Assembly (NCBI GenBank): GCA_001004905.1
Contig: LCRY01000002.1
Coordinates: 269,873 to 333,872 of the forward strand
Length of the DNA: 64,000 nucleotides
Direction of reading: 5' to 3'
From: Parcubacteria group bacterium GW2011_GWA1_56_13
Lineage (GTDB): Bacteria; Patescibacteriota; Minisyncoccia; Phycocordibacterales; Phycocordibacteraceae
Below, piece after piece: positions 1 through 64,000 of this stretch. Under the pieces are notes generated by a model that saw only the letters and a list, made by a program, of their open reading frames with translations, was not told the origin of the DNA and made no database searches. Numbering within the stretch: position 1 is the first letter of the stretch; each line of letters opens with the position of its first letter. The position numbers and the translations under genes were made by a program.

Positions 1-938
1 GCCGCGGCCGCCGCTTGCGCGGTCGCGGCCGGACCATGCACGATCTCCGTTACGAGCCGCGCCAGGGTTTCCTGGGCCTGCCGGTCGCCCGGGCTGCGCG
101 CGTGCAGTTCCATAAGCGCGGAAATCTCGATAAGCGACAGGAACGTGTACACCTTGAGATACTTCTCGATGCTCTCGTCGGGCAGGTTTATCCAGAATTG
201 GTAGAAGCGGAAGGGCGAGGTCTTCTTCGCGTCGAGCCAGACGGCATTGCCCTCCGACTTGCCGAACTTCTTCCCTGTCGCATCGGTGATGAGCGGCATC
301 GTGAACGCATACACGTCTTTGCCGAGTTTCTTATGGATGAGGTCGACGCCGGAAAGGATGTTCGTCCACTGGTCACTCGCGCCGAACTGCAGGTCGCATC
401 CGTACTTCTCATGCAAGACGAGATAATCAAACCCCTGGAGGAGCGTGTACGAGAATTCAGCATACGAAATGCTCTCGTCAGGGGTTTCGATGCGCTTCCT
501 GACCAGGTCGCGCTTGATGAGGTCGTTGACGGTGAAAAATTTGCCGACCTCGCGCAGGAACGGAAGCAGTTTTACTTTTGAGAGCCAGTCGGCATTGTCC
601 ACTATCTTAAAAGGAACGCTCCCGAGAATCCTTTTAATCTGGGTTTTGATTGCGCGCGTGTTCGCCGCAACCGTCCTCTCGTCTTGCATTGGTCTCTCCC
701 CTTTTTCCTTCGGGTCGCCGATCTGGCCGGTGCCGCCGCCGACGAGGAAGATGAGCGTATGCCCCGCCTCACCAAGGCGCTTCATAGTCAGAATAGAGGC
801 AAGATTACCTATCTGCAGCGAGTCGGCGCTGGGGTCGAATCCGTTGTATGCAACCCGCGGGACGGAGAAAATCTTCTCTGGCGCCGTGGAGGAATGCTCA
901 ATAAGGCCGCGCGCTTTCAGTTCTTCAGCGAGAGTCAT
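1..938 (-). CDS. tyrS: Tyrosine--tRNA ligase, 3' end outside the window
   Basis: Hand translation from ATG 938: MTLAEELKARGLIE...YNGFDPSADSLQIGN...LLQGFD...QFGASDQWTNI...KFGKSEGNAVWL. Confidence 0.95.
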   Translation of the reverse strand, partial: MTLAEELKARGLIEHSSTAPEKIFSVPRVAYNGFDPSADSLQIGNLASILTMKRLGEAGHTLIFLVGGGTGQIGDPKEKGERPMQDERTVAANTRAIKTQIKRILGSVPFKIVDNADWLSKVKLLPFLREVGKFFTVNDLIKRDLVRKRIETPDESISYAEFSYTLLQGFDYLVLHEKYGCDLQFGASDQWTNILSGVDLIHKKLGKDVYAFTMPLITDATGKKFGKSEGNAVWLDAKKTSPFRFYQFWINLPDESIEKYLKVYTFLSLIEISALMELHARSPGDRQAQETLARLVTEIVHGPAATAQAAAA

Positions 939-953
939 GCAAAAACTATACCA

Positions 954-1475
954 CTAGCGGGCGAGGAAGAAGAGGCCAACGGCGGGAGAAACGAACCACC
1001 AGAAGAAATATCTTTCCGGGGCGAACAGGATGTCGAGAGCCGGTGTGAACTGGTACACGGGGGCGACCGGAAACATGTGGTACGCAAGCGCGAGCAGGAA
1101 CGCCGCGCCAAGGAAGGAGAGCGCAATGACTCCGAATATGCCAATGTAGAGGAAATCGGAAACGACAACGCGCCGGAGGACGATGTAGAACAGGAACGCG
1201 AGGCCGGCAAAGAGTCCGGCCTGGGCGAGAAGCGCGGTCATCGCCGGGGCCGTGGGTAGAAGCGACTTGTAAGGAAAGGCGATGTAGAGCGCGTAGGCGC
1301 AATAGAACGAAAGTAGGACCGCGACGAGCTGGCCGCGGCCGACGTACCACGCAAAAAGAAAGAAAACGGAGAGTAGGACGAGAATGATGAGAAAATCGCC
1401 CGCGGCGTTCCACGCCGTGAGCGCGGTGTGCGTTGCGAGCGTATTCACCTGCGCAAGTCCTTCGGTGGCAGTCAT
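954..1475 (-). CDS. Multi-pass membrane protein
   Basis: Several hydrophobic helices; ATG 1475 lies 6 nt after TATACT. Confidence 0.75.
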   Translation of the reverse strand: MTATEGLAQVNTLATHTALTAWNAAGDFLIILVLLSVFFLFAWYVGRGQLVAVLLSFYCAYALYIAFPYKSLLPTAPAMTALLAQAGLFAGLAFLFYIVLRRVVVSDFLYIGIFGVIALSFLGAAFLLALAYHMFPVAPVYQFTPALDILFAPERYFFWWFVSPAVGLFFLAR

Positions 1476-1491
1476 GCCCCCAGTATACGGC

Positions 1492-2592
1492 CTAGAGCCC
1501 TTCGGATTTGAGGTCGTCAACAACCTTGCGGGCTTTGCCGGAGAGCTTCTGCGGAAGCGCGACTTCAAGCCGGATGATAAGGTCGCCCCGGCCGCCTTCA
1601 AGCGGTATTCCCTTTCCTCCCACCCGCAGCAGCTCCTCCGCGCGTTTCATCGGCGGTATCTTCACCTCGAGCGCCTTTCCCTCCAGGGTTTCGATGGAGA
1701 CGGTAGTGCCGAGAAGCGCGTCGGTGAGCTTTACCGGCAAGCTCATAACGAGATTCCCCCCGTCACGACGGAATTGCGGATGCGGCTTCACGTGTATCTT
1801 GACGTACAGGTCGCCCGCAATACCGGTCTTGACCGCCTCCCCCTTCCCCTGCATGCGTATCATTTCCCCGTTATCAATGCCGGAAGGAATGCGAATGTGC
1901 ACTTCTTCCTGCTTGCGCCGTGTGCCATGGCCTCTGCATTCGGGACATTTCTCCTTCGGTATCTTCCCGCTGCCCTCGCAGGCGGAACAGACGCGGACGG
2001 TAGTGAATTGCCCGAGAATGGAATTGCGCGTCTCGTGGACGCGGCCACTGCCGTTGCAGGTGGAACACTTCTCAAGCTCGGTACCCGGCTTCGCTCCCGA
2101 GCCGCGGCAAAGGTCGCAGGTGGAAACTTTTGCGATGAGGACGTTCCGGGTCGTGCCGAAGATAGCGTCCTTGAACGCTATTTCGAGGTCAATAGAAATG
2201 TCGCGTCCCCGGGGAGTCTGCTGACGCGCGGCCCTGCCGGAGAATATGTCGCCGAAGATATCGCCGAAATCTCCGCCGAATGCGGGTCCGCCTTCGGTGG
2301 AGAATTCAAAATTACCGTTCCGGAACATGTCATTGAAATCAAATCCGCCGAATGGATTGCCACCCGCAGGTCCTGAACCCCCGGCGAACGCTTGGCCGTA
2401 CGCGTCGTACTCACGACGCTTTTTGTCGTCGCTTAAGACCGAATAGGCCTCGGTAATTTCTTTGAACTTCGCTTCGTCGGTGCCCCCCTTATCGGGATGG
2501 TATTTATGCGCGAGCTTCCGGAAGGCCTTTTTGATATCCTCCTTGGTGGCCTTCCGGTCCACCCCGAGCACGTTGTAATAGTCCTTGGTCAT
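1492..2592 (-). CDS. dnaJ: Chaperone DnaJ
   Basis: J domain with HPD, G/F-rich linker, four CxxCxGxG repeats. Confidence 0.97.
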
Positions 2593-4493
2593 GGTTTTTC
2601 TTTAAATTCCGCGTCGGTCGGACCGGAAGATTCGGGGGGAGGATTCTGCGTCCCTCCTGCGTCGGGACCTGCGGCTGCACCTCCGGTCTGCTGCGCTTTC
2701 ATGACCGCTTCGCCTATCTTCATCATTGCCTGCGAAAGGTTGTCGGTCGCGGTTTTGATGGTCGCGGGGTCCTCGCTGTTGCGAGCGGTCTTGAGGGCGT
2801 CTATCTTGTCCTGCACTTCCTTCACTATCTCGGCCCCTACTTTTTCACCGTTGTCTTTTATCGCCTTCTCGGCGGCATACACGGCCTGGTCGGCGACATT
2901 GCGCGCCTCGACAAGCTCCTTGCGCTTCGCGTCGTCGGAGGCATGCGCCTCGGCATCGGCCGCCATCTTCTCGATGTCGGTCTTCGAGAGGCCCGTGGAG
3001 CCCTCGATGCGGATACTCTGCTCTTTGCCGGTCGTCTTTTCCTTCGCCTTCACCGTGAGGATACCGGAGGCGTCCACATCGAACGTCACTTCGATCTGCG
3101 GCATGCCGCGCGGGGACGGCGGGATGCCGTCGAGCATGAATTTGCCGAGCGACTTGTTGTCGGCGCTCATCGCGCGCTCGCCCTGCGTGATATGGATCTC
3201 GACCGACGGCTGGTTGTCGGCGGCGGTAGAAAATACCTGCGAGCGGCTGGTCGGGATGGCCGTGTTGCGCTCAATGAGCTTGGTCGCCACGCCGCCCATC
3301 GTCTCGATCGCGAGCGACAGCGGGATAACATCAACGAGCAGGATGTCTTTTACGTCGCCCTGCAGGATGCCCGCCTGGATGGCCGCGCCCACCGCAACAA
3401 CCTCGTCGGGATTAACGCTCATGTTCGGCTTCTTGCCGAAGAATTTTTCGACTTCCGCCTGGAGCTTCGGCATGCGGGTCTGGCCGCCGACCAGGATAAC
3501 CTCATTGATATCGGCCACCGTAAACGGCGACGCGTCCATCGCGCGCTTGGTGATGCTCATTGCGCGCTCGATGAATTCCGCAGCAAGGTCTTCGAGCTTC
3601 GCGCGTGTCATCTTGATGAGCATGTGCCGCGGGCCGGAGGCGTCCGAGGTGAGGAACGGGATATTTATCTCGGTCTCCATCGCGCTTGAAAGTTCTATCT
3701 TCGCCTTCTCGGCGGCCTCGTCGAGCCGCTGGCGCGCGAGCGCATCGCCACGCACATCGATGCCGCTCTCTTTTTTGAATTCGTCGGCAAGCCAGTTGAT
3801 TATCTTCTGGTCGATATCCTTGCCGCCCAGGTGCGCGTCGCCGTCGGTACTCTTCACCTCAATGACATCGCCGCCTACATCGAGTACCGAAATGTCGAAT
3901 GTTCCGCCGCCGAAGTCGAAGACCGCTATTTTCTCGTCTTTTTTCTTGTTGAAACCGTATGCAAGCGCGGCCGCCGTCGGCTCGTTGATGATGCGCTTCA
4001 CTTCAAGCCCGGCGATCTGCCCCGCGGCCTTGGTCGCGCTGCGCTGGTCGTCATTGAAGTACGCGGGGACGGTAATAACGGCTTCGGTTATCTTTTCGCC
4101 CAGCCTCGCTTCGGCGTCGGCTTTGAACTTGCCGAGTATCATCGCGGATATCTCTTCCGGCCGGTACCACTTATCCGTCATCTTGACCTCAATGCCGCCA
4201 TTGTCCGCTTTGCGCATTTCGAACGGCACGGCCGCCTTGTCTTTCTGCGCTGCAGGTTCGTCAAAGGAGTGGCCGATGAAGCGCTTGATCTGGAATATGG
4301 TGTTGAGCGGGTTCGTGACCGACTGACGCTTGGCAAGGGTGCCGACGATCCTCTCGCCGGTCTTCCCCACCGCCACAATGGACGGGGTGGTACGGGCGCC
4401 TTCGGCGTTCTCGAGCACGCGTGGCTCGCCGCCTTCGACGATAGCCATCGCGGAATTGGTCGTGCCTAGATCTATACCGAGAATTTTTGCCAT
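2589..4493 (-). CDS. dnaK: Chaperone DnaK
   Basis: [17 protein letters not shown] and DFGGGTFD motifs. Confidence 0.98.
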
Positions 4494-4548
4494 AGTGTTT
4501 TTAAAGTTAGGAACCTATTTTACGTAAATCTTCATTCTCATGCAACAT

Positions 4549-5112
4549 TCAGGTCTGCTTGCCGGCGACCTGGTCGAAGTGCCCGACGCGAACTTTTGCC
4601 GGACGAATGACAGTGGGGCCTATCCTCCATCCTTTTTCCAAGAGTGCCGTGATGGTGTTGTCTGCCTCCATCGAATCTACCGTGTCTTGTCCGAATGCCT
4701 CGTGAAGCGCAGGGTCGAACATTCCGCCAATGTGGCCCACCTCTTCAAGACCGAGCGCGGCGAAGGCACTCTCAAGCTGGCGCGCGATCGCGAGAAAGCC
4801 CTGTGATATCTCCCCATGCTCCTTGGCGCGCTCGAGGGCGTCAAAGGCCGGCAGAAGCGTCTCCACCGCCTTTATCTTCCCGGCGAGTTCCGCCGTTTTA
4901 ACGTCTCCTTCGAACCGCTTGAGCGCGTTTATGTAATCGGCTTTGGCCCTCTGCCATCCGTCCATGTATTCCTGCTTTTCTTTTCGGCACGCCCCAAGCT
5001 CCTCTCGAAGTTTTTTTACCTTCGCGGACGCTCCCTCGGGGGACTCGGGATCTTCGGACCCGCCAGAAGCTTCTGGGTCCTCGGCTATGATTTTTACTTC
5101 GTCCTCATCCAT
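4549..5112 (-). CDS. grpE: Nucleotide exchange factor GrpE
   Basis: RAKADYIN, FDPALHEA, GWRIG..VIRPAKV; lies upstream of dnaK; start set at MDEDEV. Confidence 0.93.
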   Translation of the reverse strand: MDEDEVKIIAEDPEASGGSEDPESPEGASAKVKKLREELGACRKEKQEYMDGWQRAKADYINALKRFEGDVKTAELAGKIKAVETLLPAFDALERAKEHGEISQGFLAIARQLESAFAALGLEEVGHIGGMFDPALHEAFGQDTVDSMEADNTITALLEKGWRIGPTVIRPAKVRVGHFDQVAGKQT

Positions 5113-5191
5113 TTCCCTACTATGCCCGAAAATGCATGCGGAGTCAAAAAGATAATCGCGGGACCGAACGGCCCCGCGATCGTTAGCTTTG

Positions 5192-6109
5192 TCATACATG
5201 GACAAGAGAGTAGCCAATCCCACGTTCGGTTTTTATCGCGTAGGGACAGCCATTCAAGAACTTCCTGAGCCGCGTCACAAGCGCGTCCACCGCCCGCTCC
5301 TCAATGAACACGCTCGGTCCCCATACCGCGTCCAGGATGGCTTGCCGGACATGGAGACGGCCGACGGGATTGGCGAGGAAGCGGAGCAGATTATACGAAC
5401 GCGTGCGGATGACGTCCCGCCGAGGATTCGTGACGCCAATTTCCACCTCAAAATTGTCGTAGACGGTTATTCCCTCGAGGATGAGCAGAGGTCTTGACCC
5501 GGGTTTCGGTTCAGGCGCGATAAGAACTGTTTCTTTGTGCTGTTCTTTCGACCTGTCAAGGACCAGAAACCCCCGGCGTACTGCCTCAATTACCGCACAA
5601 ATTCTGTTCGGCGTAGAGAGTTTCCCGAGAATATGCCCCACGTGATTTCTGACCGTTTCCTTGGAGATCTGGAGGATGGAACCGATTTCCGCATTGGTTT
5701 TCCCCTCCGCTATCCACCTCAATACGTCCTGCTCCCGCGATGAAAGCAAGGATGGCATGTTTCCTCCCTGAAGAATTGTTTGCGTAAAGGGTTTGGGTGC
5801 TGATTTTGCTGCGGAGTTTTCATGATCCCTTTGCTGATCCTTCTGTATAGGACAGATCGCGCTCAATGTGCGCTCCAATTCCGCCATGTGCATCTCAACC
5901 TCAGAGCCACGGAAGATAACAAATCCATGGGAGGTCGCTTCCTCCACGACACGGAAACGCTTCCGGACCGAAAACGCCGCAAGGATATTGTGTACATCCT
6001 GGGCAACTTTATTTCTGGAGATGTCGAGGATCTGACTGATTTCGTCATTTGTTTTCCCCTTCGCCATCAGCTCGAAGACCCTGAGGCGGCGGTGTACATA
6101 AGGTTTCAT
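5192..6109 (-). CDS. Transcriptional regulator with two LuxR-type HTH domains and a C-terminal OmpR/PhoB winged helix
   Basis: AKGKTNDEISQILDIS; LSSREQDVLRWIAEGKTNAEIGSILQISKETVRNHV; ILDAVWG...RAVDALVTRLRKFL...IKTERGIGY; GGAGG before ATG 6109. Confidence 0.85.
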   Translation of the reverse strand: MKPYVHRRLRVFELMAKGKTNDEISQILDISRNKVAQDVHNILAAFSVRKRFRVVEEATSHGFVIFRGSEVEMHMAELERTLSAICPIQKDQQRDHENSAAKSAPKPFTQTILQGGNMPSLLSSREQDVLRWIAEGKTNAEIGSILQISKETVRNHVGHILGKLSTPNRICAVIEAVRRGFLVLDRSKEQHKETVLIAPEPKPGSRPLLILEGITVYDNFEVEIGVTNPRRDVIRTRSYNLLRFLANPVGRLHVRQAILDAVWGPSVFIEERAVDALVTRLRKFLNGCPYAIKTERGIGYSLVHV

Positions 6110-6208
6110 TACGCCTCCCTGACGAATGTATCCAAGCGGGATTGCCTGGTCTAAGATGAGGTATAGCATAAAAAATCGCCGTGGTCGGTACTAACCGCTG
6201 CACGGAGT

Positions 6209-6238
6209 AAAAAGAAGACCCCCGCTGAAGCGGGGGTT
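6209..6238 (-). terminator. Intrinsic terminator
   Basis: CCCCCGC/GCGGGGG stem followed by a T-rich tract on the minus strand. Confidence 0.7.
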
Positions 6239-6260
6239 CCCATTAACGGCCGCGCGGTGA

Positions 6261-6488
6261 CTACCCATCGGCGTCGTCCAGTGCGCACTGGTTGGAGCAG
6301 TAGACGGCGAGGTGTGCCGGAGAAAGTGGCACGTCACAAGCTCCGTTCATGCAGTGCCTGCCCGCCGGGTGATTCTGGGGAACGAGCCATCCTCGGCCGA
6401 GGCATACCTCGCACCCATGTCCTCCGCAGGGGTCGCATTGCACGCTATCCGGCGGATAGTTTTTATCCTTCGGAATGCTCGTATCCAT
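6261..6488 (-). CDS. Small Cys-rich, putative zinc-binding protein
   Basis: CDPCGGHGCEVCLGRG and C-x4-C...YCSNQC; AGGAG upstream. Confidence 0.7.
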   Translation of the reverse strand: MDTSIPKDKNYPPDSVQCDPCGGHGCEVCLGRGWLVPQNHPAGRHCMNGACDVPLSPAHLAVYCSNQCALDDADG

Positions 6489-6501
6489 CTCGGTTCTCCT
6501 C

Positions 6502-6711
6502 TCAAAAAGAGTTTGCTGGGCGAATGAGCGTCGCATCCGGTTTTCCATTGATCTTGGTGCCGACGAGTGCCGACGGTACCGGCTCCCATTTCCCGGTCGT
6601 GGAGTCGTATACGTCGGTTTTCTTCAGCTCTTCCCCGGCGCGAAGACAGCGTCCAAAAACCGCTTCTTCCTGGTTCCGGGGATGCAAATGCAGAATGTTC
6701 ATTCCGTTCAT
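6502..6711 (-). CDS. Small hypothetical protein, paralog of 7555-7746
   Basis: SD-like GGGAGAG; shares HPR...GR.L..GE....DVYDS..G.W...IRPA with 7555-7746. Confidence 0.7.
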   Translation of the reverse strand: MNGMNILHLHPRNQEEAVFGRCLRAGEELKKTDVYDSTTGKWEPVPSALVGTKINGKPDATLIRPANSF

Positions 6712-6750
6712 GCTCTCCCTTTCTTTCAAGGACTGGAACTGTCCAGGCGA

Positions 6751-6779
6751 ACTCTATTCCTGCATTTACACCAAGTCAA
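6751..6779 (-). promoter_or_regulatory. Sigma70-type promoter
   Basis: TTGACT-17 nt-TAGAGT. Confidence 0.65.
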
Positions 6780-6814
6780 ATCCCATGGCGGGCACGTAGT
6801 GCCCGCCATGGGAT
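6780..6814. repeat. Perfect 16-bp hairpin downstream of the LUD gene
   Basis: ATCCCATGGCGGGCAC-GTA-GTGCCCGCCATGGGAT. Confidence 0.8.
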
Positions 6815-6827
6815 GCGGTCCAGGAAA

Positions 6828-7448
6828 TTAAAAGCCGAGCTTTTCGTTGACGAAGATAACGTGGACTCGCCTGTTCTGTTTCTCCTGATGCAGTATCACG
6901 GTCTTGCTGTGCGCCGTGTGAGAGCCGTATTTCTTCAGTATATTCACGTCTTCGAGCGGCAGGATGTACGTATCTATCCGTTCAAAAGCATCTGGTAAAT
7001 CCCGGACTATCTTCTGCGTGCCAACGACAAGTATGATGTTCGGCGAGGTATATACCACGTGCGGCAGCTGACTGCCGGTATTGGACGCGATGACGATTTC
7101 CCCGGCCTCGGTGATGGCGTGCGCACTGCCGAGGTAATAGTCCGAAATGACCGATAATTTGCGCAGTTCCTTTTGCCGTTCCGGGTCCTTTTCGACGAGA
7201 ACGGCCGCGTGGAGATTATTCCAGCCGTGCGTGCCGTTTTTCAAGTACTCGACAAAACCGATTTCCTCGAGAGTGCGCGAGGAGCCGTTCATGACCGACG
7301 CCCCCGCCGGAATGAGACGTGTAATACGCGCAAGCGCGTCGGCACTCGTCGGAGCTACCTCAGGCAGGAATCCCCGCCCGGCGAGCCCTTTCGTTACTTT
7401 TGCGAGGACCTCTATCGGTGCCAATACGTCAAATGTTCGTGTTTTCAT
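6828..7448 (-). CDS. LUD-domain (LutC/YkgG-like) protein
   Basis: GSSRTLEEIG, YLGSAHAITEAGEIV, VVGTQKIV, ILHQE...VIFVNEKLGF. Confidence 0.85.
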   Translation of the reverse strand: MKTRTFDVLAPIEVLAKVTKGLAGRGFLPEVAPTSADALARITRLIPAGASVMNGSSRTLEEIGFVEYLKNGTHGWNNLHAAVLVEKDPERQKELRKLSVISDYYLGSAHAITEAGEIVIASNTGSQLPHVVYTSPNIILVVGTQKIVRDLPDAFERIDTYILPLEDVNILKKYGSHTAHSKTVILHQEKQNRRVHVIFVNEKLGF

Positions 7449-7506
7449 ATCCCTTCACTATGCCCTATCTAAAAACCGGGGCACCCTGTGGACAACTTTT
7501 GAGGGT

Positions 7507-7535
7507 AAAAAGAAGCCCCGCTGGAAGCGGGGCTT
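7507..7535 (-). terminator. Intrinsic terminator similar to 6209-6238
   Basis: AAGCCCCGC/GCGGGGCTT stem plus T tract. Confidence 0.7.
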
Positions 7536-7554
7536 TAGTTTTCCGAACTCTGTT

Positions 7555-7746
7555 CTACGCGGGACGAATGAATATCATCTCCGCGTTTTCCGGCACCGGG
7601 GTACCAACAGCTTTCCCGGATATCGACTGCCATCCGCTTATGGAGTCGTATACGTCGCCTGTCTTTCGTAGCTCTCCTGGCCCAAGGCGACGTCCTAGAA
7701 CGACGTCTTCGTCGAAACGTGGATGATGATACTTTCGTGCATCCAT
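7555..7746 (-). CDS. Small hypothetical protein, paralog of 6502-6711
   Basis: GGGAGAGGGAG upstream; motif shared with 6502-6711. Confidence 0.7.
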   Translation of the reverse strand: MDARKYHHPRFDEDVVLGRRLGPGELRKTGDVYDSISGWQSISGKAVGTPVPENAEMIFIRPA

Positions 7747-7784
7747 TTCTCCCTCTCCCTAAAGTGGGCAATTGACCCGTCCTG

Positions 7785-7813
7785 ACTTTATTCTGACCTC
7801 CCCATCAAGTCAA
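7785..7813 (-). promoter_or_regulatory. Sigma70-type promoter
   Basis: TTGACT-17 nt-TAAAGT. Confidence 0.65.
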
Positions 7814-8025
7814 ATACCACTTCTTACGCCGCTTGAAATGCGGTATGGTGAGAAAAGACAGATAAAGGAGTATGTCCGTGGAAAATACGCACATCGTCGA
7901 TGGACGAATGTTTATGGAGCAGGCGCGGGCCGAACGAGTAGTGAGCGCTCATCTTGCCTGCCTCCGTTGTGAGCAGGGGGTTTTGAGCAAGGACTACCCT
8001 TGCTCACGACGTTAGGGCCTGTGGA

Positions 8026-8586
8026 TTATAAGATGCCTCTCTTTTTCAGTTCCCGTTCTCGAATCCGTCTCTCAGCTCGGGTTTCTCCCAGATTATTTCT
8101 ATGAGCTTCAGGAATGAAATCGATTTCTCTCAAAGATGGTTGGCAGTAAGAAAATGTTGTTCGTCCATTGAAATTTGTGACAGCAAAGTCACCTGCCCCA
8201 ATAATATCCATACCAATCAGTACCTGTGTATGATCTTTCTCGTCAGCTCCATCGTCTGGGATTAAATCCGCTTCTGTGACACGGACTTGTCCGAACATAG
8301 ACCGACTCGGTAACCCGATATTTATAAGATACGTATTTGTCGAGGACTTTCCTTTGGCATGACGTACCTCTGCTACTCCCGAAGGTTTCAGTCCCAAATC
8401 TCGTACCACCCTTTGAGTGATTGCCGAATTAGTTGCTCCCGTATCCCAAATGGCCGTATATTCTCGAAGTTGATACCCTCCTCTTTCCACCTCCTCTAGC
8501 GTCGCTGCCTCTCCTATCTTCACTTTGTTTGTAAGCACACGCACACGACCTGAGATTTTTGTAGTGAAAGCAAGATGCTGTACCAT
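8026..8586 (-). CDS. Retropepsin-like aspartic protease
   Basis: AIWDTGAT catalytic motif and LIGMDII; AT-rich. Confidence 0.85.
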   Translation of the reverse strand: MVQHLAFTTKISGRVRVLTNKVKIGEAATLEEVERGGYQLREYTAIWDTGATNSAITQRVVRDLGLKPSGVAEVRHAKGKSSTNTYLINIGLPSRSMFGQVRVTEADLIPDDGADEKDHTQVLIGMDIIGAGDFAVTNFNGRTTFSYCQPSLREIDFIPEAHRNNLGETRAERRIRERELKKRGIL

Positions 8587-8597
8587 AACCCGAACTG

Positions 8598-8846
8598 TTA
8601 ACGGAACAAGGCTCTTGAATGAAATGTTTGGGTGTAGGATTCTTCGCCAGGACGACACTCCTGAATAAGGAAAGTACCCAGATCAAATCTCTCCTTGGCT
8701 TCGGTATAAGCTTGGATTTCAGAATCATAATCACCCTTCACTTCCTCGTCCTTGATGACGAGAAATTTCCCTTCATATTTAGAAACCAACTCAGCTTGAT
8801 GTCTCTTAAAATATTCAAGTTCTTTCTGAAGATTTGGTACGTTCAT
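8598..8846 (-). CDS. DUF5678-like small protein paired with the aspartic protease
   Basis: ELVSKYEGKFLVIKDEEVKG pattern; adjacent to the protease gene. Confidence 0.7.
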   Translation of the reverse strand: MNVPNLQKELEYFKRHQAELVSKYEGKFLVIKDEEVKGDYDSEIQAYTEAKERFDLGTFLIQECRPGEESYTQTFHSRALFR

Positions 8847-8870
8847 TTTTAGAGAATAGCACAATAGTTG

Positions 8871-8894
8871 TTAACGCTTCGACCACTGCGGGGC
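8871..8894 (-). repeat. Duplicate of the last 8 codons of rpsI (att-like scar)
   Basis: Encodes APQWSKR*; 20/24 nt identical to 9372-9395, differences only at third codon positions. Confidence 0.85.
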
Positions 8895-8906
8895 GTTGTG
8901 GACGAC

Positions 8907-9128
8907 TTACGCCGCAATTGAAAGTCCAGAGGAGATCTTTACTGGAATCCCATTACGCATGTTCTTCTGAAGTTGATTGCCTGCATCGAGAAGTTCAATA
9001 CCCAAAATATTTCCCTTCTTGTCGAGATCAACGATAAGTTGCTCTTTCATTTCCACGGTTCTAGCCACCTTGCCTTTGCGCAAAGTCATATAAATAGCAT
9101 CCGCCACCTTGTCGTAGTTGATGTTCAT
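8907..9128 (-). CDS. DUF2283-family putative antitoxin
   Basis: YDKVADAIYM...VDLDKKGNILGIELLDA. Confidence 0.85.
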   Translation of the reverse strand: MNINYDKVADAIYMTLRKGKVARTVEMKEQLIVDLDKKGNILGIELLDAGNQLQKNMRNGIPVKISSGLSIAA

Positions 9129-9364
9129 AGATAGTAAGCCGTGCTTATAATGTATTCATTACTTTTGTCTCGAAAACCGTCCTTCCAGTATACCACAACT
9201 ATTGTTTTTGAGCCGATTTTCTTACGAACTCTAGTTCTTCCTTCGAATACAGCTTCTTTTAAATCAGGGTCACGAATTGCCTTTTTTACATGTTCAATCT
9301 GGATATTTCGTTCCTGCATTCGAACTTGAAAGTGATTTGTAAGACGTAATTTCACTTTCGACAT
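9125..9364 (-). CDS. DUF4258-family putative RelE-like toxin
   Basis: LTNHFQVRMQERNI...AIRDPD...IISTAY; stop overlaps the DUF2283 start. Confidence 0.8.
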   Translation of the reverse strand: MSKVKLRLTNHFQVRMQERNIQIEHVKKAIRDPDLKEAVFEGRTRVRKKIGSKTIVVVYWKDGFRDKSNEYIISTAYYL

Positions 9365-9371
9365 ACGAATT

Positions 9372-9767
9372 CTAACGTTTAGACCACTGTGGGGCCTTGC
9401 GAGCCTTTTTGAGACCGGGTTTCTTGCGCTCTTTGGCACGCGGGTCTCGCTTGAGGAAGTGCGCCGCCTTGAGCACTTTGCGGGTCTTCGGCTCCGCCTT
9501 TATTATGGCGCGGCTGATGGCGTGGCGCAGTGCGTCTGCCTGCGCGGCGACGCCGCCGCCCTCCACGTGCGCGACCACCGCGTAGTGTTGTGCGCTCTCC
9601 GCTGTGGCGAGCGCCTCTTCGGCGACCTTGGCTCGCTCGTCCGTCTTAAAATATTCTTTCGGGGTCTTGCCGTTCACCGTCACCGTACCTTTGTCCGCGG
9701 GCGTCATGCGAACCGTCGCGATGGCGGTCTTCCTGCGTCCGACTGCGGTAACAAATTGAGTTGCCAT
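9372..9767 (-). CDS. rpsI: 30S ribosomal protein S9
   Basis: GRRKTAIA...GGGVAAQADA...ERKKPGLKKARKAPQWSKR. Confidence 0.97.
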   Translation of the reverse strand: MATQFVTAVGRRKTAIATVRMTPADKGTVTVNGKTPKEYFKTDERAKVAEEALATAESAQHYAVVAHVEGGGVAAQADALRHAISRAIIKAEPKTRKVLKAAHFLKRDPRAKERKKPGLKKARKAPQWSKR

Positions 9768-9768
9768 G

Positions 9769-10140
9769 TTATTCGTTGACGATGAGGTTCTTCATGCGGG
9801 GCGTGCGGAGTTTGTTGCGCGGGATCATCCCGTCCACCGTCTTCTTCACGACTGCCGCGATGCCCTTCTTGGCTATCATTTCTTCCATGCTCATGGAATA
9901 AAGACCGCCCGGATAGCCGGTGTAGCGGGTGTAGACCTTGCCTTTCGTGCGGCGGGCAGGCAGGTGCATCTTGCCCGCATTGTTCACGGTGACTTTGATA
10001 GGCAGCGCCTGATTCTTCGCGAAATGCACGGAACGCTTGCCGAGAAGCGCGTGCGCCGCCTCGCTCGCCACGCGCCCGAGCGTGCGGTCGGTCGCATCTA
10101 TCGTATAGGTGGTTGCTTGCGGTTTCGTGTTGGATGTCAT
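9769..10140 (-). CDS. rplM: 50S ribosomal protein L13
   Basis: IDATDRTLGRVAS, YTGYPGGL, GMIPRNKL. Confidence 0.95.
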   Translation of the reverse strand: MTSNTKPQATTYTIDATDRTLGRVASEAAHALLGKRSVHFAKNQALPIKVTVNNAGKMHLPARRTKGKVYTRYTGYPGGLYSMSMEEMIAKKGIAAVVKKTVDGMIPRNKLRTPRMKNLIVNE

Positions 10141-10158
10141 ATTAATAATTGAACCTTA

Positions 10159-10208
10159 CACTACGCTCCACTTTTGCGGAAGTGCCCGCAAAAGTCTCGC
10201 TCAGTGTT
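10159..10208. repeat. Intergenic palindromic element
   Basis: ACACT...ACTTTTGCGG-n6-CCGCAAAAGT...CGCTCAGTGT nested stems. Confidence 0.6.
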
Positions 10209-10241
10209 AAGTGAAATATAGTCGTCATACTCCTTATTTCT

Positions 10242-10595
10242 CTAAACGAACGCGATATACGCAAGTGTGCGGGCGTCGTTGCTGCCGCGTTTCGCGCGCT
10301 TGGTCACGCGAGTGTAGCCGCCGGCTCGGTTGGCGTAACGCGGACCAATGGTCGAAAAAAGCTTTTTCACCGCTTCTTTGTCGCCGAGACGACTCACGGC
10401 GAGCCGACGGCTCGCGAGCGTGTTCTTCTTCGCGTATGTCACGAGGCGCTCCACGAACGGGCGCAGTGCCTTCGCCTTCGCTTCGGTGGTCGAAATACGC
10501 TCCTCAAGCACGAGGGAACGCGCGAGCGAGCGGATAAGCGCGCGCCGCTGTCCGGCCTCTCTATGGAACGTCTGTCCTTTCGTAGTGTACGCCAT
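10242..10595 (-). CDS. rplQ: 50S ribosomal protein L17
   Basis: ISTTEAKAKALRPFVERLVT, RAGGYTRV. Confidence 0.96.
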   Translation of the reverse strand: MAYTTKGQTFHREAGQRRALIRSLARSLVLEERISTTEAKAKALRPFVERLVTYAKKNTLASRRLAVSRLGDKEAVKKLFSTIGPRYANRAGGYTRVTKRAKRGSNDARTLAYIAFV

Positions 10596-10600
10596 GATGA

Positions 10601-11439
10601 TTATTCGCTCTTGAGAGTGAGGCCATGGCCCGCGAGCGCGACCGAGATCTCCTCGATGGCCTTGTCGCCGATGCCGTCGAGTTCCTTGAGTGCGCTCGCC
10701 GACTTCCTCGCAAGGCCGGCTGCGCTCTTGATACCCGCGTCCTCGAGCGCGGAAGTGATGCGCGCCGAGAGATTGAGGTCGGCTATCTTTATCTTCGCGC
10801 CGGAGGGAGGCGCCGTCTCGGCGGCCGAGGTGCCTTCAAGTGAAACGGTCGGGACGCTCTCCTGGAAGCCGATGATGGCCTGCAGTTGATGGATCATGGT
10901 CTCGATGGACTTCTCAAGCGCCTCGCGCGGAGCAACGGTGCCGTTGGTCTCGATGAGGATGCGCAGACGGTTGAAGTCGGTGCGGTCGCCGACGCGCATG
11001 TTCTCCACTTCGTAATTCACGCGGCGGATGGGAGTGAACGTCGCATCAAGCGCGATGGTGCCGATGTCTACCTTGTCCTTGGTCAGCACTTCCCGCGATA
11101 CGTAGCCAAGCCCGCGCTCAATGGTCGCTTCAAGCTCGAGAGATGCCTTTCCTGAAAGATCGGCGATGTGCTGGTCGGGATTCCGTATCTCGACCTGGCT
11201 CGGAAGTTTGAAATCCTTCGCCGTCACCGCGCCCGTGCCCTTTGCCATAAGCGAAATGACCTGCGGCTCGTCGCCATGGAGCACGAAATGTACGCGCTTG
11301 AGGTTCAAAAGGATTTCCATAACCGTCTCGCGAGCGTATGGCCGTAGCCCGGATAGAGCGAATCTATTTCGTAGACGCCTTGCATGCCTTCTTCAGAAAC
11401 GATACGGGGCTTACTCGGAAGTGTGATGTGGTATTCCAT
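10601..11439 (-). CDS. rpoA: RNA polymerase alpha subunit, interrupted by a frameshifting deletion near 11331
   Basis: N-terminal MEYHITLPS...PGYGHTL in one frame; RETVMEILLNLK...FTPIRRVNYEVENMRVG in another; the intervening GNSLRR...HEFS-type segment is absent. Confidence 0.9.
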
Positions 11440-11489
11440 AACGCAATCGTAATTACCAATTATTAATGGGAACGTGCACTGAAATAATA

Positions 11490-12104
11490 CTACCTCGTAT
11501 AGAACGAGAGCACCGCGACCAGATCGCCCGCCGGGTCTGCCGACGCGGCCGTCGGACGCTCCTTGACCTTCCCTTCCATAGACGACGGATTCCACAAAAG
11601 CCATGAAGGCAGGGGGCGCTCCGCGAACCGCTCGGCGAAGCCGACGAGTACGCCATGCTTTTTCGAGCCCTCGCGGATGCTCACGGTGTCGCCGACCGAC
11701 AGCATGTGCGACGGGACGCGTGTCTTTTTCCCGCCGACCATCACGTGCCCGTGCGCGACCATCTGGCGCGCGGCACGGCGCGTCGGCGCAAGGCCGAGCC
11801 GCCAGACGACATTGTCGAGACGGAGCTCGAGAAGCTCGTGGAGGCGTTCCGTCGGCTGGACGGTATGGGCGGCGGCGAGCGACTTGCGCACGTAATTGCG
11901 GAACTGCCGCTCGGGCAGTCCGTACGTCATGCGTACCTTCTGCTTCTCGAGCATCTGCTTGCCGTATTCGCTCTGGCGTCCGCGGCTGCGGCGCTTATTT
12001 TTCGCGCTGCGGTCGGCAGAGAGCGCGAATTTCTGCGTCTGCGCTTTCTCGAAGACGGAGGCGCCGAGGCGTTTCGCTATTTTGTATCGTGGTCCGGTTT
12101 TCAT
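11490..12104 (-). CDS. rpsD: 30S ribosomal protein S4
   Basis: SEYGKQMLEKQK, LELRLDNVV, ARQMVAHGH. Confidence 0.97.
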   Translation of the reverse strand: MKTGPRYKIAKRLGASVFEKAQTQKFALSADRSAKNKRRSRGRQSEYGKQMLEKQKVRMTYGLPERQFRNYVRKSLAAAHTVQPTERLHELLELRLDNVVWRLGLAPTRRAARQMVAHGHVMVGGKKTRVPSHMLSVGDTVSIREGSKKHGVLVGFAERFAERPLPSWLLWNPSSMEGKVKERPTAASADPAGDLVAVLSFYTR

Positions 12105-12107
12105 AGA

Positions 12108-12542
12108 TTAGATGCGGCGGGGCTTCGGCGGACGCGGGCCGTTATGCGGCACCGGCGTCATGTCCTTGATGGAGCGTATCTGCACCCCCTTACCGGAAAA
12201 AGCGCGCAGCACAGACTCGCGGCCGGCACCGACGCCGCAGATAACGACCGACGCCTCTTTGAGCCCTATCATCATGCCCTTCTCGCCGAGGAACTCACCG
12301 ACCTTCGCCGCCGCGTATGGCGTGGACTTCCTCGCACCGGAGAAGCCGAGCGCGCCAGCGCTTGAGGAGACGACGGCATTCCCCTTCTCGTCCGTAAGCG
12401 TGGCCTTCGTATTATTGAACGTCGCCTCGATATGCAGGACGCCCTTTTCCAGATGGCGCTTGGTGACTTTCGAGAGGGCGCGTTCTTTGCGCCCTGCGTC
12501 GAGCCCGCGACCGCTCTTTTTGATGATGCGTTTCTTTCCCAC
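12108..12542 (-). CDS. rpsK: 30S ribosomal protein S11 (GTG start)
   Basis: ATFNNT, GFSGARKSTPYAA, TPVPHNGPRPPKPRR. Confidence 0.96.
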   Translation of the reverse strand: MGKKRIIKKSGRGLDAGRKERALSKVTKRHLEKGVLHIEATFNNTKATLTDEKGNAVVSSSAGALGFSGARKSTPYAAAKVGEFLGEKGMMIGLKEASVVICGVGAGRESVLRAFSGKGVQIRSIKDMTPVPHNGPRPPKPRRI

Positions 12543-12586
12543 GTTAGTTTTTGTTAGCGAGTCCGCTCGCGTTACTAAAACTTACG

Positions 12587-12734
12587 CCCCGCCCTACTTT
12601 TGCCTGACAATCGTCCCGGCGACCCGCGGGCGAATAGCCCGCCCCTATTCGGGGCAGGGTCGCCAGGACCTTGTTGGGATATTCGTAATTGTGTTGAGTA
12701 GGTGACATAAGGTTTTGCAAAAGTAGGGCTGGGG
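12587..12734. mobile_element. MITE-like structured element between rpsM and rpsK
   Basis: Terminal IR CCCCGCCCTACTTTTGC / GCAAAAGTAGGGCTGGGG with internal hairpins. Confidence 0.65.
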
Positions 12735-12747
12735 TTTCCAAAAACGA

Positions 12748-13128
12748 TTACGTTTTCTCCAACGTACGACGGCCCGAGGTCATCGTCTTGCGGACGTTCC
12801 CTCGGCGTGTGCGCGAGTTCGTCTTCGTGCGCTGGCCGCGCACGGGGAGCCCGCGCGCGTGACGGTCGCCGCGGGCCGAATGGATGTCTTTCAAACGCTT
12901 GATGTTCTGACCGATTTCGCGGCGCAACTCGCCCTCGATGGTAAATCCTTCGGCAAGCGAGCGTATTTTCTGCTCTTCTTCACTCGTGAGCTCACTGCCC
13001 TTCTTGGCCGGACTGACGCCGGCGGTTTTCAGGATGTCGCGCGCGCGCGTCGGTCCGATGCCGTAGATAAGCGGCAGCGCATACGCGAGCTGTTTGTTAT
13101 CGGGAATGGTGACTCCGGAAATACGCAT
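12748..13128 (-). CDS. rpsM: 30S ribosomal protein S13
   Basis: IYGIG, RHARGLPVRGQRTKTNSRTR. Confidence 0.97.
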   Translation of the reverse strand: MRISGVTIPDNKQLAYALPLIYGIGPTRARDILKTAGVSPAKKGSELTSEEEQKIRSLAEGFTIEGELRREIGQNIKRLKDIHSARGDRHARGLPVRGQRTKTNSRTRRGNVRKTMTSGRRTLEKT

Positions 13129-13138
13129 GCAAAAAATA

Positions 13139-13255
13139 TTATCCCTGGCGCGCTTTGCGGCGCGGGTTTTTCTTATTGATACGGTACAAATGCCCGCCTC
13201 TGCGGACGAGCTGATCTCCCGGCTGTTGTACCTTGATCGACGCGCGAACTTTCAT
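13139..13255 (-). CDS. rpmJ: 50S ribosomal protein L36, cysteine-free type (not in the ORF track)
   Basis: [38 protein letters not shown] between infA and rpsM. Confidence 0.92.
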
Positions 13256-13272
13256 CTTTGATGGCTTAATTA

Positions 13273-13518
13273 TTATGTTAAACGACGCACTATCCGCGCT
13301 CGGCCGCCATACGGGTCGAGCACCATATCTACCTGATCGCCGACGAGGACGCGGATGCGGTGCAGGCGCATCTTGCCTGCAAGATACGCGAGCACGAGCG
13401 GTTGTTCCGCGCCCTCCTCCCCTTCTGCGGGTTGCAGACGAACCCGGAAGAGCGAATTCGGCAATACTTCCTCAACGGTGCCGACTGCTGTCGGCCTAGC
13501 TTCTTCGCCTTCCTTCAT
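13273..13518 (-). CDS. infA: Translation initiation factor IF-1
   Basis: [14 protein letters not shown]...[18 protein letters not shown]. Confidence 0.95.
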
Positions 13519-13610
13519 TTATCCGTCTCTCTCCATATAGATACCGTATCAATCTAGCAGAGGTCTCTGAAGTCGTCAAACAAGCGATGTTTCATCGTGC
13601 CTTACGGCGT

Positions 13611-14825
13611 CTATGGATTGATCGTCACGACGGATATCGAGGAAGGGTCCTGCGGGAAGGTCTGCCTCCAGAACGGCCGTAGGATGATGACCGCGCGCTT
13701 GACCTCCGGGTAGTTGGAGACGGCGACTTCGGCGCCAGAGCGTGTCTTTCCCGCGACCGCGGCGGCGATGCGGTTAGAATCCACGCTGTAGATAAGCGAC
13801 GCCGTGCCGGCAAGCGTGAACGGGAAGGTCTGTGCATCAGGACCGGGCATAGTCACCGCGGCCAGCATGAGATTATCGGCCGAAACCAGCGTGAGCGGCT
13901 CGCCCTGGTATGAGAGTCCAGCGACCGAAGACGCGATGGTTTTTGCGAGCGCGGGGTTGGGGAAAATAACCGCCGTGATGGTGCCCTGCTCCTTCACTTC
14001 GACCATGCCGGTCGTCGCGGAAGATGTCGGCGTGAGCTCCTCATAGACAGTGGTCGCGGCGCCAGGCAGGAGCACGTACCCGTCGGGAACCTGCGTTTTG
14101 ATGCTTGCGGCAAGATCGGGACCAAGCGCGGCCTGCAAAGCGCTTCGCGTCTGCTGCTCAAGCGCCGCATCAACGACCGGTACGGTCCCCGAAGCGCCGC
14201 CTGTCATAGTACTCGTCGAGCGCGCGTACACCATGGTCTCCTGCGGAGTTCCGGCGAACCCAGGAACGGTGAACGAGGTCGGGCCGACGTTATACGAGGC
14301 ACCCGGCTGATCGGCATAGACCTTTGCCGTTATGCTGCCGGGTTTTGCCGTCGTACCGCCTGGAATGGTTATCGCCGTGCGAATGCGGAAGATAAGCCCC
14401 GCAGCGGTCGCGAAACGCGTATTCGCAACGAGTCGTTGCTCCTTCGCCTGGGTATTGTAGATCGTGATGGTGCCGGATGCCGAAGAATTGACCGTTTTTG
14501 TTCCGCTTCCTTTCACGCTCTGAGACGCGATCTTCTGCGCGGTAATGGTCTCGAACGGGAGAACACCGCTGCTGCGGTTGGCCGTGAAAGAGGTCTGGAC
14601 CGCGGCCGAGACCGCGCTCGGGGTTACTTCGACTTTGGCGGTGGAAAAGTAAAACAGCGCTCCCACGGAAACGACGATGACGAGCAACACGACGACCATC
14701 GTCGTATACGGAAACCGCGGCGGTCGGTCTTGGGAAAGGTCAAGCGATGCTCTGCCCGGAGGACTAATAAGCGGTCCCGCGTCTTTACGGCGGGACGGTG
14801 GGATAATGTCATTGAATGTACGCAT
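13611..14825 (-). CDS. Membrane-anchored protein with a baseplate-J-like beta domain
   Basis: N-terminal TM; ASGTITIYN...LVANTRF...ADQPGASYNV pattern. Confidence 0.7.
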   Translation of the reverse strand: MRTFNDIIPPSRRKDAGPLISPPGRASLDLSQDRPPRFPYTTMVVVLLVIVVSVGALFYFSTAKVEVTPSAVSAAVQTSFTANRSSGVLPFETITAQKIASQSVKGSGTKTVNSSASGTITIYNTQAKEQRLVANTRFATAAGLIFRIRTAITIPGGTTAKPGSITAKVYADQPGASYNVGPTSFTVPGFAGTPQETMVYARSTSTMTGGASGTVPVVDAALEQQTRSALQAALGPDLAASIKTQVPDGYVLLPGAATTVYEELTPTSSATTGMVEVKEQGTITAVIFPNPALAKTIASSVAGLSYQGEPLTLVSADNLMLAAVTMPGPDAQTFPFTLAGTASLIYSVDSNRIAAAVAGKTRSGAEVAVSNYPEVKRAVIILRPFWRQTFPQDPSSISVVTINP

Positions 14826-14843
14826 GGAAAAAGTATACCACCT

Positions 14844-15887
14844 TCATTTGTCAAAATGATACCGCCAGTAAAGCGCCATGAAGAGAAGCGGGAGATCGGG
14901 AGAGGCGGGAGCCGCCTGCTGAACGAATTCGCTCAAGTGACTCGGCAGGACTGAGACAATCCTTGGAGGATTATCGGAGAGCCAGAGTCCGCCGAGCCGC
15001 ACCGCCGTCAGCGCCTCCTCAAGCGAAGGAATATCTTGTTCCTGGGCAAGCAGGAATATGGTGCGCGGCAGCGGGTACCGCTCCGCGAGCTTGGTAAGCT
15101 CGCTCACGACCTTTTCCGTCCACCGGTCGGCGCTCTTCACGGAAACGCTCTCTGGCATTTCGGTCACCGCCACCAGAAAACCCTTCCGCACGAGCGCAAT
15201 GGAGAATAGTGGACCGATAATGTCGAAAATGAGCGCGTTGCGCTCATGCGGGAAGGCAGCGCGCATCGCCTGATAGCGCAGTGAACTGCCGGCGATCGAA
15301 AAAAGACTTTTGGTATGAAAGAGGCCTCGCAATATCTGAACGATGCCTTCGGAGACCTTGGCATCTATGAACGAGGTCAGGACGATGATGGTCGCCCGTG
15401 TTACTTTTTTTCCGTAGGGCTCGCGTGTCTCGTATCCGTTGAGGGTGGTACCGATGACGCTTTCGTCCGCGAGAACCTTTTCCGGCACCGTGATGCTTGT
15501 TTTCTCGAGCGCGGTGGTGACCATGCTTTTCGTGAACGTAAACGGGGTCTTGCGCTCGAATGATTCGGTGCGCACTTTCGTTTCCTGCCACGGGGCATCC
15601 ACCGAAAAAAACACTGCGTCGGCGCTTCCGCTTCCCGTGTGGCGCATGAGTATCGGCGCCCCTTCGCTGATAAGCGCGGAACCGAGCGCGTTAAGAGCGC
15701 GCAGCATCGCGCGCTCATGCGGTTCACCTCCCTGTATCTCTATGGGAAGGCGGCGCGAATACAGCAGGGCGGGCGGCGCACCTTCTTGGTAATGGGCATA
15801 TCCCCCGGCGACCGACCCAGAGCTGATGTCTATGAGCACGAGCGACTGCGTGCGCGCGGAATGAAAGAGCTTACCGAAGAAACCCAT
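14844..15887 (-). CDS. FtsA/actin-fold-like hypothetical protein
   Basis: LIDISSGSV N-terminal motif, TLNGY; paired with 13611-14825. Confidence 0.6.
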   Translation of the reverse strand: MGFFGKLFHSARTQSLVLIDISSGSVAGGYAHYQEGAPPALLYSRRLPIEIQGGEPHERAMLRALNALGSALISEGAPILMRHTGSGSADAVFFSVDAPWQETKVRTESFERKTPFTFTKSMVTTALEKTSITVPEKVLADESVIGTTLNGYETREPYGKKVTRATIIVLTSFIDAKVSEGIVQILRGLFHTKSLFSIAGSSLRYQAMRAAFPHERNALIFDIIGPLFSIALVRKGFLVAVTEMPESVSVKSADRWTEKVVSELTKLAERYPLPRTIFLLAQEQDIPSLEEALTAVRLGGLWLSDNPPRIVSVLPSHLSEFVQQAAPASPDLPLLFMALYWRYHFDK

Positions 15888-15903
15888 CCTCTCATTCTAA
15901 CAC

Positions 15904-15940
15904 CCCATTAGAGACGCTCGCGAACTCGCGCTCTAACGGG
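15904..15940. mobile_element. Short palindromic element of the CCCGTTAG family, empty copy
   Basis: CCCATTAGAG...CTCTAACGGG ends. Confidence 0.7.
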
Positions 15941-15951
15941 ACAGGCCGCTT

Positions 15952-17817
15952 TTATTCCAGAACCGCTTTTATTCGCCGCACTCCCGCAGAGGATGCTTCC
16001 TCTTTTAGTATTTTAAAGGTAGCCCTCCGGTCGGAGCCGTCGGGCTCGCGAACACTGCCGAGCTCAGCAGTGTTCGCGACATGCGGCCCGCCGCAAAATT
16101 CTATGGAAAAGGCGTTCTCAAGGGGGCCGACCGAATACACGCTCACCTGCTCCGGGTACGAGGCACCGAATTCATGTTCAGCGCCGAGTTCCTCTGCTTC
16201 CTCCTTCTTCATCACCGTGCGCACGACCGGCAGACCTTCGGCTATCTTCTGATTCACGATACGCTCGACTTCGGCTTTCTGCTCCGGCGTCATCTTCTGC
16301 CCATACGAGAAATCGATGCGGAGCCGCTCACTCGTGATATTGCTCCCCCGCTGGTGCACCTCCGGCCCGAGCACCATTTGAAGCGCTTTGAGAAGCAAGT
16401 GGTGCGCGGTGTGGTAACGGACGGTCTGCTCGGCGTGGTCAGCGAGTCCGCCAGCGAATTTCTGCGCCGCTCCCATCCGGCTTTTCGCTTGATGCTCGTC
16501 TATCCGCTTTTGCACCGTTTCCATGTCTACCTTCTGTCCACGCTCCGCCGCTATTTCTGCGGTAAGTTCTACCGGGAATCCATAGGTAGTGAAGAGCATG
16601 AAGGCATCAATGCTATTCCCCATCTTTTCGAGCTCGCGCATGCCCTGTGCGAGCGTCTTTCGGAACTGCTGCTCCTCTTTTTCGAGTTCTTCCCTTATGC
16701 GACCGGCGCTTTTATATATGAAGGGGTAGTGGTTGCGATAGGCGGCACCGAAGCTCTCGGCGACCTCGGCGAGTACCGTTTCCTTGATGCCGAGCTTGTC
16801 CGCCTCGCGGATGGAGCGGCGGATGAGACGCCGGAGCACATAGCCCTGTTCGGTGTTCGAGGGACGGACGCCGGAAGCGATGATGAACACTGCCGCCCGC
16901 ATATGGTCGAGAATGATGCGAAATGAACGCGTCGCGGAATACAAGGTGGAACCTTGTACGCCAGAATTCAAGGTTCCACCTTGTACTTGGTACTGCTTGC
17001 CGGAGCGTTTTTCAAGCACGGTGCGCGCGGCGTCAAAAGCGTCAATGAGGAACACGTCGGAATTATTGCGCGTCGCGGCAGTAAGGCGCTCGAGGCCGCC
17101 GCCGAAATCCACGTTGCGCTTCGGCAATTTCCCGAACGAGCCACTAGCGTTCTTGATATATTCCATAAAGACGGAATTGCCGATTTCCATGAACCGCCCG
17201 CAGTCGCAATTGGGATGGCACTCCTTCCCAAACGCCGGGTCGTGCTGAACGCTCGTGAATTCATAAAAAATCTCGGAATCGGGGCCCCCGGGTTCCCCCG
17301 CCGGCATCTTATCCGGAGTACCGGAGCGGCTCCACCAATTTTTCGTCGCATCGTAAAAAAGTATCCGTTCCTGTGGCATTCCTATTTTCTTCCATATTTC
17401 CTCCGATTCCGTATCCTTCGGCAACCCAAGAGATTCGTCTCCTACGAAGCAAGTAACCCAAAGACGGTCCTTCGGAAGTTTTAATTCTTCCGTGAGGAAC
17501 TCATAAATCCACGGTAATTGTTCTTTTTTGAAATAATCACCGAGAGACCAGTTGCCGAGCATCTCGAAGAAGGTCGTGTGGCGGTTGTCCCCCACCTCTT
17601 CGATGTCTCCCGCGCGGAACGAGAGCTGGGAATTGGCGAGACGTTTTCCTTCTGGGTGCTCCTGCCCGAGAAGGTATGGCACCAAGGGCTGCATCCCGCT
17701 TGAGGTAAACAGTGTTGTCGGGTCGTTCTCGGGCACGATGGGCGCCGAGGGGATGATGGCGTGCCCCCGCTTGGCGAAGAAATCCAGATATCGCTTACGC
17801 ACCTCGCTGACGGTCAT
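15952..17817 (-). CDS. alaS: Alanine--tRNA ligase, short form without the C-Ala domain
   Basis: TLFTSSGMQP, RHTTFFEMLGNWS, HTAHHLL, EFCGGPHV. Confidence 0.96.
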   Translation of the reverse strand: MTVSEVRKRYLDFFAKRGHAIIPSAPIVPENDPTTLFTSSGMQPLVPYLLGQEHPEGKRLANSQLSFRAGDIEEVGDNRHTTFFEMLGNWSLGDYFKKEQLPWIYEFLTEELKLPKDRLWVTCFVGDESLGLPKDTESEEIWKKIGMPQERILFYDATKNWWSRSGTPDKMPAGEPGGPDSEIFYEFTSVQHDPAFGKECHPNCDCGRFMEIGNSVFMEYIKNASGSFGKLPKRNVDFGGGLERLTAATRNNSDVFLIDAFDAARTVLEKRSGKQYQVQGGTLNSGVQGSTLYSATRSFRIILDHMRAAVFIIASGVRPSNTEQGYVLRRLIRRSIREADKLGIKETVLAEVAESFGAAYRNHYPFIYKSAGRIREELEKEEQQFRKTLAQGMRELEKMGNSIDAFMLFTTYGFPVELTAEIAAERGQKVDMETVQKRIDEHQAKSRMGAAQKFAGGLADHAEQTVRYHTAHHLLLKALQMVLGPEVHQRGSNITSERLRIDFSYGQKMTPEQKAEVERIVNQKIAEGLPVVRTVMKKEEAEELGAEHEFGASYPEQVSVYSVGPLENAFSIEFCGGPHVANTAELGSVREPDGSDRRATFKILKEEASSAGVRRIKAVLE

Positions 17818-17840
17818 ACCGAAAAAGATAGCACAGATCA

Positions 17841-19808
17841 TTATACGCCGATGGATCTGAGGAACGCCTTGTTGTTTGGCTTGCGGCCGAGGAATCCGCG
17901 GACGAGATCTATTTCCTCCTGGCTCGAACCTTTTTCCAATATCCAACGGCGGTAATCTCTGCCGGTCTTTGGATTCAACACACCCTCTTTTGCGAACCGG
18001 CTGAACATATCTTCGGCATAGACCCGAGACCACAGGTAACCGTAATACCCGGCATCGTAGCCATGCGCGATATGGCCGAAACCGGCGAGCATGAGTTGGC
18101 GCCTCGGTGGCGCGATGCCGATCATCTCTCTGCTCAGTTTTGCGTATAGCGCCACGGGGTCTTTAGAACCTTTGGTATGGACGATCATGTCGAGCGAAGC
18201 GAGCACCAACTGACCTCGCACGTTCCATGCCTCGCCGAATGGACGCGCCTTGATAATACGCTTGATAAGGTCCGTCGGTAACGGACGACCGGTTTTATAA
18301 TGTTTCGAAAGGCGCTTCAACATCTGGGGGTCCCACACCCAGTTCTCAAGCATTTGCGACGGCGCTTCTGCGAAGTCCCAGGCCACATTGAAGCCCGCCT
18401 GCGCTCGATAGCGCGCTTTTGTCAGAGTGAAATGCATTACATGTCCGAATTCGTGGAAGAAGGTTTCCACCTCGCCATGGCTCATGAGCGACGGGTTCTC
18501 GGCGCTCGACTTCGGGAAATTCGCGACCATCGCGGCGAGCGGAGCACGATACGATTTTCCCTCTTGGCGTCCGTAGGTTACATCGAAGACGGCTGCATGT
18601 CCGTATTTTCCTTCGCGTGGGTAGAGATCGAGAAGAAAGCTCGAGAGGTACCCGTCGCGTTTGTCGTACACATCGTACATTTGCGCGTCGCGGTGCCAGA
18701 ACTTCACGCCTGACCGCTTTTTGAAAACGACTCCAAGCAATGTCTGGTATGTGGCGAGTGTCGCCTCCTTCACGTGCTCGAACGGAAAATATTCCTTCAC
18801 GAGGTCTGAATCAATATTGAATTTTTCCTTTCTGATCTGCTTGAATAAATACGCGATATCGTGCGAACCCAGAACTGCTTTCGCGTTACCGGTGCGACGG
18901 CGCTTATCAGCGTTAAGCATCGCCACGTCCTTGGCAACCCGCTTCTTCGTTCGTCGCTCAAGGTCGTTGATAAAGCGCCACACATTACGGGCAGATTTTG
19001 CCATGCGAAGCTCTGTTTGAAAGTCCGCATAGGAGCGGTAACCGAGCTGTCGAGCGATTCCACTGCGAAGCTTGAACATTTTCTTGAGGATGGAGATATT
19101 CTCTGGGCCGCCTCTTCGGAGGAATTTCTCGAGAAGTTCACGGCGGCGGTCTTCGTCATGAGCGCCGGCCATGTACGGATGGACGTCCGGATATGCCATC
19201 GTTACTTTGTACTTCCCGTCCACTTTCGTCAGGTTGGCACGATAGCTCTGTGGCAGTCCGTCGAGCTCCGACTCAGTGACGAGAATATAATCCTTGTTTT
19301 CGTTCAGATTTCGGTCGAAGGCGAGAGCCAATTTCCCAAGCATCTTGAGATTCGCCTTCAGTTTACTGAGCTGTGCCCTTGGTAGATCGAGACCCATGCG
19401 GGCGTACCCTTTCATCATATCTTCAAAGAGAATTTTTTCCGGACCGCCCAGCTTCTCTCTTTTCTTCGCATACTCTTTCAGCGCTCGGTACATCCGCGGG
19501 TCAAATTCGATTTCGACAAGTTTCTTCTGCAGTAGTTCGGCGGTCTCGGACGCCGCGGCGCGCACTTTGGGATCGGGGCTGACCTCTTTCAAAAGGCCCA
19601 CGCGATAAATCTCGTCCGTCGTCTGGTCATCGGACGCTTCGAGCGCATATACCGTATTCTCGAACGTACGCTTATCCGCCGGTATAGCGCGAATCCTCGC
19701 ATAATCTCCTTTCTTGCGGCGAACGATTCCGGCAAGAATTTTCCTAAAATCGGACTTGTTCCATTTTACCCATCTAAAATCCGTTCTCGTATACGGTTTA
19801 CGCTTCAT
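17841..19808 (-). CDS. M3-family (thimet oligopeptidase-like) metallopeptidase
   Basis: FFHEFGH, DFAEAPSQMLENW, GYYGYLWS. Confidence 0.93.
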   Translation of the reverse strand: MKRKPYTRTDFRWVKWNKSDFRKILAGIVRRKKGDYARIRAIPADKRTFENTVYALEASDDQTTDEIYRVGLLKEVSPDPKVRAAASETAELLQKKLVEIEFDPRMYRALKEYAKKREKLGGPEKILFEDMMKGYARMGLDLPRAQLSKLKANLKMLGKLALAFDRNLNENKDYILVTESELDGLPQSYRANLTKVDGKYKVTMAYPDVHPYMAGAHDEDRRRELLEKFLRRGGPENISILKKMFKLRSGIARQLGYRSYADFQTELRMAKSARNVWRFINDLERRTKKRVAKDVAMLNADKRRRTGNAKAVLGSHDIAYLFKQIRKEKFNIDSDLVKEYFPFEHVKEATLATYQTLLGVVFKKRSGVKFWHRDAQMYDVYDKRDGYLSSFLLDLYPREGKYGHAAVFDVTYGRQEGKSYRAPLAAMVANFPKSSAENPSLMSHGEVETFFHEFGHVMHFTLTKARYRAQAGFNVAWDFAEAPSQMLENWVWDPQMLKRLSKHYKTGRPLPTDLIKRIIKARPFGEAWNVRGQLVLASLDMIVHTKGSKDPVALYAKLSREMIGIAPPRRQLMLAGFGHIAHGYDAGYYGYLWSRVYAEDMFSRFAKEGVLNPKTGRDYRRWILEKGSSQEEIDLVRGFLGRKPNNKAFLRSIGV

Positions 19809-19876
19809 AATTCGAAAAGCATATCACATACCTGTGTACGAAACCATTTTGATAATCTGTAGTATTCTTAGCCCAA

Positions 19877-20245
19877 ATGTACACCTCATCCCCGGTCATC
19901 GCGTTTGATTTCGACGGAGTCATCGCATCATATTCCGGGTTCATAGCGCATGACGATGTGCAGACGCCGAACGCCGAAGTGGTGAAAGCCATGAAACTGC
20001 TACGGGGACAAGGTTGTAAGATACTCATCCATTCCACTCGCGGGGATGAGTTCCTGAGGAAGTACTGCGAAAAATTTTCGATACCGTTCGATTACATAAA
20101 CCGGCGACCGGACCTCGAGGGCGAAAATCCGGGGAAGCCTATCGCATCCGTCTATGTGGATGACCGAACCATCTGCTATCGCGGAGAGGACGCGCAGACG
20201 CTGATAGCAAAGATCGCGCAGTTCAAACCGTATTGGAAAGAATAG
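19877..20245 (+). CDS. Small HAD-superfamily protein
   Basis: FDFDGV...HSTR...GKPIASVYVDDR. Confidence 0.8.
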   Translation: MYTSSPVIAFDFDGVIASYSGFIAHDDVQTPNAEVVKAMKLLRGQGCKILIHSTRGDEFLRKYCEKFSIPFDYINRRPDLEGENPGKPIASVYVDDRTICYRGEDAQTLIAKIAQFKPYWKE

Positions 20246-20249
20246 CCGC

Positions 20250-20278
20250 CTCACTTGGCGGTGAGACCGCCAAGTGAG
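20250..20278. repeat. Palindrome ACTTGGCGGT-n3-ACCGCCAAGT, copy 1
   Basis: 13-bp perfect stem between convergent genes; same core at 62076. Confidence 0.8.
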
Positions 20279-20974
20279 TTATAGCCAATCAATCGGAGTT
20301 TTGCCGTGAGCGACGAGGTACTCGTTCGCCTTGCTGAAGTGCTTGCAGCCGAAGAAGCCGTTCGCGGCGGAAAAAGGGGACGGATGCGGCGCTTCGAGCA
20401 CGAGATGTTTGTTCCTATCGATGTGCGCGCCTTTTTGCTTCGCATAGTTGCCCCACAGCATGAAAACGAGATGTTCCCGGCAATCGGAGAGCGCGCGGAT
20501 GGCGGCATCGGTGAACAGTTCCCACCCCTTGCCTTGGTGGCTTCCCGCGCTCGCCGCCCGGACGGTCAAAGTCGCATTCAACAACAGAACGCCCTGTCTT
20601 GCCCAGCGCGTGAGGTCGCCCGTTCGGCCTGCTGGCCTCAGGACTTCCTCGCTCTGCGCTCGGTCGCCCCCAACATCGTTTTGTATTTCCTTAAAGATAT
20701 TGTTAAGCGAAGGCGGGATGGGTACATGTTCGTCCACAGCGAACGCAAGGCCGTTGGCCTGCCGCGCGCCATGGTATGGGTCTTGTCCCAGAATAACGAC
20801 TTTTACGTTCTCGAATGGGCACAAGTCGAATGCGCGGAAAATATTCTTCGGCGGCGGATATATCCTGTCTCCCGCATATTCTTTCTTCACGAACGCCGTG
20901 AGTTCGGCAAAATACGGCTTTTCGAACTCTGCCGCGAGCTTCTGCTTCCACGACGGTTCGATTTGTACTTCCAT
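20279..20974 (-). CDS. ung: Uracil-DNA glycosylase, family 1
   Basis: GQDPYH, PPSL, GVLLLNATLTV, HPSP. Confidence 0.96.
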   Translation of the reverse strand: MEVQIEPSWKQKLAAEFEKPYFAELTAFVKKEYAGDRIYPPPKNIFRAFDLCPFENVKVVILGQDPYHGARQANGLAFAVDEHVPIPPSLNNIFKEIQNDVGGDRAQSEEVLRPAGRTGDLTRWARQGVLLLNATLTVRAASAGSHQGKGWELFTDAAIRALSDCREHLVFMLWGNYAKQKGAHIDRNKHLVLEAPHPSPFSAANGFFGCKHFSKANEYLVAHGKTPIDWL

Positions 20975-20975
20975 G

Positions 20976-21239
20976 CTAGAGGCGCACCCCTTCCGCCTTG
21001 AGCAAGGCGCGTTTTTCGGCGAGGCCGCCGCGATTGTAGCCGCCGAGCGCGCCGTCGGCGCGGATGACGCGGTGGCACGGCACGCTTGGATCGTAGTTAC
21101 GCTTCATCACCATGCCGACCGCACGTGCCGCCCCGGGGTAGCCAGCGGCGCGCGCAACGTCGCCATAGCTCTTCGTCTTCCCTTTCGGGATCTGGCGGAC
21201 GGCATCCCGGACGCGGCGTGCGAACGAAGTTTCTTTCAT
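20976..21239 (-). CDS. O6-alkylguanine DNA alkyltransferase (MGMT/Ogt C-terminal domain)
   Basis: SYGDVA...ARAVG...VPCHRVI. Confidence 0.9.
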   Translation of the reverse strand: MKETSFARRVRDAVRQIPKGKTKSYGDVARAAGYPGAARAVGMVMKRNYDPSVPCHRVIRADGALGGYNRGGLAEKRALLKAEGVRL

Positions 21240-21246
21240 ATTAGAT

Positions 21247-22080
21247 CTATTCCTTCTTTTTGTTCCTGCTGTGAAGCTCGCGCAGTATCCTTCCGGCATT
21301 TTCACGGTACGTGCAGTATTCGCACGGTCCTCCGCCGAACGAAGTGCCGATGGCGGGAATTTCCTCGCTCATGAGCATCTTTTTCAAGTCGAAAATCGCC
21401 GGCTCGACCCACGTGTCGCTCCCGGTATACGGGATAAGCTCTATGTCGAACTCGAGCTTCCCGTCGAAGGCCTTTGCGTCAGATTTTCCGTTCACGTATA
21501 CGAAATAGCTGGTCGGCGAAACCGGAAAACCGCTCTTTCGGAACAGCCACTGATAGATCTCCATTTGCCGCTTGTACGAATCATAGAGGTCGTCCTCGGT
21601 CGTCGGCCCCACCTTTTTACTGGTCGCCTTGTAGTCCACGATGATGAATTCTCCCGCCGGGTTGGTCCAGACGTCGTCGACACCTCCTCGCACCAGAATA
21701 TTCGTCGGCGCGTGCAGGAAGCTCACGCCTCGACGAAGCGCGTCGCGCCATTCTTCCATCCGTTCATCGGCGAGCGGTACCGCATCGAGCCCGTAGCGCT
21801 CCATGAGCGGGTGCTTGGTGCCTTGCGCGCGGTGGGTATCGAATTCGCGTTTGAGGAGTTCATCAACCGCATTGTTGAGCGTGAATGCCGGCATGGAAGG
21901 ACGCTTCACGCCAAGCCGCAGGTCGAGATAGGCGCAGCGCGGGCACTCGGTAAAGAGGTCTATTTTTGAGCGACTCACCCTGAACGGCTCCGGCAGGGAT
22001 GGATCGAACGGTCCGCCCCGACGTCCCTTCGGCGAAGCCGTTTTCGCTGCGTGTTTCGGTTTTGCATGTGATCCCTTCAT
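21247..22080 (-). CDS. PD-(D/E)XK nuclease, RecB/Cas4-like
   Basis: SRSKI..F.ECPRC, GGVDD, IVDYK, QMEIY, CEYC. Confidence 0.85.
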   Translation of the reverse strand: MKGSHAKPKHAAKTASPKGRRGGPFDPSLPEPFRVSRSKIDLFTECPRCAYLDLRLGVKRPSMPAFTLNNAVDELLKREFDTHRAQGTKHPLMERYGLDAVPLADERMEEWRDALRRGVSFLHAPTNILVRGGVDDVWTNPAGEFIIVDYKATSKKVGPTTEDDLYDSYKRQMEIYQWLFRKSGFPVSPTSYFVYVNGKSDAKAFDGKLEFDIELIPYTGSDTWVEPAIFDLKKMLMSEEIPAIGTSFGGGPCEYCTYRENAGRILRELHSRNKKKE

Positions 22081-22970
22081 ATCATCTGGCGCTGGAGGGG
22101 GGCGCCGGGCATAACATGCACGGGCGCCGCAGGAAGTTCGAGAAGTCCCTCCGCTTCAGCAAGAAGCTCCCCCACTCGTGTGCTTGAAAGGTGAAGAGGG
22201 TTCAGCGTACGACGGTCTTGCACGATCTCATCCACTGCGATGGTGCCGCCTTCGATTAGGATCCGCTTTTCAGCGCGCGAAAGCCCGGTGAGCGTCGTGA
22301 TCGGATATATCCGGGCGCGGCTCATGCGTACAAAAAGGTTATCGTCGGCAGGATGGCCCCAGCCCAAGAGCTCGACTCCGGAGCACTGCGCATACGCGAT
22401 CGCCTCGGAGGTGAATTTCGTGTTGGTGATCAGGATGCCGCGGTCGATGGAACATGCGCGGACCTTGGGGTCGCAGTTGAAAATATCGTCGAAACGGCTT
22501 TTCACGTACAGCGCGACCTTCAGGTCGGTCTTGTAGCCCGGATCGTTATGATACTTGAGCTCGGCGGCGAGGAATTCGTTTTTTTCAGGATGCGAGGCGT
22601 AGAAATCGACTTCATGCGGCACGCATTTCCCCCGGATGACCTTGCGCGTCTCGACCTGCCAACCTTCTGCACGATACAGATGCGAAACAAAATCTTCAAA
22701 AGGGTGCCCCGACGGGCCAAGCTCAAGAAGAGCCCTCCGCAAAGCATATCGAGCGGCAACGGGGCGTGCCTCTCTGCGCAGAAGTGCGAACGCGCGCGTA
22801 TAGACCTCTCTCGAAGAAGTGTCCGGTACGACGCTGCCGGTAATGACCCGGGCGATGCGCTGCGCCGTAAAAGGCCTCGCGCCCGAGCGCTCGAGCGACA
22901 CGATAAGACGCTGCGGATCGAAGATCTCTTTTGAACCGTCCGCTTTGACGATGAGGGGAAGTGCGGTCAT
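22077..22970 (-). CDS. ATP-cone plus Mrr-like restriction-endonuclease-fold protein
   Basis: IVKADGSKEIFD (ATP cone); GHPFEDFV, HEVD, ELKYH, LITNTKFT. Confidence 0.8.
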   Translation of the reverse strand: MTALPLIVKADGSKEIFDPQRLIVSLERSGARPFTAQRIARVITGSVVPDTSSREVYTRAFALLRREARPVAARYALRRALLELGPSGHPFEDFVSHLYRAEGWQVETRKVIRGKCVPHEVDFYASHPEKNEFLAAELKYHNDPGYKTDLKVALYVKSRFDDIFNCDPKVRACSIDRGILITNTKFTSEAIAYAQCSGVELLGWGHPADDNLFVRMSRARIYPITTLTGLSRAEKRILIEGGTIAVDEIVQDRRTLNPLHLSSTRVGELLAEAEGLLELPAAPVHVMPGAPLQRQMI

Positions 22971-23380
22971 GACGGAGTCGTGCTTGCGATGGAACCGTTC
23001 ACTGTCGCCGTTATCGGGAGTGCGGCCGGCGCCGAAACCGTCGTCTTGAAATCGGCGCGCGTGGGAACCTGGAGACAAACGCACGAATCGCTCTCGAGGA
23101 TAAGAGCGACAAGGATCCCCTCGGTGTTCGAGGCGCTGCCGGAAACGCTCGCCGAAGCGGAGACCGTCGTGCATGCATCCGGTGTTTCAACCGAGCCGGT
23201 GATCGTGTGCGTGCCGTTCTTGAACGCATCCCGGAGGGCAACCGTGGGCACCGTTGCCGCAGGAGCGATAGACGCGGATTCCGGCCCCAAATCGCGGGTG
23301 TGCGGAACCGAGAGAGCGAAGGCGACCAGTATCACGAACGCGATAATGGCGGCGGAGATCCAAAGGCGCATGCGATTCAT
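22967..23380 (-). CDS. Secreted or membrane-anchored hypothetical protein
   Basis: N-terminal TM; TPDAC...CLQV cysteine pair. Confidence 0.7.
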   Translation of the reverse strand: MNRMRLWISAAIIAFVILVAFALSVPHTRDLGPESASIAPAATVPTVALRDAFKNGTHTITGSVETPDACTTVSASASVSGSASNTEGILVALILESDSCVCLQVPTRADFKTTVSAPAALPITATVNGSIASTTPS

Positions 23381-24408
23381 CCCGCTATGATACCACCGCC
23401 GACGAGTTCGTCATCTGTATAGAAAACGACCGATTGGCCGGGGGCGGGAATCTCGGGAAGTGCGGTATCGCTTACAAAATAATTGTCCTCGCTTATATGA
23501 CCTCTCACGCGCGGCCCGCGATAACGGTACTGCGCTTCTTGTGCGAACGCCGGGGACTGAAACCAATTAGCATCCTTGAAACGTATTGTCTGTTCGGAGG
23601 ACGCTCGTGTTTTCGAGACCTGTATCTCTTTTTTCTCGACGTCCTTGCCGACTACGTACCACGGTCCCTTTTTCGCCAGAGCTTCGGAGGGCAGACTTTC
23701 AGAACTGACTCGTTGGCCGATGGTATATAAAAGCGCGGGATTATCGGTTCCGAGCTCCGCCCGTAAGAATTCTTCGATGGAAACGCTGCCGAGAAAACAC
23801 ACTCCCTGGCTGTCCTTTTTCTCGGCAACCGGCAGACGAAACCGTTTTGCAAGCATCCGCACATCTTCTTTTCTATGGTTCCCTACCGGAAATATCGTCG
23901 CGGCCAGGATATCCCTCGGCACGGCCCAGAGGAAATAGCTCTGGTCTTTCTCGCCGCTGCGATAGTGCCCGGTCGCGATGGTGTCCGCGCCGTGCGCTTT
24001 TGCGAAGCGATAAAATGCCCCACATTTCACTTCCCTATTGCACATAACGTCGGGATTCGGCGTCCGTCCGGCGCGGTACTCCTCGACCAAATAATTAATA
24101 ACGCCTGTTTTGTATTCCGCGCTTGCGTCAAGCGTGAGGAACGGAATGTGGAGTCGCGCCGCGACCCGCATCGCGTCGCGTCGTTCCGCCGCCCAGGTGC
24201 AAGGCATTCCGGGCGGATACCACCCCTTGATGAACACGCCTGTTACTTCCGCGCCTGCTTCTTTCAACAGTGCCGCTGACACGGCAGAATCCACCCCGCC
24301 TGACAGTCCCACGAATATCTTCTTCCCTTGTACGTCCACCCCATTAGAAGTCCGGCTCGCATGCGAGTCGGCAGACATTTCCAATGTCTTGCTTCTAACG
24401 GGGTCCAT
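23377..24408 (-). CDS. mnmA: tRNA 2-thiouridylase MnmA with two in-frame palindromic insertions (start 24408 or 24417)
   Basis: SGGVDS, TPNPDVMCN, ATGHY, KDQSYFL, DSQGVCF, PGQSVVFY. Confidence 0.95.
   Translation of the reverse strand: MDPVRSKTLEMSADSHASRTSNGVDVQGKKIFVGLSGGVDSAVSAALLKEAGAEVTGVFIKGWYPPGMPCTWAAERRDAMRVAARLHIPFLTLDASAEYKTGVINYLVEEYRAGRTPNPDVMCNREVKCGAFYRFAKAHGADTIATGHYRSGEKDQSYFLWAVPRDILAATIFPVGNHRKEDVRMLAKRFRLPVAEKKDSQGVCFLGSVSIEEFLRAELGTDNPALLYTIGQRVSSESLPSEALAKKGPWYVVGKDVEKKEIQVSKTRASSEQTIRFKDANWFQSPAFAQEAQYRYRGPRVRGHISEDNYFVSDTALPEIPAPGQSVVFYTDDELVGGGIIAG
24340..24402. mobile_element. CCCGTTAG-family palindromic element inserted in frame at the mnmA start
   Basis: Minus strand: ATGGAC-CCCGTTAGAAG...CTTCTAATGGG-GTGGAC; two internal hairpins; 63+6 nt keeps the frame. 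Confidence 0.85.
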
Positions 24409-24533
24409 ATGCGTCATCTAATCACGTGCCGCAGAATTATAAAAGCGAGCCACCGATCCGATGCATGAGAATAAGACTCGGCCAAGCGGTTCGGAGCGGC
24501 TCATGCACAACATATGCGGCGAAGCTGTTTGGT

Positions 24534-25499
24534 TTACCGCAAATACTTCGCTTGGTTCGCCTGATGGGCGGCGTAGGTCATGGCGTAATGCATCACGCCA
24601 TTTCTGTCGGTGAGGTAATACAGGTAATCGGTCTTCGTCGGATGCAGGGCGGCGTTGAGAGCATTGAGCCCGGGATTGTTGATAGGGCCCGGCGGGAGTC
24701 CGACATGGGTATAGGTATTGTAAGGAGAGTCCACGGTGAGATCTGCGAAGGAAGGCGAGTAGGTATCGCGATTGAAGATGTAGCCGAACACAGCATCGAC
24801 TTGGAGCGGCATGCCGAGCGCGAGACGATTCCATAAGACGCCCGCGACGAGACGTCTGTGTTCGGTCGTGCGCGCCTCCTTTTCGATGAGAGATGCCATG
24901 ATAACGACGGATCCGAGTGAGTGCCCCGACGCTCGTATATCGGGAAGCAGTGGGCGTATCTTCGCGTCGAAGTTCTCCCGCATGGTGGCGACTATTTTTT
25001 CAATGGTCGTATCGGGGGGAAACAGATAGGTGTCGGGGAATAGGTATCCTTCGTTCGGCTTTCCCGCTCGTATGAAATCCTCCGCAGGGAGAAGCGGCAA
25101 CGCGCCTGCGACCCGGAGCGCCATCTCACGCACCGTCGTGCCCTCAGGAAAGGTGATGCGTGCCGGAGGGAGGTCATACGCGCCCACGGCCAGCCGGTAC
25201 GCGACAGTGAGCGCATTTTCCGGTGTTCTGAAAAAGTACGCACCCGCCTGCACATGAGAACCGGCGCCCGAGATCCGCAGGACGAAGCGCAGGACCTCGG
25301 GATGCTTGACGATGAGGGCGTCGGAGAGCTGTCGCGCTATGTCGGGCACTGACGCTCCCTGGGAAATGGAAATGATATCGCCGGAGGGAAAGTCCCGCGG
25401 CGGCGCAAGCACGAAGACGTACCCGATAACGAGAACGAAGGCAAGAGCGAGTGCTCCAACCATTCGGATATTCCGCTGTGAAAAATCGAAGCGGTTCAC
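24534..25499 (-). CDS. mltG: Endolytic transglycosylase MltG
   Basis: TFPEG, EGYLFPDTY, ASLIEKE, SPYNTY..GLPPGPI.NPG. Confidence 0.95.
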   Translation of the reverse strand: MNRFDFSQRNIRMVGALALAFVLVIGYVFVLAPPRDFPSGDIISISQGASVPDIARQLSDALIVKHPEVLRFVLRISGAGSHVQAGAYFFRTPENALTVAYRLAVGAYDLPPARITFPEGTTVREMALRVAGALPLLPAEDFIRAGKPNEGYLFPDTYLFPPDTTIEKIVATMRENFDAKIRPLLPDIRASGHSLGSVVIMASLIEKEARTTEHRRLVAGVLWNRLALGMPLQVDAVFGYIFNRDTYSPSFADLTVDSPYNTYTHVGLPPGPINNPGLNALNAALHPTKTDYLYYLTDRNGVMHYAMTYAAHQANQAKYLR

Positions 25500-26866
25500 A
25501 CAGGCAGATCAGGAGGGGCTTCGGCCGTCGGCGACTGAATGCGACGGAGTCCGGGCGTCGCAACGGTGCTCGAAGGAACGTGAAAAACAGTGGCGATCTC
25601 CTCCGTGCTCATGACCATTGCATTGTCCATGGCGAACGGTTCGTGGAAATACTGCCGGCGACGGAATGCCTGCACGATCTGCCTGCGGAAAGCATCCTTG
25701 CGACGCTCATTTCCGAACTCCCAGGGATAATCGCTGAACTCCATGCCGAAGTGGGTCGCTTTGACGCCGTTCCAGCCCTCCGAGTTGAACGCTTTGAAGA
25801 GGCTGATCATGCCGGTGATGAAGGTAGGATTGAAATGCTTCGGTTCAGCGATATAGACACCGCGACCACCGACGTCAAACGCGAGTTTTGACACATTGCG
25901 CTCAATGGCGGCGATGGTCTCCGACTGTCCTTTCGTCGGGTTCGGAAAGCCTTCGGTTTCGATCATTTTTCCGCTCGCCGAATCGAAGTATTTGAATTTC
26001 CTCGTCGTCTCGCGGCGTATCTTGTCCACTTCTTCGAGCGCTTGGTCGCGCCAGGTAAACCGCTTACCTTTCTCGTTTTTCTTATTGTATTTCTCGCCCG
26101 CGTGCACGCGGATGATGAATTGCAACCAGAAATACTGATGCTTTCCTATCGAACCCATGAATTCGACGATGCTTGCGAAAGGGTCTACCTGCTCGGGCTC
26201 CTTCTGCGTCTTGTCGAGGCCGTACTCGACATATGTCTTGATCGGGTACGCGTCGATCGGCTGTGTGTGTTTATAATCGCAGCCCCATACGCCCCACTCT
26301 CCGGGTTCCGCGCTGATGGTGCGCGTATAATCCATCGCCTCGACCATTTGCACGCCGGGATACTGGGAATAAAACGCGTTCTCGACGAGCTTGCGGAAAT
26401 CCGCGCGCGTCCACACGAAAAAATGTATCTCTCCCTCGAACGAAGCGATCTCCAACGACCAATACGGACGTACCTGGCCCTGCCAATATATCTGGAACCA
26501 GTTGCTCTCGCCCTTCGTATAGTGGATGCTGGATAATACCGTTTCCATGGCAAGCGGCGTTTTTACCAAATTTCGCGGCAGCTTGATCTCGAGCAGGACA
26601 TATGGTCGGGTCGCGATGAATTCGGAGCGTATGTACACGAGCCACAGCGTGAATGCGCCGCCCACGAGAAGGAACGGCAGCCACAAGGGCGCAAGGAAAA
26701 GCGCGAGCGAAAGGGACGCGGCGACCTGGGCCGGGAAAAATACGTAGGCGAGGAAGAGGAGAGTTATTCCCGCAATGAGGGGTGGCCACCGGAACGGGCG
26801 GATGCCCACGGTGTCGCGCGCATCGTTGACCAGCTTCGCAAGCTTGTCGTAGAAAGGAAGTAACAT
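25496..26866 (-). CDS. Conserved CPR-type membrane-anchored hypothetical protein
   Basis: N-terminal TMs; LLEIKLP...PLAME...SLEIAS...YSQYP...EEIATVFHVP. Confidence 0.7.
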   Translation of the reverse strand: MLLPFYDKLAKLVNDARDTVGIRPFRWPPLIAGITLLFLAYVFFPAQVAASLSLALFLAPLWLPFLLVGGAFTLWLVYIRSEFIATRPYVLLEIKLPRNLVKTPLAMETVLSSIHYTKGESNWFQIYWQGQVRPYWSLEIASFEGEIHFFVWTRADFRKLVENAFYSQYPGVQMVEAMDYTRTISAEPGEWGVWGCDYKHTQPIDAYPIKTYVEYGLDKTQKEPEQVDPFASIVEFMGSIGKHQYFWLQFIIRVHAGEKYNKKNEKGKRFTWRDQALEEVDKIRRETTRKFKYFDSASGKMIETEGFPNPTKGQSETIAAIERNVSKLAFDVGGRGVYIAEPKHFNPTFITGMISLFKAFNSEGWNGVKATHFGMEFSDYPWEFGNERRKDAFRRQIVQAFRRRQYFHEPFAMDNAMVMSTEEIATVFHVPSSTVATPGLRRIQSPTAEAPPDLPV

Positions 26867-26972
26867 GCCGCTTTAGTATACCACCACACTAATTTCAGAA
26901 TCATATTGGTGCGGTGGTATACCAACAAAATCGGCGGCGCTGAGTAGCGCCGCCGATTTGCACGGATAAAAT

Positions 26973-28052
26973 TTATACGGCCGCGTAACGACCGTCGCGC
27001 AAACGCTTGAAGTAGCGTGAATCATTCAGGTTCACGAGGATGGTGTTGTCCTTCACGAAGCGTGCTTTCTTGACGTGCTTGATTATCTCGTCTTTCTTCA
27101 GAGGACCGGTCCGTTCGAGGGTCTCGCGAATGACATCGCGCACGACGCCCGGTGTGTAGCCCCATTCGGTGAGCGCGTACAACCCGCGGCCCACCAGAAC
27201 GAAGCGCGGGTCCTTAATGAGTTCGTTGTGCGTGGTGGCGATATGGGCTTTCTTGGAGAAAAGCGAGCCAATCGCCGCGGCGACAGCGGAAAAGTGCATC
27301 GGAGCGCCGTGACGCTTGATGGCGAGATAGGCGTAGTCGCGAACGCCTTTGATGCGGATGGCGGGTGCCGTGGCGCGCCCCCATTCGGCGAGCGGATTTT
27401 TGCTGATGCGTTTGGAAAGCGAGAGCCAGCGTTTTAGTACTTCTTCGTTCTTGTACGCATCGTTGACGTCTTTAAGCTCCTCAAGAAAGCGGTCGAGGAG
27501 TTCTCCCTCCGGCATGACTTCGTCATCGGACAAAGAAGCATACAGTTTTGAGAGCGCTTCGTGAATATGCTTCGCCGTGGCGTGGTCAACGTGCCAGCGC
27601 GCAAGAAAATCGTTCGTTTCGCGCTCGCGGAAAAATCCCGAATCGAGCATTAGAAAAAAACGGAACCGATTGCGGCTCTTCTCGTCCTTTCCGAGCACGG
27701 ACAAAAGCGTTTCCTCGGGTATGACGGCGCCGAGCGACTCGATGTACCGAGTGAGTTCGCCGAAGGCCGCGTTCGCTTCCTTGAAGGCCTTGCTTGCGCG
27801 TACCGCCTCGAGTCCGGCCGCCTCTATCTGACGGACGCGCTCGCGTGTGATGCCCGTACGGTCGCCGATGGATTCGAGGGTTTCGCGTTCCGGAGCTGCG
27901 CCGAGCCCGAACCGGCGGATAAGTATCTCGCGGGCCCGTTCCGGAGCGGCCGAGAGGAGCTTCTTCGTGAGGGCGGCGCTGTCAAACGAAAACGAGGCGG
28001 CCGGGGCTGTGCGGTTCTTCGCCTGCATGCTTGTTTTGCTGACCTGATTCAT
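26973..28052 (-). CDS. Sigma70 region-4 HTH plus C-terminal winged-helix protein
   Basis: RRFGL...TLESIG...ITRERVRQIE; HNELIKDPRFVLVGRGLYALTEWG. Confidence 0.8.
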   Translation of the reverse strand: MNQVSKTSMQAKNRTAPAASFSFDSAALTKKLLSAAPERAREILIRRFGLGAAPERETLESIGDRTGITRERVRQIEAAGLEAVRASKAFKEANAAFGELTRYIESLGAVIPEETLLSVLGKDEKSRNRFRFFLMLDSGFFRERETNDFLARWHVDHATAKHIHEALSKLYASLSDDEVMPEGELLDRFLEELKDVNDAYKNEEVLKRWLSLSKRISKNPLAEWGRATAPAIRIKGVRDYAYLAIKRHGAPMHFSAVAAAIGSLFSKKAHIATTHNELIKDPRFVLVGRGLYALTEWGYTPGVVRDVIRETLERTGPLKKDEIIKHVKKARFVKDNTILVNLNDSRYFKRLRDGRYAAV

Positions 28053-28100
28053 GTGGTCTAATTTATAGCAAACGCACCATAAACAGTCAATGGGTTCGGT

Positions 28101-30941
28101 TTACGCTACGAGATTAACGATTCTGCCCGGCACATACACGACGCGGGAAGGGGTCTTCCCCGCCAAAGCGGCTGCGACGGCTGGAAGTTTCAAAGCTTCA
28201 GCCAACGCGTCAGCTTCGCCGGCCTCGTTCGGTAACCGAATGCTGCCTCGCTTGCGGCCGGCGACTTGTACAACGACTTCCGCCGTATCCGAAACGAGGT
28301 GCGCCGGATCGTATGCGGGCCAGGACGCAAGGTGGATGGAATACGGTTCGCCAAGCCGCTCCCAGAGTTCCTCGGTGATGTGCGGTGCAAATGGCGCCAA
28401 GAGCCGTAAAAACGCGCTCCACTGTTCATGACCGATCTTCCCCTCCTTCTCGACCGCGTTGAGGAAAATCATCGCCTGACTCACCGCCGTATTGAATTTG
28501 AACGTTTCGATATCTTCCCCTATCTTCTTGATGGTTTGGTGGACAAGCGGGTCGAGTGCCGCAACCGGAGCATCAACGACGAGTTCCTGCCCGGCCCACA
28601 GCCGTTCGAGGAAGCGGGCCGTACCCGCGATAGAGGCCATGCTCCATGCCGTCGTGTTCTCGAACGGACCCATGAACATCTCGTAGGCACGGAATGCGTC
28701 GGCGCCGTACTGTGCGACGACGTCGTCAGGATTGATGACGTTCCCGAGCCGCTTGCTCATTTTGCGTCCGTCTTCGGCGAGGATGAAGCCGAGGAATTCG
28801 AGGCGCGCGAACGGCTCGCTAGTGCTCACGACTGCGATGTCGTACAAAAATTTGTGCCAGAAACGCGCGTAGATGAGATGGCGTACGGCGTGGTCGCCGC
28901 CCACATAGACGTCCACCGGCGCCCAATGCTTTTCATTCTTGGCAGAGACCAATTCGTGGTCGTTATGCGGGTCCATGAACCGGAGGTAATACCAGGAGGA
29001 GCCCGCCCACTGCGGCATGGTGTTCGTTTCTCGTGTCGCGGGACCGCCGCATTTTGGGCAAGACGTGTTGACCCAATCATGTATCGCCGCGAGCGGTGAT
29101 TCGCCCGTCCCGGTCGGTTCATACTGGTCGACGTCGGGAAGCTGTACCGGCAGATCTTCATAGGGGACCGCGACAGCGCCATCCTTCTCGCAGTGGATGA
29201 TGGGGATCGGTTCGCCCCAGTAGCGCTGGCGGGAGAACACCCAGTCGCGAAGTTTGTACCGCACGACTTTTTTCCCGCCTACCGCTCCGGTCATTTCCCA
29301 CTTCGCCTCATCGCTGTTCCTGCCGGTATACTCGCCGGAATTAACGAGCGATCCGGTTCCGGTATACGGAGCCGGCCCGTTCTGCAAAAGACGCAACGAG
29401 TGTTGATGCGTCTCCGGCGTGAGGAATTTCGCAAGCTTGTCGGGCGTAAGCCACAATAATTCGTGCTTTGCTCCTTCTTCGGGTACCACGTCTTCCCGAG
29501 CGTCATCGGCAAGCTCGACGGAAAATATATGTGCATGGACGAGCTGATTTTTCTGTTTCGGCACGTGATAGAAAAGCCCGTCCACGACCCCGAGTTTCCC
29601 CGCGATCCTCGCGTGCAGATAGCCCGTTTCTTCACGGATTTCTTTCAGCACGGTTTCTTCGGGGGTCATTCCCTCTTCGACACCGCCGGTAAGAAATGTA
29701 CCCCAGGTGACATCCTTCCATTTGAGCCCGAGATATTTCTTCTCCTTCCAGTGCCGAATGATGGCGATAACGCCATTCTTTTCCAGGATCGGTTCGCCGG
29801 GACGATAGACGCCCGGCTGCGTCGTCTGAGTGTATCGCTGCGCGATGACCTGCCGGATAGGAAGATCCATCGCGCGTGCAAATTCGAAATCGCGCTCGTC
29901 GTGCGCGGGCACGGCCATGATGGCACCCGTGCCGTATGAGCCAAGCACGTAGTCGGCGACGTATATCGGTATTTCCTCCTTGGTCGCCGGATTCGTCGCC
30001 GTGACGCCTTCAAGCTTCACGCCGGTCTTTTTTTTCCCTTCCGCGCCGCGTTCTATCTCCGTTTTTGCCTCGGCGGCTTTGATATACGCCTCAACTTCCC
30101 TTGTATTCGCGATGCGTTCAAGGAGCGCTTGTCCCGTGGGGCCCTGGCGGAGCAGCGGATGCTCGGGCGCGAGTACGAGGTAGGTCGCGCCGAAGATCGT
30201 GTCCGGACGGGTGGTGAAAACCGTCACGGATCCGTCACCTACCACAAACGGTATCTCCGCGCCTTCGGAGCGGCCGATCCAATTGCGCTGCGCCTCCTTG
30301 ATGTGTTCGGGCCAATTGAGCGCGTTCAGGTCATCGAGCATGCGGTCGGCGTACTCGGTGATCTTGAGCACCCACTGCGGCAGGCGCTTCTTGATCACCG
30401 GCGTTCCGCAGCGCTCGCACACGTTCCCGTCAAGGTCTTCGTTGGCGAGTCCGGTCATGCACGACGGACACCAGTTAATGGGCTCGTCCGACTGGTACGC
30501 GAGTCCTTGCTCGAACAGTTTCAGGAATATCCACTGGGTCCATTTGTAATAGGCGGGGTCCGTCGTGTTTATTTCCCGCGTCCAGTCGTAATCGAAGCCG
30601 AGATGCGCAAGCTGCGCCTTGAAGCGGGCGATGTTCTGTTCGACGGCTTGGCGCGGGTGCGTTTTATTCTTGAGAGCGAAGTTCTCCGCGGGCAGGCCGA
30701 ACGCGTCCCAGCCCATGGGATGCAACACCGAGAATCCCTGCATGCGCTTTTTGCGCGAGAAGACGTCGGTTGCGATATATCCCTTCGGATGGCCAACATG
30801 CAGTCCTTCGCCCGACGGATACGGGAACATGTCGAGAACGTACACCTTCTCTTTCTCCGCGTCTTCGTTCGTGCGATAGAGGCCGTCCCGCTCCCAGCGT
30901 TCCTGCCACTTCTTCTCAATAGATGAACGGTCGTAGGCCAT
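28101..30941 (-). CDS. leuS: Leucine--tRNA ligase with an inserted Nudix domain
   Basis: MFPYPSG..HVGH, FTTRPDT, GTGAIMAVPAHDERD, SRQRYWGEPIP, KMSKR. Confidence 0.97.
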   Translation of the reverse strand: MAYDRSSIEKKWQERWERDGLYRTNEDAEKEKVYVLDMFPYPSGEGLHVGHPKGYIATDVFSRKKRMQGFSVLHPMGWDAFGLPAENFALKNKTHPRQAVEQNIARFKAQLAHLGFDYDWTREINTTDPAYYKWTQWIFLKLFEQGLAYQSDEPINWCPSCMTGLANEDLDGNVCERCGTPVIKKRLPQWVLKITEYADRMLDDLNALNWPEHIKEAQRNWIGRSEGAEIPFVVGDGSVTVFTTRPDTIFGATYLVLAPEHPLLRQGPTGQALLERIANTREVEAYIKAAEAKTEIERGAEGKKKTGVKLEGVTATNPATKEEIPIYVADYVLGSYGTGAIMAVPAHDERDFEFARAMDLPIRQVIAQRYTQTTQPGVYRPGEPILEKNGVIAIIRHWKEKKYLGLKWKDVTWGTFLTGGVEEGMTPEETVLKEIREETGYLHARIAGKLGVVDGLFYHVPKQKNQLVHAHIFSVELADDAREDVVPEEGAKHELLWLTPDKLAKFLTPETHQHSLRLLQNGPAPYTGTGSLVNSGEYTGRNSDEAKWEMTGAVGGKKVVRYKLRDWVFSRQRYWGEPIPIIHCEKDGAVAVPYEDLPVQLPDVDQYEPTGTGESPLAAIHDWVNTSCPKCGGPATRETNTMPQWAGSSWYYLRFMDPHNDHELVSAKNEKHWAPVDVYVGGDHAVRHLIYARFWHKFLYDIAVVSTSEPFARLEFLGFILAEDGRKMSKRLGNVINPDDVVAQYGADAFRAYEMFMGPFENTTAWSMASIAGTARFLERLWAGQELVVDAPVAALDPLVHQTIKKIGEDIETFKFNTAVSQAMIFLNAVEKEGKIGHEQWSAFLRLLAPFAPHITEELWERLGEPYSIHLASWPAYDPAHLVSDTAEVVVQVAGRKRGSIRLPNEAGEADALAEALKLPAVAAALAGKTPSRVVYVPGRIVNLVA

Positions 30942-30970
30942 TTCGCCAAGTAGGTGACACCAGCCCGCCG

Positions 30971-31915
30971 TTAGAGTTGTTTGGTGAGCGGCGGATAGAA
31001 GCTAGGGTCAATGGTGCGGTCAAAACAGACCTGACCGCTCCCGTGCTGCCAATTGTCCTGCGCCATTCCCTTGATGCCCTCCGGCACTGCCGGAACGGAA
31101 CGCGCATAGTTCACCCGACTTTCCTTGTTGAACTCCGCGCAAAGCTTGAAGGAAAGCGCTCCGGTAGCCTGATAGATATACTGCTTTCCGGTCTGCGGGT
31201 CTGTCGGCAAAGGGCCGTAGGAGAGAGGGTCGCTTAGAGCCGCAAGCGACGACGGCAGCTGCCGCTTCGCCTGCCAATAGCTCGTAACACGCGACTGGAT
31301 GTCTTGGAGACCGGACACCTTCTGCGCATCGAGCCGTGCGAGGCGCGCATCGGCCGGAGTACCGACGATGAAGAAACCCGACAGTATCGTTACGAACGCG
31401 AGAACCCCGACGCCGATGCCCACAAAGCGTTTCCGTCCGGGGAATCGCTCCCAATACCCCTTGAGGTCGGCGCTGAAGTGCATAAAAGCGCCGGCAGCAA
31501 TGAGCAGGATGACAAGTACCTTGAGAAGAAATGCGGTTGTAAGCTCCTCTCCGTTGAGGAACGTGGTGAGGAGCATGATGAGGTCCACCGCTATCGCTAC
31601 GCCAGCGACAAAAAGCGTGAGAATAAGCGCCCAGCGGCGCACCCAAATGTCCTTGCGGGACGGGTCGCGGGCGATATCTGCGCGAATGAGCCGCATGAGG
31701 AACATATAGAGCGGCAGAAGGACGATGACGGATGCCATCTGGTAACTGATACCGCTCTGGTACGGGTCGGAGGGATAGTACGTGAGTACGTTCGGGAACG
31801 TGTAGTCGATGTAATTGAAAACAAGGAAGATGAACGCGATAATGCTCCAGTAAAATGCGACCATCGCGCCCGCCCACAAAAAGAAATCTTTTGCAGTTAT
31901 TTTCGGTTTGTCCAT
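30971..31915 (-). CDS. DUF5671-like membrane protein
   Basis: Five TMs, VGTPADAR..RLD, DPQTGKQY.Y....FKLCAEF. Confidence 0.7.
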   Translation of the reverse strand: MDKPKITAKDFFLWAGAMVAFYWSIIAFIFLVFNYIDYTFPNVLTYYPSDPYQSGISYQMASVIVLLPLYMFLMRLIRADIARDPSRKDIWVRRWALILTLFVAGVAIAVDLIMLLTTFLNGEELTTAFLLKVLVILLIAAGAFMHFSADLKGYWERFPGRKRFVGIGVGVLAFVTILSGFFIVGTPADARLARLDAQKVSGLQDIQSRVTSYWQAKRQLPSSLAALSDPLSYGPLPTDPQTGKQYIYQATGALSFKLCAEFNKESRVNYARSVPAVPEGIKGMAQDNWQHGSGQVCFDRTIDPSFYPPLTKQL

Positions 31916-32254
31916 AGAGGCGGATTATACCATAAAAATGATTCACCCCACCGTCCGAGTCCCTGTCGGGGGTGGGGTGTTTGCTACTGCGTCTTGCGGC
32001 GAGGGAGCGGGCGGTCATCGTAGGCCGCCCGCGCCCAGCCGGCGCCCGCGGTTCAGCGGCGTAAGCCCTGGACGGCGACCGTCATGCCGAAGTTCATCGA
32101 AATAAGGCCTCTGGCGGTGCTGTTGCGCGGCGGATCCGTTGTGTGCCTTTTCATCTTCTCTCCTTGAAAGAAAAAGAACGCCGCTCCTCCCACATGGCGA
32201 TGTGGTAAGCGACGAAGATATAGTACAACGGTCATTACCTATTTGTCAAGTGCG

Positions 32255-33352
32255 TCAGCCGTGGAGAAAAATTACGACGTCGCCGTCCTGTACGATATAG
32301 TCCTTCCCTTCTGTGCGGACTTTCGCCGCTTCGCGCGCGGCAATCCAGCTGCCTGCGGCAAGCAGATCGTCGGTGGAGACGACTTCGGCGCGAATGAACT
32401 TTTCCATGAAGTCGTGGTGGATAGCGGCGCCCGCGACGGGCGCCGCGCTCCCGGCGGGCACTGTCCACGCGCGGGTCTCGTCCTCTCCGGTCGTGAAAAA
32501 TGAGATGAGGCCGAGCGTGTCATACGCGCCGCGGATAAGACCGGCGAGACCGTCCTCATTCACGCCGAGCTCCTGCCGGAAACCCTGCCGGTCGCTGTCG
32601 GCGACATCATTCAGTTCCCGTTCGGTCGCCGCATCAACCATGACGAAACGCGCGTCGAGTGATTTGATGAGTTCATAGGCGCGCTCCGCGCGACCGTCGA
32701 CAAGCTCGTCGAGGTTATGCCCACCGTTCTTCTGATTGAGCGCGTAGAGAACGGGTTTCATCGTGAGGAGATTCAGGTGCGCGACGCTTTTCTTTTCATC
32801 ATCCGTGAGCGCGGCATGAAGCGCGAACGTTCCCATAGAAAACGCCCGTTCGAGTTTCGTGAGTGCGGCGTCTTCAATTATCGCCTTCTTGTCGCCGGAC
32901 CTGAGGTCTCCGGCGAGCTTATCGCGCCGCTTCCTCACCTGCTCCGCATCGGCAAGCACGAGTTCGAGATTGATTATTTCCATGTCCCGATAGGGTTCAA
33001 CATTCTCTTCCACATGGAGCACGTTCGGGTCATCAAAGAAACGGACGACTTGCAGTATCGCGTCCGTCTCGCGGATGTGCGTGAGGAACTGATTCCCGAG
33101 CCCCTGACCTTCTGCGGCACCCTTTACGAGCCCCGCAATATCCACGAATTCTATGGCCGCCGGAATTGTTTTCGCCGATCTGGAAAGTGTTGACAGTTTT
33201 TCCAGCCGCGCATCCGGGACTCCCACTATCCCGACGGACGGGTCGATGGTGCAGAACGGATAGTTCTCCGCCGGTACCGAGGCCTTCGTCAGTGCGTTAA
33301 ACAATGTCGACTTCCCCACGTTGGGAAGTCCTACGATGCCTATTTTCAGCAT
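32255..33352 (-). CDS. ychF: Ribosome-binding ATPase YchF
   Basis: GLPNVGKST, NYPFCTIDP, DIAGLVKGA, EGKDYIVQDGD. Confidence 0.97.
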   Translation of the reverse strand: MLKIGIVGLPNVGKSTLFNALTKASVPAENYPFCTIDPSVGIVGVPDARLEKLSTLSRSAKTIPAAIEFVDIAGLVKGAAEGQGLGNQFLTHIRETDAILQVVRFFDDPNVLHVEENVEPYRDMEIINLELVLADAEQVRKRRDKLAGDLRSGDKKAIIEDAALTKLERAFSMGTFALHAALTDDEKKSVAHLNLLTMKPVLYALNQKNGGHNLDELVDGRAERAYELIKSLDARFVMVDAATERELNDVADSDRQGFRQELGVNEDGLAGLIRGAYDTLGLISFFTTGEDETRAWTVPAGSAAPVAGAAIHHDFMEKFIRAEVVSTDDLLAAGSWIAAREAAKVRTEGKDYIVQDGDVVIFLHG

Positions 33353-33449
33353 GGAGCTACTATCTCATACCTTCAGGATTTATTCACCCACTCCCGATCT
33401 ACCGGGGCGGTCGAGTTGCCCGACAGTCGAGCTCGTGAGGACAGAACGA

Positions 33450-33680
33450 CTATTTCTGCATCAGTGCGGTAAGTTCGGAGCGGTATTTTTTCATTACCTC
33501 CATCGCCGCCTTCATTTCGCTCTCGCCGCCCTTTTTGCGCCGCTCAATCTCCTCGCCTATTTTTTTGAAAAGCTGCGGGTCCTTGGTAACGAGCGCGGTC
33601 ATCTGTTCGCGCTGTTCCTTCGGCACGTCTTTCATTTTCCACTTGGCGTACAGGTTGAGAAGAAAACTTTGAAATGACAT
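33450..33680 (-). CDS. Small helical hypothetical protein
   Basis: Leaderless-type start after TACCAT; coherent helical ORF. Confidence 0.7.
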   Translation of the reverse strand: MSFQSFLLNLYAKWKMKDVPKEQREQMTALVTKDPQLFKKIGEEIERRKKGGESEMKAAMEVMKKYRSELTALMQK

Positions 33681-33714
33681 AGGGGGATATGGTAGCACGC
33701 GAATCGAAACGGTG

Positions 33715-34131
33715 TTAGAACCTTGGTCGTTGGGTGATGCCGCGAATGGTGCGCGTACTCAAATACAGGGCGACAAGCGAAAGGATCGCGAGTATCTCGA
33801 CGTACAGGAAGGATGGTTCGAACAAACTTATTCCCGCGCGATAGTGACTCACGGCGGCGATACCGAAAATGAGCGTGCCGAGAGCGGCCAGGATCCCGTT
33901 GAACCAGTGAATTCCCCGTTGAGCCGGGTTGGTAACGCCCGCCGCAACGACGAGTATTACGGCCGAGAACACCGCGCCGGTGGTCGAAAGCGGAAGCTCC
34001 GCGCCGGTAGACTGCGCGACGATGATGAGAACCGCGCCGACCACGAACAGCGCCCGGACCCCGTCGCCGTGATAGTGCGGTATCTCCCGTCGCGGTGGGA
34101 CGCTCTCTCCGCCATCTTCGCCGAAGGCCAT
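33715..34131 (-). CDS. Four-TM membrane protein
   Basis: HYHGDGVRALF followed by four hydrophobic helices. Confidence 0.75.
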   Translation of the reverse strand: MAFGEDGGESVPPRREIPHYHGDGVRALFVVGAVLIIVAQSTGAELPLSTTGAVFSAVILVVAAGVTNPAQRGIHWFNGILAALGTLIFGIAAVSHYRAGISLFEPSFLYVEILAILSLVALYLSTRTIRGITQRPRF

Positions 34132-34229
34132 ATCTCCCCAAGTATACGCCTGTCAAGATATGCGCAAGCCCCCATGGGGATAGCCAAAAAAGACCGCGAC
34201 GCGTGGTCGCGGCCCGTCCTCCGAGGATA

Positions 34230-34700
34230 TCAGGCGCTTAGGAATATCCGGTTGTCTTCCCAAGCGAACTGCCCGCCTCTTTTGACGCGAATCCGCCTGC
34301 CAGGTCCGCGCTCGACGACAAGGTACGAGCCTTTCCTTGGGTGCAATTCGGCGACGATGGCCATGAGGAGCGCCCACGCGGCTTTCGAATTGTCCTTCGT
34401 GTAGTTGCAAAGCTGTACTTCGCCCTGCAGGTGAAGGTCCTGCGGCCACGTTTCGGTCCGTACATGCGATTCCTGGATCGATTCGAACACCGACATCGCT
34501 CCCGGTTCCCAGCCATGACCCTCGTCGACGAAACCCGAGCGCCAGGTCATTTCGACCCGTTTGATCGCTTCGCGGATGACCCGGCGGAGATTTTCCCGCT
34601 CGAATATGCCGAAGCGCTTTGCGTCTTCCGCGGTGAAGTACAAGTCGAACAGGATGTTCGTACTGCCGCGCCCGCGTTGGCGCGATGTCCCTTGCTCCAT
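34230..34700 (-). CDS. Divergent S-adenosylmethionine decarboxylase-like pyruvoyl proenzyme
   Basis: IQESHVRTETWPQ...VQLCNY resembles the ESH.SIHTWPE...C motif; AAGGAG SD. Confidence 0.65.
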   Translation of the reverse strand: MEQGTSRQRGRGSTNILFDLYFTAEDAKRFGIFERENLRRVIREAIKRVEMTWRSGFVDEGHGWEPGAMSVFESIQESHVRTETWPQDLHLQGEVQLCNYTKDNSKAAWALLMAIVAELHPRKGSYLVVERGPGRRIRVKRGGQFAWEDNRIFLSA

Positions 34701-34881
34701 GATGTGTCTCCTTCCGTAAGGACATCCGCACCATTGCGGATGCTGACTATACTAAGGAGTAGTATAGGAAAAATTACAGAATACGTATGCCCAAAGGCAA
34801 CGCCTGTGGACAGCGTGTTGCGTATCGCCCAAGGGAGTATACTGTACGGGTCTGTTAGCATTAAGAAATAAACCCTGCACT

Positions 34882-35133
34882 ATGGCAATGAATCCAGCTC
34901 TGTCTAAGCCGCTTAATCTCTCCGCCGACCTCGAAGCGGTCGTCGGCAAGGGACCGCTCCCGAGAACCGAAGTGGTGAAGAAACTGTGGGAGTACATCAA
35001 GAAGAATAACCTTCAGAATCCGCAAAATAAGAGGAATATCCTCGCGGATGACAAATTGAAGGCGATATTCGGCGGCAAGAGCGAAGTTACCATGTTCGAG
35101 ATGACCAAACTCGTCTCGGCGCACATGAAATAG
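34882..35133 (+). CDS. Stand-alone SWIB/MDM2-domain protein
   Basis: LSADLEAVVG...RTEVVKKLWEYIKKNNLQNP.NKRNILADDKL. Confidence 0.92.
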   Translation: MAMNPALSKPLNLSADLEAVVGKGPLPRTEVVKKLWEYIKKNNLQNPQNKRNILADDKLKAIFGGKSEVTMFEMTKLVSAHMK

Positions 35134-35181
35134 CGCCGATAGGCATACGGAAGCAAAACCCGCCAAAGGCGGGTTTTGCTT

Positions 35182-35583
35182 TTACGGAACGGCCTGCGTG
35201 CAGAATTTACAGCGCTTTGCGGTGATAGGTATCTCGCTTAGGCACTCCTGGCATTTTTTGGTCGTTGGGTCCGCCGGAGGCCCTTTATGCGAATGGGAAA
35301 TAAGCAGGTTTATCGGTTTTACGATAAAAAAGAAGACGGTTGTGGCGATGAGCAGGAAGGAAATGAGCGCGTTGAGGAAATGTCCGTAGAGGAACTTGCT
35401 GCCATTCACCGTGAAAGAGAGGTCGCTAAAATCAGGGACCATGGCGATAGCCGCGATGAGTGGGGTGATGAAGTCCGAGACGAGCGCCGTCACCACCGCT
35501 CCGAAAGCCGCGCCGATCACGACGCCAACGGCGAGGTCGATCACGTTCCCGCGCAATAGGAATTGTTTCAGTTCTTTCAGCAT
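35182..35583 (-). CDS. mscL: Large-conductance mechanosensitive channel with a C-terminal zinc ribbon
   Basis: FLLRGNVIDLAVGVVIGAAF; CQEC...CKFC. Confidence 0.93.
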   Translation of the reverse strand: MLKELKQFLLRGNVIDLAVGVVIGAAFGAVVTALVSDFITPLIAAIAMVPDFSDLSFTVNGSKFLYGHFLNALISFLLIATTVFFFIVKPINLLISHSHKGPPADPTTKKCQECLSEIPITAKRCKFCTQAVP

Positions 35584-35622
35584 GGGGAAAGTATACCAGG
35601 ACCGATCCGTTCACTGAATTTG

Positions 35623-35695
35623 TGGACCCGAGGGGAATCGAACCCCTTGCCTCGTGCATGCCATGCACGCGCTCTACCAAGTGAGCTACGGGCCC
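35623..35695 (-). tRNA. tRNA-Ala(GGC)
   Basis: Cloverleaf GGGCCCG...; loop ATGGCAT; G3:U70; CCA not encoded. Confidence 0.93.
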
Positions 35696-36381
35696 TTTTT
35701 ACTAAAACTCGTCATCACCTGTTGGGCTATTCGTTTCAGTTCCAAATCAACGGCCGAAGAGAAATAATCGATGCGGCATACTCCTTTGTACTCTCTCTTC
35801 TCAGAGACTCGTCCCAAAGTCCGTTTATCGACCCGCGCTCCGTAGAACTGACTAAGAGGAATTCTCGTTGTTTCTGACCAGAACTTTTCAAGTTTTTTGA
35901 TATCCTGGTCGGCCCTACACTGCAGGGTGCAGCGGAACTTTCGTTCGTCTAATTTGTAGCATTCTCTCATTAAGTTTACAAACATAAGCACTATCGCTGG
36001 ATCAGAATTGCCGAACATCAGCGAGCCACGAGATGATTTGGACCCTTCGGCGAGATAAAGGACGGCTAAGACAATCTTTCTTGTGCGATTGTCTGCGGCA
36101 AAAACATGGAGTAAATCCTTATTTTGCGCGTCCAAACTTTCAAAGAAGGCTTGTTGGCGCTCTTTTCTCTTTCTGGAGGAGATCTCCTGGGCTTTGGCGA
36201 AGTTCAACTTGTTCAGCTTTTGTACCTTAACGTGATAACTTCTCGGCAAAGTGATATTCCGGCACCAGTAACTCAATGTGCTCTTGGGAATGTCAATCTT
36301 CAGAAGCCTCTTGATTTCAGAGTACGTCTTGCCTTTCCGACGAAGCTGCGCCGCTCGTTCTTGCGATGATACCGGCAACAT
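35686..36381 (-). CDS. HTH plus LAGLIDADG-like protein, tRNA-associated
   Basis: LRRKGKTYSEI...KSTLSYW HTH; VLYLAEGSK...FGNSDP...FWS; stop codon lies inside tRNA-Ala(GGC). Confidence 0.65.
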   Translation of the reverse strand: MLPVSSQERAAQLRRKGKTYSEIKRLLKIDIPKSTLSYWCRNITLPRSYHVKVQKLNKLNFAKAQEISSRKRKERQQAFFESLDAQNKDLLHVFAADNRTRKIVLAVLYLAEGSKSSRGSLMFGNSDPAIVLMFVNLMRECYKLDERKFRCTLQCRADQDIKKLEKFWSETTRIPLSQFYGARVDKRTLGRVSEKREYKGVCRIDYFSSAVDLELKRIAQQVMTSFSKKGP

Positions 36382-36478
36382 GGGAATATTGTACCCCTAA
36401 TACCTCCATCGGCACTTGCGCACCGTGTACAATTTGTGGACCGTAGCGGATTTGAACCGCTGACCTCGTCAATGTTCA

Positions 36479-36588
36479 CCCCGTTAGATATCTCTTCGGT
36501 GGACCTGGGGGGATTTGAACCCCCTACCTCGTCAATGCGAATGACGCGCTCTACCAATTGAGCTACAGGCCCATATTATCTAACGGGG
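36479..36588. mobile_element. CCCGTTAG-family element carrying tRNA-Ala(CGC)
   Basis: Perfect 12-bp IR CCCCGTTAGATA / TATCTAACGGGG. Confidence 0.8.
36500..36572 (-). tRNA. tRNA-Ala(CGC), nested
   Basis: Complete 73-nt cloverleaf, loop TTCGCAT, G3:U70. Confidence 0.93.
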
Positions 36589-36665
36589 CGCGTGACGCGC
36601 TCTACCAGCTGAGCTAACGGCCCAAACATGAACAGAACGGACTGGCGGGCAGGCAGGTAAGGATA

Positions 36666-36767
36666 ACGCGCTCTACTGCAAGAAGCGAGGCGAAATAAAA
36701 TTCGATTTATTTCTGCCGAGCGCCGCAGCAGAAAGCCCGCAGGGCTTACCAGCTGAGCTAACGGCCC
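36666..36767 (-). pseudogene. tRNA 5'-half remnant with a 73-nt D-loop insertion
   Basis: First 21 nt identical to 36603-36623; insertion 36674-36746, then GAGCGCGT resumes. Confidence 0.7.
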
Positions 36768-36804
36768 GTGCGAAACATGCTAACACGCTCGAATATTATT
36801 TTCA

Positions 36805-36917
36805 TCGGGCCACCGGGAATCGGTCACGGATAATTTTCTCGCCGTCGCTCGAAAATTTCCTCGACCCCGTCTCGCCGTTCGGCTTGCTAGCCGAACAGTG
36901 CTCCGACTTTCGATTCC
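36805..36917 (-). repeat. tRNA-associated structured element, copy 1, ending in a duplicated tRNA-Pro 3' end
   Basis: GTCGGAGC...GCGAGACGGGGTCG...GTGACC then GATTCCCGGTGGCCCGA. Confidence 0.75.
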
Positions 36918-36919
36918 TT

Positions 36920-36990
36920 TCGGGCTACCGGGAATCGAACCCGGACTGCATGACCCCCAGCCACGCGTACTACCACTATACGATAGCCCG
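36920..36990 (-). tRNA. tRNA-Pro(GGG)
   Basis: CGGGCTA.../...TAGCCCGA cloverleaf, loop CTGGGGG. Confidence 0.9.
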
Positions 36991-37009
36991 TTTTCGGAGA
37001 TGTTCTGTG

Positions 37010-37099
37010 TCGGGCCGCCGGAAATTGGTCACGCAGAATCCCGTGCTCGGGATTTGCGCGACCCCGCCTCGCGCCGTCGCGCTCCGGCCTTCAATTCCC
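37010..37099 (-). repeat. tRNA-associated structured element, copy 2, ending in a duplicated tRNA-Pro 3' end
   Basis: GCCGGAGCG...GCGAGGCGGGGTCGCG...GTGACC then AATTTCCGGCGGCCCGA. Confidence 0.75.
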
Positions 37100-37134
37100 G
37101 ACGACATGGCGCCCTCTTCGGGAGGTGTTCTCTG

Positions 37135-37205
37135 TCGGGCCGCCGGGAATTGAACCCGGTCTACACGCACCCGAAGCGTGCGTACTACCGGCATACTCCG
37201 GCCCG
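37135..37205 (-). tRNA. tRNA-Pro(CGG)
   Basis: Cloverleaf, loop TTCGGGT. Confidence 0.9.
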
Positions 37206-37224
37206 ACACAGAACACCTCCTTGT

Positions 37225-37311
37225 GGTCACGGATAATTTTCTCGCCGTCGCTCGAAAATTTCCGCGACCCCGCCTCGCGGTTCGGCCTACTGACCGAACA
37301 TCGCTCCGGCT
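37225..37311 (-). repeat. tRNA-associated structured element, copy 3
   Basis: Shares GGAAATTTTCGAGCGACGGCGAGAAAATTATCCGTGACC with copy 1. Confidence 0.8.
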
Positions 37312-37350
37312 CGCACAAGGGCACGAGAAACATGCTTCTCGTGCCCCTTG

Positions 37351-37424
37351 TGCGCTCTGGAGGATTCGAACCTCCGACCTTTCGCGTGTGAAGCGAACGC
37401 TCTAACCAACTGAGCTAAGAGCGC
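37351..37424 (-). tRNA. tRNA-Val(CAC)
   Basis: GCGCTCT.../...AGAGCGCA cloverleaf, loop TTCACAC. Confidence 0.92.
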
Positions 37425-37577
37425 GATGCACGGCTTACCTTAGCAAGAAAAAGAAGCTCCTACAAATCACATGTACCCGCGAGGAGCGCGAAAAATATGA
37501 GTAAGGGAGTCCTGGTGCGCATGGCCATTGTGCGGCGCTTCATGATAGCAAAGAGGCCGTTTGTTATACTCCCTGCC

Positions 37578-38009
37578 ATGAACACAAACGCATGGGCGGT
37601 TCTCACCGTGCTGATTATCCTGGTCGGTCTCGGGATTTGGATCATCGCGCCGCAAATCGCCGGGCAGCCGGGCGGCCCCTCCGCTACGACAACGGCGACC
37701 GGCACGAGCACTTCCCCTACTTCGGCCGATAACGCGCCACCGGGGAGCATCCATAACCTGCCGGTGCCACAGGCGGTTTCCGCAGCGCGCGCTTACGCCG
37801 CCCGAGCGCTCGGCGTCTCCGAAGGGCTCGTCATCGTCATGACCGCGTATGAGAAAGAGTGGACGGATAGCTGTTTGGGCCTTGGCGGGCCGGCCGAGTC
37901 CTGCGCGCAGGTCATCACGCCGGGTTACGAGGTCACCGTTCAGGCGAACGGAAAACAGTACATGTACCGCACGAACGCGACCGGCGAAGTTATCCGTCAG
38001 GCAAAATAA
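37578..38009 (+). CDS. Secreted or membrane-anchored protein
   Basis: N-terminal TM; WTDSCLGL...CAQVITPGY motif; ATG 7 nt after TATACT. Confidence 0.8.
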   Translation: MNTNAWAVLTVLIILVGLGIWIIAPQIAGQPGGPSATTTATGTSTSPTSADNAPPGSIHNLPVPQAVSAARAYAARALGVSEGLVIVMTAYEKEWTDSCLGLGGPAESCAQVITPGYEVTVQANGKQYMYRTNATGEVIRQAK

Positions 38010-38016
38010 ACTTCAG

Positions 38017-38108
38017 TGGACCCGACCGGACTTGAACCGGTGACCCCTTCATTGCAAATGAGATGCTCTACAGCAAGGAGAGAGGCCGAAGGACTTACCA
38101 GCTGAGCT
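38017..38108 (-). pseudogene. Degenerate tRNA-Ala(TGC) with a 27-nt D-loop insertion
   Basis: TTTGCAA loop, T arm and 3' acceptor strand present; 5' acceptor strand lost; insertion 38069-38095. Confidence 0.75.
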
Positions 38109-38126
38109 GGGGATTCAAAACTTGGG

Positions 38127-38199
38127 TGGACCTGACCGGTTTCGAACCGGTTACCTCCTCATTGCAAATGAGGCGCTCTACCAATTGAGCTACAGGCCC
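38127..38199 (-). tRNA. tRNA-Ala(TGC)
   Basis: 73-nt cloverleaf, loop TTTGCAA, G3:U70. Confidence 0.93.
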
Positions 38200-38260
38200 A
38201 CCCAAGTTTTCAATCTTATTTCTTGATCCTACAATATCATTTTCGGCCGATTATTTGAAG

Positions 38261-38854
38261 CTAATTCTTTCGGCTGATAAAATTGAGGTAATTTTTAGAA
38301 CGGGGCTTAAATTGCTCGAAGTACACGACGGAAAAACCGTGTTCGCGCAGCAGGTCCTCAACCTCTTTTTTTCGATAATAGCTAAACCAGCGCGGCAAAT
38401 GCACTCCTGAACTCTCCTTGTACTGCTCGACGTCACCCTCTATAAGCCCCAATCCGAACGTCCCTCCTTTCACGAGAACACGGGCCACCTCCGAGAGAGC
38501 CGCGCCAACGTTTGCCTTCGGCACATGCAATAAGGTGGTATACGACCACACGCCCCCGAAGCTTTCGCTCGGGAACGGCAGTACGCTGAAATCGCCCAGC
38601 ATGGAATTGAGACCTCTGGACGCTGACAAAGCGACCATCGCCTCGGAGGCGTCAAGACAAACGATGTCCAATCCTTTCTCTTTCAGAATAAGGCCGTCCC
38701 GCCCGGGGCCGCTTCCCACATCCAGCACCCGTCCGTTCGTCATGCGAGCGAACGTGTCTATAACCGTCCGCGGGAACAAATCCCAAAAGCCGGCGGTCTC
38801 GGCGTCATAGGCAAGTGCAGTGCGGTTATAGGTGTCGATCGTAACCTTATCCAT
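38261..38854 (-). CDS. Class I SAM-dependent methyltransferase
   Basis: VLDVGSGPGRD, LDAS, LLHVP, RVLVKGG. Confidence 0.9.
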   Translation of the reverse strand: MDKVTIDTYNRTALAYDAETAGFWDLFPRTVIDTFARMTNGRVLDVGSGPGRDGLILKEKGLDIVCLDASEAMVALSASRGLNSMLGDFSVLPFPSESFGGVWSYTTLLHVPKANVGAALSEVARVLVKGGTFGLGLIEGDVEQYKESSGVHLPRWFSYYRKKEVEDLLREHGFSVVYFEQFKPRSKNYLNFISRKN

Positions 38855-38927
38855 GGCCGCAAACGTTCTGCATAGAAAGCAAGTATACCAGGATGGGATA
38901 CCGCGTGAGAAAATGAGTGACGGCAGA

Positions 38928-39374
38928 TTATCTTCGCAGATAGGCGGTCATGGAGAACGTCGTGCTACCGATCGTAAGCAGCGCCCGTATTCCTTCCGGT
39001 CCCGGTCCCGCGGCAGGGATACCCGTAAACGTGAGATCACTCACGAACACGTTGCTGCTCGTAAGCGGAAGGAAATCGCCGTCTTCTTTCATTTCCACCT
39101 TGGTTCCGTTCAGCTTCACGTTCACGGTCGCGCCGCCATATCTTGTTACGACGAGCTCGTGAGCGTCCGGGATGCTGAAACCGGATGCCGAAGAAAGCGC
39201 CCACCCTATCTTTCGCATGACAAAATCCCCTTCTTCACGCGCGACGGCCATCGCGCTGATGCGCCCGGAACTTCCGGTGAGGTGGTACGCCATAGCCACC
39301 GCGCCGCCGATGATGAACGCGAGGAGCGCGATGTACAGCATGGTCTCTACGAGCGTGAATCCTCGCATATTCAT
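38928..39374 (-). CDS. Type IV pilin/pseudopilin-like protein
   Basis: RG|FTLVETMLYIALL prepilin motif. Confidence 0.88.
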   Translation of the reverse strand: MNMRGFTLVETMLYIALLAFIIGGAVAMAYHLTGSSGRISAMAVAREEGDFVMRKIGWALSSASGFSIPDAHELVVTRYGGATVNVKLNGTKVEMKEDGDFLPLTSSNVFVSDLTFTGIPAAGPGPEGIRALLTIGSTTFSMTAYLRR

Positions 39375-40810
39375 GGAGTGGTAATGACCGATAGTGAACC
39401 ATTGTTGCCCGCATCGTTCGACGCGGCATAGAATGCGTTCCCTTCGCAGTCCATGGACGGTTCGTAGGCACTGCCGCTTGCAGGCAGGGCGACGGAAGAC
39501 AGTTGGGCGGTGCTTGTCGCGCTCACGACCGTGAAAGCCGCGTTTGTCAGGACAAAAGAAAGGAAATCGCGCGTGACGAGCCCGTTTATGCTGCTGCCCG
39601 TTTCCTTGGTGAGCGGGTCCGCGTTCGCACTCTGGATGGCCGAGGGATCCGCTATGTTGAGTTTGTAGTATTCAGGCCCCGCATTCGGTGCGGTCTTCCC
39701 GAGAAAAAGGGACGTACCGATCGCGTACAAGCTCTTGCCATTGCCGCCTCCGACGGGCGCGTTGAATCCCGCGACATACTGCGGAGATGCGGGAACCGCG
39801 ATATTCAGAACCGTGACCTCTTGCGCCGCCGGCGACGCTACGTAGGCGTAATGCCCGCTGATGGCGATGGCATTCACGTCGTGTCCGCCCGAAGCATAGC
39901 CGCCGACCCACACGGGAGCGGAAGGGTCCTGTACGTTGATGATGTCGAACTCGTCGCCGCTGGTGGAAGTGAGACCGAGATAGACGTACCCATCGCGGTA
40001 CGCAAGCGCATTGCCGAGGCCCGCAGAGGGGACATGCGTGAGCGGTATTTTGTAAGTCACCAAAACACGAGGGCGTGCCGCACCCGTTACGTCGAATACT
40101 TGCAGCTGGCCGCTCGCAAAACTGCTCGCGCTTGCGGCAAACGCGTATACGACGCTGGCCGCACGGTCTTCGACAATGCGGACGGCGGCAAGGCCGCCGG
40201 TATTCGCCGGCGCATTATCGAGTGTGCCGAGCAACACCGGATGAGCGGGGTCGGCTATGTCGAAAATGAAAAATGTCGGGTCCGTTTTGTACGGCGTGCG
40301 CGCAACCGACACGTAGAGTTTCCCGCGATACGCATTGACGTCGCTTATCGGGTACGGCCCCGTGCTCGTCGCGATGAGGTCCAAAAACGGAACGCTGGTG
40401 AGGGCGGGGCGTGTCCAATCGCCGGTGACGATGGAGCTGCATGTGTCGTCGGAGAGCGAGCGCGAGTCGGTCAGTATGGTGGCGAGCTCGACGGAGAACG
40501 GGCGTCCCGCGCTTTCCCACGTCACCGTGCTCGTCGCCTGCTTGGTAAAAAAGTCGCTCTGCGATACTGCGACCGATGCGTTGTAGACGAGTGGCCCCGC
40601 CTCCACGACCGTCGTGGTTGAATTTGCCAGGCGGAAATCCTGCCGCGCGAGCGCCCTCTCTTCTTCGAGCATTTTTTGAGCGAGGGAGAGCGCGGGACCG
40701 CTCGCTTCGGCGTCAACGATGAGTGCTTCGTCTCCGAACGCAAGCAGAATGATCGCTGCAAGGCAAAGCGTGAAGACACCGAACGCGATCAGCATCTCTA
40801 ATGTCGACAT
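39371..40810 (-). CDS. Pilin-like N-terminus plus LVIVD-type beta-propeller; leader appears frameshifted (likely true start 40830)
   Basis: MSTLEMLIAFGV hydrophobic helix; repeated IFDIADPAHPVLLG / INVQDPSAPVWVG / GHYAYVA blades. Confidence 0.8.
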   Translation of the reverse strand: MSTLEMLIAFGVFTLCLAAIILLAFGDEALIVDAEASGPALSLAQKMLEEERALARQDFRLANSTTTVVEAGPLVYNASVAVSQSDFFTKQATSTVTWESAGRPFSVELATILTDSRSLSDDTCSSIVTGDWTRPALTSVPFLDLIATSTGPYPISDVNAYRGKLYVSVARTPYKTDPTFFIFDIADPAHPVLLGTLDNAPANTGGLAAVRIVEDRAASVVYAFAASASSFASGQLQVFDVTGAARPRVLVTYKIPLTHVPSAGLGNALAYRDGYVYLGLTSTSGDEFDIINVQDPSAPVWVGGYASGGHDVNAIAISGHYAYVASPAAQEVTVLNIAVPASPQYVAGFNAPVGGGNGKSLYAIGTSLFLGKTAPNAGPEYYKLNIADPSAIQSANADPLTKETGSSINGLVTRDFLSFVLTNAAFTVVSATSTAQLSSVALPASGSAYEPSMDCEGNAFYAASNDAGNNGSLSVITTP

Positions 40811-40859
40811 GCGCGCGAATGGACGCCCATCGGGCCATTGTAACGCGGTACCGTTCGCG

Positions 40860-41921
40860 TTATTGATACTGGATATAGATGGGCGCGGGAGTGAGTTTGA
40901 GGACTTCGGCGGGGGTCAGTAGGCCGGTCGAGGGTGGTTTAATATCGTTCTTGTAAAAAAGCTTGATGCCCGTGAACTGCACCGGCTCGGGTGCCACGAC
41001 CCTGTTGTACGTCCCGTACTTCTTCTCCTTCGAGCCGAAACCGTCCATGTCTATCACGATCTGGACCTCCGGCAGAGGCGTTATCTTCTTGTAGTTCGTC
41101 ACCATCGCGGAAGTGAAGCGGTGCACGACGAGTATCTTCGGCGGCAGATGATATTGCGTTACCAGCTCCGCGAGATAGCGCGCGGCGTAGTTCACGTCGG
41201 CCGCGTCGAATGTGCCGATGACCGTTCCGGGCGGGTTGCCGTATTTCATCGAGAATTCCGGGTCGATGGCCAGATGCACCTGCGGCATCCGGAGATACTT
41301 CTCCAAAAGCGGCAGTTCGCGTTCAAGCGAACTCATTCCCACCTGTATATCGAGGAAGACGATGCCATGTATCCGTCGTGCCAGGTCAAGTGCGTGGTCG
41401 ATCTGGTCGTCCGGCATCCGGAGAATATAGTTCCCTTCCCTGCCCGCGCTCGCCTGCGCGACCACCGCGATGTAGTGGATAGCGGGTATGGTCGGCGTCG
41501 CGGGGTCGGCGGCGGCCCACATCTCGCTTGTCGAAGAAAGCCTTGCAAGTACGATGTCTTCCGGATATTCCCCGAGCACTCCCATGCCTCTTGAATAAAA
41601 GTTCCCGTAGTAGGCGACGACGCGTTTGAAAGGCAGAATGGCCCCCGCGTTCGGATACACCGTTTTCACCGGCCAGAGAAACGGTGTGGAGGAAGCGGCT
41701 GGCGCTTTGCCGGTGAATACTGCCGCGGTCGTGGTGCCGGCGTGCGCGAGCGCGAGAAGCCGCGCGTCGTACTCGGCGGTGTCCAGGGTCGGCAACGGGA
41801 AAAAACGTTCGGTGACCTGCGAACGGTACTCGCTTGAAGCGAGCGGCGAGAAACCGAACGCATAGACGAGTGCGAGCGCGCCGACACCCGCCCCCGCCGT
41901 TCGCCACAGTACTACGGACAT
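40860..41921 (-). CDS. Secreted hypothetical protein, possibly glycoside-hydrolase-like
   Basis: Signal peptide; VVAYYG, FLDIQVG, HLAIDPEF, DMDGFG. Confidence 0.65.
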   Translation of the reverse strand: MSVVLWRTAGAGVGALALVYAFGFSPLASSEYRSQVTERFFPLPTLDTAEYDARLLALAHAGTTTAAVFTGKAPAASSTPFLWPVKTVYPNAGAILPFKRVVAYYGNFYSRGMGVLGEYPEDIVLARLSSTSEMWAAADPATPTIPAIHYIAVVAQASAGREGNYILRMPDDQIDHALDLARRIHGIVFLDIQVGMSSLERELPLLEKYLRMPQVHLAIDPEFSMKYGNPPGTVIGTFDAADVNYAARYLAELVTQYHLPPKILVVHRFTSAMVTNYKKITPLPEVQIVIDMDGFGSKEKKYGTYNRVVAPEPVQFTGIKLFYKNDIKPPSTGLLTPAEVLKLTPAPIYIQYQ

Positions 41922-41975
41922 GATGGACCTATTTTAGCGGAAATGCCGCGAAAATGCTAAATAACGGCGTCCGAA

Positions 41976-43226
41976 CTATTCGTATCGCAGGGCGTCGATC
42001 GGATTCTTTCGAGCGGCCTGGCGGGCCGGATACAGGCCGAACGCGATCCCTGCGATGCCCGACACCGCGAGTCCGAGGACAACGGAAGAAAGGGGGAAGG
42101 CGAAGACCCAGCCGATCGAGGGGAAAAACGTCGTGAGAACGAAATACGCCAGGCCAACTACGCCGGCGCCAAGGGCGATGCCGATGATGCCACCGGCGAA
42201 CGTGAGCAGGACCGACTCGATGAGAAATTGCTGCAGAATATCGCCATTGGTCGCGCCAACCGCTTTGCGGAGCCCTATCTCGCGCGTGCGTTCCGTAACG
42301 GCGACCAGCATGATGTTCATGATGCCGATGCCGCCGACGATGAGCGAGATGGATGCTATCGCAGCGAGAAAAAGGGTGAGGACGGAAGTGATGTTGCCGA
42401 GGAGCGAGAGAACGTCTTCCTGGGTCCGTATGTCGAAATCGTCCTTGTTCGGGTTCGTGATGCCGTGATTCTGGCGCAGTACGGAAGTGATGCGTGCTTT
42501 CACGAAGTCCACGTCGTACGCCGCGTCGCCCTCGACGATGATATCGTTGAAATAGGTGATGCCGAGGAGCTGTTTCTGCGCGACCGAGATCGGCATGATG
42601 ACCAGATTGCCCTGGTCAACGCCGAAGGGCCCGCTTCCCCCCTTGCTCAAGACCCCCACGACGCGGAACGACACGTCTTTGAGCCGCACCGTTTTGTTGA
42701 CGGGCGAGACGGTAGTGCCGAATAGCGTCTCCGCGAGCTCGGGACCGAGCACGACGATATGGTTCCCCGAACTGATATCTCCCGCCGAGAGGCGTTGACC
42801 AACTTTCACATCGAGATTCCTGATGGAGAAGAAATCGGACGTCACTCCCTGGTAGCCCACGGTGGCGCTGTTGTTTCCGTATACCACTTCGGCTTGTCCG
42901 CGCACTTCCCCCGCGGCACCGCTTATCGACGGCTCGCGCTTGAGCGTATCAATGTCCCTTTGCACCAAACTGGTGATGATGATGCCCTGAGAGGACGCGG
43001 GCGGCGCGAATTTCCCGTTCGCGGGCGCGCCCGGTATCACGATGATAAGGTTCGATCCGATGCCCTGCACCTGGTTGAGGATGATGTCCTGAGCCGATCG
43101 ACCGATGGACATCAGGATGATGACGGACGCGATGCCGATGACGATGCCGAGCATCGTGAGTATCGAGCGCATCTTGCCGTGCGCCAAACTGCGGGTAGCG
43201 GTTTTGAAAGCGTCTCGTACCAGCAT
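41976..43226 (-). CDS. MacB-like ABC permease
   Basis: RSILTMLGIVIGIASV, GGIGIMNIMLVAVTERTREIGLRKAVGA. Confidence 0.93.
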   Translation of the reverse strand: MLVRDAFKTATRSLAHGKMRSILTMLGIVIGIASVIILMSIGRSAQDIILNQVQGIGSNLIIVIPGAPANGKFAPPASSQGIIITSLVQRDIDTLKREPSISGAAGEVRGQAEVVYGNNSATVGYQGVTSDFFSIRNLDVKVGQRLSAGDISSGNHIVVLGPELAETLFGTTVSPVNKTVRLKDVSFRVVGVLSKGGSGPFGVDQGNLVIMPISVAQKQLLGITYFNDIIVEGDAAYDVDFVKARITSVLRQNHGITNPNKDDFDIRTQEDVLSLLGNITSVLTLFLAAIASISLIVGGIGIMNIMLVAVTERTREIGLRKAVGATNGDILQQFLIESVLLTFAGGIIGIALGAGVVGLAYFVLTTFFPSIGWVFAFPLSSVVLGLAVSGIAGIAFGLYPARQAARKNPIDALRYE

Positions 43227-43228
43227 AT

Positions 43229-43936
43229 TTATTTCAGCGTCCCGCGCCGAAGGCGGTCCGCGGTGATTGGATTATCGCTTTCCACCATCCCGTCCTTCAC
43301 CCGGATGATGCGGTCCGCGAACTCCGCGGTTTGGGTTTCGTGCGTCACGAGGACGACCGTCCGCCCCTTTCTGTTGAGTGACGCGAGTATCTCCATGACC
43401 TGCAGGCCCGACTGCGAATCGAGATTGCCGGTCGGTTCGTCCGCGAAAATGACGTTCGGGTCGGTCACCAGGGCGCGGGCGATGGCGACGCGCTGTTTCT
43501 GGCCGCCGGAAAGTTTGCCGGCCTCCGTATACAGTTTTTCTTCAAGACCGACGGAGCGGACGGCTTCCTCGACCAAGGTGCGGCGCTTCTGCGCCGGAAT
43601 GGTGGAATATAGAAGCGGTATCTCGACGTTGTCATAGACGGTCAGGCGGGAGAGCAGATTGAACGATTGGAACACGAACCCCATGTCTTTGTTGCGGACC
43701 TGTGCGAGCTCCCGGTCGGTCATGTCGTCAATACTGCGGCCCAGAAAGGTGTACGAGCCGCCCGTCGGACGGTCAAGGAAGCTTAGAATATGGAGAAGCG
43801 TGGATTTGCCCGAACCGGAAGGCCCCATGACGGAAACGAATTCTCCTTTTTCAATGGAGAACGTCATGCCGCGCAGCGCCCGCGTCGGCGTCTCTTCTTC
43901 CGGATATTCCTTCTGCAGGTCCCGTATCTCTATCAT
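43229..43936 (-). CDS. ABC ATPase, MacB/LolD type
   Basis: GPSGSGKST, LSGGQKQRVAIARAL, ADEPTGNLD. Confidence 0.95.
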   Translation of the reverse strand: MIEIRDLQKEYPEEETPTRALRGMTFSIEKGEFVSVMGPSGSGKSTLLHILSFLDRPTGGSYTFLGRSIDDMTDRELAQVRNKDMGFVFQSFNLLSRLTVYDNVEIPLLYSTIPAQKRRTLVEEAVRSVGLEEKLYTEAGKLSGGQKQRVAIARALVTDPNVIFADEPTGNLDSQSGLQVMEILASLNRKGRTVVLVTHETQTAEFADRIIRVKDGMVESDNPITADRLRRGTLK

Positions 43937-45360
43937 TGCGACTTGAGTCCGATATTGAGCACCTCTTCCCCGAACCCGACGCCGGAAAGCACTTCCACGT
44001 TCCCGTTCTGGTCCTGGATGCCGAGCACGACGGGATGCTTCTTCACCTCCTTATCTTCAAGCGTTTCGACGAACGTCCCTTCATCGTTCTGAAGGATGGC
44101 GTATTGCGGAAGGATGAGTGCGTCGTTTTTGTGATCTGTCTCTATATCGATATTCGCGGTGAGTCCGCTCTTGAGACGCGGATCGTTCCTGTCGAAGGAA
44201 ATTTTCACCTCGTAGCTCACGACGCCCTGCGTGTTCGTCTCCGCCGGCGCGATGTAAAAGACCTTTCCGGAGAATGTCTCATTGGGGAATGCGTCCAGTG
44301 TCATCATTACCTTGTCCCCCATCATGATCTTTCCTATATCCGTCTCGGACGCACCGGCGTCCACTTCGAAGCCGCCGGTGCCGATGATGGAAACAAGCGG
44401 TGTGCCGGGCGCGGCGAACTGGCCGACCTTCGCGTCCTGCTTCGTGATGATGCCGCTCATGGGCGCGACGATGCGTGTGCCCTGAAAATTCGCCTCCGCA
44501 GCGGCGACGCCGGCCTGCGCCTGCTCGACGCTCGCATCGGCGACCGACGTCGCCTTGGAGCTGTTCGTTCGGTACGTGTCGCGGGCGGTCGAAAGCGTGG
44601 CGAGGAGCGTCGTCACGCTCGAGCGCGCCGTCGCAAGGTCGGTGAGTTGGGCCGCCGTGGCGCCCGAATTGATGTCGGTTGCCGCGACGGCGAGCTTGTC
44701 GAGGAACGTATTCACTTCCTCGGTGACGACGCTCGCCGCATCAAGAAGCGCGAGCGGGTCGGTCGAGCCCGCATTCGGAAGGGCGTCCGTATAGTCGTTC
44801 ATCCGCGCGGCAATGACAGCTCGGTCGCGCGACAATTCGCCAAAGGCATACATGGGCGCGGCGATGAGCAGCTGCGGGCCGTAGGCGCCCGAACTGCCGA
44901 AGAACACATCTACGTCGTTCTCAAGCGCGGTATCGAGCGTCGTGTAGGCGGAAAGATAGGCATTGCGCGCCACCCTCTCGGTTTCGGCAAGCGAAGTCGA
45001 AGAGCGCGATGCGAGCGCGGAATCATACGCGGCTTGTGCCTGCTGGAGCGCCGCATACAAATTCGCCGTATTCAGCACGGCGATGACTTCTCCCGCGCCC
45101 ACCGATTCGCCGAGCCCGCGATACACGCGCGCGATGGTGCCGGCGTTCTGGAATCCGAGCGACACGCTCTGCGTCGGCGCCGTATTCCCCGTGAGCGAAA
45201 CCGTTTCGGTGATGGCTCCGCGTTCCACCGTTATGAATTGATAGTCGGGAGCGTGGCGAAAAAAAGTGAAGTACGCGCCCGTGATGAGGATGAGCGCGCC
45301 TGCTATGCCGAGCGCTATCTTGGACCGCATGAGATCTTGCAAGGCGGAAGGGAGCGCCAT
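43933..45360 (-). CDS. MacA-like membrane fusion protein
   Basis: N-terminal TM, lipoyl halves, coiled coil, APMSGII, LKSGLTANIDI. Confidence 0.9.
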   Translation of the reverse strand: MALPSALQDLMRSKIALGIAGALILITGAYFTFFRHAPDYQFITVERGAITETVSLTGNTAPTQSVSLGFQNAGTIARVYRGLGESVGAGEVIAVLNTANLYAALQQAQAAYDSALASRSSTSLAETERVARNAYLSAYTTLDTALENDVDVFFGSSGAYGPQLLIAAPMYAFGELSRDRAVIAARMNDYTDALPNAGSTDPLALLDAASVVTEEVNTFLDKLAVAATDINSGATAAQLTDLATARSSVTTLLATLSTARDTYRTNSSKATSVADASVEQAQAGVAAAEANFQGTRIVAPMSGIITKQDAKVGQFAAPGTPLVSIIGTGGFEVDAGASETDIGKIMMGDKVMMTLDAFPNETFSGKVFYIAPAETNTQGVVSYEVKISFDRNDPRLKSGLTANIDIETDHKNDALILPQYAILQNDEGTFVETLEDKEVKKHPVVLGIQDQNGNVEVLSGVGFGEEVLNIGLKSQ

Positions 45361-45429
45361 AATGCGGAATATTTTATCAGATTATGACGCGAGAGTCAAA
45401 ATTACCTTATCGGGCGGCAGTCCCGTTCT

Positions 45430-46065
45430 CTATTCCTCGTCAGGAAGTATCGGGATCTTCTCTCCCTCATACATCGGCCTCCGGTGCGTGAGGAGGTCGA
45501 ACGCGGCCTTTTCATTCGCGAACACTTCGCGGACGTAGTTGCTGAAGAGGATATGGCCGACATCGGTGTTCACGCCGTACGCTTCCATCCCGAGGCGGCG
45601 CGCAATGAAGATGGCGCGCGGCAGATGGAACGACTGGCTTGCGATGAGAACGGACGAGACGCCGAATATCTCCCGCGCGCGGTACATGGTGCTGTAGGTG
45701 TCGAAGCCCGCGTGGTCGAGGAAAATGTCTTTGTCGGGAATCCCATTCTGAAGCAGGTAGTCGCGGACTGGGTCGACTTCATTGTGGCCCGCCGTTCCGT
45801 TGTCTCCCGACACCAGTATTTTCGGCGCCTTGCCGCGCGTATAGAGCTCGATGGCCGTGTTCACGCGGTCTATAAATACGGGCGCGGGCGCGCCGCTCGG
45901 AAGCACGGGCGCGCCCGGAATGAGTATCACACCGGCGTGCGGTGCGGCCGCCGCGTCGTTATAGAGATACGGCCGCGCCTCGCCGTACACGGCCGCGTTG
46001 ACGGCGAGAATAAGCAGCAGCAACGACCCGAGGCCGAGTGCGGCGAAGGAAGCGAGGCGTTTCAT
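45430..46065 (-). CDS. SanA/YdcF (DUF218) family protein
   Basis: LVSGDNG, DHAGFDTYSTMYRA, SQSFHLPRA. Confidence 0.9.
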   Translation of the reverse strand: MKRLASFAALGLGSLLLLILAVNAAVYGEARPYLYNDAAAAPHAGVILIPGAPVLPSGAPAPVFIDRVNTAIELYTRGKAPKILVSGDNGTAGHNEVDPVRDYLLQNGIPDKDIFLDHAGFDTYSTMYRAREIFGVSSVLIASQSFHLPRAIFIARRLGMEAYGVNTDVGHILFSNYVREVFANEKAAFDLLTHRRPMYEGEKIPILPDEE

Positions 46066-46220
46066 CCCGCTAGTATACGCATTTTCCCGGCTGCGGCACC
46101 GGTAAGAAGGGGGTGGGCGTTCCGTCGCCTTGTGTAGAGGTCTGGTTGGGTACGCCCGCGCCGGCCTTGAGGCGGTGCTGCATGCTGCACATTGCCCTTT
46201 ACGAGCTAAATAAAGGAATA

Positions 46221-47168
46221 ATGAAAAACGACACGCTCAGGACGCTGCTCGGCTATGTGCTTGCGGCGTCGCTCGCGCTTTCTCCCGCCATGGCATTTGC
46301 CAAGGAAAACGGACGGGGAAACGCGCGAGCGAGCGTGAGCGCAAGCGAGCGCGCGGACGTGCGTGCGCATACTGACGCGGATGAACAGGAGGATGCGGAT
46401 GAAAACGGACGGAAAGACGGGCGCGCGAACGTCGCTACGTGCCTGACTGCGTTCGGGCATCTCATCGCACCGGGATGGATAAAGCATCATGGAACGACGA
46501 CCGTCGCTTCCCACTGCTTCCTTCCTTTCGGCATTGCCAAGAAACTCGGACTTGAACGCCCGTCTCGCCCGGCAACGACCACTCCGCAGGACATGACCGC
46601 CCCGTCCGTCTTCGTCGTAACGTCGGGCACGGGAACGACCACGGCGACGATAACCTGGTTCACTACCGAACACGCCGATTCGCAAGTCGCGTACGGCACG
46701 ACCACGTCGTATGGCTCGGTGACCGCCCTTAACTCGGGCATGACTTTCCTCCACTCGGTCACCATCACCGGTCTTGCTCCCGCGACGACCTATCACTTCC
46801 AGGTGAAGTCGCGTGACGCAAGCGGCAACCTCGGCACCTCTGCCGACGGCACCTTCACGACCAAATCACTCCCCGACACGGCCGCGCCGGTCCTCTCGGC
46901 GCTCTCGGTCTCCGGCCTCGGCTCCACGACCGCGACGATATCGTGGGCGACCGATGAGCCGGCAACAAGCAAGGTATATGTCGCTTCCGGCACGTCGCTC
47001 GATCTCGCAACTGCCGATGCGGTGCTGAACACCGACCTCGTGACGAATCACGCGATAACGGTGGGCGGCCTCTCGGCTTCGACGACCTACAGCTTCGCTG
47101 TACGGTCGCAGGACGCCGCGGGCAACACTGCCACCTCAGGAACGAGTTCGTTCGTGACTGGCTTATAG
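46221..47168 (+). CDS. Secreted protein with two fibronectin type III-like domains
   Basis: Signal peptide; two ATI(T/S)W.T.E.A.S.V...H..T..GL...TTY.F.V.S.DA.GN repeats. Confidence 0.85.
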   Translation: MKNDTLRTLLGYVLAASLALSPAMAFAKENGRGNARASVSASERADVRAHTDADEQEDADENGRKDGRANVATCLTAFGHLIAPGWIKHHGTTTVASHCFLPFGIAKKLGLERPSRPATTTPQDMTAPSVFVVTSGTGTTTATITWFTTEHADSQVAYGTTTSYGSVTALNSGMTFLHSVTITGLAPATTYHFQVKSRDASGNLGTSADGTFTTKSLPDTAAPVLSALSVSGLGSTTATISWATDEPATSKVYVASGTSLDLATADAVLNTDLVTNHAITVGGLSASTTYSFAVRSQDAAGNTATSGTSSFVTGL

Positions 47169-47296
47169 TCGGTACCTGAAACGAACGGGAACAGGGCGCC
47201 CTCCGGGCGCCCTGTTTCTTTTTTACTGAAAAAATAAAAGAGCGGGAGCCGTGCGGCTCCCGCGAATCACTCGAATTTCGTTCTTTTGAAATGATG

Positions 47297-47725
47297 TTAC
47301 TGCGGCCCTTGGTTCGTGCGCCTCCGCATTTCCAGGATGCTCTCCAGGTGCCGTAGCTGCAGACAGAAGAACCACACGGCCGCGATGACGGATAGCACCG
47401 CGAGCGCCCAGTAGAGCACGGCGACCGGAAGCAGGTCCGGGAAAGCGATGCGGACGTACATTCCCCGGTTGTAGAGGCCGATGGCGAAGGCCATCGCTAC
47501 GCCGAAAAATGTGATCCAGGCCACGTCTTTCAATTTCCACCGCAGGAGGTCCGCAACCGCGAGGGCGACAGCCCACCAGACGGCGTCGGAAAGCGCCATG
47601 ACGGTCATCTTCGTGATGACGGGCGGGTTCGCCCAGACGGCAAGCCCGACGAACGCCAAGAGGACGATCCAACAAACCACGATGCCGTGAATCCAGAAAA
47701 GAACAGCTGTCATCTCCTGCCGCAT
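47297..47725 (-). CDS. Orphan four-TM membrane protein
   Basis: GGGAGG SD; terminator at about 47228-47263. Confidence 0.65.
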   Translation of the reverse strand: MRQEMTAVLFWIHGIVVCWIVLLAFVGLAVWANPPVITKMTVMALSDAVWWAVALAVADLLRWKLKDVAWITFFGVAMAFAIGLYNRGMYVRIAFPDLLPVAVLYWALAVLSVIAAVWFFCLQLRHLESILEMRRRTNQGPQ

Positions 47726-47843
47726 AAGACCTCCCTTCCGGTTAGGAATACTGGCACGATTTCAGTGCTGTGATTATATTAAAAATTCGCTTGCTGTCAA
47801 CGTTCGCGGTGGCCGGCGCGCCTCACGGGGTATACTTGAGCGA

Positions 47844-49019
47844 ATGCGGAAAAGAAGATCTGCGCCGCCGAAGAAGTTCTTTTGGAGCATTGCGCTTGGC
47901 GGCCTGCTACTCGTGGGCGTCGGCGTGTCCGCGTGGCTTGGTGCCGCGGGCGACACGGAGGAGGCGCTCGGCTCGACAACGCAGGCGGTGCCGTATCCGG
48001 CTCAATATTCCGACGCGCATATCACCGAGAATGCGGTGGTTGCCGATCCGCGATTCAAAGATATCGCTATTCCACGGCGGATAAGTTTTCTGGCAAGCGT
48101 TCTCCCGGGATTCCCGCCGTCCAGGAGTTTCGCGCCGGACACTTCCGAGCCGGAACAAGGCACGTGGCTATGGACCCCGACGCTCGACATCACCCCGCAG
48201 TACCGGGACGCCGTCATCGCCGAAGCGCGCAACAACGGCATCCGGAATATCTATCTCTCGATAGATTCCTATCTGGACATCTACGTCATGCCGGACGGGC
48301 CGGAGAAATACGCAAAGCAAAAAGCGTTCGACAAGGTGCTCGAGGACTTCATCGCCACGGCGCGCGCAAGCGGCATCGCGGTTGACGCGGAGGGAGGGTG
48401 GAGGAATTGGGCGGAAAAGGGGCACGTGTACAAGCCGTTCGCCCTGCTGGAGTACGTCAAAGGATTCAATGCCGCCCATACCGAGAAATTCCGCGGATTC
48501 CAGTACGACATCGAGCCCTATCTCCTCTCCGAATATCAGGGCGATAAGAGACGGGTGTTGAGCGACTATCTCGACCTCATGGGCGAGACGGTGGCGCGGC
48601 TCGACAGCACCGATCTGCTGTTCTCCGTCGTCATCCCCTATTTCTACGATGACGGTGACGAAACACCCCGGTTCGTGTACGGCTTGCGCGCCGGATATGC
48701 GCTCGACCACCTGTTCGCGATACTCGAGCGCCGGCCGGGGAGCAAGCTCATCGTAATGGCGTATCGCAACCATAGCGACGGCGCGGACGGGTCTGTAGAG
48801 ATCTCCCGCGGCGAGATGAAAATGTCGGAACGTTTTGCGACCAAGGTCGTCATCGCACAGGAAACGGGCGATGTCACGCCGTCCTTCGTCACCTTTTACA
48901 ATACGTCGCGTTCGCGCCTGAACGCGCAGCTGCAGAACATACACGACGCATTCGCCGAGAACAAAAGATACGACGGCACCGCCATTCACTATCTCAACGC
49001 CCTGTTGGCGCTCAAATAA
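47844..49019 (+). CDS. Membrane-anchored hypothetical protein with a probable TIM-barrel fold
   Basis: TM; TWLW, GFQYDIEPY, VMAYR, AQET, AIHY. Confidence 0.7.
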   Translation: MRKRRSAPPKKFFWSIALGGLLLVGVGVSAWLGAAGDTEEALGSTTQAVPYPAQYSDAHITENAVVADPRFKDIAIPRRISFLASVLPGFPPSRSFAPDTSEPEQGTWLWTPTLDITPQYRDAVIAEARNNGIRNIYLSIDSYLDIYVMPDGPEKYAKQKAFDKVLEDFIATARASGIAVDAEGGWRNWAEKGHVYKPFALLEYVKGFNAAHTEKFRGFQYDIEPYLLSEYQGDKRRVLSDYLDLMGETVARLDSTDLLFSVVIPYFYDDGDETPRFVYGLRAGYALDHLFAILERRPGSKLIVMAYRNHSDGADGSVEISRGEMKMSERFATKVVIAQETGDVTPSFVTFYNTSRSRLNAQLQNIHDAFAENKRYDGTAIHYLNALLALK

Positions 49020-49047
49020 AAAAGGGTTCGCCGATGGACCGGGAGGT

Positions 49048-49830
49048 CTAGTATTCGATGACTATCGGGAACGAGACGGAGGCGTCGTTGGCGGGAAGGC
49101 CCGAGGGGTTGTCCTTGTTCAGGACGATGGTTGCCCGGCCGATGTAGGATTCGGGCACCGAGACGTCGACGGCGAACGGTACGAAGTCGGTGGTCATCCA
49201 GTCGCTTCCCGCCTGGGCAACGACGATGGCAAGCCGCTCGCCGTCGTCGCCGAATACTTCTATCGGGAACGACGCTTCGAAGAACCAGTTGCCGCGGGCC
49301 TGTCCCGAGATCCGGAACGTCTTGCCGGTCACCGAGCCCGGCTGGGGCGTATCCACCTTGATAAGGTTTGCGGAAGCATTCCGGTAGGTAAAGGCGCGAG
49401 GTTCGACTTTGAAGGTGAAGCGGTAGTCGGAACTCTTGAGCGATACGGTCGAGACCTTTGCTGGTTCGACCGATACGAGCGTGACCGCCTCCACCTCGGT
49501 CGTGACGGGCTCGCCAACCAGGAATACCTGGTTGGCGGTGCCGAGGCCGCTCGAGAGCGTCGCGCGCAGGCGCACGCGCCCCGCCTGGATGCACTGCACG
49601 TCCGTCGGACAGCGGCTGTCCTCGACTACTTCGCGCGGCGTAAGCGTCACTGCCCCGACCGAGCCGGTCTCGCCGAGCGCAAGCGTGATAAGCCCGCCCT
49701 CTTGCTCGTCGGTACTGGCGGCCGGAGGCGCTTCCCCGCCCTTCCGATATGTATTCCAGGCGGACCATCCGCCGACCACCATCGCGATACCGATCGCCGT
49801 CGCCAACAGTATTTTTACGTTCGGGGTCAT
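49048..49830 (-). CDS. Membrane-anchored protein with a Gmad2-type Ig-like domain
   Basis: EDSRCPTDVQCIQAG; GQARGNWFFEASFP...WMTTDFVPF...KDNPSGLP. Confidence 0.85.
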   Translation of the reverse strand: MTPNVKILLATAIGIAMVVGGWSAWNTYRKGGEAPPAASTDEQEGGLITLALGETGSVGAVTLTPREVVEDSRCPTDVQCIQAGRVRLRATLSSGLGTANQVFLVGEPVTTEVEAVTLVSVEPAKVSTVSLKSSDYRFTFKVEPRAFTYRNASANLIKVDTPQPGSVTGKTFRISGQARGNWFFEASFPIEVFGDDGERLAIVVAQAGSDWMTTDFVPFAVDVSVPESYIGRATIVLNKDNPSGLPANDASVSFPIVIEY

Positions 49831-50017
49831 ATGCGGTTATTCTACCAAAAACGTTCCCATATCACACGCGAAGCGTCTCTGGCCTCGACGCGTGACGTGG
49901 GAATGAGCGAATATCGACCGGTCCATTCTCGCCTGTATCGCATGAGATTCGGATGAACTCGACGATTAAAAAAGCCCGCGTCCCTCTTGACGCGGGCTTT
50001 GAGGATGCCTATTGCTT

Positions 50018-50260
50018 TTATTCGACGAGGTGTGCAAGGACTCCCATTTCGTCCGGTTCGAGGAAGACCGTGGCGCCTTCGAGCATTTCAGCGAAAGCAT
50101 GGTCATCGGGAATTTCCGCCTCGAAGGTCTTTTCGTATGGTTCTCCTTCTTTTCTCCCGGCCATTGCCGCTTTCGTTGTCTCAAGCTGTGCATGGTCCCT
50201 GCTGAGGGAAACCACGACTCCCTTGCCGTAGATCTGCCACTGCTGCACTAGGACTCGCAT
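50018..50260 (-). CDS. Orphan small protein
   Basis: GGAGG SD before MRVLVQQW; terminator at 49967-50000. Confidence 0.6.
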   Translation of the reverse strand: MRVLVQQWQIYGKGVVVSLSRDHAQLETTKAAMAGRKEGEPYEKTFEAEIPDDHAFAEMLEGATVFLEPDEMGVLAHLVE

Positions 50261-50417
50261 GGGTTCCCCTCCTTGCGCAATTTCGCATATGTTTCCGACT
50301 TCAAGGTATCGAGCGGATTCACGCGACCTCCTAAGAAGAGTTTGAGTGTACGTATAACCTACTCTGCGTACAGAGATATCACGAGGAAAGCCAGAAATCA
50401 AAGGAGGGCCGGGCGTG

Positions 50418-50612
50418 TCAGAGTGCGCTCTTTTCGGGCGCGAGCGGGACGAATATCCACGCGGCGATGTAGGCGATGAGGAACGCGCCGGAGAACATGA
50501 GGCCGAACGTGACGAGCCGGACGATGATGGGGTCAATGTCGAAATATTCGGCAAGCCCTCCCGCCACTCCGCCGATGATTCTGTTGGTCCGCGAACGATA
50601 AAGTTTTTTCAT
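50418..50612 (-). CDS. PspC-domain protein
   Basis: KKLYRSRTNRIIGGVAGGLAEYFDIDP..VRL. Confidence 0.92.
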   Translation of the reverse strand: MKKLYRSRTNRIIGGVAGGLAEYFDIDPIIVRLVTFGLMFSGAFLIAYIAAWIFVPLAPEKSAL

Positions 50613-50905
50613 CCTGTAGTGAAATTTTGGTTTGTTAAATCCTTCGACCTTTCCTTATATAGGAACTCTTTTAATCTCCTCTTTAATAGTCTACCACCTT
50701 GGGTTGTCTTCAAATACCCCTCTCGCCTTTTGGCATCAACGTCATCGAGACAAGCCTCGTAGTAAATAATTTGCCATGGTAGATATCGCTTGGTCGACGG
50801 ATTTAACCCTTGATTATGTTCTGCCAACCTTCTTTTTAGGTCGGTAGTATACCCGACATACAACTCATTATTTTTCTTACTCTGTAGAACGTAGGTATAG
50901 AACAT
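50609..50905 (-). CDS. Stand-alone GIY-YIG nuclease
   Basis: YTYVL...YVGYTTDLKRRLAEHN...YYEA...AKRREGYLK. Confidence 0.92.
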   Translation of the reverse strand: MFYTYVLQSKKNNELYVGYTTDLKRRLAEHNQGLNPSTKRYLPWQIIYYEACLDDVDAKRREGYLKTTQGGRLLKRRLKEFLYKERSKDLTNQNFTTG

Positions 50906-50932
50906 AATCAAACCAAAATTCTACTACGGGAT
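50611..50932. mobile_element. IR-bounded element carrying the GIY-YIG gene, inserted at the pspC start
   Basis: 24-bp IR (21/24) at 50611-50634 and 50909-50932; ATGAA on both sides; AT-rich interior. Confidence 0.8.
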
Positions 50933-50950
50933 TCATGCGTACAGTATACC

Positions 50951-51319
50951 TCAGTCGGCACTCGCTTTATTCGCCTTCGCTTTTGCCTTTAGCATTCGCT
51001 GTATGACTGTCGCCGGAACTTTTTGGTCGAATCGTATCTGTACGGTTTTACTGCCGGTCGTATAGCCCTTCTTTTCAAGCGCTTTGCGGTCTTTGTTTGG
51101 GAGCGCGGAGGCGAAGCCGAATCCGGCGTGATTCTTGAACGCGGCAAATCCGGCAAGAAGCCCGTGATATTTGTAGAACGGTATGCCCCAGCTTATTCCC
51201 TCTTCCGCTTTCGGAATGGCCGACGTTATGACTTTCCGGAGCTCTTTGAGCGTCGGACGGGCTTCTTTGCCCGAACCGGCGATGTAAGCGTCAACATCTT
51301 TTGCGCGATAGTTCCTCAT
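50951..51319 (-). CDS. DUF1801 (YdhG-like) protein
   Basis: VDAYIA...LRKVI..AIPKAEEGISWGIPFY...AAFKNH. Confidence 0.88.
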   Translation of the reverse strand: MRNYRAKDVDAYIAGSGKEARPTLKELRKVITSAIPKAEEGISWGIPFYKYHGLLAGFAAFKNHAGFGFASALPNKDRKALEKKGYTTGSKTVQIRFDQKVPATVIQRMLKAKAKANKASAD

Positions 51320-51362
51320 ATGCCTGGTCGGGTGATTTTACCATTTTGACCCTCTTCGGAAT

Positions 51363-52139
51363 TTATATTCTTTCAGTGTTCTGAACTAAGTTATTCAGTT
51401 CTGCATATAACCTTACGAAGAATTTTTTCATATCTAATTTGTGAGTTTCGCCAATTGGAACCTTCGACTTCAATATTCCGCCAACTTGTTTACTAAATCT
51501 AGAGTTTGTCTTACCGCCTGAATGTAAAGTAATATTTCTTAAAGCGTTGAGGAGTTTCAGCCTTTCGAGATCCTTCTTAGTTTTAAATATTTTTATGCCA
51601 AAACGTTGTGTCAGAAAAGTGGCCCAAGTATCTATATCTTGGGATTTTTCAATGGCTATGGAATCAATAAAGTAGTTCTTGACCTCTAAAACCTTTTTAA
51701 AATCCTTAACATCTTCAAACTTGAGAACTCTTTCCGACTGAAACGATGACGGGTATTTTTTAAATAATTCTTTTAGTATCTCAAACATAAAACATTCAAA
51801 GTTTGCAAATAACGCTATAAATCCTAGTTCGTAGAGCTTCACCATTTGATTGTCGTTAATTTCCAGGTATTTTTTAAACTGTCCGTATCCCGGGTGAGTT
51901 TTTGCCTTCGTAAAATCAAGTAGTTGCTCGGTTGCTCCAATCTGCGCCTCTAACGCATGAATTAGTAGGTATGTCTCCTGAACCTCTTTTTTTAGGTTGA
52001 TTAAGGATTTTAGATTTTTAGAGTTAATTTTTTCATAAAATTCTTCGGAGTCCGAAACTATCTCAAACGGCACATTCGGCCTACTGGCCTCAGTACACCT
52101 TCGCTCTCGCTCAGTTGCTGCCCGATGGGATTTGGTCAT
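51363..52139 (-). CDS. Putative HEPN-domain protein
   Basis: Helical; ANFECFM and RNITLH (Rx4H); AT-rich. Confidence 0.55.
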   Translation of the reverse strand: MTKSHRAATERERRCTEASRPNVPFEIVSDSEEFYEKINSKNLKSLINLKKEVQETYLLIHALEAQIGATEQLLDFTKAKTHPGYGQFKKYLEINDNQMVKLYELGFIALFANFECFMFEILKELFKKYPSSFQSERVLKFEDVKDFKKVLEVKNYFIDSIAIEKSQDIDTWATFLTQRFGIKIFKTKKDLERLKLLNALRNITLHSGGKTNSRFSKQVGGILKSKVPIGETHKLDMKKFFVRLYAELNNLVQNTERI

Positions 52140-52151
52140 ATATAAGGAGGA

Positions 52152-53084
52152 TTACTGAGAGAAATCTTTTAGTTTGAAACTGATCTCATATAGAAAGACT
52201 TCGATATTGGGGACCATCCGGAGTGCGTAATCTAGACGTTTGTCGTAAGATCCGGCGACTATAACTGCTTTCACATTATCGTCTCCCTTATTGGCCTTTA
52301 TCCAACCCATATATCGCGTAGCTTGCCCAACCGTGTCATCACTTGTTTGATTCCGCTTTAGTTCAATGACCACATGGCTACCAGTCTTTTTATCCTTTGC
52401 GAGAATATCAATCGGACCTATATCCGTTTTGTATTGCTGGCTCATGAGTTCTCCATCTTCAACAATTAAGTCGAAGCGTTTCCCAAGCTCTGTGTTATCC
52501 CAATTATGAATTAGAAAGTCCTCAAGTTGCTTTTCCATGTAAAAAAGACCTTGGCTCGTCGGGGATTTCTCGTCCCGAATCTTAAGAGAAGCTACTTTGC
52601 CATAATATTCGAGCAACGTCTGAAGATCTGATTCAAGTTCTTTATCTCCAGCTAACTCTCCGCTTTTAGCGTATACGATTGCGAAACTATCACTGTGTTT
52701 CGCAAACTGTAATTGATATACCTTGAAAACAAAAGAATCTCCGTATCGAGGAACCTTCTCTCCAAAGAAAGCTTCAATAGTGTTAGCTTCATTTTGTATT
52801 TCCACTGGCCAAGCTTCTGCGTATGCTTCAGTCTCGCTCACTCCATATGCAAGAATTAGTGTTTGACGATCTTTGTAATAAAGATATACGGGGTAAAAAC
52901 CCTTACTCACTTTCATTTCCGGAGTAGTGAACGCAATCCAAGGAACTCTTGCGGGAGATCCCATACCAAATGACACCTGCATCCGGAAATCGGCTAGAGT
53001 TCTAGGGTAAATAGCTGTTTTAAGTTCCGTGGAATTAGCTTGAACGATAAAGTCTCTAAGGGTTTTGGCAAAGCCGTCCATCAT
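52152..53084 (-). CDS. McrB-N (DUF3578)-like domain fused to a NucS-like PD-(D/E)XK nuclease
   Basis: SFGMGSPARVPWIAF...GFYPVYLY...LAYGVSE; EKQLEDFL...GPIDILAKD...VIELKR...GQATRYMGW. Confidence 0.8.
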   Translation of the reverse strand: MMDGFAKTLRDFIVQANSTELKTAIYPRTLADFRMQVSFGMGSPARVPWIAFTTPEMKVSKGFYPVYLYYKDRQTLILAYGVSETEAYAEAWPVEIQNEANTIEAFFGEKVPRYGDSFVFKVYQLQFAKHSDSFAIVYAKSGELAGDKELESDLQTLLEYYGKVASLKIRDEKSPTSQGLFYMEKQLEDFLIHNWDNTELGKRFDLIVEDGELMSQQYKTDIGPIDILAKDKKTGSHVVIELKRNQTSDDTVGQATRYMGWIKANKGDDNVKAVIVAGSYDKRLDYALRMVPNIEVFLYEISFKLKDFSQ

Positions 53085-53178
53085 ATAATTTCCAATCTAA
53101 TCCGCCCTAGTCACAGGTACGGTGTCCCGATTTGCTGCCTGCGATTCCTGTATCTGATATCGTCTCCAGCATATGGCA

Positions 53179-53215
53179 AAATCATCCCACAAAATCTTCA
53201 TTTTTGCGACTCCCC
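53179..53215. repeat. 37-bp direct repeat, copy 1
   Basis: AAATCATCCCACAAAATCTTCATTTTTGCGACTCCCC, identical at 53926. Confidence 0.9.
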
Positions 53216-53353
53216 CGCCCTGCAGCGGGTATCCCCAAGTAGGAGAGTTCACTTGAATTTAAGAATGCTTTTGGCTATAATGGGGGCATCTTTTGGTCCT
53301 CGGACTGAAAGGGTACTACATCCAAGAGCAGCCCTCCTCACGGAGGGCTGCTT

Positions 53354-53920
53354 CTATTTTTGCCGGTGCAGGAGTTGCCTGCCCCAAATATCATCTTCAA
53401 TAGTGAGGATATCGGTATATCCGTCCCCACCGGTTTTGAGTTCGCGCGAAATATTGTTTTTCGAGGAAAAGACATATGTCTTTTTGCCACCGTTGCGAAG
53501 GTATCTGACAAGAGCTAGGAAATCCGAATCGCCGGTAAAGAAAACTGCTGTGCTGTAGGAATCGCGATGATGCATTGCATCGATTGTTATCTCGACATCC
53601 ATGTTCCCTTTTTCTTCAAATGAATCGCCATTCTCGCCATGGATAGCGATGCGCTTCAGTTCTTTCTTTCGGACAATAAAGCCAAGTCCTTTTTTAAGAT
53701 AAGTATAGAATTTATGTTTGCCTTCGAGACTATAAGTCCGTGTCCCTTTTGCTGGGTACGCAGTATAGAAAAATATCCTAACTAATTTTGGTTTGAATCT
53801 ATTTTGGAGATATTTTTGCAATTTCTGATAGTCAAAGACCCGGCCTTTCGCTTTCTGAGCTTCCCACACATTTGCCGCATCAATAAAGACGGCGATGCTA
53901 TCGTGAATTGCCCGCGCCAT
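53354..53920 (-). CDS. NYN (LabA/DUF88) domain protein
   Basis: VFIDAANV, EKGNMDVEITID, FTGDSDF. Confidence 0.9.
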   Translation of the reverse strand: MARAIHDSIAVFIDAANVWEAQKAKGRVFDYQKLQKYLQNRFKPKLVRIFFYTAYPAKGTRTYSLEGKHKFYTYLKKGLGFIVRKKELKRIAIHGENGDSFEEKGNMDVEITIDAMHHRDSYSTAVFFTGDSDFLALVRYLRNGGKKTYVFSSKNNISRELKTGGDGYTDILTIEDDIWGRQLLHRQK

Positions 53921-53925
53921 ACATT

Positions 53926-53962
53926 AAATCATCCCACAAAATCTTCATTTTTGCGACTCCCC
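53926..53962. repeat. 37-bp direct repeat, copy 2
   Basis: Identical to 53179-53215; ends just upstream of the NYN start codon. Confidence 0.9.
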
Positions 53963-54014
53963 TACTGCCCGACAGGAACCGCGAGTACGCCTTGTGAAGG
54001 TGTCTTCGGCGGAG

Positions 54015-54629
54015 CTACCCTAAGTCCAGCTTTCGGAGAACAGCTTGTGTGTCATCCTCCTGTTTTCTGACTTCCACCCATGGATAACCGTATTTCTCGA
54101 CATCTGCCTTTAGCAGATGGCTGAATAGGGTTGCCCACTCAACCTCTTTTTCCTTTACTTCGTCGGGATACGTCCGTGCGCCATCCCATAAACCACGCTT
54201 AAAGATGACTTCGCGCATCCTGTCCGCATCCTCGTCTACTAGGAAAACCGCTTTAACATGAGGAGTATTGCTGAAGTCCCTTGCGACTAGGTGCGGTAAA
54301 ATGGCGACGCCCTCCACGACAAAACCCTTGCGCCACGGGTATTCCTCTTCAATAAGCTTCTTTACCCCAGGCCACGTTGCCTCTCCCTTCTCCATCTCCA
54401 TGCGCACTATTTCTTGGGCCGAAAATTCGGTGAGGAACTTTTCTCCTGAATAGCCCTCGTCGCTGAAAAGGTTCGGTATTTCCGAGGGGTTAGCAACGGT
54501 CCGCATTATTTCCTGTACTTGGTCCGTTGATATCCAAGGAACATTCAGATGCGCCGCAACTGCTTCGGCAATAGTTGACTTGCCGACCGTAGGAGCACCG
54601 CCTATCAAAATAATCTTTCTGTCTTTCAT
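54015..54629 (-). CDS. P-loop kinase (2-phosphoglycerate kinase-like)
   Basis: ILIGGAPTVGKST, ISTD, VVEGV. Confidence 0.8.
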   Translation of the reverse strand: MKDRKIILIGGAPTVGKSTIAEAVAAHLNVPWISTDQVQEIMRTVANPSEIPNLFSDEGYSGEKFLTEFSAQEIVRMEMEKGEATWPGVKKLIEEEYPWRKGFVVEGVAILPHLVARDFSNTPHVKAVFLVDEDADRMREVIFKRGLWDGARTYPDEVKEKEVEWATLFSHLLKADVEKYGYPWVEVRKQEDDTQAVLRKLDLG

Positions 54630-54801
54630 ATACGTGATTATATCGCACCACCAAAATCATGTATTTGAACGCGTCTGCAACGCAAGAACCTATCCCAAAC
54701 TGGTACGTTCGGCCTGGGACGGTATTGGAACTTCACCCGAGTCTAATGAATCCTAAGTTAGGATGTTGCTCACGTACCGTGAAATTCTATCGTACGCATA
54801 C

Positions 54802-55278
54802 ATGACGTCAAAAAATACCATTTGCCTCTGGTTTGATAAGGATGCGCAGGGCGCAGCGGACTTTTATGCCGCTACGTTTCCCGACAGCAAAGTAGGTACT
54901 GTTTTCCATGCACCCAGTGATTTTCCTGATGGCAAAAAAGGCGATGTGCTTACGGTAGAATTTACCGTCTGCGGAATTCCGTGTATCGGTCTGAACGGCG
55001 GTCCTGCGTTCAAGCAAAGCGAGGCATTTTCTTTTCAAATCGCGACGGATAATCAGGAAGAGACGGACCGCTATTGGAATGCAATCGTGGAAAACGGCGG
55101 AAAAGAGAGCGCGTGCGGATGGTGCAAGGACCGCTGGGGAGTATCATGGCAGATTACGCCGCGAACGCTCACCGAGGCACTCGCCGCTGGCGGCGCAGAG
55201 GCAGAGTGTGCCTTTAACGCGATGATGACAATGAGAAAAATAGACGTCGCCGCTATTGACGCCGCCCGACGGGGTTAA
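54802..55278 (+). CDS. VOC/PhnB-like (3-demethylubiquinone-9 3-methyltransferase family) protein
   Basis: CLWFD, LNGGPAF, QEETDRYW, CGWCKDRWGVSWQI. Confidence 0.9.
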   Translation: MTSKNTICLWFDKDAQGAADFYAATFPDSKVGTVFHAPSDFPDGKKGDVLTVEFTVCGIPCIGLNGGPAFKQSEAFSFQIATDNQEETDRYWNAIVENGGKESACGWCKDRWGVSWQITPRTLTEALAAGGAEAECAFNAMMTMRKIDVAAIDAARRG

Positions 55279-55386
55279 GAAGAACGTCCTGGGACGATGT
55301 TTGAACTATGTTAACCAAACGCGAACGAAAAATAAAGGGCGGCCATCTTTCGAGTGGTCGCCCCTTGTCACACGGCGCGTATGGAC

Positions 55387-55665
55387 TTATTTCTTTTTCG
55401 CTCGCCTCCGCGAGTTGGTCACATACTCCCTTTCCGCAACCTCGAGAAGATGTTGGGTCAGCCTCAGTAGCCACTCATTACCATCGGAGCGTCCGTACAA
55501 CTGGAGGAGACGTTGCTGGAACGCCGACAAGCCGTTCCAATTCTTGAACACCTCGTCAGTCGCACTGGGCTCGACGCAATGCTCGAATTGAAACATTGAT
55601 CCGTCGATCGTAAAGCGAAGGCCGAGCCGGTAATTTTCATACTTCAAGAAGAAAGTTTGGGGCAT
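55387..55665 (-). CDS. Orphan small protein
   Basis: GGAGGTG SD; TTGACA-16-TATGCT promoter; terminator near 55328-55365. Confidence 0.65.
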   Translation of the reverse strand: MPQTFFLKYENYRLGLRFTIDGSMFQFEHCVEPSATDEVFKNWNGLSAFQQRLLQLYGRSDGNEWLLRLTQHLLEVAEREYVTNSRRRAKKK

Positions 55666-55743
55666 ATCACCTCCGCAGTTGCCCAATGTTGATAATGAAA
55701 CCCTGCTGTTAGCATACATTATTTAAACATGATGTCAAGTTTT

Positions 55744-55784
55744 GCTGCCGGGTTTGGATTCGAACCAAAATTAGAGACCTTCAG
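55744..55784 (-). repeat. tRNA-Gln-like 3'-half remnant (att-like)
   Basis: CTGAAGGTCTCTAATTTTGGTTCGAATCCAAACCCGGCAGC resembles the 3' half of the tRNA at 56360. Confidence 0.65.
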
Positions 55785-56187
55785 GGAAAAGCAACTTTAC
55801 GGTCGCTTTAATGATTTCCTGGTGGTCGCCTTGTGCTTGTTCGAGGGTGACGGCAACCTGATCGAGGGTAAATCCCTCGAACCTGGGTTTCAATTCGTTA
55901 ATGTCGCAGAGGGTAAGAAAGCACAGCGTCGCCGTTCTCTTGTTTCCATCGGTAAACAGGTGATCATTGATGAGGAAATAGAGATAGGCAACCGCCTTCT
56001 CCTCGGGAGAGGGATACGCTTCTACTCCGAAATATGAGTTATTTATATTCGCGACGATCGCGTCGGCCTTGGCCTCCGCATCTTGCGTCAGTGGGAACGA
56101 GACAAGGCCTCGGCTATGAAGCAGAGTGTAAATCTTGCAAACGCTGCTTGACGTTAGTAGTTCGAATGTCTTTCTTGCCGGCGTCAT
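55771..56187 (-). CDS. Fic/Doc family protein
   Basis: HLFTDGNKRTA Fic motif. Confidence 0.88.
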   Translation of the reverse strand: MTPARKTFELLTSSSVCKIYTLLHSRGLVSFPLTQDAEAKADAIVANINNSYFGVEAYPSPEEKAVAYLYFLINDHLFTDGNKRTATLCFLTLCDINELKPRFEGFTLDQVAVTLEQAQGDHQEIIKATVKLLFPEGL

Positions 56188-56302
56188 AATCACGCAGGGA
56201 TTCAATCACGTCACGGTGCCGATTGAGCTGCCGTTCAGCAACCTTCACGACCTCTTTTTGAGGGGTCTGTTTATTCTTCGTAGATTTGAGGAACCCTAAC
56301 AT
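56114..56302 (-). CDS. Small protein overlapping the Doc gene, putative antitoxin
   Basis: ATG 6 nt after TATACT; position upstream of Doc. Confidence 0.55.
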   Translation of the reverse strand: MLGFLKSTKNKQTPQKEVVKVAERQLNRHRDVIESLRDYDAGKKDIRTTNVKQRLQDLHSAS

Positions 56303-56359
56303 GCACTAAGTATACCATAACGCCCTATAACCGCTAAACGAGGGCTCTCCTGCACACAG

Positions 56360-56430
56360 CTGGGGGACTTGGAATCGAACCAAGATACTGGGCTTCAAAG
56401 GCCCATGTCCTACCGTTAGACGATCCCCCA
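56360..56430 (-). tRNA. tRNA-Gln(TTG)
   Basis: TGGGGGA.../...TCCCCCAG cloverleaf, loop CTTTGAA. Confidence 0.92.
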
Positions 56431-56473
56431 GCCGTGCGCACGAATTTCAAAGGCCGCTCGGATAAACTCTACA

Positions 56474-57559
56474 CTATTTTTGCTTCTCGTCCGCGAACAG
56501 TTCGAGGACGGCGAGCTCCAAGGGGAGCGCAGGGATGGGCGCGTAGCGGATGCGCTCGGCGGCGGTAAGGAACGCGAGCATCGCCGCGTGCGTAATGCCC
56601 CCTGCCCCGAGCTTTGTCGAGGGGTCCTCTTTGCCTGCACTGAGCGGAGTCGAAGTGGCGAATTTCTCAAGCGCGGAAAATTCGTCCGCGCCGAGCTCGT
56701 CGGCGAGCGAGGCGCGCAGCTCGGGTGCGTAGCGGATGAGGAGCGTGGCGCGCAAGGCCTCAAGCACGAGCTCCAGGAAAATCCTCATATCCACGTCGGC
56801 TTTCGCCGCCTGCTCGATAGCCGCAAGCGCCTTGCCGCGCTCGCCGCGGGCGAGCGCGGCTATGAGCGCGTGTACGTGTTCCCTCCTCGGCGCTCCGGTA
56901 GCGGCTTCCACCGCCTCGCGCGAGAGCGCCTTCCCTTCCGCGCCGGCAAACACTTTCTGCAGTACCGAGAGCGCGTCGCGATAGGAGCCGTCGCCCAGGA
57001 TCGCGATGAGCTCGGCGGCGTCGCTCGCGAGAGCATATCCTTCCTTCTTCGCGACCACCGATGTCATTTTGGCGAGCACGGCGCGCGTCGGCTTCTTGAA
57101 CTCGAACACCTGACAGCGCGATTGCACCGTGTCCGGCACCTTCTCGAGCTCGGTCGTCGCGAGGATGAAGACCGCGTGCGCAGGCGGCTCTTCAAGCGTC
57201 TTCAAAAACGCATTCCACGCGCTCTTCGAGAGCATGTGTGCCTCGTCGAGGATATACACCTTGTAGGGAGAGCGGAACGGCAACGTGTACACGCCCTCGG
57301 TGAGCGCGCGAATATCCTCCACGCTGTTATTGCTCGCCGCGTCTATCTCGTAGAGGTCGTTTTCCTTGCAGCCGATGGCCTCCGCGAAAATGCGCGCGAC
57401 CGAGGTCTTCCCGAGCCCGCGGCTCCCCGCAAACAGATACGCGTGGCCTATTTTTTTTGACTTCGCCGCCTCCTCGAGCGGCTTCGTGACCTGTTCCTGT
57501 CCCAGCACATCGCTAAACGCCGCCGGGCGGTAAACCCTATAGAGTGCCTGATGCGCCAT
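56474..57559 (-). CDS. dnaX: DNA polymerase III gamma/tau
   Basis: ALYRVYRP, GSRGLGKTS, EIDAASN, DEAHML, LKTLEEPP, SRC. Confidence 0.96.
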   Translation of the reverse strand: MAHQALYRVYRPAAFSDVLGQEQVTKPLEEAAKSKKIGHAYLFAGSRGLGKTSVARIFAEAIGCKENDLYEIDAASNNSVEDIRALTEGVYTLPFRSPYKVYILDEAHMLSKSAWNAFLKTLEEPPAHAVFILATTELEKVPDTVQSRCQVFEFKKPTRAVLAKMTSVVAKKEGYALASDAAELIAILGDGSYRDALSVLQKVFAGAEGKALSREAVEAATGAPRREHVHALIAALARGERGKALAAIEQAAKADVDMRIFLELVLEALRATLLIRYAPELRASLADELGADEFSALEKFATSTPLSAGKEDPSTKLGAGGITHAAMLAFLTAAERIRYAPIPALPLELAVLELFADEKQK

Positions 57560-57649
57560 GACGGAAGTATACAGGGCGTCGGCAAAGCAGGATAGGCGTA
57601 CAAAGAAGCGGCCGGCTGGTTTTATCCAGTCGGCCTTGTGCAGGAATGT

Positions 57650-57997
57650 CTAACGGGCGGCCCTGTGGCGCATCTCGGCCAACGTCCCCTCGACAATCGC
57701 GCTTATCTTCTCGACCAGTTCCTCGGCCTCCGCAATTTCTTCCAGGAGCAAGGCTTGGGCCGCCTTGTTGCTTTCCGGGATGTAGTAATGGCCGTTCTGT
57801 TCATCGAACGCTTCAAGGGCCGATAGTTTTGATTTCAGCTCTCTCACTTCCCCATCAAGCCCGTGAAGCTGTGCCTGCTGCACACGAAAGAGATGAGCGA
57901 CATTGCCGACCTGCAGCGGCTCTTCTTTCTGCCCCCTCTCCGACGATAGTGCTTGAGGGATGCGTCCTCGCGTCCGTGTGAAAAACGCCGTCGCCAT
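57650..57997 (-). CDS. Orphan coiled-coil protein
   Basis: GGGAGG SD; terminator near 57602-57635. Confidence 0.6.
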   Translation of the reverse strand: MATAFFTRTRGRIPQALSSERGQKEEPLQVGNVAHLFRVQQAQLHGLDGEVRELKSKLSALEAFDEQNGHYYIPESNKAAQALLLEEIAEAEELVEKISAIVEGTLAEMRHRAAR

Positions 57998-58116
57998 GAT
58001 GAACCTCCCTAAAATGTTCAGTCGTGCCCGGGGAGAGTGTACGCTCCCCTTATGGGTTCCGCAATATGAATGAAACAGCCGACTGCTCGTGCAGTCGGCC
58101 GCAGTGCAAGCACCGC

Positions 58117-58329
58117 TTAGTTCGAGATCGTCGACTTGACGGGCATGTCCAGTTCGGTAGAGGGGCTGGCGATGCTAAGCGTCCTGCGGATCGCGCCGAC
58201 ATGAAAAGCCATCGTCGCCGCCCACTCCCGCGTCGCACCGGCGACCAGAGTCCTGTCGCTGGTTTCCTCGATGCGTTTGGCAAGCTTATCGAGCTCGCCT
58301 AACGAATGCAGCAGAGTTTCCGTGTTCAT
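58117..58329 (-). CDS. Orphan small protein
   Basis: AGGAGG SD before MNTETLL. Confidence 0.55.
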   Translation of the reverse strand: MNTETLLHSLGELDKLAKRIEETSDRTLVAGATREWAATMAFHVGAIRRTLSIASPSTELDMPVKSTISN

Positions 58330-58369
58330 CGTATTCCCTCCTCTCGTTGTGTACCGTCCGCACCCAACA

Positions 58370-59347
58370 CTATCGGGACGAGGCAGTGGCGTCAAGCACG
58401 ATCTTTTCTATCCCGTCCGCGTCGTCGGCTTCCATCAGTTTCGCGCGCAATTCGGCGGCGCCGGGAAAATCGGCGACGAACGCTTTGGTGTGCTTTTTCA
58501 GGACGGCGAAATGCTTCGGCGGTGAAAGTTTCTCGAAGCCGTGCGCGAGCTCGACAAGCGCGGCGAGCTTTTCGGAAAGCGGTATCTCCGCGCCGTTCTT
58601 GCCCACAAAGACCCATGGATTGCCGAACATGGCGCGGCCGAGCATCGCGCCGTCGCATCCCGATTCGCCTACTTTCAGCCGCGCGTCGCCCAGGTCGCGC
58701 ACGTCGCCATTGCCGATGAGCAACACGTCCGGATTCACCCGGTTGCGTATCGCCACCGCCTTTTTCATCTGCTCCCAGTCGGCCGATACGAGCGACAGCT
58801 CTTTGCGCGTGCGCAAATGGAGCGTGATGGCCGCCGGCGAGGCCTTGAGAAGAACGGTCAGCCACTCATCGAGCGATTCTTTGTTGTATCCGATGCGCGT
58901 CTTCACCGACACCGGCAGCGGGCTCGCCTCTTGCGCCGCGCGGATGATGGTCGCGGCGAGTTCCGGATTCTGTATCATGGCCGCTCCGGCTCCTTGCTTC
59001 TCGATACTGCGGTCCGGACAGCCCATGTTGATATCCACGCCGTCGAAGCCGAGCGCCGCGGCGAGCTTCGTTGCGTAGGAGATCATGTCGGGCTTCGACG
59101 AGAATATCTGCGCGATGATGGGCCGCTGGCCGGCCTCGAACGAGAGTTCCCGCATGAGCGGATTTTCGTCATCCTTCATTTTTTTCACCTCACGCGTGTG
59201 ATACAGGCCGTCCGCCGAGACGAACTCGGTCCAAAACACGTCCGGCTTGCCGCGCGAAGCCACGAGCGCGCGAAAAGCGGCATCGGTGACGTCCGCCATG
59301 GGAGCGGCGACAAAAAACGGCCTTGGGAGCTTTTGCCAGAACGACAT
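58370..59347 (-). CDS. dusB: tRNA-dihydrouridine synthase
   Basis: APMADVTD, TEFVSA, DINMGCP, VSVKTRIG, GNGDV, MLGRA; subfamily assignment tentative. Confidence 0.9.
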   Translation of the reverse strand: MSFWQKLPRPFFVAAPMADVTDAAFRALVASRGKPDVFWTEFVSADGLYHTREVKKMKDDENPLMRELSFEAGQRPIIAQIFSSKPDMISYATKLAAALGFDGVDINMGCPDRSIEKQGAGAAMIQNPELAATIIRAAQEASPLPVSVKTRIGYNKESLDEWLTVLLKASPAAITLHLRTRKELSLVSADWEQMKKAVAIRNRVNPDVLLIGNGDVRDLGDARLKVGESGCDGAMLGRAMFGNPWVFVGKNGAEIPLSEKLAALVELAHGFEKLSPPKHFAVLKKHTKAFVADFPGAAELRAKLMEADDADGIEKIVLDATASSR

Positions 59348-59523
59348 GCCGGTAACACTATCAAAAATCCCCGCCTCGCCTAGTGCCCACCCGATTCCGT
59401 GCCTCCCTGCGGGAGGGGTGCGGGGGCGGCCACCAACGCACGAAACAGCACCGGAGCCGCCGTTTATGGCGGCCTGGCCCAAGGGACAGTGACGACCGGT
59501 TCTCGGTCCTCTCCTGTCCCTTT

Positions 59524-60405
59524 TTATTTTCTTTTTACGTACACTTTGCCGTCGAAACGCAGGTCAACGTATTCAAGAGAACCATCCGAGAGGTTCAGAT
59601 TTTCGCGCGCGGAGACAAGCGCGGTAAAGGCGTCCTGCTCATGCCCGAGCACATAGGTCACGCGGGTACCGCTTGCAAGATAATCATTCACTTCGCCGTC
59701 GTGGATAGCGATGCGCGTTGTCGGTGAACCGAGCGTCGCGAGTTCGCGCGCGAAATCGAACACGGCGGGAAGTTTTTCAGCGTCCGCAATGGTTGCCTCG
59801 AGCGGTTCGGTTTCGCTCGCCGCAGGCGGCCCGCCCCGAGCAGGATCGAGGGGCGCGTATACGGCGAAAGCGTTCACCGTCTGGGTCGAAGACGCGGCGG
59901 CATAGATAAAGCCGCTCGCGTCAAAGACGTAGCACTGCTCTTCGGGCGGCCCCGCCTGTGGCGGGGTCGCCGAACCGCACCAGCGTGCGATGGGAGTCCG
60001 GGTGTCTACTTTTAGCGAGAGGCCGGTAAAGCCGTTCCGGAATATTGAAACGGCGGCGATATTCCGATGAGCGGCGAGGATGCCGGAACGGATGCCGTCT
60101 TCAGGGAAGAAAAAAATCGAATCGCGCGGGATGATGCCCCAATACCACCCATGCATCGCGTCGGTCACGTAGCGCGAAAGCGAGGCATCCGCGCCTGCCT
60201 GCCCTGCATGCGCAGGCATGGCAGACAGGCCGAATATCTCGACATGCGAAATGCGCACGGCGCTCTGCCGCAGGCCGTATACCGTCGCGAAAAGCAGGAC
60301 CAAACACAGTACGAAAAACGCGAAGAGGACGCGGCGCCGCCGGGAGCGGCGGCGCTTAGCAAGCCGTTCGATGCTACGCTCCGCCGATGATGCTCTTCCC
60401 AACAT
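59524..60405 (-). CDS. FtsQ/DivIB-like cell division protein
   Basis: Basic N-terminus, TM, POTRA-like region, C-terminal LEYVDLRFDGKVYVK. Confidence 0.8.
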   Translation of the reverse strand: MLGRASSAERSIERLAKRRRSRRRRVLFAFFVLCLVLLFATVYGLRQSAVRISHVEIFGLSAMPAHAGQAGADASLSRYVTDAMHGWYWGIIPRDSIFFFPEDGIRSGILAAHRNIAAVSIFRNGFTGLSLKVDTRTPIARWCGSATPPQAGPPEEQCYVFDASGFIYAAASSTQTVNAFAVYAPLDPARGGPPAASETEPLEATIADAEKLPAVFDFARELATLGSPTTRIAIHDGEVNDYLASGTRVTYVLGHEQDAFTALVSARENLNLSDGSLEYVDLRFDGKVYVKRK

Positions 60406-61639
60406 ACGGCACGAGAGCTTCCGGTACCCTGATGGTGCCGTCTTCCTGTTGATAATTCTCGATAATGGAGACCAGAATGCGCGGTGTAGGAATGGCCGTC
60501 GAATTCAGGGAATGGGGGAACCGCATATTTCCTTCGGAGTCGCGGTAGCGGATGTTAAGCCGGCGTGTCTGGAAGTCGTGGAAGTACGATGCGGAGCTTA
60601 TCTCGCGGTATTTTTTCTCTCCGGGAACCCAAAGCTCGATGTCGTATTTCTTGACCTGCCCAAGTCCCAAATCGCCGCCGCAGTTCGCGACCATGTGATA
60701 CGGGATTTTCAAGAGCTCGATGAATTCTTCGGTATTGCGGTTCAACCATTCGTGCGTGCGGACCGATTCGTCGTGTTCCGCTCTGCAGAGAACGACCTGC
60801 TCCCATTTGAAGAATTCATGCACGCGGATGAGACCCCGCACGTCTTTGCCGTGCGCACCCGCCTCTCGGCGAAAGCAAGGGGAAAATGCGAGAAATTTCA
60901 CGGGAAGCGCGCTCGCCTCAAGCGTCTCGTTCATGTAATATCCCATCGTCGCGACTTCGCCCGTGCCGGCCAGGTATTCGCCGTCCTGCGTTTTGTAAAG
61001 GTCTTCTTCGCCTTGCGGCAGATAACCGGTGCCCATAAATGATTCGCGGCGCACCAAACTGGGCACGCTCATGAGCGCCAGTCCCTTCGCGGAGAAATGC
61101 TTTAACGCCAACTGCCAGACCGCATTCGCCAAGAGGACGCCGTCGCCTTTAAGAAAGTATCCCCGAAAGCCGGCGACTTTCGCGCCCCTCTCAAAATCGG
61201 CGATATCGAGCGCCGTCATGAGCTCCACATGGCTTTTCGGCTCGAACGAGAATTGCGGGAGCGTACCCCACTTCCTGACTTCGAAGTTGTCGGCATCGCT
61301 CTCGCCGTCGGGCACCGACATATCCGGCACGTTCGGCACCATGAGCATCAGCTTTTGCCACTCGGCCATCACTTCCTTCAGCTTCTCCTCCTGCTCGCTC
61401 ATGCCGTTTTTCAGGTGCCGCATCGCCTCGAGCAGTTTTTCGCGCTCCTCCCCTTCTGCGTTCCGCATCTCGCTACTGCGCCGCGTCTGTTCCGCGCGCT
61501 TGGTATCGAGCTCGAGCCGGATGCGTTTGCGCTCGTCGTCGACGGCGAGGAGGCGGTCAATATCGACGTCAATGTGCTTCTTTACGGCGCCCGCTTTCAC
61601 GATGTCCGCGTTCTCCCGGATAAAATGTATGTCGAGCAT
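60374..61639 (-). CDS. serS: Serine--tRNA ligase
   Basis: MLDIHFIREN, FRREAG, GLIRVHEF, EISSAS, HSLNST. Confidence 0.97.
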   Translation of the reverse strand: MLDIHFIRENADIVKAGAVKKHIDVDIDRLLAVDDERKRIRLELDTKRAEQTRRSSEMRNAEGEEREKLLEAMRHLKNGMSEQEEKLKEVMAEWQKLMLMVPNVPDMSVPDGESDADNFEVRKWGTLPQFSFEPKSHVELMTALDIADFERGAKVAGFRGYFLKGDGVLLANAVWQLALKHFSAKGLALMSVPSLVRRESFMGTGYLPQGEEDLYKTQDGEYLAGTGEVATMGYYMNETLEASALPVKFLAFSPCFRREAGAHGKDVRGLIRVHEFFKWEQVVLCRAEHDESVRTHEWLNRNTEEFIELLKIPYHMVANCGGDLGLGQVKKYDIELWVPGEKKYREISSASYFHDFQTRRLNIRYRDSEGNMRFPHSLNSTAIPTPRILVSIIENYQQEDGTIRVPEALVPYVGKSIIGGA

Positions 61640-61699
61640 GTGCCAACCAGTATAAAACGAAAGCCCACGAGAAGCACGGGGCTTTCGTGGACAGGCGGT

Positions 61700-61963
61700 T
61701 CATCGTACGGCGGGCACGCGGCGCCAAAACGGCGTATCACAGGTAATCGTGATCTTGTGGCCGCCTACGCCTCCTTCTTGCTCGACAACGAGTTTCTCAT
61801 CATCGAGCATGATCTTGCAACGTTTGGGATCAAGACCGTAGCTCGCTACGAACGTACGCCCGGACATACGGCCGGGTATGCGAGAAGCTCTCCACTCCGA
61901 AAGGAGCGCGGTAATGATCTCGAATTCTTCCAACTTGAGCGTCAGATCCGGATCTGGCATCAT
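61700..61963 (-). CDS. Orphan small protein
   Basis: GGGAG SD; terminator near 61654-61688. Confidence 0.55.
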   Translation of the reverse strand: MMPDPDLTLKLEEFEIITALLSEWRASRIPGRMSGRTFVASYGLDPKRCKIMLDDEKLVVEQEGGVGGHKITITCDTPFWRRVPAVR

Positions 61964-62075
61964 CGTCTCTCCCGCAACGGCATTTGTTTGAAATAGGAGC
62001 GGATACCTTAAAAGAACTGCTCAGTATCCGCGCACTATGGTAAATAACGCATCATAAATATACGATGAGCTCTCC

Positions 62076-62100
62076 TACTTGGCGGTTCCACCGCCAAGTA
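62076..62100. repeat. Palindrome ACTTGGCGGT-n3-ACCGCCAAGT, copy 2
   Basis: Same core as 20250-20278. Confidence 0.8.
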
Positions 62101-62135
62101 ACTGCCACGGGGAGGAGATGATTTATACTGGTCGC

Positions 62136-62990
62136 ATGGAAGTACGGGAATTGAGACGAAGCGAATGGCCGAAGCAATTGCAGGAGATTCCGCAGCCGCC
62201 GAAACGGCTCTGGATACGGGGCTCCCTGCCGGCTGCCGGAACGAAGATCCTTGCGGTCGTCGGTAGCCGTGCGATGACGCGCTACGGGCAGGAGGCCTGC
62301 GAAAAGCTCATCGCCGGGCTTGCGGGCTACCCCATTTCCATCGTGAGCGGGCTGGCGCTCGGCGTGGACACCTGCGCGCACAAGGCGGCGCTCTCCGTCG
62401 GCCTCCATACCATCGCCATTCCCGGTTCGGGGCTCGACGATTCGGTCATCAGCCCGCGCACCAACCTGCTCGTGGCGAACAATATTCTCGCAAAAGGCGG
62501 CGCGTTGGTGAGCGAACACGAGCCACGGTACGTTCCGCGCGCGTACGATTTTCCCTCCCGCAATCGCATCATGGTCGGGATGAGCGACGCGGTCCTCATC
62601 GTGGAAGCGGGACCGAAATCCGGCACGCTTATCACCGCGCGCCTCGCCAGCGAATACAATCGAGAACTGTTGTGCATACCTCACCGCATCGGCGATGTAC
62701 ACGGTTTCGGACCGCACCTGTTCATCCGCCTCGGCGCCGCGCTCGCGTCCGACTCGCTGCACATCCTCGAGGCGCTCAAGATACCGCCGCGCGAAGCGCC
62801 TGCGGGCGCGGCGCCGAGCGACCTTGAGGACACGGAGCTCGTTATCTGGAATATGCTCGAAGAGCCGCAGACGCGTGACGAGATACTTCGCGCAAGCAGC
62901 CACGGCGCAGGCGACGCTCTCACCGCGCTTGTCGCGCTCGAGCTCCGAGGCCTTATACGCGAAGAATTCGGCGCATGGCGCAGGATATAG
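62136..62990 (+). CDS. dprA: DNA-processing protein DprA
   Basis: AVVGSR, IVSGLALGVD, FPSRNRI, VEAGPKSGTLITA. Confidence 0.95.
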   Translation: MEVRELRRSEWPKQLQEIPQPPKRLWIRGSLPAAGTKILAVVGSRAMTRYGQEACEKLIAGLAGYPISIVSGLALGVDTCAHKAALSVGLHTIAIPGSGLDDSVISPRTNLLVANNILAKGGALVSEHEPRYVPRAYDFPSRNRIMVGMSDAVLIVEAGPKSGTLITARLASEYNRELLCIPHRIGDVHGFGPHLFIRLGAALASDSLHILEALKIPPREAPAGAAPSDLEDTELVIWNMLEEPQTRDEILRASSHGAGDALTALVALELRGLIREEFGAWRRI

Positions 62991-63012
62991 TTCGACTACC
63001 CCCACTAATACA

Positions 63013-63786
63013 ATGACCATTTATTCCTGGAACATCCTGTACCGAAATCGCCGACTTGACCGCGTATTCTCATTTATCGCGCAAAGCGATTTCGATATTT
63101 TTTGCCTACAAGAGGTGCCGGAATATTTTCTTAAACGGCTGCAAACCCTTCCCTATTCCATCGCGTACCGCACCGACGTCGAGCGGCTTTTCAAGCGGGA
63201 TATCGTCCGCAATTTCAACGTCATACTGTCTCGGCATCCCATCACTGCGCAGGGTGAAATACCGCATGACGAGTACTGGCCGCTCCTGCCGTTCTATACG
63301 CGCTTTTTCGTGCGCCTCATACCGTCGTTCAGCAAGGTCCGCAACCGCGGCGGCCTGTACGCCGATATAACAGCGAACGCAGTCTCTCTGCGCATCTTCA
63401 ATCTCCACCTCATCCTGGCCCATCCCGCGTGGCGGCTGAAAGAATTCGAAGCGGCGATGGCAAAACGCGATGCGTCCCGGCCGACGATCGTGTGCGGCGA
63501 TTTCAACACGCTTGAGGCGCGGCATATCGCCCCGCTCAACTGGATCCTCGGCGGCCGCATAAGCGATGCGCTGTTCCATAGGCGCGAGCGCATCCGCATT
63601 GAACAGCGCTTCGTCGAACACGAACTGGTCAACGCTCTTTCCGGAGAGATCACTCACCCCTTCTCCCGCTCTCAACTGGACCACATCCTCGTTTCCCAGT
63701 CGCTGTCCATCAAACATGCGGAGGTGTTGCGGGACCGCATGGGCTCCGACCATCATCCGATACGGGTCGAACTTGCTCCGATGTAA
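63013..63786 (+). CDS. Endonuclease/exonuclease/phosphatase family protein
   Basis: SWNI, CLQEV, NLHL, CGDFN, LDHI, SDHHP. Confidence 0.9.
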   Translation: MTIYSWNILYRNRRLDRVFSFIAQSDFDIFCLQEVPEYFLKRLQTLPYSIAYRTDVERLFKRDIVRNFNVILSRHPITAQGEIPHDEYWPLLPFYTRFFVRLIPSFSKVRNRGGLYADITANAVSLRIFNLHLILAHPAWRLKEFEAAMAKRDASRPTIVCGDFNTLEARHIAPLNWILGGRISDALFHRRERIRIEQRFVEHELVNALSGEITHPFSRSQLDHILVSQSLSIKHAEVLRDRMGSDHHPIRVELAPM

Positions 63787-63834
63787 CGCGGGCGGGGCTT
63801 GACCATATATAGGTATACGCGCTATGAGTGGATT

Positions 63835-64000
63835 GTGACCAAACGACTGCTTATCGTGGAGTCGCCGACCAAGGCGCACACCATTCAGCATTACTTGAGC
63901 AAGGATTACACCGTCCTTGCTTCGGTCGGCCATATCCGCGACTTGCCGAAATCAAACAAGGACGCCGTTGATATCGAAGGCGGGTTTGTCCCACGGTACG
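63835..64000 (+). CDS. topA: DNA topoisomerase I, N-terminus only
   Basis: GTG start; [10 protein letters not shown]...[12 protein letters not shown] Toprim motifs. Confidence 0.93.

Follow-up and report, generated by a model that had tools for sequence, protein, structure and literature searches.

tRNA genes are usually taken to belong to the stable core of a genome and to serve large islands as landing sites. They can also be interrupted by introns, which are of the group I type in bacteria and of the bulge-helix-bulge type in archaea, and group I introns occur in tRNA genes of Patescibacteria. Short non-coding elements such as MITEs and MICs (Correia elements, Bacillus MICs, REPINs) have terminal inverted repeats, are present as dispersed copies with a candidate autonomous partner and sometimes carry cargo. 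In the tRNA-dependent lysogeny of actinobacteriophages, the phage breaks a host tRNA gene and carries a tRNA that shares its isotype (Guerrero-Bustamante and Hatfull 2024, PMC10865867); in the parts of that study considered here, the vehicle is a prophage with a tyrosine integrase and an attP/attB core of about 10 bp. The Ssn GIY-YIG nucleases, with their NTS/SRM hairpin repeats, are encoded by a small single-domain gene between inverted repeats that are also dispersed alone, and the authors note the IS-like architecture of this arrangement (Chenal et al. 2025, PMC11893778). The words "tRNA", "Patescibacteria" and "CPR" are absent from the main text of that paper.

We describe a 118-bp cassette that carries a tRNA gene and lies inside another tRNA gene, in a window of 64,000 nucleotides from the genome of Parcubacteria group bacterium GW2011_GWA1_56_13. 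Hereafter, the interrupted gene is called the shell, the carried tRNA the passenger and the whole arrangement a nest. The cassette behaves like a miniature disrupt-and-complement integration and fails a defining test of each family compared. As in tRNA-dependent lysogeny, the host tRNA gene is broken and not rebuilt at the junction, and a tRNA sharing its isotype is carried, which would compensate for the loss (PMC10865867, in the parts considered). Unlike that system, the cassette is only 118 bp long, has the tRNA as its sole gene, is bounded by inverted repeats without a shared core, and occurs in two orientations and in several nested layers. A candidate partner element in the same genome (C2:397889-398169) shows an Ssn-like layout, whereas the 118-bp cassette itself has no ORF; and while the portions of the Ssn study considered show cutting but not insertion (PMC11893778), here a tRNA is the cargo of the repeat pair, and 4-bp duplications are seen at the coding elements. 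The cassette shares with MITEs and MICs its short non-coding sequence, its terminal inverted repeats, its dispersed copies and a candidate partner. In contrast to them, its fixed ends replace 2 or 4 target bases with no duplication, its cargo is a tRNA, it is almost confined to tRNA genes that match the cargo, and the candidate partner is a GIY-YIG nuclease rather than a DDE/HUH transposase. Like tRNA introns, it sits in the anticodon loop and leaves the stems intact, but it has no self-splicing structure or bulge-helix-bulge, and the loop is not restorable in 65 of 70 nests. We found no description of nested tRNA cassettes in the part of the literature that was searched. The nests are real, widespread and apparently undescribed.

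The nest occupies positions 36437-36623 on the minus strand, where two tRNA halves flank a perfect 12-bp inverted repeat enclosing an intact tRNA-Ala(CGC) at 36500-36572 (ARAGORN; Rfam, 69.6 bits). Its parts and the features just upstream are listed 5' to 3':

36777-36785, minus strand: possible extended -10 promoter TGTTAGCAT, picked out by eye, which would drive the entire nest; relatives have similar TG-n-TAnnAT words immediately upstream of their Ala(CGC).
36661-36767, minus strand: separate, probably earlier scar in the sequence, with a displaced copy of the first 21 bases of the shell, a 67-bp hairpin-rich D-loop insert and a short D-arm remnant.
36593-36623, minus strand: shell nucleotides 1-31 of the resident tRNA-Ala(CGC), by sequence and match to genus alleles (5' strand of the acceptor with G3, D arm and 5' strand of the anticodon stem).
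36589-36592, minus strand: CGCG at cassette end B; by the end tallies the family has CYYG here (CRRG on the opposite strand), of which CGCG is a variant; the same pair of ends is present at L256 and in G931.
36577-36588, minus strand: inverted repeat arm CCCCGTTAGATA, belonging to a repeat family dispersed over the genome in 16 paired copies.
36500-36572, minus strand: passenger, an intact tRNA-Ala(CGC) with no encoded CCA (ARAGORN, Rfam).
36479-36490, minus strand: inverted repeat arm TATCTAACGGGG, by sequence.
36475-36478, minus strand: cassette end A, TGAA (TTCA on the opposite strand), the near-invariant family end.
36437-36474, minus strand: shell nucleotides 36-73, by sequence and allele comparison (CAT remnant of the loop, 3' strand of the anticodon stem, T arm and 3' strand of the acceptor with U70 and A73).

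The cassette therefore extends over 36475-36592 (CGCG, 12-bp inverted repeat, tRNA, inverted repeat, TGAA) and takes the place of shell loop bases 32-35, with the loss of TTCG. Its only gene is the tRNA, and it contains neither an ORF nor a direct repeat at its ends. We give its length as 118 bp because the four bases beyond each repeat belong to it. The 110 bp reported when the DNA was interpreted from its letters alone (the sequence-only reading) holds as the span from repeat to repeat, but not as the size of the insert; the gap between the halves as delimited in that reading is 115 nt. Other features named in that reading are plainly visible: the perfect 12-bp repeat, the G3:U70 pair of the outer gene and the CGTCA/TGACG anticodon stem common to the outer and inner genes. 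The outer gene also has A73, and all of its stems are paired (acceptor 7/7, anticodon stem 5/5, T stem 5/5). The 187-nt nest is predicted to fold as a cloverleaf atop a 14-bp rod within a second tRNA shell (-83.9 kcal/mol, z -5.38), with 0 of 200 shuffles equally stable. A scan with consensus promoters gave no minus-strand site and did not pick up TGTTAGCAT.

The host genome consists of 704 kb in 7 contigs, and the inner gene is the only Ala(CGC) among the 46 tRNA genes called by ARAGORN; the shell was not called when the intron search was enabled. Uninterrupted orthologs of the outer gene, whose search the sequence-only reading had proposed, do exist: among the 29 loci examined from relatives, Ala(CGC) is uninterrupted in 19, for the most part within the same Val-Pro-Pro-Ala-Ala cluster, and none carries the repeat. 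Compared with uninterrupted alleles of the genus, the shell is identical at as many as 65 of 69 positions; this holds for the allele of G886 too, a genome that ranks first by YchF among 200 of the genus. The passenger agrees with these alleles at 56-58 of 69 positions, with that of G886 at 56, and with the best of 18 genus alleles at 61. These comparisons show that the shell is the resident tRNA-Ala(CGC) gene, the syntenic ortholog of the Ala(CGC) of relatives, and the passenger is likely a foreign Ala(CGC) allele. The best other Ala-CGC passenger matches the one in the host genome at 56 of 73 positions. A Val identity for the outer gene, which had been entertained from the ACAT remnant of its loop, is ruled out by synteny and sequence; Val genes with CAC, GAC and TAC anticodons are present elsewhere in the genome, and the A that precedes CAT belongs to the cassette, as the final base of its end TGAA. 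The common anticodon stem, although genuine here, is no rule of the family: shell and passenger share theirs in only 7 of 72 nests, and in the genus this stem is just the usual form, present in 15 of 18 alleles. As the only Ala(CGC) called, the passenger may be required by the host, but Ala(TGC) might decode GCG by wobble.

Several other features were observed around the nest and elsewhere in the genome. The scar at 36661-36767 and a second stretch at 38017-38108 (both minus strand) are tRNA-Ala copies with hairpin-rich D-loop inserts that begin with AAG and finish with CTTGC. Each adjoins an intact gene or a shell, and similar scars are found in L007 and L019; the one in the relative L007 resembles 36661-36767 and lies upstream of Ala(CGC). 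Within 36800-37350 (minus strand), structured inserts lie behind the two tRNA-Pro genes, together with a second copy of each gene's 3' end that starts at the T loop. tRNA-Pro(CGG) is clamped by an imperfect inverted repeat, GGAGGTGTTCT...AGAACACCTCC, which this gene also has in G931 and L013. The nest and tRNA-Ala(GGC) are separated by a 231-aa ORF (35686-36381, minus strand) that has a helix-turn-helix at its N terminus, belongs to no Pfam family and reaches its stop codon in the opening bases of tRNA-Ala(GGC); in the ESM Atlas it groups with Patescibacteria clusters automatically named LAGLIDADG-domain proteins. Outside this region, a 62-bp copy of the repeat family (C3:55021-55082) lies at the start of a pilin-like gene, where the end GGGG and the duplicated TTCA encode G-F of GFTLVELMVVI, which we take to be a prepilin-like motif. 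ARAGORN also called tRNA-Ile(TAT), tRNA-Arg(GCG) and two CAT tRNAs in this genome, and no tRNA-Arg(ACG).

Searching CPR genomes for tRNAs between such repeats, another check named in the sequence-only reading, revealed a family of nests. A scan of GTDB for 5' halves of tRNAs with the repeat behind them returned 12 loci, 11 of them titled as Patescibacteria lineages; an intact tRNA lay directly behind the repeat in 12/12 and the second repeat was present too in 10/12. Scanning metagenomes for the repeat with a T arm behind it yielded at least 120 loci, with about 200 estimated. There were 80 loci with both repeats around a tRNA, from which 72 nests were parsed and 8 loci were not; removal of a near-duplicate (L049) and a poor parse (L094) left 70 nests, and 69 without L154, which has no 5' half, while L059, a misparse, was kept out of the wobble count. 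All of these numbers are loci and not independent events, and a few near-duplicate assemblies remain among them. Nest spans are concentrated at 103-112 bp, and the passenger isotypes are Val, Ala, Pro, Met, Thr and Gly, to which a further sample adds Ser, Leu, Ile and Arg. In the class, 41 of 401 genomes have a tRNA end with the repeat behind it, and in the phylum 5 of 401 do so under a stricter pattern; the reversed control pattern had 0 occurrences in the same genome scans. Within the genus, 2 of 201 genomes have the repeat at Ala(CGC).

The cassette takes with it the four bases that lie outside each repeat. The ends read TTCA...CRRG in 50 of the 72 nests and its reverse complement in 17, with three plain 4-bp duplications and two nests unassigned; among the 67 oriented cassettes, 58 have TTCA as their fixed end. 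The replaced target bases are CA or TG in 34/72 and otherwise a four-base word such as CGCA, CACA or TTCG, and a target-site duplication is absent from the 118-bp cassette and from 69 of 72 nests. The nest at 36437-36623 is in the reverse orientation, CGCG...TGAA, and the same two ends surround the Ala(CGC) cassette of G931 and a Pro(CGG) cassette (L256). Since they also surround a Pro(CGG) tRNA, CGCG is therefore an end of the element, and its likeness to the Ala anticodon is coincidental. At L271, CTTG...TGAG replaces a T-loop word in an Arg gene. Every passenger listed is on the strand of its shell, in both end orientations; consequently, the ends likely act at the DNA level. Other families of inverted repeats, for instance CCCGCCACAAATTT...AAATTTGGGCGGG, carry tRNA passengers inside former passengers (L045, L080, L157, L263), and the outer ends at L080 are the same TTCA...CAAG, which makes the four-base ends common to different repeat families.

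Shells commonly decay. In the sample found without requiring a shell, 3 of 31 shells are complete, as scored by a parser that cannot score T-loop insertions or long-arm tRNAs (about 6 loci), and the remaining ones show D- or T-loop insertions, deletions or lost halves. When the search required the T arm of the shell, all stems were paired in 39 of 72 shells. Former passengers have in turn been invaded by the same or other repeat families (L038, L045, L080, L092). The shell at 36437-36623 shows no decay beyond its loop, and we read this as a recent insertion.

Could these structures have arisen in another way? Misassembly of similar tRNA copies would be conceivable where tRNA genes are common to many organisms in a sample, as they are here, and no contig covers the entire nest. 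However, Logan contigs from the groundwater run X2 bridge the 3' junction (36436-36554) and the 5' junction (36528-36851) with more than 31 letters on each side and 0 differences, at depths of 10.5 and 14.3 compared with 7-13 in neighbouring contigs. This support comes from one run, possibly the source sample, and represents an independent assembly, not an independent sample, in which each junction is bridged by its own contig. Run X4 lists no piece over 36628-36815, a gap that speaks neither for nor against the nest. Another species of the genus has the same junction, and the layout recurs in dozens of unrelated assemblies. An assembly artefact is therefore so unlikely as to be almost negligible. 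The sequence-only reading had named a lack of reads across the junctions as the finding that would refute it; the bridging contigs show the opposite, and its claim that a tRNA-Ala(CGC) lies inside a split tRNA gene is confirmed. We also consider it highly improbable that the nest was built within the host genome, by duplication of a local tRNA gene and subsequent insertion of the repeat. The cluster is indeed rich in duplicated tRNA fragments, and the first 27 bases of the passenger are identical to those of the tRNA-Ala(TGC) of the same genome, but the T arm differs, and the passenger agrees with this gene, and equally with the shell, at only 58 of 69 positions. Across the family, shells and their passengers are 55-89% alike, and the same passenger recurs across unrelated shells. 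Another alternative, which the sequence-only reading had raised, is an RNA-level intron, in which the 14-bp rod is excised, the shell halves are rejoined and both tRNAs mature. The precursor is predicted to fold as a cloverleaf on a rod within an intact shell that retains all its stems, a cut after CGCG and before CAT would leave a 7-nt loop with the anticodon CGC, and the shell of G931 differs from that of the host genome by a compensated pair (6:67). U33 is conserved in tRNA anticodon loops, yet the restored loop has G33, as does every product of a single cut in this nest. One contiguous cut gives a valid loop (U33, anticodon, purine 37) in just 5 of 70 nests, or 3 of the 66 of the cassette type. 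Moreover, CGCG is an element end shared with the Pro(CGG) cassette, the two orientations would yield different RNA junctions, and the A6:U67 pair is already present in uninterrupted alleles of the genus. Within the window, Rfam detected no group I or II intron and no other RNA family at the site, and the predicted fold shows a continuous helix into a 2x5 internal loop, with no bulge-helix-bulge. Because of the two orientations, the few restorable loops (none here) and the rarity of complete shells, an intron is very unlikely, and the outer shell is probably dead. It is very likely that the passenger replaces it, and the earlier suggestion that both tRNAs mature is not supported.

The main rival, to which we assign a minor but real chance, is the spread of whole nests by homologous recombination: a few ordinary repeat insertions would have captured a second tRNA, and the nests would then have spread after DNA uptake, with the shell halves as arms and no cargo-guided enzyme. 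According to the parts of the Ssn study considered, an Ssn nuclease modulates natural transformation in Neisseria (PMC11893778). The junction register is fixed for each anticodon, with one register each for 13 Val-TAC, 10 Ala-CGC and 6 Pro-CGG nests, and the three nests with a plain 4-bp duplication have longer spacers and look like primary captures. In contrast, passengers that are 93-99% alike are found in shells only 72-83% alike, and shells that are 92-94% alike hold passengers 71-76% alike. Arms of 30-40 bp at 72-83% identity are a poor substrate for homologous recombination. The same two ends are also used at many registers, in both orientations, in at least 9 anticodon classes, and in the T loop (L270, L271). 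G931 has the same ends and a shell 64/69 alike, and holds another passenger (51.5/73). This genome ranks 25th by YchF and groups with the host genome in 0 of 200 bootstrap trees, in a tree of one gene whose well-supported branches allow a single origin for both genomes.

The passenger and its shell are matched. The wobble base retained in the shell equals that of the passenger in 24 of 24 nests, and the intact tRNA nearest to the shell shares the amino acid of the passenger in 62 of 69, compared with a mean of 22 and a maximum of 36 after shuffling. In the unselected sample, tRNA remains lie beside the repeat in 27 of 31 loci by alignment, and L250 has a complete shell. On inspection, tRNA remains were also seen at L262 and L267, and L273 was the only locus with none visible. 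The host genome contains 5,798 TTCA/TGAA words. As tRNA remains accompany nearly all unselected copies despite this abundance of possible sites, we infer some targeting to the gene that matches the cargo. Selection could explain a matching tRNA in the survivors, but not the rarity of free copies; the anticodon match can be explained by selection alone. Separately, G884 (L237) and G013 (L238) have a stand-alone Ala(CGC) of the type of the G931 passenger (L247) behind the same leader as the G931 shell, and this allele could be a collapsed nest that retained the passenger alone.

As to a possible mobiliser, the host genome has 14 further non-coding copies from the repeat family, 4 of them with an exact 4-bp duplication (TTCA, TCCA, TTCG, TTTA). 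The candidate partner element at C2:397889-398169, 281 bp long with ends CCCCGTGAGATAA, encodes an 81-aa GIY-YIG protein (Pfam PF01541, E 5e-12). Homologous proteins were located at 30 loci, 11 of which have the repeat family of the cassette in elements of 277-304 bp. An exact 4-bp duplication is present in 8 of these 11, and in 7 it is TGAA/TTCA; thus, the usual duplication of the GIY-YIG elements is the fixed end of the cassette. Their ends are one base off the exact cassette end (CCCCGTGAGA, TCCCGTTAGA), and a GIY-YIG element with the exact end CCCCGTTAGA gave 0 true matches in 251 genomes or among 23 viral matches, the sole exact-end match in the 251 genomes being a 103-bp non-coding copy. 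As far as the Ssn paper is considered here, related small GIY-YIG proteins cleave single-stranded DNA a few bases away from the hairpin belonging to each, joining is not demonstrated, and the genes resemble insertion sequences (PMC11893778). From these resemblances, the GIY-YIG nuclease is likely the mobiliser of the cassette. The cassettes replace bases whereas the nuclease elements duplicate four, and the chemistry may differ accordingly. In addition, GIY-YIG elements of 277-280 bp with TGAA/TTCA duplications occur at L199-L201, L215, L216, L218 and L220, several with the left flank ATGAA, as though inserted at a start codon, and three more small GIY-YIG ORFs are found in the host genome (C2:320541-320777, C2:353944-354180 and C2:444101 onward). 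Two other possibilities were set aside. A viral origin of the cassette was discarded after three viral scans, which returned one chance match, none, and 23 matches without a GIY-YIG gene between the repeats. The helix-turn-helix/LAGLIDADG-like ORF is not part of the cassette and, in G931, does not directly follow the nest.

Taken together, we consider it probable that the cassette is a non-autonomous mobile element, probably moved by a GIY-YIG protein, that targets the gene matching its cargo, so that the old gene is likely dead and the passenger works. This agrees with the proposal in the sequence-only reading that a tRNA gene was the landing site of an element bringing its complete replacement, in contrast to integrases, which restore only part of the 3' end, and extends it to a whole family. 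In our model, the donor would be a single-stranded hairpin whose loop holds a tRNA gene, and it would be inserted into a loop of the matching tRNA gene, probably with the assistance of the GIY-YIG protein. Two or four target bases would be lost, and the old gene would no longer decode. The passenger would likely be read from the upstream host promoter and freed by ordinary tRNA processing. Such processing normally consists of RNase P cleavage and 3' trimming. The shell would then decay, and the passenger would be open to invasion in turn. In this model we infer the insertion at the DNA level, transcription from the host promoter, release of the passenger, cargo-matched targeting and the role of the nuclease; no transposition, circle or pair of empty and filled strains was seen in our data.

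We also put forward, tentatively and as somewhat doubtful, a stronger hypothesis: the tRNA carried by a hairpin cassette of about 115 bp may guide the single-domain GIY-YIG nuclease to the matching loop, overwrite it and become the next target, which would drive the horizontal turnover of tRNA alleles across Patescibacteria. tRNA finders report the passenger alone, and nest events are therefore invisible in standard annotation. If the cargo does set the target, an 81-residue nuclease and a short DNA hairpin would constitute a programmable insertion system, and this would be the first role in transposition for Ssn-like GIY-YIG proteins. A minimal element seems to replace tRNA genes wholesale, and its signature is present in about one in ten sampled genomes of the class (41/401).

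Follow-up and report, generated by a model that had tools for sequence, protein, structure and literature searches.

What is the gene for a small GIY-YIG nuclease, enclosed by inverted repeats, doing between a promoter-like hexamer and the start of pspC? The locus lies in a 64,000-nucleotide stretch of DNA (the window, meaning the whole stretch analysed) from a 704-kb genome in 7 contigs (G000). The original prediction read it as a mobile, inverted-repeat-ended element of undescribed type that is moved by its own nuclease. The gene and its enclosing ends are confirmed: the 98-residue product matches the Pfam GIY-YIG family (E 5e-18; PF01541 only, a single domain), and on the minus strand the element begins TCCCGTAGTAGAATTT and ends AAATTTCACTACAGGA, with TGAA on each side. 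The inverted arms measure 23 bp, the predicted 24 having counted one duplication base per side, and they are imperfect, with 20 of 23 bases matching ungapped, one mismatch near the tip and one bulged A. The parts of the locus are as follows.

50612..50931, minus strand: whole element, TCCCG...CAGGA, 320 bp, with sharp alignment borders against the copy in genome G104 and anchored ends
50909..50931, minus strand: left arm of the terminal stem P1, with the bulged A
50612..50634, minus strand: right arm of stem P1; its final A is the A of the pspC ATG
50932..50935, minus strand: target-site duplication TGAA, left copy
50608..50611, minus strand: duplication TGAA, right copy, overlapping the TGA stop of the nuclease and the TG of the pspC ATG
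50609..50905, minus strand: GIY-YIG nuclease gene, 98 aa, ATG at 50905 and stop at 50609-50611
50812..50909, minus strand: internal helix P2, pairing 50899-50909 (which spans the nuclease ATG) with 50812-50822 (E-H-N codons)
50634..50807, minus strand: internal helix P3, pairing 50793-50807 with 50634-50648
50877..50936, minus strand: 19-aa peptide, out of frame, from the original host ATG (left copy)
50943..50948, minus strand: TATACT, a putative -10-like hexamer 6 nt upstream of the original ATG, leaderless-type
50418..50612, minus strand: pspC-domain gene, 64 aa, the host gene with a rebuilt start codon

TATACT does stand 6 nt before the left ATG, a second ATG starts pspC, and TGAA is duplicated on both sides, all as predicted. 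The pspC ATG is assembled from the last A of the element and the duplicated TG, and the nuclease stop overlaps it (ATGA). The proposed coupling of nuclease and pspC through this overlap applies here but does not extend to the subfamily, in which most nuclease genes stop 15–28 nt before the right end. Nor does the nuclease use the host start codon here: the 19-residue peptide begins at the left ATG, which lies in another frame, and helix P2 is predicted to bury the ATG of the nuclease itself. Hexamers of -10 type similar to TATACT lie upstream of several pspC homologues; a sigma-70 scan found no full promoter, and Rfam returned only tRNAs, both in the window and at four other GIY-YIG loci. The GC content of the element is 0.38 compared with 0.57 for the contig.

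Comparison with relatives bore out the claim of mobility. In the congener G104, a copy whose protein is 88% identical and whose ends are the same lies at the start of a different gene; this gene encodes an unrelated membrane protein, which we take to be TspO-like, and has no match in G000. DNA alignment of the two copies breaks exactly at their ends, G104's own pspC is free of the element, and gene-less miniatures with the same exact ends are also found. Among the eight closest pspC orthologues (75–83% identical), an empty-site comparison that had been proposed as a check, seven lack the element and one has a right-end remnant; a strictly syntenic empty allele was not found among the relatives compared, because their gene upstream of pspC differs from that of G000. 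The remnant (L136, at pspC of G226) comprises the right end and the 3′ strand of P3, as of a decayed or imprecisely lost element. For a gene-less miniature at the start of mnmA, 18 of 19 fetched relatives are empty and the other has a TTAG-type end at the same place. At the level of sequence, these comparisons demonstrate a mobile element with defined ends, a target duplication and a rebuilt start codon. The contigs of four DNA sequencing runs contained no joint removing the whole element, the joints listed most likely being miniatures of other organisms, and the query run against viral contigs yielded no phage vehicle, only four weak matches of 17–27 residues. Tandem arrays of elements a few bases apart occur at five loci (L467, L074, L096, L097 and L437), which suggests insertion next to existing copies.

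The family is real and widespread. We assembled 110 homologue loci (30, including that of the window, plus 80); the nearest named homologues come mostly from Patescibacteria. An inverted-repeat score of at least 20 was reached at 82 of the 110 loci but at 22 of 313 control windows, and ends could be anchored at 81, in agreement with the expectation that stand-alone homologues of the nuclease would be flanked by inverted repeats. An exact 4-bp duplication accompanies 36 of the 81 anchored elements, compared with 0–2 at shifted registers and 6.9% of cross-pairs; of the 45 elements that lack one, 8 have 3 bp and 4 have 5 bp. The duplicated sequence conforms to YNNR in 30 of the 36, and in 38 of 39 four-mers among the metagenome matches listed, where at least 71 paired elements included 39 with a 4-bp, 10 with a 5-bp and 5 with a 3-bp duplication. 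Two end types depart from this pattern: ACAC ends have 3-bp duplications (5/5) and GTGAG ends none (0/7).

Insertions with a duplication mostly coincide with gene starts. At the right junction of 49 elements whose duplication is 3 bp or longer, an ORF of 50 aa or more begins on the same strand in 39 and on the opposite strand in none (control, 5%). These 39 host genes are mostly unrelated, with only four homologous pairs among them. Target sites among the matches listed (n = 49, overlapping classes, without a background control) fell at start codons (24), -35-like boxes (10), a -10-like box (1) or none of these (16), so that sorting by start codon or promoter box is only suggestive. Nine elements (L171, L199, L203, L232, L233, L180, L213, L251 and L255) are inserted in TTGAC- or TATAAT-like boxes that the duplication rebuilds, again without a background control.

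Nine residues of the nuclease are invariant in 86 homologues (Y5, Y16, G18, R26, H30, E50, R61, E62 and K66), the catalytic positions are conserved, and dN/dS lies between 0.03 and 0.15 in 10 of 14 pairs, indicating purifying selection; L059, L060 and L068, in which indels break the ungapped comparison, and the saturated L067 were left out. No NCBIfam model scored above its cut-off. The predicted structure (pLDDT 92) has its closest folds in Slx1, HIGLE and UPF0213 (Foldseek E 2e-3 to 9e-3, prob 1.0), with PDB sequence matches 1ywl and 1zg2. Slx1, HIGLE and UPF0213 share the conserved catalytic residues, but are host repair enzymes or uncharacterised proteins, and we know of none that is encoded by a mobile element. 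The nuclease is predicted to form a dimer: a homodimer model joined through strand 47–54 scored 0.80, compared with 0.00 for the best of three controls, with 100% agreement of contacts and pLDDT of at least 86. Of 30 solved pairs, 20 attain the score mark, as does 1 of 23 single chains; the score may reflect likeness to solved Slx1-like structures. Such a dimer would suit a symmetric staggered cut.

The element strand folds beyond chance (z = -6.7 as DNA and -7.7 as RNA against shuffles). In 44 full-length elements with ends of the GTAG type, the type found at pspC, a three-way junction is conserved: P1 joins the ends, P2 pairs the nuclease ATG with the E-H-N codons, and P3 forms the remaining arm. 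Across these elements 95% of cells are paired, compared with 88% after shuffling and 30–49% in slid controls, and 23 of 43 pairs show two-sided changes, a covariation reached in 0 of 500 shuffles, although kin may beat shuffles and the structure was derived from the same sequences. Third codon positions within P2 are fixed at E29 (100%) and H30 (98%), compared with about 50–64% at E50, E62, Y48 and D57. Outside the GTAG clade, single-sequence folds gave inconsistent P2-type pairing. P2 probably limits translation of the nuclease.

Gene-less forms fold in a related manner: 26 of 32 miniatures of 50–100 nt contain two inner hairpins and are T-shaped, compared with 36% of shuffled interiors. Of their loops, 44 of 60 are triloops, chiefly GAA, TTC, GTA, TAC, AAA and GGA; GAA, GTA, GGA, AAA or their complements number 51, against a shuffle mean of 4.6, and both polarities are present. 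GNA mini-hairpins are described as far more stable in DNA than in RNA (PMC13037366). Departures from pairing on the coding strand favour A-C over G-T in P1 (24 vs 8) and P3 (9 vs 2). Triloops in both polarities, together with P1 and P3 mismatches free of G-U bias on the coding strand, point to single-stranded DNA as the folded form. The bulge in P1 lies in the left arm in 27 and in the right arm in 11 of 39 elements. In flipped elements the start codon is still rebuilt at the 3′ side of the gene, so orientation follows the gene and not the asymmetry of the ends.

We consider it likely, although well short of certain, that the small Slx1-like GIY-YIG nuclease is the element's own mobilising enzyme and acts on the element folded as branched single-stranded DNA. 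With slightly better than even confidence, we further propose a class of DNA transposon of about 300 bp in which a dimer of an 85–98-aa GIY-YIG protein would serve as transposase, the three-way single-stranded DNA would be both substrate and expression lock, and insertion would be steered to start codons or promoter boxes that the duplication rebuilds; at that length, few autonomous elements would be smaller. While its DNA is transiently single-stranded, the element would fold so that its two ends meet in stem P1, and a clade-specific nuclease would recognise P1 and nick at its base, by analogy with SsnA, which nicks beside its hairpin, and Slx1, which cuts at branch points. The least certain steps are the following: the dimer would cleave the two strands of a symmetric YNNR target 4 nt apart; from there, host polymerase and ligase would copy the element in, which would give the duplication; the element would persist mainly where its terminal A or G and the duplication rebuild an ATG, a GTG or a promoter box, owing either to selection or to open DNA near transcription starts; and P2 would bury the nuclease ATG, probably keeping a toxic enzyme rare. 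Rebuilding of this kind would explain why elements survive at start codons and promoter-like boxes. Because GIY-YIG enzymes are DNA hydrolases for which we know of no strand-transfer activity, joining would have to be borrowed from the host.

Terminal inverted repeats with a symmetric 4-bp YNNR duplication are the classic signature of a DDE transposase, and the family resembles classical DDE insertion sequences in having both inverted ends and a characteristic duplication (mode 4 bp). The element could therefore be of the MITE or transporter type: some unrelated transposase of the DDE or HUH kind, or an enzyme of the host, would move it in trans, the GIY-YIG gene being a passenger of long standing. 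We regard this as unlikely. A DNA-only metagenome scan with the left end gave at least 120 loci, of which at least 53 are gene-less miniatures of 37–146 bp, at least 16 contain the nuclease or part of it, and at least 2 are other paired segments (237 and 366 bp); of the other loci listed, 25 lack a partner end, 22 are too short for a decision and 2 are duplicates. No transposase lay between the ends in any of the loci listed, including the at least 71 paired elements, and no transposase domain was found in 58 ORFs from 27 unpaired or long loci among these matches, in 19 of which the motif lies inside a long ORF. No DDE transposase was thus found between the ends among the paired elements and ORFs listed. 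The gene-less forms have the properties of MITEs, being short, non-coding, dispersed (up to 23 ends per genome), inverted at their ends and flanked by a duplication; however, the only longer form with these ends that recurs among the matches listed carries GIY-YIG in place of the DDE transposase of a parent insertion sequence, and the nuclease is the only recurrent cargo and is under purifying selection.

G000 does have candidates for action in trans, five RAYT-like Y1 genes (L007–L011) elsewhere on the same contig (C2), so the remark that no transposase was recognised in the window cannot be extended to the genome. It also has one tyrosine recombinase, and no match to DDE_Tnp_1, rve, IS1595 or RVT_1, the four families searched. 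Each Y1 gene is bracketed by its own short palindromes and none of the five has ends of the pspC-element type, the outcome that the prediction required of any HUH or RAYT gene. Three of five miniature-rich genomes lack a Y1 match; the remaining two have just one miniature in the neighbourhood of a Y1 gene, about 700 nt away.

End sequence also tracks nuclease clade, which argues against a mover unrelated to the nuclease. In a tree built by a quick method from 112 proteins (88 columns, many forks open), end types cluster, requiring 20 changes compared with 64.7 after shuffling (all groups); a single branch separates the TTAG ends from all others, and a group of 41 contains 36 of the 38 GTAG rows. 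We surveyed 300 genomes of the order: 25 contain short GTAG miniatures, 13 encode the cognate nuclease and 7 have both. The predicted correlation of element and nuclease is therefore present, with the cognate nuclease in 7 of 25 miniature-bearing and 6 of 275 other genomes (Fisher p 1.5e-5, kinship ignored), but incomplete, as 18 of the 25 lack it, an observation that favours mobilisation in trans; one single-contig genome with 23 left ends has neither a cognate nuclease nor a Y1 match. These counts leave out 4 of 17 genomes above the score cut-off, whose nucleases have other ends or none; with these kept, the values are 8/25 and 9/275 (p 1.1e-5). If a trans-acting transposase did move the element, the family would be a MITE variant.

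Three small elements in the window had been predicted to belong with the pspC element.

24339..24403, minus strand: gene-less TTAG miniature of 65 bp with a T-shaped fold, lying in frame (69 nt) at the start of mnmA; its duplication is TGGA
15903..15941, no strand assigned: gene-less TTAG miniature, 39 bp, no duplication seen
36479..36588, minus strand: TTAG ends around tRNA-Ala(CGC) (36498-36572), no duplication seen

All three exist, at the places given (15904, 24340 and 36479), but their ends are of the CCCGTTAGA type and not the GTAG type, and a duplication is present at mnmA only, where it is TGGA (4 bp). The idea of a cargo-carrying family has the tRNA as its one case, and there no duplication is seen. 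G000 has seven TTAG miniatures, and the pspC copy is probably not the partner of those in the window, because they belong to the TTAG-end clade, whose nuclease is not among the genome's five small GIY-YIG genes. The tRNA at window 36439-36625 is the genome's only ARAGORN-called tRNA-Ala(CGC), and the TTAG ends around it split a tRNA-like sequence at the anticodon loop. A solo CCCGTTAGA end with no near partner lies at about 57657 on the minus strand.

The closest described system is Ssn (cd10448). Chenal et al. 2025 report that SsnA cuts single-stranded DNA beside its cognate hairpin and accepts two annealed half-stems, and liken NTS-ssnA-NTS to an insertion sequence, a comparison that is speculation there (PMC11893778, main text). 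As at pspC, a single-domain GIY-YIG gene of about 95 aa is tied to co-evolving hairpin repeats (PMC11893778, main text), so the claim of an undescribed system needs qualifying: in the literature searched, mostly outside subscription journals, the family is undescribed, and no GIY-YIG element that combines terminal inverted repeats with target duplications is reported, but a GIY-YIG-plus-hairpin cassette from a probably different clade has been proposed as IS-like (PMC11893778, main text). By analogy, the pspC element plausibly works like Ssn. By the tests run, it is not an Ssn member: the SRM motif is found in 0 of 110 loci, the SRM count in G000 is 4 compared with 2–6 in shuffles, and the proxies for Ssn, two NTS-linked proteins, sit on a long separate branch, with 35% identity over 66 aa to an NTS-linked homologue. 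Unlike Ssn as set out in that main text, the pspC element has ends that pair together around the gene, a target duplication and start-codon rebuilding; the main text mentions neither 'duplication' nor Patescibacteria, and describes SsnA as monomeric (PMC11893778).

A second alternative, which we think improbable, is that the nuclease acts in an SsnA- or homing-like manner, cutting single-stranded DNA beside a hairpin during transformation or replication, with spread by error-prone repair and recombination and no dedicated cycle of excision and insertion. The activity of SsnA itself, duplication lengths that range from 3 to 5 bp, and the existence of tandem arrays and solo ends would all fit. 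Against it stand the absence of SRM and the distant branch of the two NTS-linked nucleases, together with insertion at many non-homologous genes in a fixed register, for which homing cannot account; homing endonucleases return to the same site in homologous alleles, and among the 39 hosts here there are no more than four homologous pairs.

Penelope-like retroelements and GIY-YIG homing endonucleases use a GIY-YIG domain to cut a target for mobility; unlike them, the pspC family has no intron, no DNA-binding extension and many unrelated sites, and the reverse transcriptase of a Penelope-like retroelement is absent from the pspC element. An RNA structure and RNA intermediate, with a trans-supplied reverse transcriptase for which the nuclease nicks the target, is more improbable still: the strong RNA fold (z -7.7), the invariable co-orientation of nuclease and host genes (39 vs 0), a related element type inside helices of RNase P RNA and a lean towards G-U among coding-strand departures in P2 (8 G-T vs 4 A-C) would suit it, but the genome has no RVT_1 match, the triloops are of DNA type and of both polarities, A-C exceeds G-T on the coding strand of P1 and P3, and the ends are precise at both sides.

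Mobilisation of the element by its own nuclease would also set the family apart from other repeat systems. GTAG-tagged REPs, RAYTs and TIRtrons are covered by Di Nocera et al. 2013, where each system has a tyrosine transposase; the word 'GIY' is absent from the main text (PMC3733652). To judge by that text, REPtrons, or RAYTs with their REPINs, and TIRtrons share with the pspC family a small gene between repeats, more numerous gene-less hairpins, single-stranded-DNA-type structure and the GTAG word, but in the pspC family a GIY-YIG protein replaces the HUH/Y1 protein between the repeats and there are 4-bp duplications. The REP hairpin has an unpaired GTAG tag at its foot, whereas in the pspC element GTAG is paired with CTAC inside P1. 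Insertion sequences and the MITEs covered there (Correia/NEMIS, RUP and ERIC; PMC3733652, main text) likewise have terminal inverted repeats, a short duplication and, as in the pspC family with its 37–146-bp gene-less forms, a long autonomous-like form beside gene-less ones; the long form of the pspC family differs in encoding GIY-YIG and not DDE, in its length of about 280–320 bp and in the covarying three-way junction throughout.

Were the nuclease the mobilising enzyme, a plain hydrolytic GIY-YIG protein would be an added route of transposition, and the hairpin repeats and N-terminal in-frame inserts in these Patescibacteria genomes would have a testable origin. To our knowledge, DNA transposition chemistry is of DDE, HUH, serine, tyrosine, DEDD or Cas1 type. 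The same reading, if true, would allow the IS-like hypothesis for Ssn to be tested concretely. In each clade a nuclease of about 90 aa goes with its own end of about 20 bp, a possible toolkit of very small sequence- and structure-specific nucleases.

Further elements were seen in G000. A second GIY-YIG element, with ACAC ends (L003, C2:353909-354214), has a 3-bp ATG duplication at the start of another gene, and a gene-less ACAC miniature with the same duplication lies at C2:114664-114807. A GTGAG element with a GIY-YIG gene of 84-aa frame (L004, C2:397889-398169) is inserted in the RNase P RNA gene, presumably at the place of that RNA's own helix P3; a second GTGAG miniature lies further into the same gene, of which Rfam RF00010 matches the 3′ part only, below cut-off. 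Another GTGAG miniature (C5:12966-13062) separates two flanking sequences that we take to be 16S rRNA. TTAG miniatures with 4-bp duplications at C3:55021-55082 and C7:7012-7076 are in frame at a GFTLxE motif, presumably of the prepilin type. A separate family of hairpins of about 41 bp (CCCCGTAGCC...GTACTGGGG), with a GCGAAGC-type core and no duplication, occurs at C1:28716, C1:78388, C2:8306, C2:94087, C2:432373 and C4:20993. Elsewhere in the window, 52152-53084 on the minus strand encodes a protein that joins an MrcB-like domain, at its N terminus, to a nuclease domain of NucS/PD-(D/E)XK type; it adjoins an unannotated 258-aa gene and an NYN-domain gene, a neighbourhood that is possibly a small defence island.
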